Source of the DNA: Craspedostauros australis
Lineage: Eukaryota
Direction: 5' to 3'
DNA: 50,699 nucleotides
Assembly (NCBI GenBank): GCA_030167865.1
Contig: JALAGF010006411.1
Location: 1-50,699 of the forward strand
The position numbers were made by a program, and so were the translations under genes. Below are positions 1-50,699 of this stretch, in pieces. The notes under the pieces are model-generated. The model ran no database searches, was not told the origin of the DNA, and was given only the letters and a program-made list of their open reading frames with translations. The first letter of the stretch is position 1. The number at the start of each line of letters is the position of its first letter.

Positions 1-1109
1 CGAAGTGCTCTGTGGAGCAATGATCTCTGTGGAGAGTGTTGGGGTTGTGAGTTTTGTGTGCTCTGCGCTGGCCCAAGACAGCAGCCTTGTTTTGCGCGGA
101 CCGGAGACGAAAACACGCTCAGCAAACACCGACACAGTGTAAAGTGGGGAAATGGAGCAATGACGAAGAGCGAAAGCAACTCGNNNNNNNNNNNNNNNNN
201 NNNNNNNNNNNNNNNNNNNNNNNNNNNNNNNNNNNNNNNNTTCCGTCGAGGATAAGAACTAGGCGGAAACAAGCAATTTATGACTTAAACGCTATGAAAT
301 AGAGCCAATTATTGCATTTTGAACTGCCCCCCCAGCACATCAATCTGAAGCTCCTTCGTGGAAATGAATGTTGTCCAACAGTGCCAATCGTGCAAACATC
401 GCAAAGGTCAGCGCCAACTGTCTTAGGCAGTACGTATCAATCGGATCGGTAAGGGGGCACTTGGCGAGTGTAGCTCGTCGGCTGGTAACAGCAGCAACAG
501 GAAGAGGGAGGGGCGGATCCGAACCGCCAACACCGCACAGCCCATCAAAGAACGCGAACACAGAAGAAGCAAATGTGGAACGCGGCGCAACCGATGGATC
601 TGCCACGTTTCTTCCGCGCCAGTTTGCTGAATCAGCACACTGTGTCACCCAAATCCAAAAGATACTCTTCGTCTGTTCGTCCTCCGTTCACAAAATGAGA
701 TTTCAAAAGCGCGAAAAGATGATTGGTGGCTGGCGCGTCACAAGATCCCACAAAGAGGAAAGGATGCCGAAACGAGCACAAGGCATCAAGAGAAAAGAAG
801 AACCACATCTGCACGAACGAGCTACGATCAACTCCACCCATCATCATCCACAAGCAGGAGTGAACGGCAGGAACGCAACACCTTGCATTGGTTGGACCAT
901 CCGTTTGACGCTTGATCTGTTTTGTGCGTCGCCTCTGTCGATCAGGAACGGTTGCTCTCATCGCAGATCAACTGCCCTCTGCAAGTCCAAGAGCATTGGT
1001 AGGCCGCTGGATCATTCTCCAGAGTGGTGCACGTTTGGAACCCTCAAAGTCTGCTTCAATCGAACCACAGCAATAGTAACAGCAGAAGAAGAAGAAGAAG
1101 GACAGCACG

Positions 1110-4100
1110 ATGGGAGTCCCCAAGTTCTTCCGATGGCTGGCGGAACGCTATCCCAAGATCATCCAGCGCAATGGCAGCCTGCCGGAGGACGAGACCTACG
1201 GTCGCTACTTCGATCCCAACGACACGGGCGTCAAGGAACCGCCGCCGCCCTTCGAGCATCCCGATCGCATCGCCACCATCTCCACGACGCCGCCCATCGA
1301 TCGTCTCTACATCGACATGAATGGCGTCATCCACGGCTGTTCGCACAGCAACGATCACGATGAGAATGATGATGTCGCAGGTCCCGCGTCGGCTTCCATC
1401 ACGCATGAGGAGATCTTCCGCAACGTCTGCTACTATCTCGATCGCATCGTCAATGACATTGCCAAGCCCGACCAGCTCGTTTACATGGCCATCGATGGCG
1501 TCGCGCCGCGTGCCAAGCTCAACCAGCAACGATCGCGGCGGTACCGCAGCGGCCAGGAAGGTGACATTGAGCAGACGCTGTATCAGTCGCATGAGCAGGA
1601 GACGTTGGAGCGCAAGAAGAACAAGAAGAAGCGCAAGGGCAAGGGCAAGACAAAGAAGAAGGGCAAACAGGCGGATGACGACACGGATGATGACAATGTT
1701 GCTGGAACGAATGATCTCAATGACGAATTTGAATCCTACTATGGTGATGCGCTAGATCCCGAGCTTGAAGATGATGTCACCTCGACCAAAACTACAAGCA
1801 GCAACGATGGCACCTTGGAGGAGCTGGAAGATGGACGGTACCAGGGCAAGTTCATGACGGAGTTCGAAATCCCAAACCTCGAAGACGACAAGTTCCACTC
1901 CAACGCCATCACGCCAGGCACCCCCTTCTTCCAGGAGTTCACAACGCACATAGAGCATTACTGCCAGTACAAGCTCAACAACGATCCCAAATGGAAGAAC
2001 CTCACCATCATCTTCAGCGGCCCCAACGTGCCAGGCGAAGGTGAGCACAAGATCATGGACTTCATCCGCGAGCAGAAGGCGCGTCCCAACTACAACCCCA
2101 ACCTGCGCCATTGCATCATGGGACAGGACGGCGATCTCATGATGCTGGGACTCGCCACGCACGAACCCAACCTCATCCTGCTGCGTGAACGCGTCATATT
2201 CGACATGACCAAGAAGGATCTCATGCATGCCAGCAACACCGACCCGCTTGACCTCTACTTGCACAATCCGCATTTCGAACTCCTGCATCTCAGCGTGCTG
2301 CGAGATTATTTGGCATACGAATTCGGAACATCCAACGTTGAATCCTCGTCGCCGTACGACCTCGAACGCACGATCGATGACTTCGTCTTCATGACATTCT
2401 TCGTGGGCAATGACTTTCTGCCCCACATGCCGGCCATCGACATTGGGGATCATGCCTTCGATTTAATATTCCAAACCTACAAGGATTGTCGCAGGGAGTG
2501 GTTGGAGGATGATTTGGGTCTCGAACCGTACCTCACCGATTCCGGCAACATCGCCTCGGGCAGCCGCTTGGAACAGTTCCTCAGTGAATTGGGTTCTCAC
2601 GAAGTCCCGTACTACGGCAAGAAGCAGCTTTCGGCAAACTCCGACAACAAACGCATGCGCCGGCAGGGCAAACGCTTCGGACATCCCGATACCATCCCGA
2701 CCAACTCCTTGATGGATTCCAAAGAGAAGTCGGATCGGCACGCCTACCGCAGGATGCTGCAATCTGAAACATCCAAGCTGGAGAATACGGACAATGACGC
2801 GAAACAATACGATGCCAACTTCATGCCCGTCGTGGCGCAGTTCGCTGCATCCGAAGACGACAGCAAGGAAGATAAGGACATCTTCACTCGCATGGGAAAT
2901 CTGCTCAACGATTCCATCAGCAGCAAATCCAATCGCAAGGAACTGCTACGCGAACTCGATGACACCGACGTCAAGGGACGGTACTACTTCGACAAGTTCC
3001 AATTCTCACCGTTCGATGTGGACAGTCACCGCGCCTTGCGCAAGGCCTACATCGAAGGGTTGGTTTGGACGCTGAAGTACTACTACGAAGGATGCGTGTC
3101 ATGGGAGTGGTACTATCCCTATCACTACGGTCCGATGCTCAGCGATTTGGTGGAGATCGATGACATGTTGGACGAAATTAGCTTCGAAGGGAAGATGGGC
3201 AAACCCTTGGAACCCTTCCAGCAGTTGCTGGGATGCATGCCGCCGTCGCATGCCTACCATCTACCCGGACCCTACCGGCCACTGATGACGGATCCCCAGT
3301 CCCCCATCCTTGAATTCTACCCCAAGAAATTTCTCATCGACATGAACGGCAAACGATGGCCGTGGGAAGCCGTGGTGCTGCTGCCATTCATAGATTCGAA
3401 GCGGTTGATCGCGGCGTCGCAAGAAATCGATGCCAGCCAATTGACCGATGCCGAACGGGCCCGCAACGCGCCGGGTGAGACCATCGTGATGCGACATGAC
3501 ATTCGCGGCTCGGCGCCGCTGCCATCGTTGGTGGGAAACGATGGTCCTGTCCACTTTCAGGCGATTCCAAAGAACGATGTCTCCAGAACACCGTACGAAG
3601 AATCATCCTGGTACCTCGAGGGCGGGGCCAAGCAGGTGCTGAAACCCAAGCTGGAGGACGGTATTGAATATCCGTTGCCGGGATACGGATCCCTGCAAGT
3701 CGCACCGGTCCGTCGATTGAAGTGCAGCCAGATGGGTCTCAACGTCTTCGGCACGCGCAGCAGGTACAAGCTCGCATGTTTGGCTGTGGATGGCACACCC
3801 ATGTCCGAGTACGAATCGGCAGAAGAGCTTGCAAAGTCCTTGGTGGGTAACATCGTGCACATTAACTATCCCCACTTCATTGAAGCCTGGGTCACGGCGG
3901 TATGCGATGCCAAGATGGAGGTGCGTGGCAAACAAGCAACGATCAAACGACGGAGCCCGGAGGAATCAGCACAATGGCGCATTCGCCGCGATGGTATTTT
4001 ACGCACCATGCTGGCCGGTGAAAGCGTCACGGGATCAGGCGGTATTTCCATCACCGGAGAGCAACCCGCCACGGTCTTGGCCCGGCCACTGTTGAAAATC

Positions 4101-4200
4101 GACAAGACGAAGAAGAAGGGCAAGCTGGTGAAGAGGTACGCAGACTTCGAAGTTGAGGTCCCGTTGGCTTGCATCGATTGGAAACCGGTTCACACAGATC
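1110..4200 (+). other. XRN1: XRN catalytic (N-terminal plus helical) region and the start of the XRN1 D1 region, within the fusion ORF
   Basis: Acidic metal-binding motifs are all present (IDMN, IDG, GEGEHK, QDGD, GNDF). Post-catalytic segments LPGYGSL, LNVFGTRSR and INYPHFIEAWVTAVCD resemble XRN1 rather than XRN2/Rat1. The end coordinate is approximate. Confidence 0.85.
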
Positions 4201-5942
4201 GGAAATTCAATAAGCTGCCCAAGATCATCGAGAAGAACGCCTACACTCGGGCACAGAAATCGGTGCTCAAGAAATATGAAGCGACAGTGGAGCCACTCCT
4301 CCCTCCCATGGGCACGAAGGCGAGCGATGACTTTTTGGCCATCGATTGGGACGAGATGGATCTCGACACAGAGATCGAGAGTGACCACGAGAACGAGGGT
4401 GATGAGGACGAGGGTGATGAGGGCGAGGGCGACGACGACGACGACGACGTGGACATTGGAATGGAATTCGATGCTATTACCCTGCCCGATGGGGTCGTCA
4501 GCATAGACACCATCGATGATAGCGATGATGATGATGACTTTGATCCAGAGAACAATGAGGATGGTGCGGTTTCTGGAGAAGCCACGCATACGCAGACCGC
4601 GAAGGAGGGATCATCATTTTCTTCGGATGACTCATCGTTGGGAGGTACCGTCGGAGGTTCCATCCGGAGCATGTCGACATGGGCTGGCGGATATTCTGCC
4701 TCTCGTCGATGGCGTGGCGGAATGTCGCCACATCTCACACCGTTGCGTCGATCGCAAGCGTTCCTGAAACGGAATGATCGCTGGGCGGTTGCTCCGAATC
4801 ACGTGAGCAGATCGATGCATACACGCATTGGTTTGGTCGGCCAGCATCGCAATCATTCAGCATGCACAGGCCGCATGATGCGTTCCGCAGGAGGCAGGAA
4901 GAGCTTGCTGGCAGCAGGCGCCATGGCCGCCGCGTTCTTGTTTGGTTCCACCAGCGCTGATCCGCTGGCATTGTCAGGCGCGGCCACGAAGAGATGGACA
5001 GCGTCCCGACCCATGCGCAACCTGCGAAGCATTCTGCAGCCTGAACCGCTGCCAACACTCGATGATATGCTGCATATCGATGATGCGGTTCCGCACAGTC
5101 GAATCGATCTTCGTGGAGGAGACATCCCTGCATCATCTTTCCTGCCCTCCCGACCAACCCCGCCGCTGGAATTCGCGCACGGCACCACGACGCTGTCGTT
5201 CACGTTCGACGGCGGCATCCTCGTGGCCGTCGATTCTCGCGCCAGCATGGGTAGCTTCGTGAGTTCGAAGACGGTGGAGAAGGTGCTGCCGATCAACTCG
5301 CACATCCTCGGCACCATGGCCGGCGGCGCCGCCGACTGCCTGTTCTGGATTCGCAAGATCCAATCCGAAGCTCTTCTGCATGAGCTGTGCGAGAACGGCC
5401 GGCGCATGTCGGTGGCGCGGGCGTCGCGGCTGCTGTCCAACGCGCTGTACATCAACCGCAGTTTGGGTCTGTCGGTGGGCACCATGATCATGGGCTTTGA
5501 CGATGATGGCAGCGGTGCCGATACTGCGGCACGAAGAAGACGGCTGTTGCCACGTATCTTCTACGTCGACAACACGGGTGTCCGCATCGAGGGTGACATG
5601 TTCTCGGCAGGATCCGGCAGCACGTTCGCTCTGGGCATCTTGGACACGGAACGACGCCCGGATATGAAGAAGGAAGAAGCAGTCGCGCTGGGCATCAAGG
5701 CCATCCGCCATGCGACATTCCGCGATGCCTACTCCGGCGGCTTCATCAACGTGTACGTTCTAACGCAGGATGATGGATGGCAGAAGGTGTTTTCGGAAGA
5801 TCTGGCCAGTCATCAACATCAGCAGCAGCATACAGCAGCAGGTGGCGTCACGAATGCATCAAGCGCCATGGAAGATGCCGAGGCGGGCCCGAAGAGAGGC
5901 AGCGGCGAAGGCACACATGAACATGATGGCCAGGATCTTTGA
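1110..5942 (+). CDS. XRN1-type 5'-3' exoribonuclease fused to proteasome subunit beta type-5 (single intronless ORF, 1610 aa)
   Basis: Canonical XRN start MGVPKFFRWLAERYP, with in-frame TAG/TAA at 1074-1079 just upstream. XRN motifs: LYIDMNGVIH, AIDGVAPRAKLNQQRSRR, NAITPGT, PGEGEHKIMDFIR, GQDGDL, GNDFLPH, YIEGLVWTLKYYYEGCVSWEWYYPYHYGP, FQQLLGCMPP, DMNGKRWPWEAVVLLPFID. Beta5 motifs: HG|TTTLSF, DSRAS, K33, GTMAGGAADC, GSGS, RDAYSGG. No stop codon between the two domains. Confidence 0.92.
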   Translation: MGVPKFFRWLAERYPKIIQRNGSLPEDETYGRYFDPNDTGVKEPPPPFEHPDRIATISTTPPIDRLYIDMNGVIHGCSHSNDHDENDDVAGPASASITHEEIFRNVCYYLDRIVNDIAKPDQLVYMAIDGVAPRAKLNQQRSRRYRSGQEGDIEQTLYQSHEQETLERKKNKKKRKGKGKTKKKGKQADDDTDDDNVAGTNDLNDEFESYYGDALDPELEDDVTSTKTTSSNDGTLEELEDGRYQGKFMTEFEIPNLEDDKFHSNAITPGTPFFQEFTTHIEHYCQYKLNNDPKWKNLTIIFSGPNVPGEGEHKIMDFIREQKARPNYNPNLRHCIMGQDGDLMMLGLATHEPNLILLRERVIFDMTKKDLMHASNTDPLDLYLHNPHFELLHLSVLRDYLAYEFGTSNVESSSPYDLERTIDDFVFMTFFVGNDFLPHMPAIDIGDHAFDLIFQTYKDCRREWLEDDLGLEPYLTDSGNIASGSRLEQFLSELGSHEVPYYGKKQLSANSDNKRMRRQGKRFGHPDTIPTNSLMDSKEKSDRHAYRRMLQSETSKLENTDNDAKQYDANFMPVVAQFAASEDDSKEDKDIFTRMGNLLNDSISSKSNRKELLRELDDTDVKGRYYFDKFQFSPFDVDSHRALRKAYIEGLVWTLKYYYEGCVSWEWYYPYHYGPMLSDLVEIDDMLDEISFEGKMGKPLEPFQQLLGCMPPSHAYHLPGPYRPLMTDPQSPILEFYPKKFLIDMNGKRWPWEAVVLLPFIDSKRLIAASQEIDASQLTDAERARNAPGETIVMRHDIRGSAPLPSLVGNDGPVHFQAIPKNDVSRTPYEESSWYLEGGAKQVLKPKLEDGIEYPLPGYGSLQVAPVRRLKCSQMGLNVFGTRSRYKLACLAVDGTPMSEYESAEELAKSLVGNIVHINYPHFIEAWVTAVCDAKMEVRGKQATIKRRSPEESAQWRIRRDGILRTMLAGESVTGSGGISITGEQPATVLARPLLKIDKTKKKGKLVKRYADFEVEVPLACIDWKPVHTDRKFNKLPKIIEKNAYTRAQKSVLKKYEATVEPLLPPMGTKASDDFLAIDWDEMDLDTEIESDHENEGDEDEGDEGEGDDDDDDVDIGMEFDAITLPDGVVSIDTIDDSDDDDDFDPENNEDGAVSGEATHTQTAKEGSSFSSDDSSLGGTVGGSIRSMSTWAGGYSASRRWRGGMSPHLTPLRRSQAFLKRNDRWAVAPNHVSRSMHTRIGLVGQHRNHSACTGRMMRSAGGRKSLLAAGAMAAAFLFGSTSADPLALSGAATKRWTASRPMRNLRSILQPEPLPTLDDMLHIDDAVPHSRIDLRGGDIPASSFLPSRPTPPLEFAHGTTTLSFTFDGGILVAVDSRASMGSFVSSKTVEKVLPINSHILGTMAGGAADCLFWIRKIQSEALLHELCENGRRMSVARASRLLSNALYINRSLGLSVGTMIMGFDDDGSGADTAARRRRLLPRIFYVDNTGVRIEGDMFSAGSGSTFALGILDTERRPDMKKEEAVALGIKAIRHATFRDAYSGGFINVYVLTQDDGWQKVFSEDLASHQHQQQHTAAGGVTNASSAMEDAEAGPKRGSGEGTHEHDGQDL
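5184..5942 (+). other. PSMB5: Predicted mature proteasome beta5 (chymotrypsin-like, Ntn-hydrolase) domain within the fusion ORF
   Basis: Thr1 codon at 5184 (aa 1359), preceded by His-Gly. Counting from Thr1 gives Asp17, Lys33, Met45 and Cys52 at the same positions as in beta5/Pre2. Confidence 0.93.
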
Positions 5943-5948
5943 TACTCC

Positions 5949-5974
5949 AGAGAGAGAGAGAGAGAGAGAGAGAG
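5949..5974. repeat. (AG)n microsatellite
   Basis: Run of agagag directly 3' of the fusion ORF stop codon. Confidence 0.9.
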
Positions 5975-8713
5975 CGCGGACTCAATCCTATAATACCTGC
6001 GTACATTGTTGCGTGAGTGGAATGCGTTGCGCGTTGTGTTTATCCCGTTCACTGAAGATAGCAAGAAAGAGCACATTTTCCTACAGACTGTCTCCTCTCA
6101 TCCTGTTCTTGGGAGGTATGGCACAGAGAGGAAGCCTGCTGGATCCACTTGGATGCGCTTACTCTAATACTAAGACGAGTATAGAACACCACGAGTACTC
6201 TATGTTGACAGGAGGTACACGATCGCGGTGAACTCGTTAAGGCCGTGCCGAAAGATCCGCGCAAGGATAGGACAGCAGCTTCGATGCACCAGCTTCCAAT
6301 TCATGCCTGACATGCCGATGCGTCCGACCAGCAGTGAGTGACGCGACATGTTGCCTTGTTCATTGTGATCATCGTTTCGCTGCTGTGGAGGGTAACCGCA
6401 ACATCGAGACGTGCGACCGATCCTAGATGATGACATGCAGTGCGGCGTCGTTTGTTTCGAACAGCGGCAGGCGAGGGAGGACTGCGGCAACGTTGGTGCT
6501 TGTGGGCGTCCACACAGCATGCAGATGCACGCTGCTGCTCGTTTGATTCTGTTTGTGCAAGTGGCCGCGACGGCATCTGTGTTGCTCCTCATGGTGGAGC
6601 TCTGCATGCTCGTGCGGTCAATGGACGTGGTGGTTTGCGGCATCACTTGCCGTCGATGTCCAACATCTCTTTCCATCATAACCACGCAGGGGGGCCTGTG
6701 GGGTACACCTCGCTGCGCCAACGCATCGCCGCACCCATGATGGTGAGAGAACCCTCTTGATTGAGAAGCGGCACCCATACACTCTCGGGGTATCGGAGGT
6801 GCTTGGTTGGCCTCCGATTCATGGACCATCCGAGTGGTTGATGTGGGCATGGTGATGGTGGGTGAGGAGCATGACGCTTCTGCGGGTCGGAATCGTATCT
6901 TGTAGAGGATTGGTGTATGGCAGAAACACAAGAGACACCACTGATACTCGGATGGTACGAATGCCATCAACAGACAGAATGGAGAAACGATCGCGATGAC
7001 GTCAAATGAGTGAAGGCATGAAAAGGAGGAACGGCAGCATGGTGCGTCCGAGCGAAGCATAATCCTCTTTGTGATCCTCCCTTGAAGGACTATGACTACA
7101 TCCGAGTGAAGCGACGGCCCACAGCAACAGCTCTTCCCGCACCTTCTCGCCGAAATAGAAGAACAGAATATCTCAATTGGGACTCCGCACAAAGGTCTGA
7201 ATCCACCAGGGACGCACGCAACGTCGTTTTTACCATGGGCGTTGCTCGACGGGAGTAGCTCGCCGAAGATACATTCGCAGTGCCGTTTCACGCCTGGTTT
7301 GGGACTGTTTTGGTGTGTCGGAGGAGAAAAGCTTCACCATTGCGCACCGACAGGGGCACAACTACTCGTAGTTGTAAGAAAGCACCTTGTGATAGGCACA
7401 GAAACAGCGAAAAAGGCTGGAAAGCTCGTGCGATGCCACGAGCAGAGACGCTGTGACGAATATAATCATATTATGAGCTGCTTCTCGACAAGGAGCACAT
7501 CGTGTATGCACGTGCCACATCGCTTGTACATGTGGCACATCGTACAGTGCACAATGCTACGACGCAGCGAAGCGCGCTGCCGCGACATCACCGCCACAGA
7601 AACGAGAATCGCGGGTGGATTGGAAATTGTAGTGACAATTCTCATGCTCACCTGCCTCAAAGTCCAACGCGCCGGACTGTGCGCGGCGCTCACCAAATTT
7701 CCTGGGTGCACGTTGATTCATGTGTATTGCGGTCATTTGGGACTCATGCTGGCGGCAAATGGCACGCCCGCCTCGTTGTGATCCACCAACGTTCCACGCG
7801 ATGTTGGCACACGGTGCCGATGCGTCAAGGTTTTACCGTACGCGAGCGAGCATTGGGCGTTGCCAGAGCCACAACACGGCAGAGGCAACCACACACAAAC
7901 ATCACAAAGGAGCAAGATCGCACAGAGTACCACATCACATGTCATCGCATTTTGCTGCATCGCATTGCATTGCACAACATCGCATTTGAGAATTCATCAC
8001 ATCACATCACAAGATAAGAGTAGTAGAGTTGAGTCAAGTAGAGTCGAGTTGATTCGAGTTGAGGATTGTACAAGAGACCATTGGATGTATTGAGTTGATC
8101 TCTCAATCGGTGTAACAAACGCAACAGGAGAAAAGGAGAGACCACGACAGCGCAACCCATTTCGCCAACAACGAGGTGCTCGAAGCGACGCAGAAACAAG
8201 CACACAGCCGTGCAAACGCATTGGGAGGCGCGAAAAACGGTGTTGCGGCGAAACCCAACGCACAAAATCAGAAGCACAAGTAATTTCTCGTACAACGCAG
8301 GCGAAGGCAAGCAAGAGTATTGTCGCAACAGTGGCGCCAAACCGACCATACATACTTGCTCTACTTGCATAGAGTACTTCAGTAGACAGCAAGCAAGCGT
8401 CGGCGTACCGACTTGCAGCAGTGCTCCTGTTCCGTACTCTACCGTGCCATACTGACATAGTGACATACCATCATACCATACAATACTGCTACGAGTGTTG
8501 GTGGAGTGATCGAGCCGGAGGACACCAAGAGAGGCAGCAAGAGATAGACAGTGACAGTGAGAGTGACAGTCACACCTTCACAGACGCAACAGAAGCAACA
8601 GAAGCAACCAAGACACCAACCCACAACAACATCAACACCCACACAGTTTCATCTATACTACACTCTCCCCCAACCCGTAGGACCATCATATTATATCAAG
8701 CGCAAACACAAAG

Positions 8714-11394
8714 ATGGTGATGCACGTGGAACTCCGACATGACGACATGATGTCATCTGCGCACCAAGAAGTGCAGGTGGTGCTGGTGGAAGACCGCGAT
8801 GGCGATGTTGCATCCTCGCTGCAGATCACCAACGACCATGTTGCCGACCGCAGCCTGCAGCGATCCGTGGCCCGCGATGCCTCCATGACCTGCCGCGATG
8901 CCAGCCTGGACAACACGCGTCAGACGGCCAACACCTACCTCTCCATCCTCGATCTCACGCGCGACGACGATGACGACGATGCTGATGATGATGATGACGA
9001 CTGTCAGCAACAGGAGGAGCAGGAGCTTCTGGATGCCAGCGTCATGTTCGAAGAGCTGCATGCCGGCAGCCGCCATTCCTCCAAGTGGGACTCTCAGCAG
9101 TCTCAACAGCAGCAGCAACAGTCTCAACGCCCAATCAGCAACATCTCCGGAGAGGCCAGCGCTCCTGCGGACGACTCCTTCCTCACGGCCTTCCAGGAAA
9201 TGCCGGCCAACACGTCCGCGTCCTTCACCTCTGCATCCAGCAGAAGCAGCAGCAACACCATCAGCAACACCATCAACAACACTAGCAGCAACACTAGCAA
9301 CAGCCACAGCCACAAGGGAGTGAGGGCTCCAAGTCCCGCATCCACAGCATCCACAACCAGCATGAGCAGCGGGCCATCCACGTCAACTGCCAACACTGCC
9401 GCCCATGCTCGTCAGCAACGCAGTCCGTCGTCCCCTTCCTCTGCTTCTGCTTCTTCTTCCTCTGCTTCCAGACCAACCCATGCTTCTGCTGCCCCTGCTG
9501 CTGCTCAGCCGTCCTCCTCAAAGACGCAAGCGCACAGGAAGCGAAGCGGCCAGACAGATGATGCCACTGTCATCACCACCATGACCAGGGATGTGGCTTC
9601 GCGCCAGGCCGATGAGTCCGGAGGCATGCTGGGCCAGCTCGACTCCGTCACCGACACCTTCCTCGACTCCCTCTGCGCGGTCGGAGGAACCTCGTCGGCA
9701 TCCTGCGCGCCCTGCTCCTCGTCCACCAAGTCCTCCGCCTTTGGCAACGCCTGCTTCGTTCCGGCCTCCACCCTCACATCGGCCTCATCCACGGAGCTCG
9801 CCAACCGACACGAGGCCAGTCTGCAGATCATGGAGCTCCTCGGCTGCGCTGCGGATCCCACCACGGACGAGCTCGAGCATGTCTGGCTGGGCGACCGCGA
9901 AGCCAACAACGCTGCTCCCGTCCTTGATCGTCGCCGTGCCAAGCGCATGTCGCAATCCAACAGGGCCAGCAACCTGCAACGTCTGAACCAGCTTTACAGT
10001 AACACCAACACCGCCACCAACAACGTCAACAGCAGCAGAAGCAACAGTAGAAGCAACAGCAGAAGCACGAGACCAGTGTCCAGCGTCTCGGAACACAGGC
10101 GAACACGTCACGGCGTCAATCTCCTGCCGGCCATCTCGCCTCACGAAGGATACAGCGGCGCCCGCAACAGCGTCCACGGCGCATCCAAGGACAGCCACAA
10201 GCCCCAACCCCTCGTGCGATCGCAGACATTGGACGAACGCAAGCTCACAACGGTCGCGCAGAAACCGATCAGCCCCCTCGGTCTGCTGGACCCCCTCTCG
10301 CTCTGGATCGGCGGACCTGGTTTGGAACCCATCCCGCAAGGCGGCGACGACGACGACGATGTCCTCGATGGATACGACAGTGATCCCGAGCTGCCGCGAC
10401 AGACGAGAGCGAGCGACGTCGTCTCGTTCGATCAGCAGTTCATCCAAACATCCCTCATGGATCGTGACGACAGCGCCACGAGTTGCGCCGACTCCTTCGA
10501 TGACTTTGATTTTGATCTTGGCATTCAGCAACCGCAGCGTCCGATCAAGCGATCGCCCGCGCGGACTCCCAAACGCAATTCACGCCAACGTCCACAGCAG
10601 CAACTGCCGAGTCTCTCCAAGATGGAGCAGGCGGCTGTTCGAGATACCAAGATGCAGTACATTGTGCAGGTAAGCAAGCAACATGCAACGCACTTCACGC
10701 GAACTTGTCCTCTCTCATTCCATACCATACCATACCATACCATACCATACCATACCATACCATCCAATGCACACACTCATATGGATCGCCGACTCACCTC
10801 ATTTCATTTCACACTCACATACACGCACACATACATACATACACTTTCATTGTACAACAAATGAACCAACAGGAAACGCTCAACACGACATGGACATTGA
10901 TCTGGCATCCCAACCCCGAAAACATGAAGGAATTCAACATCCCGTCCAAACCCATTTGCATTAACATCTGGATGGAACGCGGCACGGTCCTGCCCCACAC
11001 GGGCGTCGTCTTCGAACCACAGCTCATGTGGCGCGATGCCTACCAGCCAAAGCTCCTGTCGCACAAAACCTTGACTGCCACGGCCACCAAACCATGGTCC
11101 ATCCGCCTCCTCAACACGTGCCGCATCGTCTCCATGGACACGGCCGGCACCATCTGCCGTACCAAGTACCCGCTGGCGCGTCAGAACTCCTGCCTCATGC
11201 TCAAGACGTGCCAGAAGCAGGAGTTCCTGCTCGAGGCACAGAGCGCGGCTGAGATGGCCACCATCTCGGAGCACTGGAAGATCGTCGTGGCGCGTTTCGC
11301 CAGTTTGGCCGTCACGGAGGACGTCGACACCATCTCGGAAGAGTTCTTTCACAACCTCAATGGGGCGCCCAACGTCGGGCTTCCGCCAATTTAA
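8714..11394 (+). CDS. Hypothetical protein (~825 aa) with a Ser/Gln/Asp-rich disordered N-terminus and a PH-like C-terminal domain; exons 8714-10669 and 10873-11394
   Basis: Phase-0 intron 10670-10872 (CAG|GTAAGC ... AACAG|GAA) joins the two long ORFs in frame. It has a DGYDSDPE motif, and the beta-rich C-terminal domain ends in a PH-like strand-helix (FLLEAQSAAEMATISEHWKIVVARF). The PH call is inference. Confidence 0.8.
10721..10762. repeat. (CATAC)n pentanucleotide microsatellite in an intron
   Basis: About 8 perfect CATAC units; these produce the spurious HTIPY repeat in the ORF track. Confidence 0.9.
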
Positions 11395-11748
11395 GCAAGC
11401 AAACAGCTGTTATGCTCTATTGCATGGTAAAATAGTAGAGCAGACAGATATATCAAATCACGATGCTATTATCATAGGTGCATAATATAACAATACCAAC
11501 TAAACCGGACTTACACTACACTCCATCACATCGCATCACACTCCTCGATGTACGTATGGGCAGTATTCACACGGAAGCTCGAGTGATTATATGAGACTAT
11601 CTGTCTCTCTATCATGCTAGTACGTAGAATAACAAGAGAATACTCTACAAAATGCTCTGTTTCTTTCCATCCGTCATGTGCCGCGATGCTTTGCATACAT
11701 TCCAAGCCGCCACCACCTCCAAAGTGCTGTGCGCGCAAACTTTTCGAC

Positions 11749-13934
11749 TCAGGACGACTCGGTAGCCGCAGCCTCGCTGCTTCCTTCTGTCGTGGTTATC
11801 TGCTGCCCCTCGCTGGATTGCGATTCTTGCAAACTGGCAGCGATGGCCATGGCCATTTGCTCCTCTTCGGTAATGCCTCGCAGCAGCATCGAAGCAGCGT
11901 CGAGTGCCGCCGAGTTGGAGGATGAGGATGCGGTGGAGGACATGGATGAGGAGGAGAACAGACCGCGGCTTCCGAAGATCAAGGGGGTGCTGTGCCTTCC
12001 CGCGGTGCGATTCCTGCGGCCGGATCCTACCCCGAAACGGAGTCCGCCGCCGCTGCCTGATATGTTCATTCTTCGCGACAACTGCTGCAATGGATCGTCA
12101 GTTGAGGAGGATGCCGACGCAGCCCCGCCATTGATATGCCGTTCCAGAAATCTGCGCACCAACGGGAAGCCATCCCTGGCATGCTGCGCCGCGTCGAAAT
12201 CCTCCTCCGATTCTCCGTCCTGCTGCGCCTCCTCCATGGATACCACGATGGCGGCCTCCAGCAGGATGAGATCGTCGAGTGACTGGATGGAACGCTCGCC
12301 TGAGCTTTCGTAAGCATCCACGACGCTGAACCAATCCCTGCCGGTGCCGCCAAGCATCATGCGACGGTGCCTGCCAAGGCTGTTGCGCAAGGCGGTGTGC
12401 TGACCCTGCTGTGTTGTGTAGTAGTTGCGCTGGTTTTGCAACGTCCGCTCTGCCGCCTCTGCCTGCAGGCGCAGCGTCAGCGGGTGATTGTGCTGCGCCT
12501 TCATCTGATTTTCCAACTTCCTTCGATCCTCGCTCGACATGGCGATCGCCTGGATGAGGGAGTCATCGGCGCTGGCACCATTGACGATATTGCTCGCGCT
12601 GGCATCCGACGAGGCGAAGGATTCAGAACGTTTCCGCATGATCTCTGCCACGCGATCATCCTGCTGCAGCGACGAGCCAAACCCGCCAAAGCTCTTGCTC
12701 CGATTTCTCGTCGCGATGTCGCTGTTCTCCTTGTTGCCGCCGTCATCGTCCCCACCATTGCCACCGTTGTTATCGTTGTTGCTCGATTCAGAACCACCTG
12801 CATTTGATTTGCTCGATGATGATACGGGTGGGGCCGTCTCCTGCAGCAGCTGCTGAGATTGCTCCTCCTTGAGCCGCTGCTCTGCCTTCTTCTTGGCCTC
12901 CATTATTCGCTTCTGCTCCTGATCTTCTGCGGCAATCTCTTCGTTGGAAGTCGTTGCGATGTGGACGCTGAGCTTGGGGGCGTTGCAGTATGGACACGGT
13001 GATGCTTTCTGGTTCTGCGGTCGTACCTGCAGGTAGCATTCTGTGCATATGTGGGCATGGCAGCATTTGGTCATGTTGACTTGCCGATAGTACAGGAAGC
13101 AGATGGGACACTCGATGGCACTCTTCTCGGCTTTGCCTGTGGTGGTATTGCCGCTCGTCTTGGGAAGCACCTTCGTCTCGGATCCTTTCATCCTGGCCGC
13201 CAGCTTGCCATCGCCCACCAGTTTGCGAATTGCCTTGGTCTCCCATTCGCACGATGCGTACAGGCTGGTCCGCGCAAGTGGTTAGCAGAGGTGGGTGGAA
13301 TGTTGTCGAATGTCGTCGAATGAAGCGGTGAAAAAGAAGGGAGAAGGTAGAACCGGCAGGGACGCGAGTATCAGCAGCAAGATGGATGATGATGATGATG
13401 GAGTATGATAAAGGAGATGGAGATGCATTCATCCCATATCATGCGTCAAATCGCATGTTGGAGTACATGTTAGGTTGCATCAGATCATCCACGAGAGGCA
13501 TAAAGGCAAGGTGCACGTATGTATGCATGCATGCATGCATGGATAGAGAACACGAATGGACAGCAAGTGGGAAAAAGGCAATTGATGTGAGATTGATGCA
13601 TGCGTTGATGTTGATGTCGACAGTGTTCTTGCTGCTGCCCTTCCTCTCCCTTCCTCTCTCTGTCTCTCTCTACTGCCGGTCCATCCATCTCATGGTGCAA
13701 CGCGATGCCTCCTCCATTTCAGACCTGTTTGGAACCACCCCACACGGTCACAATGAGAGCTAATTTTTTCTCAAGCACTCCACCACGCAGAACTCACCCT
13801 GATGGTTGGCAGCGTTTGTCCAGGTCCGCCTTCGACAATCCCAAGGCGTGACCGCTGCGGAATGGCACCGACACGCGATGGTGGCGATGGCCGTTGCCAT
13901 CGGAGCTGGAGGATTGGGAATGCTGGTTGCCCAT
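11749..13934 (-). CDS. GW2/DA2/Sip5-type RING E3 ubiquitin ligase with N-myristoylation motif and C-terminal UIM (~550 aa); exons 13934-13798 and 13264-11749
   Basis: Exon 1 reads MGNQHS...LDKRCQPSG and splices (GG|GTGAGT ... CCAG|C) to LYASCEWETKAIRKLVGDGKLA. RING: ECPICFLYY...KCCHAHICTECY...CPYC. GW2-like DDLILLEAAIVVSM segment. UIM: TEEEQMAMAIAASLQE. Confidence 0.87.
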
Positions 13935-14568
13935 GGTCTTGTTCTGTCTGCGATTCTGTCTGTTATTCTTGTTGCTGCTGATGGAATGGATACGAAGCGG
14001 TGATGGATGTGCGTAAGTTTCGAGTCGTTGGTTTGTTTGTGGGTGAAAAGAGCAGCTGTTTGTGAGGGCGACATGGTGTCACGATGCTTCGTGTTGTGTG
14101 CTCGCCAGATTTTGCCGTGTCGTTCGGTGTTTGTTCTTTTTCGACTTCGTCGTCACGTTTGCGTGGAGATGTTCTTGTTCGTTTTGGTCGCTTTGTGGTG
14201 GGAACGCTGGGTCGTGCTTTGTGAGTCATGAGTGGTCGCTCCCAACTCGTGAATCGATGGATGGGCGAAGAACAGCCTTGTGTTCGCCACACAGCGAGTG
14301 TGACGTCAGTTGGACGTCATGCGCAGCTAGGCGGTGGAACTACATCGTAGAATGTGTAGACCATGGGCCTAATAGCTTGTAGAGGATGGCACGACCTAGC
14401 ATCCTATATCGATGTTTCTATTCCACTCGTCCTCGTACACTGCAAACGATCTCTGGGTGGCTTCATGACAAAATTGTGTTGTATCTAGCGTGTATGTTGT
14501 GATAGGCTAAGGCCTTGCGTTCGTTGCCTTGGGCGTGCATGTGTGGGTGTCCATACCATGCGTCTCCA

Positions 14569-16411
14569 TCAAGCATGCTCTGTCCTGGAGGATATGATGG
14601 AATCATCATCACTGGCACCGCGCTCAAAATCAAGGCACTCCGTGTGGATGCTGTTGACATCGTCCCGATCGTGGCTCTGCGGCTGAGACTCACTGTGGTT
14701 TTCTATCTGCGCGGACTCGTCTATTCTGTGCGCGGGATGTGATACCTGCTGCTCACGGCTTCCGCTCATAGCTGTCGGATGGACCGCACGTTCGTCAATC
14801 GACGGCGATGCGACAATAAACTCAGCCGACGGCTGATCATCGACCGAGGGTGATTCATCCGTGTTGTTCTTAGCCGTGGATTCATCGTCATGGTCGTCTT
14901 TATCGGATGGCGATGAGTAACCGGATTCGAGACAGGCTTCGCGCAATTCCTGCAGTTGCGCCTCCGTAAGCAGTATTGCGTTCTGTGGTTGCCTGTCAGT
15001 GCGATCATCTGCAGCGTGTTCGCTCGGTCGGTTGTTGGTCTGGCGAGTAAGATGATGCCGCAGACCAAGTATCCGATCGATACATCGCGGTGGACTGTCC
15101 TGCACAGCTTCGGCGGACGCCGTGCTGGGATGCGTTGCAACCTGTTCCACGTCACATTGTTCACCTTCGGGAATGGCAGCGCTGATACGCCGCTCGTCAC
15201 TCATCTCACGCGAAAAGTAGATGGATTGAAACAGCCTGGACGCGAACATCTTCGAGCGCATGGAATCCTCACGTTGCTGAAGCAGGATGGAGCTGCGCCG
15301 CCTCTGCACGAGGAACTCTCTGGGATCGTTCGTGCTGAAGATCTTTCGCCAAATGAAGGTCAGGGACCGGTCGGGATATATCCTGCGCCACAGCCTGTAC
15401 CTTGGCCGGATGATGTAGATGAAGCAATTGAGGAATCCTTGCAACGGAAACAGGGCGTACATGACGAGGGTCGAGGCGAATATGAGGGGATCATTTTCGT
15501 GGCCCCTAACCTCGACGTTGTCCAGCATGGTCCTTGAGACGAAGCACCACAGGAAGCTGTTGAGGAAGATGAGCGTGTAGAGGATGGCCTGCCACACGAC
15601 CTCCCTGAGCCTCGCGTGCGTCGATCGATCGCCCAACCCCGCAAACTCCCACTGCTGATTCGAGGCCGTGCGGCGTCGAACGTAGAAGTAGATCGCCGTC
15701 GCTCCGAAGATGCTGANNNNNNNNNNNNNNNNNNNNNNNNNNNNNNNNNNNNNNNNNNNNNNNNNNGCTGACAGCAACCATCACGATGAAGAGCGCCAGG
15801 TAGCACCAGTCCTGATAGACGGACGATTGCCCCGCGGTGCATTCCAGCGCATCCGATTGGTGGCATCCGAACGGCGCCGGACTGTAGTCACAGATGAAGA
15901 TGGCCTCGACAGGATGGAAGGCATCCGTGACGACGCCCAGAACGCCCAGCAGGACGGGCGTGCCGAACGCGACGCAATGGAAGGCAGCTTCCCACGTGGT
16001 CCAGCCGATCGTCCCGCGCGGCGCCTTCCATTGGCGCACCACCGTGAAGTAGGAGTACATGCTGAGCGCGCAGTTGTACGTGGCGACGCACAGCGGGAAG
16101 CGCATGAGGAAGCCCAGCATGGAGCACGTGCGGGCGTTGCCGATGGAGAGGGGGTTGGAATCGACGGGCGGGAACAGGACGACCTGCAGCATGATCGTCA
16201 GCGTGACGATGATGTCGGCGCAGCTCAGCCCGGCGATGAGGCGGTGGTACAGCTCGCGCAGTCGCTTGCGCGCCGTGATGAGGATGCAGACGGAGCCGGC
16301 CAGCGAGAGGAAGCTCGACGTCAAGGCCACGCTGATCAGGATTATGTGTCGCGGTGGACTCAGTCCGCCTTCGATGGTCTCCATCATCTCGTTTTCTTCC
16401 CTCCGATGCAA
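14569..16411 (-). CDS. 7-transmembrane GPCR-like protein (cAMP-receptor/Git3-like diatom family), interrupted by an assembly gap at about 15717-15766
   Basis: Successive hydrophobic helices with family-typical motifs: SFLSLAGS, YHRLIAGLSCAD, GNARTC, YNCALSMY, an extracellular Cys loop, QAILY, and FPLQGFLNCFIYIIRPR in TM7. The two ORFs flank the N-gap, so the frame change between them is attributed to the gap-size estimate. Confidence 0.8.
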
Positions 16412-19400
16412 CCGTCCGTTGTGCGGCGAATGTGATAGTGTATGTGATAGTGTATGTGGTGTACTATGTGGTGTTGCTGCTTCGGCTGTTGCTCGTGTGG
16501 CATCGACTGTACAGTATAGTATAATATTCTAGAATAGAATATAATAGAATAGTACAGTAGTGCCAAGGGTGTGGAGTGTTGGTTGCTGGGAGGACTGCAG
16601 TATGGTGTGATACCGTGCTCCCCTTTGAAACAGAGAGCAAAACAGAGAGAGATCGACTGGCAAACGCGAGGCGACGGCGCGCGTTCGCACCACATCGCGC
16701 CACTGGGAACCATCCGCTCTTCCTTGTGGCGTTTCTGGTGTTGGATTCTACCTACCGACGCGGAGAAGAACGCCGCGTCGTTTTCATGTGATGTGGCATG
16801 TTCACCTGTTGTTACGAACAGTGCGTGTGTGCGGGTAAGAAATTCGGTCAATTCTGTCCTTCCTCGGCGTCTTGCGTCAATCAGCATTTGGCCGTTCATG
16901 ATCACAGAAGGCATGTATGGCTGCGTGACAAGTCTGTGTTAACTGCGAAATGACCGACATCCATCAATGAATGGCCGTATTTGTGCCACCACCATCTGTT
17001 TGGGCGTATGGAAGGGTACGAGCGGGAGACTTGAAGTACAAAAGCGGGAGCGTCGCGACACATCAGATCGCAATTTGCGTGAGGTGAGAATCATGGGCAT
17101 AATTAGGCTCGATGAGGGGGTACGACATCGCTTCACGAATGATGCTGCTGTAGAGCTCGTGGTGTTCGCAGGGGTGATCAACAATTGTCGCTCGCGTACT
17201 GACGCAGGATAGCCTTGATGCGTCTCGTCCACGCAAACGTTTGGCGCTGTCCCGACACCTTAGCAATTCGATTCCACAGGCAAACCCTGATTGAGGTTCC
17301 AAACAGCATTGGAGTTGAAACATCTCTCTCTCCAGAAGCATAGTATCGCTTTGATCCGACGTTTGTGTGTGTCGATGAAGTCTTGGTGGAGTGAAGAGAA
17401 AGAAGTGCTACGAGATCAATCAGCTTCGGGGCCGTCATCAACATGAACGTCACAAACATCTACCATACACGGATTGGGTGTCATTTGTGGACACGCCCTT
17501 CGCAACCTCTGTTTGACTGATACTCTAGGAGATTTGGTGCATTCCTTGTGGAATTGCCCGTTCTGTGCTGTTCTGCCTCGAAGTACCAGTGCAGCACGAT
17601 CTGTTTGCTGGAACACGTGTGTGCAACATTTGTGGAGTGCCTGTCCCCAGGTTCCTCGTCACATTGGACTTCTCCGACGTTCCTGTTGTGCCTCGGAGAG
17701 GTTGTTCAGGTGGATGGCAACATCACCGCAACGATTCGCAGCTCTCAAGGGTGAATGCCGATAGCCATCTTGCTATGACTGTTGTTGATGTCTCATGTGC
17801 TGTGTGACGGCGTACACGGTGGAATTCCTCTGAACGCTTTCACTCTTTGTGTGAAGAAACCTGTGATGTTCTCAATCTTCGGGTGGTGGTTGCGGTGGAA
17901 CAACCCGTGGACACCATCGTCGTCTGCGTTGGTTGGTTGGAATCTGTTCGCAACACATTTCTTCCAGCCGGAAATTTGGTGGTTACTTGTCGGTTATGAT
18001 AACTCCCATAAACGTTATTGTATGTGTATTCAAATAAGATGCCAAATGCGACAACAGTGAGACATCCATTTGGATTGCGGTAAAATAAATCAATATTAGA
18101 ATAATGAATACTGTTTCCACATAAATCACCATAAATGTATGATTCAACCCAACCCCCAAATGATGTTTTCGAATCTGTTGGCGAGCCTGCGGCTCGGAAG
18201 AACTGGTGCCGTAGCTCGTACTCGCGACAGCTCACGAACTGAGGCATGATCAGGGTACGTAGGTGTCCTCTCCATGAATAGTTGGAATATATATCACGTT
18301 ACGTCCTCCTGAAGCAACGCCCAATCTCGCAAAAATCACGAGCAGAGCGACATTCCGCAATAGTGTTCGAGCATGACCGTGGAGCGATAAATGATAGAAC
18401 TGCTGCTTGCCGAGGTCGAGGAGACATCCTGGATGTGCTAGTATAGTGGCAGGAAAGAGGTCCAAAGTCGGCCATTTATTCTGCGAGAGCGCCCGCAGCC
18501 TCCGAAAGATCCATCATCTGCGAGTACTGCTGACATCTTTGCGAGGGACGACCACCGAATGACCGTGACAGCGATGTGGCTATACCAGGGAGAGTGGTTG
18601 GCGAATCCATAATAAAATAGAATAGTTGCTAGAGAGAGCTGCGGCCTGTGTGCTTGCGTATGTGGTGCAGATTGATGCTGCTGATGCCAAGTTGTACCAT
18701 TCCGACAAGCGAAGAGCTATTTGAATGCACACCAACGCCCTTCAAGATGGTGGAATCAGCGATGAGTCATCCTGCAAATGTTGAAGGTGGAGAGCAAGGA
18801 CTCCAACTAACATTTGACGAGCAGAGAGAGAGAGAGAGAGAGAGCGGAGTTGATGCAGAGGTCGTAGATATCCCTGACTCTTGATTGGTGCCATAGACAG
18901 TACTCTATTCGCCAGGAGCCGTCGTCGGCGCGAGGATGTTTGCTTCCTGTCTAGTTCGCCTTCATCCACCGATGGTCACGGATAGAAATATGCACTGACA
19001 ACATGTGTCCGAGTCCGAGAGATGCTGAGAAGTTGGCGCATCACAGCCACTTCGCCAGAGAAGCCACGACTACGGAGGGCACAAATGCAACCGGATTATG
19101 GGACGTTACGCAACCCCTTCGGTGCCTTCGCGTCAATTGACATGCCAATGATACAACAAAAGTCCGCAAGATGCGATCCGTGCCTGCAAGCAGGGGCGTG
19201 TGACTATGGCATCGCCACAGATGGTGGTCTTCCCTCCTCTTGTCTTCATTTGCCTCTTCCTTCCGTTTTCGGTTGAGCCTGAATTTTCGGAGGAGACGAG
19301 GGCGCTGTCGCTGTGCGAGCAGAATCGCCGAGTGCCTTCTCAGACTAGGGAGCGATGCCGTTGTCGGAAACAAGAGCACAACCGTGGTGTTGAGACCAGC

Positions 19401-20392
19401 GCGCACGTACGGAACCGAGAGGTTGCCACCATGATGTTGCGAGAAGAGAGAGAGAGACTATCTGGAGACGCTGTGATCATGATGTCCGTGTTCTCTGTAA
19501 ACCACCAGACGACAATCCCAACGATGACCCATCCATTTAGTCTGCTCCATGCGGCGATGTTTCGTTCGCAGCTTCCACAGAAATACGAACAGCGCGAAAA
19601 CAAACGGTCCTTGGCGAACTTGCCACCATGTCCTTCACAAAAGCGAGATTGGATTTGATCGTACCACGCCAGAATGGTTGTTGATGGATTTCTCGCGATG
19701 GCCGATTTTCGTTCCTTCAGAAAACTCATGACTGGGGGCGCCGGTGGACTTTCATCTCTGCGATAAGTGGTAGGCACGAAAATAAAGTTTATTTAACACA
19801 TGTGGCACTGAAATGCGGACAAGAGCGGTTCTCGTAATCGTACCTCTCGGCCATACTGCTCACGCACTCAACATGACCAATGAATGATCACCATAAATAA
19901 AGGGACACAACATCGCGTGGCAGATTAAGAAATGCGGAGTTTCGTTTGCATCGCTTGTGGTCTTTCGGTCATAGAAAATGTCAATGAATGACTATCTCGC
20001 AATATATATGACGAGATCGATTTTCTCGTGCATTCCTTCACCGCAATGCATCCGCAAGGACAAAAGCGAACAACTTGAACAGGAAGTATGTTTGCGCATC
20101 TCACGCGCAACTCTGTGTGCTCGGCTCTTTGTTTCTTTGGTGATTGTGCGTTTTGTCGCAAGTTCTCACGGGTTGCTGTGTTTCGTGGTGGTCTTGGTTG
20201 CGGTCCTGTTTCTCGTGGTACTGGTGCAAGCGAATGGTGTGTGGGAGCGGCTGGTGCGGGAGTTGGGATCGATCGCATCCACCCCATCTGCTCTCATAAA
20301 ATCAACAACTTGACAAACCACAAGCCACCACAGTCACAACCACACCAACTCACCCAACTACAACAACAACAACAACACCACGACACAACACA

Positions 20393-21151
20393 ATGAAGTC
20401 CACAATCATCGCAACCACCGCCGCACTCTTCGGTTCCATCCTGAGCGCCTCCATCACAACGATCGCAGCAGATGCAACCATCGAGACACCATCGCAGCCG
20501 ACGAAGAAGAGCGGACTGCGCAGCGCCAGATCCCACCACACCAAGACTTCGCCAATGGCAACAGACCTCGACACCACCTCCACATCGAAGCCCGTCTTCA
20601 CCTCCGAGCTGCGATCGCTGGACTCCTCCTTCGTCGTGCACGAGAACGATCAGATCGCCGCCTACGAACCAGCCCGCATCACATCGCGCGGACGCCTCTC
20701 CATCGAGGGAGACCACTCGACGCTGCATGCCAGACAGTCCATGGAGATCAACGGCCTTCTCTACTTCGAGCCAGGTGCCAACGTGCGACGCACGGCCCCC
20801 ATCGTCGTCGACGGTGAGCTCGTCATCAACCCCAGGACGGCGCGCATCTCCATCGAGGCCTCCAGCTACCACGGCGCCACGGGTCTCTTCGAGCTCATTC
20901 ACTTCAACGATGGCCACATGGGAGAGTTCGTGCCATCGAACATCGTCATCCTGGGATTGGACCACTCGCTTGCCGCCGAAGTCATCTTCACGCAATCCAG
21001 CCTGTCGCTGATGATCCACCCAAACCCAAAGTACAGCTCTCTGGAATCGTCGCTGAGACACCAGAACGCAGCCGCTGCCGCTGACAACAAGAAGGGCATC
21101 TTCAAGGAGACATCGAAGGAGGAGACGAACATGCGATTCTACAGTATCTAG
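20393..21151 (+). CDS. Secreted hypothetical protein (252 aa) with a beta-strand-rich core
   Basis: Signal peptide MKSTIIATTAALFGSILSA, strong C/G-ending codon bias, and a CAA-rich 5' leader like other genes in this window. Confidence 0.8.
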   Translation: MKSTIIATTAALFGSILSASITTIAADATIETPSQPTKKSGLRSARSHHTKTSPMATDLDTTSTSKPVFTSELRSLDSSFVVHENDQIAAYEPARITSRGRLSIEGDHSTLHARQSMEINGLLYFEPGANVRRTAPIVVDGELVINPRTARISIEASSYHGATGLFELIHFNDGHMGEFVPSNIVILGLDHSLAAEVIFTQSSLSLMIHPNPKYSSLESSLRHQNAAAAADNKKGIFKETSKEETNMRFYSI

Positions 21152-22627
21152 AGAGAGAGAGGATACTTGTAAGGAATCGCACAACCGCACCTGGCCGACG
21201 ACGGTCATCCGCCGCACAAGATGCAACAACCACAACAAACACAACAAACACAAACATAGAGCATTAAACACAAAAAGCAAATAGCAATAGCAAAGATAGA
21301 GCAGCAACAACAACAACATCATTAGAGTAGATTTACTTCCTGCTTCAGCACATAGCCCGTCGATGTCCAAACAGGTAATCGCCACCAACAACCCGACAGT
21401 TTCCGCACCGGACATTCGGGTCTCACTCGAGGTACTGGACACGGTCACATCAATCTTGATTTTGGTCTTGGTCGGGACACGACAGTGTTTGTGCACAACG
21501 CAAGTAACGCGGCTGTGTTGAGACAGACTTCAGTCACGCACAAGCATCGCAATTTACGGAGTTGATGCCGACATCACCAGCGTTCGTTCGTCAGGACGGT
21601 TCGTGTCGAGACACGAAGCGCAATACATATGGCGTGCTTCTGTCCCTGACAAGACTTCGGAGTGGAATACTCCCAACATGCATGCATGTCTCTTGTTGCG
21701 TTGCCTTGGGTCCGCATCCTATCCACAAACGTCATGGCATCGATCAGGGCATCCCGCTCCGATCATGAACTCGCTCTCTCTTCTTTGTCGATACAGGCAG
21801 ACAGACATGTCCTCTTCAACTCTTCCGCAGCCTTGCCCCTTTCGCATCGCGCTTCAACACTGCGTCCCAAATGCGCGAATCGATACACTTCACTTCTGTG
21901 AACATTGGTGGATGTCTTTGTGATGAGCAATCTGTCACATCCTTTGTGCAGCCAAACGCATTGTGAGTGACCAACGCCGTCAAGATGAGTACGGATGGCG
22001 AGGAGCATCGTGACGCGACACGAGGTGTTGCATTCAAAAGACGAGACTCTTTTGGATTGCTTGACTGACCCCAGGGCCCCGAGCAACACGAGAGAGCTAC
22101 GCACGTATGGACGGTATCAGTGGGACGAACCATCGCCTCTGCAGATGATGAGCTCTTGGTCATGCACGAGACGGTGGATGATGGACTTGATGACCGCAAG
22201 TGTTGTTGGCGTTGGACGAAATCACGTCGCAAAAGGTATCTTCATATGGGGTTTGCGGCAATTATACATTAATATGCCACTATATACAGATAACCGTAAT
22301 ATAACGACAATGGAATTCCATGAAACGAGAACGAGAAGAAGCAAGCGCAATTCTCAACATCAAGACACCTCCAAGATGCGAGCATTCACAACAAGCGAGG
22401 ATGCTCCAGAAGACAGGCAACAACATCGACGTCCAAAGCGGCGGAGCAAGTCCTTTGGGAAAATACCGCACGAGGATGCGCACGCCGGCGAAGATCGAGG
22501 AGACTTGTTGAAGGTTTGGCTATTTGGTGGTGGTGATTTATGATATTACTCGTATTGTCTCTGTCCAATGACCATTCTATTGTGCGACGCAAGGCATGCA
22601 CCCATGCATGATGGTACCACACGAAGC

Positions 22628-23131
22628 TCACTCGAAAGTGCAAATGCCCAGACCTTGGATTGGCTGGCAGGTGGCATCGCCGCACTGTCCACCGCCGGAT
22701 GCGCCACGCAGCTGGGCGTCGGTGGCATCGGGATCGCAGATCAGGACGCAGTACGTGTCACCCGTCTGCGCGTTCTCGAGGGCGCAGGTGGGCGTGGCCG
22801 TGACTCCATCTGGCACGTCCGTGGGACATGGAACGAGGTCGCTGCACTTGGGCGAACAGACTTCACCTGGGACGCCGTTGATTCGGAATGATTCCTCGTC
22901 CTTTTCGCATTGCGGTGGTGGGCCGTAGTGCTTCAGCACGCTTCCGAAGATCTCTGCGCGGGAGCGGAGGGTGAGGGTCTTGGGGGTCTCGGAGTCATCC
23001 GCTGTGGCGTATTGTGGCATGGAGAATCTCGCGGTACGGGCCAGGAGCTGGGCGTCGTTGCTGCTGTCGAGTGAGCTGTCCTCAGCGCTGACAACCGAGA
23101 GGAGAAGAGCGAGAGTGACGATGATACGCAT
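22628..23131 (-). CDS. Small secreted cysteine-rich protein (167 aa)
   Basis: Signal peptide MRIIVTLALLLSVVSA, then a 10-Cys domain HYGPPPQC...C-SPKC...CPTDVPDGVTATPTC...CVLIC...C...C...GICTF. Confidence 0.85.
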   Translation of the reverse strand: MRIIVTLALLLSVVSAEDSSLDSSNDAQLLARTARFSMPQYATADDSETPKTLTLRSRAEIFGSVLKHYGPPPQCEKDEESFRINGVPGEVCSPKCSDLVPCPTDVPDGVTATPTCALENAQTGDTYCVLICDPDATDAQLRGASGGGQCGDATCQPIQGLGICTFE

Positions 23132-23819
23132 GGTTGATCAGTGGGTGGCTTGGTGTTTTGCTTTGCTTTGGTGGTTTGGTGATTATTCTCTGTGATGCTT
23201 CTGCAACGCTTTCGTTTTTATGAAGCTGAGGAGGCATCACAGAATCAGAACAGAACACCTTTCAGACTGATCCCCAACAGGCAATAAATCCACGACATCA
23301 CAAGAGATCTCCACATCATCTCATGGCAGCGTGGAAGCACACGGCAACAGCGATGCTCCCCTCTACCCTTTCCGAGCTCCACGCGCATGCTCTCGCGGCC
23401 AGAACTTCGCGCGCGTGGAGATCTTCTTCGATGCGGATTTTGGAATCGTGGAAAATGATGATGTCAACGAAAGAAAAGATACGCTTTGACTCGTTGGACC
23501 AATTGTACAATTTCAAAGAGAATCGTGATGGTCGGGACATGGGCAGACGATACTTCTGATTTTTTATTTGGTCTTCTTCACGGCATCGGCACAAGGATGC
23601 ACCATGCATTCCTCCTGCTTGTTGGTAGGCCATACTGCCTGAGAGGCGGCTTGTAGCGTCGGCATGTCGTTAAGATGACGCACGTCAGATCGGAATAACC
23701 AAGGAAGAGTCGGCAGGAAAACGACCGCACGATCTTCGAGAATGAATACCTCCCGCCATCAATCAATCAGCCAATTGCTCTATTCACTCATTCAATCAAT
23801 CAATCAATCAATCAATCGA

Positions 23820-24788
23820 TCACCACCATTGCGACAGCCCCAAGTTGTACCAACCGCTGGGGTACGAGAAATCACCGTACTCTGCAATCAGCTGCTCTCC
23901 AGGAACGATATCCTTCGTCGCCGTGGCGGAAAGATGAGCGTTCGGCGCAAACTCAAGACCCGTGTTGGCCTCGCCTTCGCGCAACGCCTGATTGACGAAC
24001 GACCCGGCATCGAGATCCGTGCATGCCTGCACGCCGGAATCCAGCTGGATGACGTACGACCATATCAGAACGTCGCAGGAGAGCTGTCTCGGCAATGTGA
24101 GAAGAAAATTGCGGAACTGCCAACCCTGCGTGAATCGAGCGGTGTATTTGTTCCGCCAGATCGGCGTGCCTTGGGCGATGAATTGTTGCGCAAAGACGCC
24201 GCGTCCCATGAAGGGATGGTGCCCGACGTAGACAGGGACGGACCATCCGCTGCCGTACAGATCATCATTCGGCAATGTGGAATTGGATGGGCCAACGATG
24301 GCATTGTACACGCTTCTCATGAACACCCATGTTGCGTCGTCATGAATCGGGCTGGCAGTGTGGTGGAAATCGGAGCACTTGAGATCCTGATGAAAGTCGA
24401 CGAGGAAGCCCGCGTTCGTATTGGTCTTGTAGCCTCGTCTTTGGATTACTCTGGGATTCTGCTCATTCTGGTCGGCTTCGAAGAACGAGTCTCCATCGTG
24501 GTCATCTTGATCATCTTCTTCATTTTCATATTCATTGTCATATTCATCCTCGTCGTCGGCTTCTTCATCATCGTCCAATTCAGTGTCTTGCTGAGCTATC
24601 TTGGCGCTTGTCGACTCCGGTATCCGCGCTTCCTTGTGGAATTCTGTGTCGACGGTGTTGTCTGGAGCAGCCGAAGCATCGGCATCCAATGACGATGCGC
24701 CCGATTCACGGCTGGCTGATACTCGTATGATGCATGCGAGGAGAAGGAATACATTCTGCAGGATCGTCTTCGTTCTCATCATTCTCAT
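23820..24788 (-). CDS. SET-domain protein lysine methyltransferase-like protein with N-terminal signal peptide (322 aa)
   Basis: SET motifs GRGVFAQQFIAQGTPIW, GSFVNQ and ATKDIVPGEQLIAEY. Hydrophobic N-terminus (VFLLLACIIRVSA) followed by an acidic linker. Confidence 0.82.
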   Translation of the reverse strand: MRMMRTKTILQNVFLLLACIIRVSASRESGASSLDADASAAPDNTVDTEFHKEARIPESTSAKIAQQDTELDDDEEADDEDEYDNEYENEEDDQDDHDGDSFFEADQNEQNPRVIQRRGYKTNTNAGFLVDFHQDLKCSDFHHTASPIHDDATWVFMRSVYNAIVGPSNSTLPNDDLYGSGWSVPVYVGHHPFMGRGVFAQQFIAQGTPIWRNKYTARFTQGWQFRNFLLTLPRQLSCDVLIWSYVIQLDSGVQACTDLDAGSFVNQALREGEANTGLEFAPNAHLSATATKDIVPGEQLIAEYGDFSYPSGWYNLGLSQWW

Positions 24789-25056
24789 GTCTTTGCCATG
24801 GATCTGGATTCAGGGAGGAGCGAACGTCGATGGTGGCAGTGACAGCGTGTGCCAAGCTTGATGAATGCAATGAGTGCGGGGCGCGCTGTCTGGTTTGTTT
24901 TTGTGCGTTGCGGATCATTTTTTGAAGCTGTTTTTGAAGCTAGCAAAAATACGCCAATAGCTGCTTCTGAAATCGGCAGTTGTATTTTTACAATGAGCTA
25001 GGAAATGAAGTCTACGAGGAGAGTAGACAAGCAGGAGAGCATTCTTCAAGACTGCT

Positions 25057-28000
25057 CTACTTTGGACTCCACATTCCCAATCTGTGCAAAGTGAGACGAA
25101 GGCAAGATCAGAAGAACACAAAGCAGAGACGATTAGGTGAGAAGGGCGGTGCCATGGGCATGGAATTGGATACAAGGCGAAGCATGGCATCGCAACGCAT
25201 GCCACCAACAGAATGCAGGCCGCTTGTGGGAGGCTTTCACGCACCTTGTTTCGAACTGGAGTCGCCGCAGCTTCTCATCACGCGTGTGGTACTTCTGTTC
25301 CATCCTCTTGAACATTTCATCCCATGCAACGCATAATGGTGGCGTGATGATACAGAGGATGTAGTAGTAGAACGGCAACGCTCCCGCAGTTCCATCCCCT
25401 GTGGCAAACACCATGTACAGGACTGTGGTTGTGAAGCAGCATGCAACGCCGACAGTCCAAGCACGGTTGTTCTGCCATGGACGTTCATCCGTAATGCGAT
25501 GCAGGCGATGGACGAAGGCCGCGGAGGACGCGATATTGCACAGCATGAAATGGCCAAACGCAAGCACGCTGGCATTCACGCGCGCTTGTCCTGTGTATCC
25601 GCGAAGGTCTCGGCAACGGATCACTGATGTCCAGTTGTTGCCATCTGCGCAGGATGCACCGCCGTCAGGCCCGTCCATGGAGATAACCAACTCGCCGAAC
25701 GCGATGAGGTACAGCAGCTGCGCAAGGACGGCCGGAAGCACGGACTTCAGCAAGATGGTTTGATACAACACCTTGCCTTCACGCTTGCCGAATGCGATGG
25801 ACTGATCATTCTTCGGTGGAACTCGATTCATGCACCGGCGATCCGAATCGGACATGACCATGGCAAGGCTCAGTATCGGGACGACGACCTGCAGGTACAG
25901 GACCGCCCCAACGGATGGGATGTACGGTATGGCGACGGACACCGAGCACGCCGAGAACAGCGCGTACAGCGAGAAACTGAGGCTGGCGGTCACCATGAAT
26001 ATGGCGCCTGATGTGGCAGCCTCGAGCGCCGTGCGACCTTGAGCGATGATGGATGGGATGAACGCCGTGGCTTCCACCCCGCGCACGTGAAATGCGCACC
26101 ACAGTGCCGATATTCGTGACGCAAAAGACACTTCCGCTGGCAACACTGCGTTGCAATTCAGCATATCTGGTGCCGACAGCGGCACTTGCACGGTCAAGCC
26201 ATCCACGCCGATGGCGATGTCCGAAGTTGCGAAGATGTGCGAATTTCGTGGCAGATGGGACAGTCCATACGTCACCACCGTATCATCGTATTCCTGGAAC
26301 ACCTCGACCTATTCGAGACAGACACATTGCGGGTACGAGCACGAGTACAAGTACGAGTAGCGATGGAAGTAGTAATTCGAGTATGCAAGTGAGCGAGTCC
26401 GTGCAAATGGGTGAGTGAGTGAGTGAGTGTACATACACGCGTAAACGTGTATGGATGGTACACCGGTATGGCTTGTCGCACTTACCATCTCCTTGGTCGT
26501 TTCCTTCGTAGCATCTGTGAACAGGCTCACCAGCAGCGGAACGTTGTCGACCTCCTCCAAATGCCTGCGCACGCTCTCCACTCCGTGCGGTAAACGAGCA
26601 TTGACATTCCAATCGGCGTAGTTCGATTTCATGCGATACGGATCATCTTCACCGTCCACCAATGGTCGCAGTGAGATGGCGCAGTTCCAGGCAACGTCGA
26701 TTCCCATCTGCGATGCAATTTCCTTCTGCCGACGCATGTTGCGTGGCGAGAAGTAAACGAAACGCACGCCGGAGTTCTGAAATGTGCTCAGCAGCACTTG
26801 GATGTCTTGCCGCGGAACAACTAGCGAGCCAAGAACGCCGAGGAAAATCTGATTGTGCAGCAACGGCCACTCACCCGTCGAAGACTTGTCCTTCAGATTT
26901 GGCAATATCGGGTCCCCGGGCTCGTTGTCGAGCAGATAATGCTGTGCGGAGACCAAGGAATCGTCACAGGCGTTACAGCCAACACCAACGTCAGCGTTAG
27001 TCGCAGTATTTGCATTCACAAAAACATCAGCAAGAGAGTGGCCATGTTGGATTGAGCAGCAGATCAGCAGACACATTCATCATGGTACCTCAACAGACCA
27101 TCGACGGCTTACATCTCATCCGAACAGCACACTTACCGTGAACTTCTCGCCTTGTTTGCACCGCTTCTCGAAGGTGTACGGAACGGGACAAAAGCTGAAC
27201 GCGGCCACGCTGCGATCGCCGAGCTTCCAATCATCAGTCGTCCCCAGGATGGTGTCGCGATCTTCCTGACCCAGAGGACTCACGGTGGAGCTCTCACCTT
27301 GCCACGCCTCCTGACATAGTCGCGTCACCACTTGCGGATCGCCGACGGTCACGATTTGGTATCCACCGGAGCGGCTGTCCTCCACGATGACGGACGTGCA
27401 ATCGGGGCGCAGCAATCCCCACCACTGCGATTCCTCCGAGCTGCGCTCGTGCAGATCCATCTCCTCGCGTCGCTTGGCCAAGGTATTGGAAATCACGTGG
27501 ATTCGGAAGTGCTCGGTGAAGGTGCTGATGTCGCCCTTTGGTCCTGATGTGCTGGGTTCCGTTGAGAACCCGATGCATCGTGCCAGCACATCGAGCTGGC
27601 TGTTGTACTGCTCTTTGCAGATCAGGTTGGCCAGAGCCCGCTTGCATTTGTCTACGTCATGTGAGTAATCGTGGTTGGAGGTTGGAGCTGCTGCTGTTGA
27701 AGTATCTGTCGGTTGTGTGACTGCAGTCGATGGATCGCTGTCATCGACCAGCAGGCATGCCAGTCCAATGCATTTCAACGATGGTAGGTGCTTCCACCAC
27801 GATGGTTCCTCGAATTGCACTTCCGGCACGGCAACCTCATTCTGTAGCGTGGATCGCATCGCCGTCTTGTACCTTTGCTGCTTCTGCTTGTTGCGGTTCC
27901 GGCCGATGCCGCTGTGATGATAGCCAAACGTCTCGGACAAGTCGGAGTCCGAATCCATTCCGTCGTCTGCGGCATGGTCAGACATTATTCTGCGGTGCGA

Positions 28001-29826
28001 TCTCGTGAGATGTGATTTGCCTTCCGATGACACGCTGTCGTCTCCACCATCGTGCGGGTTGTTCGTGCTGTGGGTAGGATGGTGGTCATCATCTTCGTAC
28101 GCTGGGCAGATATCCAACAGCTTGAGTCCATTCCACGCAGGGATCAGCAGCTGCTGCGGTATGGCATGCGGTTCGCAGGCCAGTTCATCATCGATGAGGG
28201 TGAAGGCTGTCGCCACACCGAGCTTTTCGAAGATGTACATGGAGGCCGACGGGACATGGAACTCGTCGCGATCGCCAAATCCTCGACTCCATTGGTCATG
28301 TTGATCGTTGCTGGTTTGGAGAGACGACTCTGGAATGATGGCGTTGATCATCTTGGCGACAGCATGCAGCGACAGACGGTCCACCAGCACGGCGATGAGG
28401 TACTTCAGCAACACGACGCGTGGCTTCTGCAGCGCATCGTGATTGTCCTCGCACGTCCTGCATGAGACTGCATGGTACGGCACCAATATCCTTGCAGTTC
28501 CGAGGATCTCCATGCAGATCAAACACGCCGGACTCATCAACGGCAGCAGCCCAAGCGCGGCAAGGAATGCAAGCGGCAGGACGAAGACGAGATCGCCGTC
28601 GTTGTAGTCCAACCGTGTAAAGATGAGAAGGAGGATGCAGACAAAGAGGCATACTGCGACTCCTGTTGCGACGACCCGCATCGCATTCAACTGGCGATGG
28701 ACCTGTGGGCTCTTTTGGGGGACTGTCGAATGCAGTGCAATGCAATGTGATATGATGCAATGTGTAATGCGTTGTAAAGGACACAATTCATTCATACGTG
28801 CGAGGATGAAAGGGTCAGTAGTTGTTGCGGATGCTGTTGCAATTGAGCGAAGTAAGAGATGAAGCGCTAAACTTGCACAACCGTCAAGGATTGGGGACAC
28901 CACAGCAATCTATGATAATATCACGCAATTGAATCCAGCACATAGAGTCCTAACTGCACGCACGTACCTTGCTCTTCCCGCAAGAAATCATCCAACGGCG
29001 TTTCCAAGACCACAAAGAGCCGCATATTGCGGCACAACGTGAGCAGCTGATCCGATTGCTCGGGGATCGTCGTCCTTCCAATCGGCAGCTTCGATGCTTG
29101 CGTTGCGCCCTCCATAGTATCCGGCGCAATGCGTTCTCCACGACACATGATACGTTGACTTGTCGTATCATCATCGCTCGTTGCGATCAACCGACACCGC
29201 GCCGGCGCCAAGTCCCCAATCTGCAACGCAATGTGATCACCTTGCGTCAGCAGCAGCGTCGGAATCTTGCTCCACGAGCCACGTCTGTCATCCTTGAGGC
29301 GGTAGACTGCATAGAAATCGGTCAGCGATGTGCCTTGCAGGATGACGTTGTCCTGTGTCACGTCGCCATGGCAGGACTGCGTCTGCTTGTCCATCATCTT
29401 GAGGAATCGCGACACTTCCTGCAGCTTGCTGTAGTTGGTGCCCGTCGACGACGACACGCGGCGGCGTCGGATGAGGAAGACCGTCAGCATCGATCCTGCA
29501 AACAACAGAGCCGATCCCACCATCTCCGACAACACAGCCGTGCGGCATGGATCGCCAAATAGAGAAGAAGAAGGAGATTGAAAGAAGTGAACGGCCATGA
29601 TGACGCAGAGACAGAGCGACAAGCCGCACGATCCCACGTACAGATCAATGTCGTTGTTCAAAATGAGGGACGTCCAAAGCTGGCACTGTGCTGCGAATCG
29701 CCCGCTGGTTGCGTCCACCGTCAATGGCTGCGACGACTTCTCTCGCACGTTGACGTCTGCTTGGTACTGCTCGAGAACATCGCGCAGACGGGATCGAGCC
29801 TCGTGCCAGGAAAGTGGTCGTGTCAT
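25057..29826 (-). CDS. TMEM94: TMEM94 homolog (P-type-ATPase-like multi-pass membrane protein), ~1329 aa; exons 29826-28968, 28722-27137, 26941-26486, 26308-25245 and 25081-25057
   Basis: TMEM94-type motifs: RFVYFS...MGIDVAWNCAISL, ARLPHG...HLEEVDNVPLLVSLFTD, FQEY...SDIAIG, and C-terminal LQFETRLGMWSPK reconstructed across a 25-nt last exon. Four GT-AG introns are phase-compatible (CDS total 3990 nt). The start codon is less certain. Confidence 0.87.
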
Positions 29827-30315
29827 TTGGAATGTGAGCAGTGTCAGCGTTTGGCTTCTGATTGCGCCTTTGCTTGTGGTGGCAGACAAGTGCACGCTTG
29901 AATGCTATGGAAGATGGTGACGGTGGTGGTGGTGTTGGATCTATCGTTGCAATCAATAGGATGCATTAACACTCTCTTGCATTGTATAGTAGATTATAGT
30001 ATAGTATTATATGTGGTATTGACAATGGAACACAATGAATGAGATGATGACAAGCAGAGATCAAGAGGTGGCGCCATTGTCGGCGGGTGTTTTGTGTTGG
30101 TTGGAAATCTCACGAAATCCAGATCTTGCGTAGCCTACAGAAGATATCTAGAAGTCAGACTGCTTGGCTGTTGTGGTGTCGTCGGTTGGATGCTCAATTT
30201 GTCCTCTGGTCATGCAGGAACATCCACGCCATAGATCGCACTCCAGCTTCCTTCCTTCCTTCCTTCCTTCCAACCACCACATGCCCCTACTAATCCATGA
30301 TGAATTCATTTCAAA

Positions 30316-31080
30316 TCAATTCAGATCCTTCACGTTCAACTCGCTGGCCAAGGCCTCTTCCAACGGAATGCCGACAGTCCCGTACTTCCCATCTCCATCC
30401 GTCATCGGCATCAGATGCGGGAACTCTTCGCGTATCGTTTCCATGACCTTGACATGCAGAATGCGATTGCCGCTATCGCTGAGATGAACGCCATCGCGCA
30501 GGTACGAGCGGAATCGCAAAGGGTCGTCGGTGGGACCATCGAGGATGTCGAACAGATCGACGACGCAGCAGCAATCGAGCTGCGATGCCACCTTCTTGAC
30601 ACGCGCACCGTACATGCCAGATTCCTCGTTGAAACGATCGGCGGGATCGTTGAATGGCTTGCATCGTTGCTCGAACCACGTCTCAGTATCGACGGGCGGC
30701 GGCGTGATCATTACGATGGGCAGCTCCGCGTCGTCGCCACGCACCTCTGCGACGATCTGCCGCAAATTGCCTTCGAATTCATCCAACGGCACGTACTGCG
30801 GATCATCGACGGGGGCCGCATCGTTGGCGCCCAGCAGGATGGTGGCGAACAGGATGTCTTGTCGTGACGATGTGCTGTCCAGGATGTTGGGCAGCACGCT
30901 CAGCATGTTGCGCGTGTTGTATCCCACGAAGCCGCGGTTCAGTACATCGGCACGGCGCGAGTAATCGCTGGCCAGCAACGACGCCCAGCCTGCGTCGCCT
31001 TGCCAACCGAAGCCTTGTTCCGTCATCGAGTCGCCGAGCAGCAGGATGATGGGGCGCAGCCGCATGGGGATGGTGATCAT
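30316..31080 (-). CDS. IAH1: SGNH/GDSL hydrolase, isoamyl acetate-hydrolyzing esterase 1-like (~254 aa)
   Basis: Blocks LLGDSMT, RRADVLNRGFVGYNTR, LGANDA, ITPPP and DGVH. Confidence 0.9.
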   Translation of the reverse strand: MITIPMRLRPIILLLGDSMTEQGFGWQGDAGWASLLASDYSRRADVLNRGFVGYNTRNMLSVLPNILDSTSSRQDILFATILLGANDAAPVDDPQYVPLDEFEGNLRQIVAEVRGDDAELPIVMITPPPVDTETWFEQRCKPFNDPADRFNEESGMYGARVKKVASQLDCCCVVDLFDILDGPTDDPLRFRSYLRDGVHLSDSGNRILHVKVMETIREEFPHLMPMTDGDGKYGTVGIPLEEALASELNVKDLN

Positions 31081-31450
31081 GGCGTCGTCGTGTATATCGC
31101 GTTGTATCGCGTTGTGTGGTATGGTGTGGCACAATCTGAGTATGTGGATGCTGCGATGATGGCTTTACTTGATGAGCTCTTCTTGGCGCGCGAGTTTTGT
31201 CACGCCGATTCGCGCCAACCAAAAGATACGACCACGTTTGCGGGTGCACGTTTGGACGCAATCACACGCAAACGCTCACACAGATGAACAACAACGAACG
31301 CAATCAGCTCCGACACATTAGTTCACACGCAACCGCCTTCCTCTCATACTCCGCAACACACTCTGCATTTTATTGTTTCTTCATTTCTTGCTTGCTAGGA
31401 TTTTGTTTGGGTTATTTGCCGTTTGCTTTCTTGTTCGTTCGCTGCGTTGT

Positions 31451-34400
31451 CTAGGAGCGTCTGGTGCCGCCATCTCTGTCGTTGTTGTTATTGTTGTAAC
31501 CGCGTCCGCCGCCACGTCCTCGGCCACGACCGCCATAACCTCCACGGCCACCTCCGCTATAGCCTCCACCTCCGCCATAACCTCCACGACCACCTCCGCT
31601 GTAGCCTCCACCTCCGCCATAACCTCCACGGCCGCCTCCGCTATTGCCTCCACGACCACCATAGCCTCCGCGACCGCGTCCACCACCTCTTCCGCCTCGT
31701 CCACGTCCACCGCCGCGTCCACCACCTCTGCCGCCGCCGCGGCCTCCGAATCGTCCCCGGCCGCCACCACGGCCACGTCCACGCCCGCGGCCACCGCCGT
31801 CCTTCCAGTCTTCGCGGTATCCATGGTTGCCGCTCTCGGCATCCATCAAGCGTTCGTTGGCATCGGTGAGGTGGGACACTCTGTCGGCGTATCGCAGCGA
31901 CCTGATCTGCAGGAGCGATGGTCGAACATTTTTCAGCACGCAGGTTTCTGTTGGCTGATCCCACGTGGCGGAGACCTCGCGGTTGATGATCATCTTGGAG
32001 ATGACGCAATGGATCTCGTTCTTCGACATTTCGAACATGCCGCAGAGCTGGGCCAGAGACAGGGATTCGTACTGTCCAGAGAAGGCGAACATGTAGGTGC
32101 GCAGACCTTCCAGCTTGATCTTTTCGGTGAGCATGACCTGGAGATCCTTGCGAGCATTCTCGCCTGGCAGCAGCCTCCACACCTTAAGGTTGGTGGTGAG
32201 GTCGACGCACGTCTTCCAATCACCCTTGAACAGCGCCTTGGCGGAACGCATGACGAAGTCACGTGTTTGCTCTGGCGGTCCCGTGAAGACCTGGTGGTTG
32301 TACATGTCGTAGAACTTGCGGAAGGTGCGGGAGATGACGTTCGTTCGTCTCGTGTTGGTCTCGCCAGCAGCCAGGATGGAGGCCATATTGGGGATCTCCA
32401 GCAGCATGGCGCTGATGAGGTGGCACGCCTCGAGCAGATCCAGGTTGATGTGCTGATGGTACGGAATCTGCCGACGCTTCTCGGCCTTCTCCTGCTCCTG
32501 CGTCTTGTCGTGGTATCGCGCCATGCCTTGGGCTAAGGCCTCGCGCACGCGTCCGGCGCAGACCTCGCTGAGGCATTTGTGGGCCTCGTAGATCTTGCCG
32601 TGACGGAATGCGCACATACCGAGGGTCGCCATCATTCTGTTGAAGAGGATCAAGGTCGCGGAATCCTCGGATTGGTAGATCTTATCCTGAAGGTGCGACA
32701 TGAGCAGCAGATCGCGGGCCTCGAGGAAGCGGTCGTGCAGGGCATGGTGGAAGACGCTGCAGATGATGGCCTTCGTCTTGGCGCCTTCCGAACCGTTCTT
32801 GAACATGAACTTGCAAAGGTCGTTGAGCTGCTGCGACAGATCGATCTCGTCGTCTGGCTCTGGCAACACGGGCTTGCCAAGCGCAGCGGCGGGGTGGGAC
32901 ACGGCGAAGTCATCGCTTCCCTTCTCGTTGGTGATGCAGGCAGGGTGCAGAGCCGCGACGGCTCCGAACTGCTTGTTGTACTCGGCTGCCTTATCGACCT
33001 GCTTGGCGATGGTGTCGTGCCTGTAGTACAGATGCTCGATGCGGCGTTCCGCCAAACGTGTTGCCTCGAGGGTGTCACCTTCACGCTCGTAGTAGGCTTG
33101 CATCTTGCCCATGAGCTTGAGGAGTCGCGATTCGTCGAGCAGCTTGGCGACGTAGTCGCCGGAGTGCTGGGAGGCGTTCTGCAGACTCTTCGTGTACTCC
33201 TCCTCCAATCGCGTGACGTGCAAGGAGAGCGATCCGACCACCTTGATCTCCTTCTTTTCCTCGTCGCTCAGTGCCTCCTCCTTCTCCACGCGCAGACGCT
33301 CCGCGCGCTGGTCGGAAGTCTCCGGCTCGCCGGTGTGAGGATTGACAAGCTCCTCCTTCTGCCCCATGGCGGCGATGGCACCATCCGTGCCGATGGCGCT
33401 GGCCTTCATCTTGGCACCCGTTCCGACGAGCATGTCGGCCTCATCGATGGTCTCCATGCCCAGATGGTAGCCTTCGTCGACGAGGACCATGGCGATGCGC
33501 TCGAGGTAGGACGTGCAGGATCTCCAGAGGGCGGAGTCCATGTAGTCATCCATGGTCTTGTTGAGACCGAACTGGGCGCTGATGACGTACATGAGAACGG
33601 GGATCTCAATGCGCGGTCCGAACTGCGTGGACATGCGGTAGATCCCCTCGAGCTGGCGCAGGACCTGGCGGTTGTCGGTTCCCTTGCGTCCGCGCAAAGA
33701 GGCGAGCTCCTTGATCTTGCGCTGGATGACTGCCGCGGTGAGGCCTTCCTCCGGGATGACGGTCTTTGGCGCGCGGATGGCTTCGTGATCGCGCGACACG
33801 GTGGTCTCCTTTTTGATGGCATCGGCCTGCTTGGCACCTTCGGCCTTTGGCTCCTGCTTCTTCTTCTCCTTCTTGGATGGGACGGTGTTCTTCTTCAACC
33901 AGCGGGCGCGTCCCTTGAGCTGAGAGTAGGCACCGGCCTCTTCGTCTGAGCTTGCGGAGTTGTCGGAATCGGAGTCCCAGTTGACGGACTTGTTGTCATC
34001 GTCGTCGTCGCCGTCACTGTCGGAGTCCGAATCGCTGTCGCTGTCGGAATCCTGTGGAAGATGAGAGGATTGGATTGTGAATGGAAAGTGTTCATGTTGG
34101 TGTTGGTGAGGTGCATGATCGGTGTTAGAAATGGAAAAGAGTGTGGGTACGTGCACGAGCACGAGCACAAGGAGGATGGAATAGAAGAGCTTCATGCATG
34201 ATAGCGCAGCATCCATGTTCATCTGTTTGCGCTCGCGAATGCCCGTCCACTCCAGCAAACCAGCTGAGAGGGAGAACGGACACAGAAACAAACAGGATCC
34301 ATCTCTCCTCCTCCTCTCCCTTCGCCTCGCCTCGAGCATGGGACAACCATGGTGCATCATGGCGTTTGCACCGTTTCACTATCACTCAAGTACTGAATTG

Positions 34401-35329
34401 GTACAGCACGAAGTTTGTCTCATTCAAGCAAGAACAACCCGCTGCTCGTGCCGCTTTGACAGCGACACATGGATGAACGTGCGGATCGGCCTGAGATCGG
34501 AAACGAGGAATTCATCTCACGGATTAGGCGAGTGAATTGTCATCCTTGTGATGTGTTGCTCGTCCAGAGGGTGTTGGGGAGATAGATAGATGGAGAGAGA
34601 GGGATACAAACAGACACACGCACACACAGAGGCAGAGAGAAGCACGGTCGACACAACCAACATTGCAGGTGAGAAACTTACGGAATCCTTCTTCTTCTTC
34701 TTGTCATCGTCCGAATCGCTGTCGGAATCCGAGTCAGAGTCGCTGCTGCTACTGCTGCTGGAGTCGCTGTCGGAGTCGTCGCCGGAACCATCATCGTCCT
34801 CCTCATCATCCTCCATGGGGTTCTCGCGGTAGGCCTTCATGACGAGGGTGTAGGGCTTGTTGTACTTCTTGAGCGTGAGCTTCATGCGCTGCAAGGCGCG
34901 GTTCTGGCGCTGCGAGAGCTTCTTGACGGCCGCCTTGTCGGCCAGGTGCACGGGCACGTAGTCCTCGAGGTCCACGAGGATCTTGACGAGGAAGCGCGGG
35001 ATGCCCTCCTGCAGGATCTTCTTGTGCTTCGTCATGGCCTTGGACAGCTCCTCGAACTCCTGCTGGATGGCGTAGTAGTCCGGCGGCGCCTTCATGCCCT
35101 GGCGGATCGTGGCGATGCTCTTGCGGAAGCTGTCCATGGCGCGCTCCTTGCCGGATTTCACGACGCGCACTTCGTCGTCGGATGAGTCGCTGTCGGACAG
35201 CTCGGCCCAGCGGTTGGCGCCGGCGCCGCGGTTGTTGTTGTCGTCCTCGTCGCTGGAGTAGTACGACGACGAGTCATCGGACGATGAGTCGCTGCCGGAC
35301 GACGAGTCTCCTGCCCAGAATCGGCTCAT
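31451..35329 (-). CDS. EIF3C: Eukaryotic translation initiation factor 3 subunit C (~1082 aa); exons 35329-34682 and 34051-31451
   Basis: N-terminus MSRFWA...SDSDSSDDEVRVVKSGKER; motifs RGRKGTD, ARDLLLMSHLQD, RRQIPYHQHINLDLLE, FTGPPE and the PCI domain. Phase-0 intron 34681-34052 (TCC|GTAAGT ... CACAG|GAT). Confidence 0.95.
31530..31655 (-). repeat. Three near-identical 42-bp tandem repeats encoding part of the RGG/YGG tail of eIF3c
   Basis: Unit ccgccataacctccacggccacctccgctatagcctccacct starts at 31530, 31572 and 31614. Confidence 0.85.
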
Positions 35330-36709
35330 GGTGGTTCTTACTTCTTCTTGTTATTACTTCTTCTTGTTATTGCTTGCTGTTGCTTCTTGCTTCTTGTTGA
35401 TTGGATTGCTGTTGCTGTTGCAAGACTGGATGGTGGATTCGCACAACTCTCCTTTGCTCTGCTCAGCTGTGGGTTTGGATCGATGTCTGCTTGCGCTGTT
35501 GGAGATGGTGGTGGGGATGTTGATGGTCTGCTGTATCTCTTGATGAGTATCCCACTGTATTGCACTGTATCGCGAAAGATCCAAGGACTGCCCTGCCGAC
35601 AAACAAACTTGTTGTTGCCTCTTCTCGTTGGTATTACTGTGGCTGTGGCCCTGGCTGTCGTGGTAGTAGTTGCTGGCGGTGGTGCGGCGCCTTCCAACTG
35701 TTGGTGTTTGTTTGGTGGCCGTCGTGTGCTGCTTCTTCCACCACCATGGCCAACATGCAACGCGCTTACTTCTTTGTTTGCGGCCACCGTCTCAAACGTG
35801 GTTGACGTGCAGACGATAGCCAGATCTGCGGAGATCCAAATGGGTTATGGGGGTTTGCAGATGAGATACAGTACCACGTATTTCGATCTGAAGTACCAAC
35901 ACTGTAATACTAACGCATACAAACGAGACTATCAAAGCTCTATTTGATTCAAAAATCATGTATAACGTGGAGTAACCGTCGGTACCAACAAACGACAGAA
36001 AGGTCGCTTCTGGTACATCAGGGATAGTTCAATTAAGCTGGAATAAGGCCATAGATAAAAGCAAGATCAATATCAAAACGAACGCGTTATAAGCAATAGA
36101 TCACGCAAAAGGCTATAGCACACTCCACGTTGTTTAGGTGGCGACGCAGAACATAGGGAGACGCCGTTGTTCACTCCGACTCACGAACATGTTTGCGTCT
36201 CGGCATTCGCTTCCAGCCATGATTGCCTGGCGGCACACTTGTGAGTCACTGAACGAGGAACAGATCAAACCGCCCTTTAGCCACCATCGTCGCAATCAGG
36301 TGTTCGTGCGTGCTCACATGTAAACCTTGTGGAGTATCAGGTTCCAGTTCTTGAAATAGCAGCGAAGCACGTGCAAACGATGCTCGGCTACATCGTCGGC
36401 ACCATGTATCACAATCTTCAGTTCTCTCATGTGATGGTGTAGAGTTTGGAGTTTGATTCGTGTACCATACCTGCTCTGTTGGAGAAAACGAATACATCAC
36501 GGCCCAGGCTGCTATGCTGTGTACAAGCATGATGCAATTGCTTTTACTCTCTGCGTTGGTGAAAAATAAATATATTTAAAGCGATAGAGGATGTTCTAGT
36601 TCTAGTGAGGCTTCGTTCAGTGCATGTTGTGCTTCCACTTCTACAGGCTGGCTGCTGATACACGAAGTGCAGCTCCTACTTCTGTGGTGCGCCGAGTCAT
36701 TCACTCTCT

Positions 36710-37759
36710 TCATGACGAAATGCGCGTGAGCACAACAGGATTGGCTCCTGGCGTTGCCGTGATCCTTGCGCTTGTATGCGTGGCAGCAGCGGTGCTGTTG
36801 TCAGTAGTGGTGTAGTTGTTGCTGGTATCCGTGTGACCATCATTGATGCTGATCATGGAGGATTGCTTTGCCAGGAGAGCCATCTTCTGAACGAGCATAT
36901 CAACGTTTGCTTCGTCGTCAGACGATGTTGTTGTCGTTGTCAGTGCAGATTCGCTGAGCGGCGAACGATCGTCTTTCTCCGCCTTCATCGATGGCAATGA
37001 TTGTGAGGGCACCAGTTCTGTCTCTGAAATCGCGATGATCTCAGGATGCAGCAAAGGTGTGCTCGATGGCGATTGCGCTGGTGTCGTCGATTGCGTGTTG
37101 AGTCCAAGAGATGTCTCATCGTTGGTTGGCGCGACAGGCTGCGGTGCCAGCGTGTTCTCTGGTGTGGAGTCGGCTCGCGTGGAAATGATAACGTCGCTGC
37201 CCTTGGAGTCTTCGGGCCATTCCTCTGGTGCGACGCGATGCACGATCATCTCAACAACTTCGTCGGTCTCTGCGTCGCGTACCTGGAACGTGCCCTTCTT
37301 CAGATTGCGCTTCCTCAGCGATTCCAGAGCCATTTGCGTCAGCTTCGATGAGGTGTCGCTCATCGTTCCTCCGTGCTTTCGCACTGGAGCCGCCTTCTTC
37401 GTCGACTTGGAGGCATTGCGCTTGCGTCCTGCCGTGGCTGTGATGGTGTATGCCTGGTACATGACGAACGAGACGATGCAGAAGCCCACGGCGAACCACA
37501 CTCGCATTGGAAGCTTGATGCCTGATGTCGTCGTCAGACGTCTGTTGCTATTCTGTCGCCGTCTCATCTGCTCCTGCTTGCGTTCCTTCCTGCTGCACTT
37601 CTTCCCGTTGCTTCTGTGAGATGATTGATGCTTGGGAGATGGGATGGCTGTTGCGGTTGCCGTGGCTGTGACTGCCACTGTGGCCACTGTTGCTGCTGCT
37701 TTTGCTGATGATGATGTGGTTGATGGGTGAACCACTTGGACTTGAATTGGCTTCGTCAT
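36710..37759 (-). CDS. Hypothetical single-pass (type II-like) membrane protein with a Ser/Thr-rich tail (349 aa)
   Basis: Long ORF with a basic N-terminus, one TM segment (VWFAVGFCIVSFVMYQAY) and a CAA-rich leader upstream. No recognisable domain. Confidence 0.62.
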   Translation of the reverse strand: MTKPIQVQVVHPSTTSSSAKAAATVATVAVTATATATAIPSPKHQSSHRSNGKKCSRKERKQEQMRRRQNSNRRLTTTSGIKLPMRVWFAVGFCIVSFVMYQAYTITATAGRKRNASKSTKKAAPVRKHGGTMSDTSSKLTQMALESLRKRNLKKGTFQVRDAETDEVVEMIVHRVAPEEWPEDSKGSDVIISTRADSTPENTLAPQPVAPTNDETSLGLNTQSTTPAQSPSSTPLLHPEIIAISETELVPSQSLPSMKAEKDDRSPLSESALTTTTTSSDDEANVDMLVQKMALLAKQSSMISINDGHTDTSNNYTTTDNSTAAATHTSARITATPGANPVVLTRISS

Positions 37760-39230
37760 GATGATGTGTGGGGTAATCGTTGTTGTTGCTGTTGTTGCTG
37801 TTGTTGCTGTTGTTGGTGGGTATTCTGATTTTATGAGAGCCAGGAGGAGTTGTGAATTGGTGATGTGAAATGTGTCCTTCTTGCTGTGTATCAGTACGGT
37901 CAGTGCACAGAGCGGAGATGTCTGCGCTTCCGCTGACCAACAAATTCAAATTTGTCCCTGTGACAACATACCCAATCTCTTTGTTTGTCTGCACCGCGCC
38001 GTTTCGCTGCTACTTGCCGTTTCCCAAACTGTGTTTCGAATCAACCCTTGTTGTTTGTTACTGGGACGTTTCACCTGTCAGTCATCGGCCTTCGCGCACA
38101 TTTTTCGCTCCACTAACGGTCGTGCGAGACTTGTGCAGGCAAAGAAACACACATGAAACGAGGCGAAGACGTGCACGTGTTCGTGGATGGCATCAAAACG
38201 CTCTTTCGTTGCGTATTTCTACGTTGCACATAATACACACGATTGTTGCGCGTGCTTCGTATCCCAAGGGTAACTCTCTTGCTCAACACATCTGCGTCCA
38301 GGGTACAATTAAATCGTTCGTTGTCTCACCTTGCCGGTCGGTCACCTGAGAAATTCCAGATGCGCTGTGCAGTTTGCCTTGTCGCTTCTCCGTTGTCACC
38401 CCAAACACAAGGGATGAATGCGCGTTTTGAAAAACACGAAGGTTCTTGGAAGGCGGACGAAGCCCCAACAAGAGTTCACGCACTCTGCTTGTACCCATGC
38501 TGTGCTCACACGAACAGTATCACGTTGCATGATTGTACTTCTGTTGGTATTCGCGCTGTGGAACGCCATGCTTACCGAACAAGTTGTATCACAAGCGACT
38601 GCAGTAACCGCACCCTTTGATATTCCACGTCCAGACACAACTTTCTACCTGTGTTGATGCGCTCTACTGGTCGTAAGGCTAGATGTGCTCCAACAGCAAC
38701 GTACAAGGTGTTGCACGCTCAGACATGCACAGAAAGAACGAACAAACCAACAGACAACTGATTCAACCCGCGAAAGAGAAGAAGGTGACGGGCGGCGGAC
38801 TGCCCAACTCTTGGGTTGCGAGTTAGTCCTGTGAAGCGTTTTAACAAGAATTAAGTTCGCTAAACAAACAATTTTCGTATTTCACCGCACTCTCTCGTCG
38901 TGTCAGATCTTTCGAAAAGGACAAGGCCCAATCATGATTCTTTGTTGTTCACGGTTGCTTTGTGTGCAGAATCGAGGTATTGCATTCGTGGATGACCGAA
39001 CAGGGTCATCAAAGAGAGAGAGAGAAAAGCAAACGGAAGATCGACCACAATGGGGAAGGAACAAAACGAAGGGCGGCATCTGTGGCGCCTCCAACACCAA
39101 CATTGTGGCACCGCAACACCGCTACCAACCCCGCCAACACCAACGCCAAGACAGAGAGGGCAACCGAGCAACACCTCATTCCAACATCATACCAACTGTC
39201 ATCCACATCAAGCTGAAGTCCACTAAAGTG

Positions 39231-39338
39231 CAACAACAGCAACAGCAACAGCAACAACAGCAACAACAGCAACAACAGCAACAGCAACAACAGCAACAGC
39301 AACAACAGCAACAGCAACAGCAACAGCAACAACAGCAA
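39231..39338 (+). repeat. (CAA/CAG)36 trinucleotide repeat
   Basis: 108 nt of uninterrupted CAR triplets, ending 40 nt upstream of the ATG at 39378. Confidence 0.95.
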
Positions 39339-39377
39339 ATATCAAATATAATACAACACAAGCCACAACCAACCACG

Positions 39378-40048
39378 ATGATGTTCCGCAACAACCGATC
39401 CTTCGCCGTCGCCATCTTCGCCTGCATGCTGATGCTGCTGATGGCACCTGCCGTCGATTCACAGAGCGGTCAGCAAGGTCGGCAAGAAGCAGATGCCAGA
39501 CTCTTCATCGCCTCTTCCAAAACATGCACCCAGATTGTGGATCAGTCCAAATTCGAAGGCGACTGCTGTGCCCTCAACGTCACAGATGCCGGGGGCTGCA
39601 TATTGAACGTCGTCAATGGTCGATGCAAGGTGAGTGATGCAGTTGAGCGATGCAGTTGAGCACAATGCTCTGCTCTGCGCGCATATGGAAGTATGATGAG
39701 CAAGCCGCTCATAGAATACTTGTCGTAACTTTCTTCGCGCTCTGTTCTCACTATTTCTGTACAAACCACCCTTTCCTTGCGCTCGCTGCGGATTCGATTG
39801 ACACCATCCGCACTCATCACGCACTTCATCCCAACACAATACAGGTCACCGGCGGCGTTTGGACATTGGAATACATCTCCACATTCGATTCCGGCGGTGC
39901 CACCTGCCCACCGGGTGAAGTTCCATCGGGAGCCATCACGGACTTCCCAACCAGCGCACCAGGTGACGATGGTTCAGCAGCATCGACGAACCACGGGATC
40001 GTTGCCATGCTGGGTGCTGCCATGGCCGGGGCGGCTCTTTCGTTGTAG
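39378..40048 (+). CDS. Small secreted, probably GPI-anchored Cys-containing protein (~151 aa); exons 39378-39629 and 39845-40048
   Basis: Signal peptide (FAVAIFACMLMLLMAPAVDS), phase-0 intron (AAG|GTGAGT ... ACAG|GTC), six Cys in the mature domain, and small residues (GSAAS) followed by a terminal hydrophobic tail GIVAMLGAAMAGAALSL. Confidence 0.8.
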
Positions 40049-40477
40049 GAGCATGTGGTGTGGATAATACTATCCGTATGTGAAGTCGTATGGTGTGCCA
40101 TTCGATAATGCAGCGCAGTGGCAGCAACGAAGCAAACAAGCAGCTATGGCCGATGGAGTCACCCATGCGTTGACACACGCTGCGGACTCAATATTTGAAC
40201 AGATGCATAGTTCAACCACTACTCTACATTAAACGTCATTCATGTTACATATCCACGATGGCCACCCCTTTCTATTCCATTCTGCTGGCATCAAATCATT
40301 ATATGTTTCGATGGAGATGTTCGTTACGTTACGTTGTTGAAGCACTGCTTTACATTATCATGTGTTGTGTGCCGTTCTACTGTACGTATCGACGACTTGA
40401 ATAAAATTGAATCGTCTTATCTCTCTCATTTCCTTTCATGGCAATTACCCATGCCAAATCCTATTTTCATTCCATCA

Positions 40478-43156
40478 TCATCCTGATAACAATTCGTTCA
40501 ATGCTTGATCCATGTTGTTGTCATGCTTCGCCAATGCCGCCACCACCTTGGCGGGATCAAACTCCATCCCCACCAACGTCGCCACCTTCTCATCATCGAC
40601 GCGTGGTCCAGGTGGTTGCGATGGCGGTGGTTGCTGATGATACGACTGTTGCTGCTGCTGCTGCGAATGGGGTGGTAGTTGCTGTGACGATGACGGCTGC
40701 TGCTGCTGCCCGCCACGATTGTTCTCACTCATGCGCTTGGCGAAGGCGGCATCCTCCAGCTCCTGACGATTGCGATCGGCGGTGTCATCATACTCGCAGC
40801 GTTCCATCGTCAATCGCGCGCTGACATCACCCACTTGCTGCTTCAATTTCTCCAATTTGGGAATGACGACGTCGTAGAAATCCTTGCCCTCCTTGAGATG
40901 CTTCGTGAGCTGCTCGATCTCATCCATCGCATCTTCGATCATGGCGATGCAGGAGTCGGAGGCCGAGGCGGGGGAGTTGGGATTCGTGCCGTTCGCGGGA
41001 CCACCGTAGGGTTGCCGCATCGTATGCTGCCGCGCGCGTTGGAAATGCTCGTTCTCCGCAAATATCTTTTGCAGCAGGTCCTTCTGCGTCTCCATATTCT
41101 GCTCCAGATCGTAGAGCACGGGACCTTCCTGGACGGTCTGCTGCGCGGCACGCAGGGCGCTGTGATAATCCTGCTCTGCGCTGGGCGCGGCGGCATCGAC
41201 CGCGACGAGCTGCGAGTGGACGTCGGCCTTGGCAATCTCCTCCTTCAGAGAGGACAGCAGGACGTCTCGTTCGTGAAACAGCGTGGACAATTCGACCAGC
41301 AGGCGCGACAGATGCGACGTGTCGATCGTCGGCTGCTGCGGATGCGCGTTGGCATCCATCCCGCCGCCGTTGATCCCCGGCAGCAGGCGATCCAACTGCG
41401 CCTTCTGAAACTGCAGCAGCTTGTACTTGGGATTCGTGTCGAGTATTTCGAGCCGCCTGAGCAGCACCTGATCACCCTCCTGCGCCGTGACGAGCAGTCG
41501 GTCGTAATTCCCCAACGAATGCCGGAACGTGCGCTGCACCTCCATGGCGTCGTGCCCCTCGAAGTGCGGCTTCTGCTGACGGAAGTGCTGGTCGCATTCC
41601 AGGTCCAAATCCAGCTGCGATTCGATCGTCTTGTAGGTCGTGCGGGCCTGTTCGGCGACGTCGCGCAGTCCCCATAGATCCGATTTGAGCTGCTGCAATT
41701 TTTTGGTCTTCTGTATCGTCTGCACGCGGTCCCACAGCTCGTCGGGGATGCCGCCACCGGACTGCTCCTGGCGGTAGGCCGTGAGGGAATGCGGGAGGTG
41801 CACGGACGCGAGTGCCTTGCGGGCATTCTCTGTGCGCTCCTCCGCGATGGTGGTCATTTGGAAGAAGTACTTGTCCATGTCGTTCTGGAATATGTCGACG
41901 TAGCGACGCACGCTGGGCGCGAGGAGGTTGGCGAACATGGGTTTTGCCGCGAGGGCCTTGGGTCCGCCGCCCAGCACCTTGTCGATGGGCTGATCGACGT
42001 TGACGAGCTTCTCGCCGCGGATCTCTGGCAGTCCGGAGCGGTCCGGTATGGGCTGCTGCTTGGACTTCTTCTTGCCCTCCGCGGCCGCCGCGTTCTTCTC
42101 GTCGTTGTAGTCCTTCATGGCCTGGTCGTAACGCTGCTGCAGGTCGGTGGTGTGGGTCTCGACGGTCTGCTGCAAGGTGAGGAGGTTGGAGGTGACGTTG
42201 GTCTCGCAGAACTCCATGCACAAGGTGCCGAAGCGGATGGATAGATCGAGGCGCGCAATCTCCAGACCATTCTGCTGTCGATCGTGGTGGATGCAGGCCT
42301 GATGATGCTCGGCGCACGAGGACATGTACATGCCCCAGGCCCTGACGTGGTCGGTCCAATTGCGGATCGTGGGCGAGGCGGTGACCATGGCCCGCACGTT
42401 GGCGGCATCCGCAGACGCCAGACGCTCGCATTCATGGAACAAGGGCACGGCCGCGGCGGCGATCTTGGCCAGCAGCAGATGCCTGGGTTTCCGCGCGCAG
42501 GCCAAGGACTCGTAGACGCAGCGCTGCGACATGGCGACCAGCATGGCCTGCCAGAGCTGCAGGAAGGGCGGCTGCAGGTCCGATTGGCTGTGGTGCGGCC
42601 TTGATCGCTGCGTCTGCTGCGTGTGCATGGCCCGCACCAAGGTGGCAGCATTCTGCAGATGCGACGCCGCCTTGCTCCAGCCTGGCTTGCTCTTGAGCGG
42701 CTGCTGCGTGGCCTGGAAGGTGGAGAGGACCGCGAGGTTCCACATGACGTTCCAGCGCTCCCACGCGAGGGAGTGCGAGACGTCCAGCAGCTCGACGTTG
42801 GGCGACGCGATGCCGCCGGCCTGCCAATGCAGCTGCAGCATGGGCGCGCCCTCCGCGTCCGTGACGATGCCGCGATTCTCGCACTCCTGCAGGCAGCAGT
42901 GGTACTCCTGGTGCTCGGCCAACGATTGCAGGGCGTCCGCGTAGGCGTCGTTGGATGGCACGGCGATGCGGCCGCGCAGGTCCTGCAGCCGCTGCAGATC
43001 GGCCCTGCATTCGGCGGCCGTGAACTCCGCGGTGGACTGCGCAGAGCTGTCCAGCCACGACGACAGCATCTGCACGACGTCGTCGGACGCGGAGGGTATC
43101 CTCAGCGGCAGCAGCACGATGGACAGCGGCGAGTCCGCTGTGTCTGCGGTGCTCAT
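40478..43156 (-). CDS. BRO1/ALIX-family ESCRT-associated protein with C-terminal UBA domain (892 aa)
   Basis: BRO1-like LAWERWNVMWNLA and AMSQRCVYE segments, G-EIARL, ALIX V-domain LASVHLPHSL...GIPDELW, and UBA KVATLVGMEFDPAKVVAALAKHDNNMDQALNELL. Confidence 0.87.
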   Translation of the reverse strand: MSTADTADSPLSIVLLPLRIPSASDDVVQMLSSWLDSSAQSTAEFTAAECRADLQRLQDLRGRIAVPSNDAYADALQSLAEHQEYHCCLQECENRGIVTDAEGAPMLQLHWQAGGIASPNVELLDVSHSLAWERWNVMWNLAVLSTFQATQQPLKSKPGWSKAASHLQNAATLVRAMHTQQTQRSRPHHSQSDLQPPFLQLWQAMLVAMSQRCVYESLACARKPRHLLLAKIAAAAVPLFHECERLASADAANVRAMVTASPTIRNWTDHVRAWGMYMSSCAEHHQACIHHDRQQNGLEIARLDLSIRFGTLCMEFCETNVTSNLLTLQQTVETHTTDLQQRYDQAMKDYNDEKNAAAAEGKKKSKQQPIPDRSGLPEIRGEKLVNVDQPIDKVLGGGPKALAAKPMFANLLAPSVRRYVDIFQNDMDKYFFQMTTIAEERTENARKALASVHLPHSLTAYRQEQSGGGIPDELWDRVQTIQKTKKLQQLKSDLWGLRDVAEQARTTYKTIESQLDLDLECDQHFRQQKPHFEGHDAMEVQRTFRHSLGNYDRLLVTAQEGDQVLLRRLEILDTNPKYKLLQFQKAQLDRLLPGINGGGMDANAHPQQPTIDTSHLSRLLVELSTLFHERDVLLSSLKEEIAKADVHSQLVAVDAAAPSAEQDYHSALRAAQQTVQEGPVLYDLEQNMETQKDLLQKIFAENEHFQRARQHTMRQPYGGPANGTNPNSPASASDSCIAMIEDAMDEIEQLTKHLKEGKDFYDVVIPKLEKLKQQVGDVSARLTMERCEYDDTADRNRQELEDAAFAKRMSENNRGGQQQQPSSSQQLPPHSQQQQQQSYHQQPPPSQPPGPRVDDEKVATLVGMEFDPAKVVAALAKHDNNMDQALNELLSG

Positions 43157-46100
43157 GGTGGTCTTTGCGTTCGCTTTCGTGATTCTTCTTGCTTCTGCCG
43201 TTGTATCTACGCTATCTGTGGTGTCTATGCTATCTCTGATATCTGTGGTTGGAGTACTGTTATGAATGGATGCAAACGTCCAGCGTTGCCTTGCCTTGCT
43301 TTGCTATGTGCCGCAATGCGTTCTGAGGCCTCGCCGGAAACGGGAGCAGAGGAAAGGAGAGCGCCACCCAACTCCAGTCCTGTTCTCACTGCGATGGATG
43401 GAGATCTATTGAATCACGCAAGGTCCGCAGCCGTCTCGCTGGTTTGCCCACTGTCTGTGGATCACACTTGCGCCAACCCCGATTCACACCGCTTGGATGG
43501 ATACCCTCCACGATGGGCGGTCCTGTCGCAGAGTATTGTGTTCCAAACGCTCTCCCTCTCTTCTTTTTGTTTGGTTGTTGAGTTGAGTTTAGTTTAGTTT
43601 AGTTGAGTTGAGTTGTTCGCAGTGCGTCCATCGGTACCCACACACACACACATTGTCGACTCGATCCGGGACATTCCCGCCTTTCTCTCGCTTCTCTCTT
43701 GCAACTTCTTCTTGCTGGCGGTCGCACACAGGACAAGGCGAACGATTACATCGTTTGGCTTCGTTGCCTTCTCCAACCAACAACGCGCAGAGCTGTGGGT
43801 GTTTTGCAGCCAAGATCCTCGCGCGAAAACTCTCTGTGCGGTCGCTTGAATCGAAACGGCGTTGCTGTCGCTGTGACATCGATTCCATAAACGACACTGT
43901 CTTGGTGCGACAATCAACAACACCAAGCCAATTCCAATCTATCTATGTCGCACAAAACTAGACATGCGTTCAAGCGAAGGTTGTGTTGTGGGTCGAGTAC
44001 GGCTACTCTGCTAAATTCCCTAGTATGAATATCTGCGTATAATGCCTTGCTGCTGCTGTTTGCTTCCTCTCCTCCAAGGCCACAACTCTTGATGTCTGCT
44101 GTTGTCCCTGCGCATTCGTGGAGCAGTTCATCATTCACGCATCCACAATGTGCGTCGTCTGGGTTTCGGAGCGCCTCCGCGTCGAACGGGTCGTCATCCA
44201 TCTGGAGATCACCGGACTGTCTCGCTTGCTGCTTTGCCTCAGTTGTTGGCGTGTTGTGTTGTGTCTGTGCGTGTGGAATGTACAATGTAGTTGTACTCAG
44301 AGAGTACACATAATTTCATATAATATGTATGAATGCATGCATGAATGGAGTGTTGGGATGCAACTCTGGAGGTCGCGAGAAAGAGAATGCAATTCAGCTT
44401 GATGCCCCACAGGTTGATGACATCGTTTCCGTTCTGTGCGAGGTTCCTGGTTCGTCGCGAACGTCTTCAGACACCAATCCGTGTCACCAATGCCAGAAAA
44501 CATGGTCATCTCTGTGCTTGCAGTGTTCACGACCACACTGCATTGGCAGCTGCTGTCTCAGCTCGACAGGTATTTGCGATCCTACGGGTGCCCTGAAAAA
44601 GCGTGGGCAATTGCCATGGCTTCGGCACCAATCCGCCCTTCATTCCATCTGCTTTGCTTGTTGTCGAATCCGCCCCAGCGGCGTCGATGTTGAATGTTTG
44701 TGCGTCCAATCCGCGACGATCATGACAGAACGAAGGATCCCCGCATCAGCGTCTTGCTTCGGATCTTCAACCCCGTCGGCGTCACGTTGCCGGCGAACAA
44801 CGAGCGGGAGGTGCGAATGCACGAACTGGAGGTTGCCGTCTCGCTGCGTCGGCGATGACGCCTGCGACCCTGCGAGACCCACTCCATGGCCAGACGGTCG
44901 GAAAGCGTTTTCCTCTCGGTGGCCGTGGACGATGATGGCGATGCCAAGGAGCTGATCATGGTGCTGTTGTGCATCGTTGTGTCTGTGTCAGTATCTGCAG
45001 TTGCAGTCGCAATGAATTCTATGTTCTCTCTGGAGTAGTGGAGAAGAGGAGAGCATTTTTAGAATGTGCGAATCGCAATGAGTGTTGAGCCACCGACCAG
45101 GCTGAGGAAGTGTGTGAAAGTGCGTGGCTTTGGTGTCGAAATGTGCGACCGATCGCGGACAAGGGTGCGAACGGTGGGCATTTGGTATGGACGAAAGTGA
45201 GGTCGGAGGCAGTGCGATTCCTTTGTTGTCACAACAAGCTTCGCTTCACTTCGCATGCACGAGCAAACTGTTCTTCGTCACAACGATGACACTCGCGACA
45301 TCCACGACAAGCGCAACATCACCGAACGCAAACACGCAAAAGGAAGCAACACGAACCCAGCACACAGGGGTGCGATTCTCAAATGGGCCATGATGACTTT
45401 CCATTGTATCATGATCATCGTGGCGAGTTGGGTCCATGATCTTTTTGCGCCGTCGATTGTCATCATGGTCGTGGCTGGGGCCGTTGCGATTCGGTTCCTT
45501 GGCGAGGTTCCCAGAAAGAGACATGGAACCTCGGATTTCACAATGATGTGACGAAGGAATATGACCGTTATGGCCTTTTCAATAACGTCAAAAAAACGTC
45601 TTTCCAACACCTGTTCACTCACGTCCGTGTCACAAAGAAAGAAACAGCCGCTGCGACACCGGGTCAGGGTTGTCTCCAGTCAGTCTGTTTGTTTCGGTTG
45701 CGGTGTCTGTCTGCCTGTTCTACATTCATCTTGTGGTAGATGTCAGTCTGTTGTGTAACATTGTATGTCTGTTTGACTTGAAATTGAGGTCTACATATCC
45801 CCCCCAAAAAACGGAGGCAGGTTGAGCAGAGTTGCGTAAGCATGTACGTAGGTCACCACACTCTGCGGGCACGCCTTCTTGTCTATGACAAGTGCAAGAA
45901 GCGGGTCCACTATGCTCTACTCTGCTCGTACTTTATTCTAATGCTATTGTTCAGATGGTACTTATGTTGAGATGTGCGTATGTGGATGTGCATCGTTCAC
46001 CCAATATTCTCTCATACGTACTCGGATGGTAAAACTACATTCGTGTTGATAGTATGCTGTGATTTGTCAAAATCACAGCACAAATGGAACACACGTAAAT

Positions 46101-46685
46101 GAGCAGAATTTCTGGAGGAGATTTGCAATCAACGATTTCTGAGAGTATCAGGAACATCGTCCGTCCATCCATCCATCCATCAATGGAAACGTATGGCATT
46201 GAGCAAAGCTCGATGTACTTCCCAACTATACCTCAAATGACAATATCATCTGCCCGACCATTGCATCATCGATGGAATGTGGAATCAGAAGGACCGTGGA
46301 ACCAACAGCTGATGTCAACAAGATGTCATCATGTCACCACGTCAACATTTGTCTCAACATCAGATCAAGAAGGCAAAGCTTCAATGACCAAGGGGACATC
46401 AATATCGTAAGTATGTGCTGCCTGCGAAGTATATGTCGAGTACGGAATATTGTGTGGAGTGAACATGCAACATTGAGAGAGAGAGAGAGAGAGTACAAGC
46501 AACGGCGAGAGAGGATCTCATGTACAGACTCATAGTCAGACCAACGAGAGACACACCAAGAGGATTGGAGTGTCTACATAATGAAATAGCAAACAGAATC
46601 GTAACAACCATCACCATCTTCCACAGTTGCAAGGTATCCGTTCACGGAACTTGCTAACAAGCCCACCACACCATCCCCAACTACC

Positions 46686-47339
46686 ATGGAATTGCAAGAA
46701 GCAAACATCGCAGCTTTTCTCAAGGTCTCACGTCTGCAGATGGCAACAGCAATCGCCTGTCTCACAAAGCAGATGAAGAATGGCGCAACAACAAAAGGAT
46801 GGTTGAGAAAAGATGGAGGGCGTAGCAATGCAAACCTTGCCAATAGAAAGAAGCAACTTGATATGTAAGACATGCGAAACTACATCGTTTTCTACTTCAG
46901 TTTGGGCGAAATCCGAGCCAAGACGAAATTGATTGCCCACACTTGAGACGTTGACCCCGCCACTGTCAACAGCAACATCAAGAACTTCCAACAGAACAAG
47001 TCCAAACGGAAGAAGCACAGTGACGCTGGCAGCACCATCTTCACAAGCGCCCAGAAACAAAAGGAATACTCCACACCGTGTGCTGCCTTTGCCAAGCAGT
47101 TGAGGCTTAAGCATCCAGGACAATGGTTGGATCCCAATGACATCTCTTCTGCCTTTGCCTCTGCTTCGACTGAAGAGCTGGCATCCGAAAAAGCCCTGTC
47201 TGATTCGTGGTTGGAGCGCGGTCCGTTCCTTCAGTACGAGCTTCAGGATGCGTTGCAACAATGCTGTTATCTCGTTACTGTACACAGCGAAATCACACGA
47301 GTCCTTCAAGAGAGATCAAGTCTTTCAGGACGAGGGTGA
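46686..47339 (+). pseudogene. Degraded ~217-codon ORF with two in-frame stops inside the retroelement nest
   Basis: ORFs 46686-46868 and 47100-47339 share one frame and are joined by protein-like sequence interrupted only by TAA (46866) and TGA (46944). Confidence 0.45.
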
Positions 47340-47466
47340 CAAGCTGGTGAGTGAAGACACTGTTTGGGTTGAGTGACTTCTGGTTCTATGTTATCTTCTT
47401 TGAGTTGTATCTCGTGTTGCTGTCTTCAAGGTCAGCTCTCGGTCATTGCACCTCTGCGATCTTGTT

Positions 47467-47908
47467 CTGATGTGGAGATGACCCATGATGTGGCGATGAT
47501 GTCTTCTGTGTCGACGTCACTCATCACCATTCCATGGCTCTGTCGATTCCACATTCCATTGATGATGCTTGAGGTCGCCGAGTGTGTTGTCATTTCAGGT
47601 TTAGTTGGGAAGTATATCAGGTCGAATTGGACATCACATGTTTGCCGGGTGGTGGCCAGACCNNNNNNNNNNNNNNNNNNNNNNNNNNNNNNNNNNNNNN
47701 NNNNNNNNNNNNCTGATGTGGAGATGACCCATGATGTGGCGATGATGTCTTCTGTGTCGACGTCACTCATCACCATTCCATGGCTCTGTCGATTCCACAT
47801 TCCATTGATGATGCTTGAGGTCGTCGAGTGTGTTGTCATTTCAGGTTTAGTTGGGAAGTATATCAGGTCGAATTGGACATCACATGTTTGCCGGGTGGTG
47901 GCCAGACC
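47467..47908. repeat. 196-bp direct duplication (47467-47662 and 47713-47908) flanking an N gap
   Basis: The copies are near-identical (one C/T difference seen: gtcgccg vs gtcgtcg) and sit either side of the gap. This may be a contig-end overlap or a real tandem copy. Confidence 0.8.
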
Positions 47909-48039
47909 GAATCTCTGATGTTCTCTGTAGTGTGTCCCTTATGCCGAAAATCATGTGTCTGAGGAAAGCATCGTTTCAGCACATACCAGGACAGACTAAT
48001 CAGAAAACGAATCAGGTGAATAAAGCGTTGTGCTAATAC
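47843..48039 (-). repeat. Second copy of the putative LTR start (matches 48516-48712)
   Basis: 197-bp direct repeat at an offset of 673 bp. This copy is not preceded by the GGGGAG tract. Confidence 0.85.
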
Positions 48040-48382
48040 ATCACACTTCCACCAGATTGGGTCCACACCTTGTGCAGCATCCCCTGTGGACTTGCATGTC
48101 ACATGAACAGATGGAGTTGTTCATCAATCCATCAGCAAGCGAGCAGGTGGCCACAAGAGATGACATGACTGTCATGCCAGGGATATCCAAAGCCTACCAC
48201 CACCAATGCCATGGAGTTATTCATGGACACCAGAACAGTGAAGGTTGCTGGAGAAGAACCAAGAGGATTGAGCCGCAGAAGTAGCAGCATTGTCTCGTCT
48301 ACTCCTGTCATGGAGCTCACACCAAGACATCGACCATGCACCTTTTTGTGCGGTCTGTACAAAACTGGAGAGAGATCCTGGC

Positions 48383-50699
48383 TGTCGAGATGTACATGTG
48401 AGTATATGTCGAGATGTACGTGTATATGTGCATCGTTCACCCGTTATTCTCTCATACGCACTTGGNNNNNNNNNNNNNNNNNNNNNNNNNNNNNNNNNNN
48501 NNNNNNNNNNNNNNNAGGTTTAGTTGGGAAGTATATCAGGTCGAATTGGACATCACATGTTTGCCGGGTGGTGGCCAGACCGAATCTCTGATGTTCTCTG
48601 TAGTGTGTCCCTTATGCCGAAAATCATGTGTCTGAGGAAAGCATCGTTTCAGCACATACCAGGACAGACTAATCAGAAAACGAATCAGGTGAATAAAGCG
48701 TTGTGCTAATACTCCCCGAAACGTATCTTTTCGTAGTCACTTGATGTGGTTGGGATCGGTGTTGCCCTTCCAGAACAACAGTGGTTGGACGAGGTCCCAG
48801 AAAACCGACCGTGGAAGGAATTTCGTGAGGATGTCGGCGATGTTCTGGTTTCCCTTGATCTTGATGAAGTACATCGTCCCAGCGGCGATGGCCGATCGGA
48901 CTCGGTGGTAGGCCAGTGCGTTGTGTCTCTTGGATAGCACACTGGTTGGGATGGTGGAGGATGTGACTACACTCTGGTTGTCACCGAAGAGCCAGCTTGG
49001 ACCGTCCACAGGTATTCCCATTTCGCACAGCATCAGGCGGATGGATAGGATCTGTTCCGTTGCCAACCGTGCTGCCACGAACTCTGATCCGTAGGTGGCC
49101 GTCTCCACGGTGGACTGTCGCTTCGAGAACCATTCGATGGGTGTTTGGTTNNNNNNNNNNNNNNNNNNNGTTGCTGATTTCCCAGTCACCTTGCAGTGCA
49201 TGAGATTCGCATCAACGAAAGTCGTGGTACGTACAGGTTTGCCTTTGGCTGTTGGTGCATCCGCTGGCAGTTCCTCTCGGTTGGGTCCGTACACAGAGTA
49301 CATCCATTCGTGCTGCGGGATGTCGTAGTGTTCTTCATGGTTGGGGATTCCGGTTCGGAAGCGGATGGAGGCNNNNNNNNNNNNNNNNNNNNNNNNNNNN
49401 NNNNNNNNNNNNNNNNNNNNNNNNNNNNNNNNNNNNNNNNNNNNNNNNNNNNNNNNNNNNNNNNNNNNNNNNNNNNNNNNNNNNNNNNNNNNNNNNNNNN
49501 NNNNNNNNNNNNNNNNNNNNNNNNNNNNNNNNNNNNNNNNNNNNNNNNNNNNNNNNNNNNNNGTCGTATCGAGCTCAGGACTGTCGTCCTTGTCCATGGG
49601 GCAGCTGGTCTTGTTGGGTGGTCCGTCGAACATCTGTTCGTAGTTCATGAACATGCGTTTGATGTAGGAACGTGCGCTGATTTTCATTGTGCCGTCGCTG
49701 TCTCTTCCAAAGTCTGCTCCTAGATGGTAGGAGATGGGGCCGACACCTTTGAGCTTGTAGCCATACTGCGAAGTGAGAGTGTCGAAGAAGGAGCGTGGGT
49801 CAGACATGACCGCCATGAGATCGTCNACGTATACNCANACGTATTCCCAGTGCGGACCTGCATCNCGCATCCATACATCGGGGTCAGACCTGCACTGCTG
49901 GAAGCCCATGTCTCGGAGGGTATCTGCCAGCGCTTCATGGAAGCGAGCTCCAGATGTCCGGAGGCCGTAGAGCGCCTTGACAATCGTGAGCATATGGCCT
50001 GCGTGCTCCCCGAACTCATCGCCGGCTACGAAGCAGATCTTCTCCTTCGTGTATGCCTCCAGGTAGGCGTTTCCAATGTCGCCGACCATGGTCTTGAGTC
50101 CGTTCAGTTCACCAGCGAGTAGGGCGATTCGGAGTGACTGCAAGCTGACAACTCCGGCGTAGGAGGAGTCCTTGCATGGATCCGTCAGATGGCCTCCTGC
50201 CACACATCGTGCTCGGTGTCGGAGGTCATGCTTGACCGCGTAGACCCATTGCAGCCGGATTTGTTGGTATCCGTCTGGAATGGTCTTGGTCTTGCCGAGC
50301 GATCGGAATGTCTCATATCCGAAGAGCTGTTCCATCTCGGTACGTTCTGCATCCGCCCAGAGCGTGTTGCCGTTGCGTTTGTCGAGGCGTACAGCTTCTT
50401 GGTGATTGCGTGGTACCTGGACACCAAACTGGTAGATGGGTGCGTTGGTGTGCTTCTTGGTCTTGTTGATGGAGGTCTTGCGCTCCATTCGAGCCTGTCG
50501 GTCAGAGAGCTTCTTCAGCCGTTTCCATCCAGGCTGATCGAGCAATCCGTTCTTTCGGCCGTATGCCGCACATGATACAGGATCATCTTGCACTATGGTG
50601 GAGAGCGGTTCGGAGGTTGTTGATCCGTCATCCCATTGTACAATGACATTGTATCGGGACCCCTTGTAGGTCTTGGCGTTCGGAGCGAGAGGTCCTTCG
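48383..50699 (-). mobile_element. Ty1/Copia LTR retrotransposon (CoDi-like), 3' part with polypurine tract and probable 3' LTR
   Basis: The Pol stop at 48737 is followed by GGGGAG (48717-48712). A sequence then begins at 48711 (TATTAG...) that is repeated elsewhere in the window. A possible ...TCGACA LTR end lies at 48383. The LTR is interrupted by a gap, so its distal boundary is tentative. Confidence 0.75.
48737..50699 (-). CDS. Ty1/Copia Pol, partial (chromodomain-like segment, reverse transcriptase, RNase H); runs off the window end and contains gaps
   Basis: RT motifs WVYAVKHDLRHRARCVAGGH, DIGNAYLEA, KALYGLRTSG and YxDDL. RNase H motifs FVDAN, ETATYGSEF, GDN, KRHN and NIADILTK. Confidence 0.95.
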   Translation of the reverse strand, partial: EGPLAPNAKTYKGSRYNVIVQWDDGSTTSEPLSTIVQDDPVSCAAYGRKNGLLDQPGWKRLKKLSDRQARMERKTSINKTKKHTNAPIYQFGVQVPRNHQEAVRLDKRNGNTLWADAERTEMEQLFGYETFRSLGKTKTIPDGYQQIRLQWVYAVKHDLRHRARCVAGGHLTDPCKDSSYAGVVSLQSLRIALLAGELNGLKTMVGDIGNAYLEAYTKEKICFVAGDEFGEHAGHMLTIVKALYGLRTSGARFHEALADTLRDMGFQQCRSDPDVWMXDAGPHWEYXXVYXDDLMAVMSDPRSFFDTLTSQYGYKLKGVGPISYHLGADFGRDSDGTMKISARSYIKRMFMNYEQMFDGPPNKTSCPMDKDDSPELDTXXXXXXXXXXXXXXXXXXXXXXXXXXXXXXXXXXXXXXXXXXXXXXXXXXXXXXXXXXXXXXXXASIRFRTGIPNHEEHYDIPQHEWMYSVYGPNREELPADAPTAKGKPVRTTTFVDANLMHCKVTGKSAXXXXXXXNQTPIEWFSKRQSTVETATYGSEFVAARLATEQILSIRLMLCEMGIPVDGPSWLFGDNQSVVTSSTIPTSVLSKRHNALAYHRVRSAIAAGTMYFIKIKGNQNIADILTKFLPRSVFWDLVQPLLFWKGNTDPNHIK

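What the first reader, a model, noticed from the sequence alone, without database searches (positions are those of the whole stretch)
1110..5942. XRN1 exoribonuclease and catalytic proteasome beta5 encoded in one continuous ORF
Seen in sequence: a stop-free 4833-nt ORF, with no N gaps, joins a complete XRN catalytic core to a complete beta5 subunit, and the catalytic residues of both are retained. Established: beta5 precursors autocleave at Gly(-1)/Thr1 during 20S assembly, and their propeptides are normally under ~100 aa. Inference: the whole 1358-aa upstream part, including XRN, sits in the propeptide position. It could be released by Ntn autoprocessing (a self-cleaving polyprotein) or could tether RNA decay to proteasome assembly. 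I do not know of a described XRN-proteasome fusion, but I could not search for one.
Basis: partly seen in the sequence, partly recalled or inferred. Interest (0 to 1): 0.93.

Follow-up and report, generated by a model that had tools for sequence, protein, structure and literature searches.

The report
Diatom XRN nuclease–proteasome β5 fusion gene
This diatom gene really does encode an RNA-degrading enzyme and a proteasome cutting subunit in one reading frame, as in over a hundred other diatom sequences, and a conserved signal-peptide-like stretch between the halves suggests the protein is split so that each half works in a different cell compartment.

Summary
Window 1110-5942 (+) is one stop-free 1610-codon ORF with an intact XRN1-type core and an intact proteasome β5 domain.

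It is neither chance nor misassembly. 114 of 116 long homologues found with the β5 end carry XRN and Proteasome Pfam domains together. All named ones are diatoms, including eight transcriptome ORFs. I found no paper describing this fusion.

All 115 fused sequences have a basic patch, a 15-30 aa uncharged hydrophobic stretch and a small-residue (-3,-1) end, 51-126 aa before Thr1. In two diatom lineages the same β5 is a separate gene with this element as its N-terminal signal peptide. This β5 clade is strongly diverged from canonical β5.

Best reading (about 0.5): an internal ER signal splits the product. XRN stays cytosolic. Pro-β5 enters the ER and probably the periplastidial compartment (PPC), whose published 20S subunit set lacks β5.

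Not shown here: a separate housekeeping β5 in diatoms, the localisation, the cleavage, or any RNA or protein evidence from this organism.

The parts
1110..2189 (+). XRN_N catalytic domain (aa 1-360). It starts with the canonical MGVPKFFRW and has no N-terminal targeting signal. It contains a K/D-rich insertion of about 90 aa (aa 155-245).
   Evidence: Pfam PF03159 E 4.9e-85, profile positions 1-240 of 241. Alignment to PDB XRN1/XRN2 chains with the acidic motifs kept, and a gap in the alignment between query residues 154 and 245.
2355..3485 (+). XRN_M helical domain (aa 416-792).
   Evidence: Pfam PF17846 E 7.1e-96.
3678..4172 (+). XRN1 D1 domain (aa 857-1021). The conserved end of the XRN part (...LPKIIEKNAY) follows at about aa 1036-1045.
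   Evidence: Pfam PF18332 E 6.6e-10. The motif was located and its counterpart (LEKN/LEKDP) is seen in homologues.
4308..4667 (+). Acidic, low-complexity first part of the linker (D/E runs). It is poorly conserved.
   Evidence: Translation. GC3 falls here.
4668..4901 (+). Basic, Ser/Thr-rich, acid-poor part of the linker, ending in ...MMRSAGGRK directly before the hydrophobic stretch.
   Evidence: Across 115 fused sequences, the stretch from 60 to 8 aa before the hydrophobic segment has K+R 15%, D+E 3% and S+T 22%, against 11/15/13% in the XRN bodies. At least 2 K/R occur in the last 8 aa in 112 of 115, and any acidic residue there in 5 of 115. GC3 is 0.54.
4902..4958 (+). Internal signal-peptide-like hydrophobic stretch SLLAAGAMAAAFLFGSTSA (aa 1265-1283), with a small-residue (-3,-1) end (S-T-S-A | D-P).
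   Evidence: An uncharged stretch of 15-30 aa (median 18) is present in 115 of 115 fused sequences, starting 51-126 aa (median 75) before Thr1. A crude (-3,-1) site was found in 113 of 115. AlphaFold2 predicts a helix at pLDDT about 60. The homologous stretch is N-terminal in stand-alone beta5 genes.
4959..5183 (+). Pro-region (aa 1284-1358): first a mildly basic S/T-rich part, then an RGG motif (aa 1335-1337, nt 5112-5120), an acidic part, and PPLEFAHG ending in Gly(-1).
   Evidence: Composition figures. RGG lies 15-60 aa before Thr1 in 54 of 115 and is the majority residue in alignment A1. The model is low-confidence or disordered here.
5184..5804 (+). Mature beta5-type Ntn-hydrolase domain, from Thr1 (aa 1359).
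   Evidence: Pfam PF00227 E 1.8e-42. PDB beta5/beta5i/Pre2 matches at E 1e-58 to 3e-60 with the catalytic residues kept. pLDDT is mostly above 90.
5805..5942 (+). Non-conserved C-terminal tail and stop codon. A public contig that is probably a transcript runs on to about 6202.
   Evidence: Translation. One contig of run X1 covers 5494-6202 with 0 other letters. X1 is only guessed to be RNA.

Best explanation
This is a genuine fused gene that is conserved across diatoms. Its N-terminal 1050 aa or so form a catalytically intact XRN1-type 5'-3' exoribonuclease with no N-terminal targeting signal. Its C-terminal 330 aa or so form a complete precursor of a divergent, diatom-specific beta5 paralogue. 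That precursor brings its own ER-type signal peptide, which in the fusion lies about 1260 aa inside the chain.

Proposed mechanism (inferred, not shown):
1. XRN is translated and folds in the host cytosol.
2. When the basic-plus-hydrophobic element emerges from the ribosome, the nascent chain is taken to the ER or chloroplast-ER translocon with its N-terminus in the cytosol.
3. The pro-beta5 part is translocated.
4. Signal peptidase cuts after the small-residue end of the hydrophobic stretch.

This would leave XRN in the cytosol, possibly tethered to the membrane by the leftover hydrophobic stretch. The freed pro-beta5 has a non-aromatic first residue and a short S/T-rich extension. It would be passed on into the periplastidial compartment (PPC) and join the PPC 20S subunits already described. 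Gly(-1)/Thr1 autolysis would then remove the last 50-80 aa.

My sub-confidences: real, conserved and co-transcribed fusion, 0.95; the linker element acts as a membrane-targeting signal, about 0.6; PPC as the destination, about 0.45.
For: Fusion. 114 of 116 hits of 885-2818 aa to the beta5 end carry PF00227 plus XRN Pfam domains. Named genome hits are Cylindrotheca, Fistulifera, Nitzschia (two), Mayamaea, Seminavis, Conticribra, Thalassiosira sp. and a Bacillariaceae MAG. Eight are transcriptome ORFs: Pseudo-nitzschia, Detonula, Skeletonema, two Corethron, the Ditylum cluster, and two others.

Signal element. 115 of 115 sequences have the uncharged hydrophobic stretch, 112 of 115 have at least 2 K/R just before it, and 113 of 115 have a crude (-3,-1) site. 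By contrast, most canonical beta5 hits listed have no comparable hydrophobic 15-mer before Thr1 (best Kyte-Doolittle (KD) hydropathy mean mostly below 1.0).

Natural split forms. Leptocylindrus aporus-type and Thalassionema nitzschioides-type beta5 proteins start with this hydrophobic stretch as an ordinary N-terminal signal peptide. On metagenome contig L001 the Leptocylindrus-type gene stands alone. Its upstream neighbour is on the other strand, and none of 10 ORFs within about 10 kb upstream and 7 kb downstream has an XRN domain. In the beta5 tree both split groups sit among fused lineages, so the breaks fell just upstream of the signal.

Paralogue-like divergence. On the mature domain, median identity is 53% (maximum 62%) between diatom-type and canonical sequences, against 75% among 52 canonical sequences. 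All 167 diatom-type sequences lie behind a stem of 1.19 substitutions per site with support 0.81.

PPC link. Moog et al. 2011 (PMC3101018, passages read) report PPC-targeted alpha2, two alpha7, beta2, beta3, beta6 and beta7 in P. tricornutum, five of them confirmed by GFP, but no beta5. Their screen began from N-terminal SignalP hits on gene models, so an internal signal would have been missed. Their rule for PPC residents is a signal peptide followed by a first residue that is neither aromatic nor Leu. My crude site prediction gives an aromatic residue or Leu at +1 in only 12 of 113.

No conserved internal start. A Met lies near the hydrophobic stretch in 70 of 115, against about 54% expected by chance.
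Against: No signal-peptide or diatom-targeting predictor was available. The cleavage site and the +1 residue come from a home-made rule.

I did not find a separate canonical beta5 from any named diatom. The best 120 of 4249 hits and the best 120 of 4823 hits contain none. The closest canonical group turned out to be foraminifera. So the claim that this beta5 is a paralogue rests on divergence and on the signal alone.

The roughly 50 aa before the hydrophobic stretch are strikingly basic, S/T-rich and acid-poor. This looks more like a presequence or transit peptide than is needed for membrane orientation, and my model does not explain it.

GC3 in the middle of the linker is close to non-coding levels, which would also fit a former intergenic spacer.

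In Thalassionema only about 24 aa separate the signal peptide from Thr1, which is short for a transit-like part.

There is no RNA or protein evidence for this organism, and nothing here shows localisation or cleavage.
Confidence: 0.5

Rival explanations
1. This is the cell's working (possibly only) beta5. The whole XRN-plus-linker acts as a giant propeptide, and the fusion enters cytosolic 20S assembly. Gly(-1)/Thr1 autolysis then releases XRN, coupling XRN supply to proteasome biogenesis. The hydrophobic stretch would be an assembly or chaperone element and not a targeting signal.
For: Gly(-1)/Thr1 and the whole catalytic set are intact. The frame is conserved in 114 homologues. No named canonical diatom beta5 turned up in the two lists of 120 best hits.
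Against: The conserved signal-like element (basic patch, hydrophobic stretch, small-residue end) occurs in 115 of 115 sequences, and it serves as a plain N-terminal signal peptide in stand-alone genes. The clade is only 53% identical to canonical beta5, while those are 75% identical to each other. From general knowledge of 20S assembly (recalled), beta propeptides end up inside the closed particle, which is hard to reconcile with a folded 120 kDa domain. The missing canonical copy is weak evidence, because few rows carry names and thousands of hits were not listed.
Confidence: 0.2
2. Two gene products from one locus by separate expression. Beta5 is mainly made from its own transcript or start codon just upstream of the hydrophobic stretch (here Met1256/1257), giving an ordinary signal-peptide precursor. 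The long fusion ORF is a tolerated or minor read-through form of XRN.
For: In this window MMRSAGGRK plus the hydrophobic stretch would make a textbook N-terminal signal peptide. GC3 drops to near non-coding values in 4400-4860 and recovers from about 4860. Short 'complete' transcriptome ORFs that begin near the signal exist (P0128). The only contig of this organism's sequence found covers just the 3' end.
Against: A Met near the signal is present in only 70 of 115, about chance level, and is absent in the Pseudo-nitzschia, Nitzschia inconspicua, Conticribra and Corethron sequences. If the fusion product did not matter, XRN would be expected to keep its own stop codon. Instead the frame stays open through a poorly conserved linker in 114 homologues. 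Short transcriptome ORFs may simply be fragments; P0166 proved to be one.
Confidence: 0.15
3. The hydrophobic element targets beta5 somewhere other than the PPC. It could be ER-lumenal or secretory. Or, reading the basic S/T-rich stretch plus the hydrophobic stretch as a bipartite presequence, it could be a mitochondrial intermembrane-space or thylakoid-type sorting signal.
For: The 50 aa before the hydrophobic stretch are presequence-like (K+R 15%, D+E 3%, S+T 22%). R-x-(F/Y/L)-(S/A)-T-like motifs recur upstream in the homologues shown. The RR/RGR plus Ala/Gly-rich core with an AxA end also resembles Tat-type signals (my recollection of that consensus).
Against: The stand-alone forms have only a short, plain N-terminal signal peptide with no presequence-like part. 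An internal presequence behind a 1250-aa folded domain is not a known import route. A lone beta5 in the ER lumen or in mitochondria would have no known 20S partners, whereas PPC partners are published.
Confidence: 0.12
4. Artefact: a misassembly, or a chance open frame across two neighbouring genes.
For: Only the low codon bias in the linker.
Against: The same architecture appears in 114 independent sequences from genomes, metagenomes and transcriptomes. This frame has 0 stops where the other two forward frames have 7 and 25. There are no Ns in the ORF.
Confidence: 0.02

Closest known systems
Periplastidial (PPC) 20S proteasome subunits of Phaeodactylum tricornutum: s-alpha2, s-alpha7-1/2, s-beta2, s-beta3, s-beta6, s-beta7 (Moog et al. 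2011, PMC3101018; passages read)
   Same: A cytosol-type 20S subunit that carries an ER signal peptide, then a short extension whose first residue is (by crude prediction) neither aromatic nor Leu. It is found in diatoms and would supply the beta5 position missing from the published set.
   Different: Here the signal is internal, behind a complete XRN exonuclease, so it fails the 'N-terminal BTS' definition. Its localisation is untested. No red-algal or host origin was established.
Canonical beta5 precursors (yeast Pre2/Doa3, human PSMB5/PSMB8)
   Same: The same fold and catalytic set (Thr1, Asp17, Lys33, GSGS, RDAYSGG), Gly(-1)/Thr1 autoprocessing site and GTMAGGAADC pocket motif. The best PDB matches have E 1e-58 to 3e-60.
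   Different: 1358 aa lie upstream, against under about 100 in canonical precursors. There is a hydrophobic signal-like stretch in the pro-region that canonical beta5 lacks. Median identity to canonical sequences is only 53%, and the clade sits on a long stem.
XRN1/Pacman/Kem1 5'-3' exoribonucleases (PDB 6q8y, 3pie, 2y35)
   Same: XRN_N, XRN_M and D1 domains with the conserved acidic motifs, and the canonical MGVPKFFRW start.
   Different: No D2-D4/SH3-like domains were detected by Pfam at E <= 0.01. There is a K/D-rich insertion of about 90 aa in XRN_N. The usual long disordered C-terminal tail is replaced by a linker leading into a signal peptide and beta5.
Polyproteins split by internal signal sequences and signal peptidase, such as the flavivirus capsid-prM junction or engineered internal signals
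   Same: The proposed logic is the same: a cytosolic N-terminal part, an internal hydrophobic signal with an AxA-type end, and a lumenal C-terminal part freed by signal peptidase, leaving the upstream protein membrane-tethered.
   Different: This is a cellular nuclear gene joining two unrelated housekeeping families. Cleavage has not been demonstrated.

Membership tests
XRN1-type 5'-3' exoribonuclease | XRN_N and XRN_M domains above Pfam gathering scores | tested here: met
   PF03159 scores 285 bits (cut-off 22.9) and PF17846 scores 322 bits (cut-off 23.8).
XRN1-type 5'-3' exoribonuclease | Conserved acidic active-site motifs | tested here: met
   LYIDMNG, AIDGVAPRAK, PGEGEHK and GQDGDL align with solved XRN1/XRN2 chains. 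GNDFLP is seen in the translation. The residue numbering of the catalytic Asp/Glu is recalled, not computed.
XRN1-type 5'-3' exoribonuclease | XRN1-specific C-terminal domains (D1, and D2-D4/SH3-like) | tested here: inconclusive
   D1 is found (PF18332, 39.5 bits, cut-off 26.2). No D2-D4 family appears at E <= 0.01.
20S proteasome subunit beta5 | Proteasome (Ntn-hydrolase) domain with beta5 as the closest subunit type | tested here: met
   PF00227 scores 145.6 bits. The top PDB matches are all PSMB8, PSMB5 or Pre2.
20S proteasome subunit beta5 | Gly(-1)/Thr1 and the catalytic residues Asp17, Lys33, Ser129/Asp166/Ser169 | tested here: met
   HG|TTT, AVDSRAS, EKV (Lys33 by counting from Thr1), GSGS and RDAYSGG in the alignment. 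These residues are invariant in alignment A1 of 33 sequences.
20S proteasome subunit beta5 | Orthology with the housekeeping (cytosolic/nuclear) beta5 | tested here: inconclusive
   It falls in a diatom-only clade of 167 sequences behind a stem of 1.19 substitutions per site (support 0.81), with 53% median identity to 52 canonical sequences. Whether diatoms have another beta5 was not settled.
PPC-targeted proteins of diatoms (criteria of Moog et al. 2011) | N-terminal bipartite signal: a signal peptide followed by a transit-like part | tested here: not met
   In the window and in the 114 fused homologues the signal-like element is internal, about 1260 aa from the N-terminus here. It is N-terminal only in the stand-alone Leptocylindrus-type and Thalassionema-type genes.
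PPC-targeted proteins of diatoms (criteria of Moog et al. 2011) | First residue after the signal peptide is neither aromatic nor Leu | tested here: met
   The crude (-3,-1) rule gives F/W/Y/L at +1 in 12 of 113 predicted sites; 2 of 115 sequences gave no site. No SignalP, ASAFind or HECTAR was available, so this is approximate. In the window the +1 residue is Asp.
PPC-targeted proteins of diatoms (criteria of Moog et al. 2011) | A second, host-cytosolic copy of the essential protein exists in the same genome | not tested
   The window's genome is not held. No named diatom canonical beta5 appeared in the listed hits.
PPC-targeted proteins of diatoms (criteria of Moog et al. 2011) | In vivo localisation to the PPC | not testable with these tools
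   This needs GFP fusions or immunolocalisation.

The most novel reading that the evidence does not exclude
Diatoms encode a cellular two-compartment polyprotein. One mRNA yields a host-cytosolic XRN1 exonuclease and, through an internal ER signal peptide cut by signal peptidase, the catalytic beta5 subunit of the periplastidial 20S proteasome, which has been missing from the published set. The cut would leave XRN1 tail-anchored on the chloroplast-ER surface. This would physically place 5'-3' mRNA decay at the membrane where plastid-bound proteins are translated. It would also tie the supply of the PPC proteasome's main active site one-to-one to XRN1 synthesis.
Probability: 0.35. Interest if true: 0.88.

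Novelty: new variant of a known kind. Interest (0 to 1): 0.78.

Why it matters
Both halves belong to textbook families, but this combination has not been described in the literature I could search. It appears only as unremarked database entries.

It matters for three reasons. First, the published set of PPC-targeted 20S subunits in diatoms lacks beta5. A signal-bearing beta5 hidden behind XRN would fill that gap, and it would explain why screens that start from N-terminal signal peptides missed it.

Second, an internal signal peptide splitting a cellular protein between two compartments would be an unusual way to express a gene. It can be tested directly in Phaeodactylum or Thalassiosira with standard tagging.

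Third, the fusion has held across centric and pennate diatoms, with at least two natural splits placed just before the signal. That gives a ready comparative system for asking what the linkage is for.

Tried and rejected
- **Own genome:** not held. I could not check for stand-alone XRN1 or beta5 in this organism.
- **Sequencing runs:** no RNA holder is listed. The one run, X1, holds 0.09 of the sampled words. Laid on 900-6300, it gave one 709-nt contig over 5494-6202 plus a 956-nt contig with only 21-24-nt chance-sized matches, and nothing over the linker.
- **Search for a canonical diatom beta5:** the best 120 of 4249 hits and the best 120 of 4823 hits to the nearest canonical sequence, P0224, contain no named diatom. 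Cluster look-ups of 20 canonical candidates gave no taxon names except foraminifera (Rosalina, Elphidium, Nonionella, Bolivina). P0166, which looked like a signal-less diatom beta5, is an ORF that starts at an internal Met of the pro-region of a fused type.
- **ESM Atlas:** two calls returned only generic proteasome clusters.
- **Earlier scan notes:** nothing relevant.
- **Papers:** four searches for the fusion found nothing relevant, and searches were also uninformative. The supplements of Moog et al. 2011 (the list of PPC candidates with protein IDs) were closed. Stork et al. 2012 (PMC3536273) is not held. Either could show whether a PPC beta5 or this gene model was noted before.
- **XRN-half search of 1.84 billion representatives:** the top hits are again fused diatom forms. 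One XRN-only relative (P0392, 1195 aa) has no hydrophobic tail, but it may be truncated, so I drew no conclusion from it.
- **AlphaFold2 of the signal, pro-region and beta5 part with 33 sequences:** the beta5 fold is confident, the hydrophobic stretch is a helix at pLDDT about 60, and the pro-region is below 50. This adds nothing decisive, and I ran no fold search.
- **Internal start codon as the conserved mechanism:** rejected. A Met lies near the signal in 70 of 115, against about 54% expected.
- **Chance ORF or misassembly:** rejected.
Full report
**1. The observation**

Window 1110-5942 (+) is a single ATG-to-stop ORF of 1610 codons. Pfam finds XRN_N (aa 1-360), XRN_M (416-792), XRN1_D1 (857-1021) and Proteasome (1357-1550), all far above their gathering scores.

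The N-terminal 400 aa align with solved XRN1/XRN2 chains, and the motifs LYIDMNG, AIDGVAPRAK, PGEGEHK and GQDGDL are kept. The C-terminal 278 aa match beta5/beta5i/Pre2 chains best (E 3e-60 to 1e-58). HG|TTT, Asp17, Lys33, GSGS and RDAYSGG are all kept. Thr1 is aa 1359, nt 5184.

No N lies within the ORF. Between 3900 and 5300 the other two forward frames hold 7 and 25 stops and this frame holds none.

**2. The fusion is not peculiar to this window**

I searched the 5.8-billion-protein collection with residues 1150-1610, restricted to proteins of 885-2818 aa. This gave 116 hits, and 114 of them carry PF00227 together with the XRN domains PF17846 and PF18332; most also carry PF03159. The two exceptions are a fish cadherin-PSMB model and a Reticulomyxa multidomain protein.

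Every named fused hit is a diatom:
- Genome models: Cylindrotheca closterium, Fistulifera solaris, Nitzschia inconspicua, Nitzschia sp. Nitz4, Mayamaea pseudoterrestris, Seminavis robusta, Conticribra weissflogii, Thalassiosira sp., and a Bacillariaceae MAG.
- Transcriptome ORFs (eight): Pseudo-nitzschia, Detonula, Skeletonema, Corethron (two), the Ditylum brightwellii cluster, and two unnamed MMETSP entries.

So the two halves share one reading frame, and in several species one assembled transcript, across both centric and pennate diatoms. Four full-text searches found no paper on such a fusion.

**3.

Reading twelve full sequences showed that the otherwise unalignable linker always contains a basic patch, then a hydrophobic stretch rich in Ala, Gly, Leu and Phe, then a small-residue end.

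I measured this on 115 sequences: the window plus the 114 fused hits, with the two non-diatom hits left out.
- All 115 have an uncharged stretch of 15-30 aa (median 18), starting 51-126 aa (median 75) before Thr1.
- 112 have at least two K/R in the eight preceding residues, and only 5 have an acidic residue there.
- A crude (-3,-1) rule finds a signal-peptidase-type site in 113 of 115. The residue after it is aromatic or Leu in 12 of 113.

Most canonical beta5 proteins in the same listing have no comparable hydrophobic 15-mer before Thr1. In the window the element is ...MMRSAGGRK-SLLAAGAMAAAFLFGSTSA|DP..., aa 1265-1283, nt 4902-4958.

**4. Natural split forms**

Among shorter relatives (best 120 of 4249 listed), several begin with this very element as an ordinary N-terminal signal peptide. 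These include the Leptocylindrus aporus cluster (P0168, P0239, P0240 and others) and the Thalassionema nitzschioides cluster (P0156, P0248).

I fetched a 24.6-kb metagenome contig that encodes a protein 100% identical to P0240. There the beta5 gene (L001 9995-10969) stands alone. The upstream neighbour is a VTT-domain gene on the other strand. None of the 10 ORFs tested, within about 10 kb upstream and 7 kb downstream, has an XRN domain.

In a FastTree of the mature domain, both split groups sit among fused lineages with moderate support. The tree used 222 of 259 stored proteins; those without the Thr1 motif, or with fewer than 190 aa after it, were dropped. The simplest history is therefore an old fusion with at least two later splits. 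In both splits the break fell just upstream of the hydrophobic stretch, turning it into an N-terminal signal peptide. This argues strongly that the element is a targeting signal belonging to beta5.

**5. The beta5 half is a divergent diatom-type lineage**

All 166 diatom-type sequences, plus P0170 (a fragment of a fused form, as P0250 shows), lie behind a stem of 1.19 substitutions per site with support 0.81. One fish model attaches beside them, probably by long-branch attraction.

Median identity on the mature domain is 53% (maximum 62%) between diatom-type and canonical sequences. Among the 52 canonical sequences it is 75%. That canonical sample is what happened to return, so it is not a designed sample.

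**6. Link to known biology**

Moog et al. 2011 (PMC3101018; passages of the Introduction, Methods, Data Mining and Protein Turnover sections read) report PPC-targeted alpha2, two alpha7, beta2, beta3, beta6 and beta7 in P. tricornutum. Five were confirmed by GFP. They found no beta5 and no 19S subunits.

Their screen began with SignalP on the N-termini of gene models. They treated cytosol-type proteins that carry a signal peptide as PPC candidates whatever the length of the transit-like part. A beta5 whose signal lies behind XRN would have escaped that screen.

Cavalier-Smith 2017 (PMC5756292; passages read) likewise describes diatom periplastid 20S proteasomes that lack the cap.

**7. Mechanism proposed (inferred)**

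XRN folds in the cytosol. The internal signal then engages the ER or chloroplast-ER translocon, with its basic side facing the cytosol. Pro-beta5 is translocated and freed by signal peptidase, passes into the PPC, and matures by Gly/Thr autolysis. XRN is left in the cytosol, perhaps tethered to the membrane.

Shown here: the architecture, its conservation, the properties of the signal-like element, and the split forms. Inferred: targeting, cleavage, the PPC destination, and tethering.

**8. Evidence against this reading, and what remains unexplained**

- I could not show that diatoms have a separate housekeeping beta5. No named diatom appears in the two lists of 120 best hits. Look-ups of 20 canonical candidates gave only foraminiferal names. 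All three homologue searches and all three cluster look-ups are now spent.
- The roughly 50 aa before the hydrophobic stretch are basic, S/T-rich and acid-poor (K+R 15%, D+E 3%, S+T 22%, against 11/15/13% in the XRN bodies). That is more than membrane orientation requires.
- GC3 falls from 0.70-0.80 to 0.54-0.60 over about 4400-4860 and recovers at the signal. This fits a former spacer and keeps the separate-expression rival alive. However, a Met near the signal is no commoner than chance (70 of 115).
- No RNA holder was listed for this organism. The only contig covers 5494-6202.
- The AlphaFold2 model adds only a confident beta5 fold, a helix at pLDDT about 60 for the hydrophobic stretch, and a low-confidence pro-region.

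**9. Verdict**

The fusion is real, is conserved across all named diatom hits, and was not described in any paper I could find. However, the junction most likely works through an internal signal peptide and not through beta5 autolysis alone, and the beta5 half is most likely a compartment-specific paralogue. The supplements of Moog et al. 2011 and the paper by Stork et al. 2012 could not be read and may bear on the novelty claim.

Noticed in passing
window 5112-5120 (aa 1335-1337) and homologues: An RGG motif, usually (L/I/V)RGG(D/E), lies 15-60 aa before Thr1 in 54 of 115 fused sequences and is the majority residue in alignment A1. It marks the change from a basic S/T-rich part of the pro-region to an acidic part, and it resembles the C-terminal end of ubiquitin. 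It might be a processing site, for a transit-peptide peptidase or a deubiquitinase-type enzyme, but this is unexplained.
   Followed up: partly
window 4400-4860: Third-position GC drops to 0.54-0.60 here, against 0.70-0.80 in both enzyme domains and about 0.50-0.53 in the flanking non-coding DNA, yet the frame stays open. GC2 is unusually high (0.64) in 4668-4901.
   Followed up: partly
window 4668-4901 and homologues: The roughly 50 aa upstream of the hydrophobic stretch are presequence- or transit-peptide-like (basic, S/T-rich, almost no D/E). R-x-(F/Y/L)-(S/A)-T-like motifs recur here in several homologues, for example RGFAT, RKFST and, in the window, RSMST.
   Followed up: partly
window 1572-1844 (aa 155-245): There is a Lys/Asp-rich low-complexity insertion of about 90 aa inside the XRN_N domain, between the AIDGVAPRAK and PGEGEHK motifs. 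It is absent from the solved XRN1/XRN2 chains. Insertions of varying length and composition occur at the same place in other diatom homologues.
   Followed up: no
homologues P0013, P0022, P0026, P0077, P0114: Some fused homologues additionally carry a SAP domain (PF02037), and two also carry PF13297, according to the precomputed Pfam lists. Their position in the protein was not examined.
   Followed up: no
P0105 and P0109: The only non-diatom long proteins with a beta5 domain were a fish 'cadherin-24 isoform' model that includes a PSMB domain (probably a gene-model merger) and a Reticulomyxa filosa protein combining G-alpha, guanylate kinase and Proteasome domains.
   Followed up: no
window 368-1363 (+): A 331-codon ORF in another frame overlaps the start of the XRN ORF. 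It has no Pfam match and is probably not a gene. An N run at 184-240 lies in the AT-richer upstream region.
   Followed up: partly
window 31451-34360 (-), 40478-43156 (-), 11749-13191 (-): The neighbouring ORFs are ordinary eukaryotic nuclear genes: eIF3c (eIF-3c_N plus PCI), a BRO1/ALIX-type protein, and a weak RING-finger match (below gathering).
   Followed up: no
L001 2683-6722 (-): On the Leptocylindrus-type metagenome contig, adjacent minus-strand ORFs carry DEAD/ResIII helicase and DSHCT domains. This is probably one Ski2/Mtr4-type helicase gene interrupted by introns.
   Followed up: no
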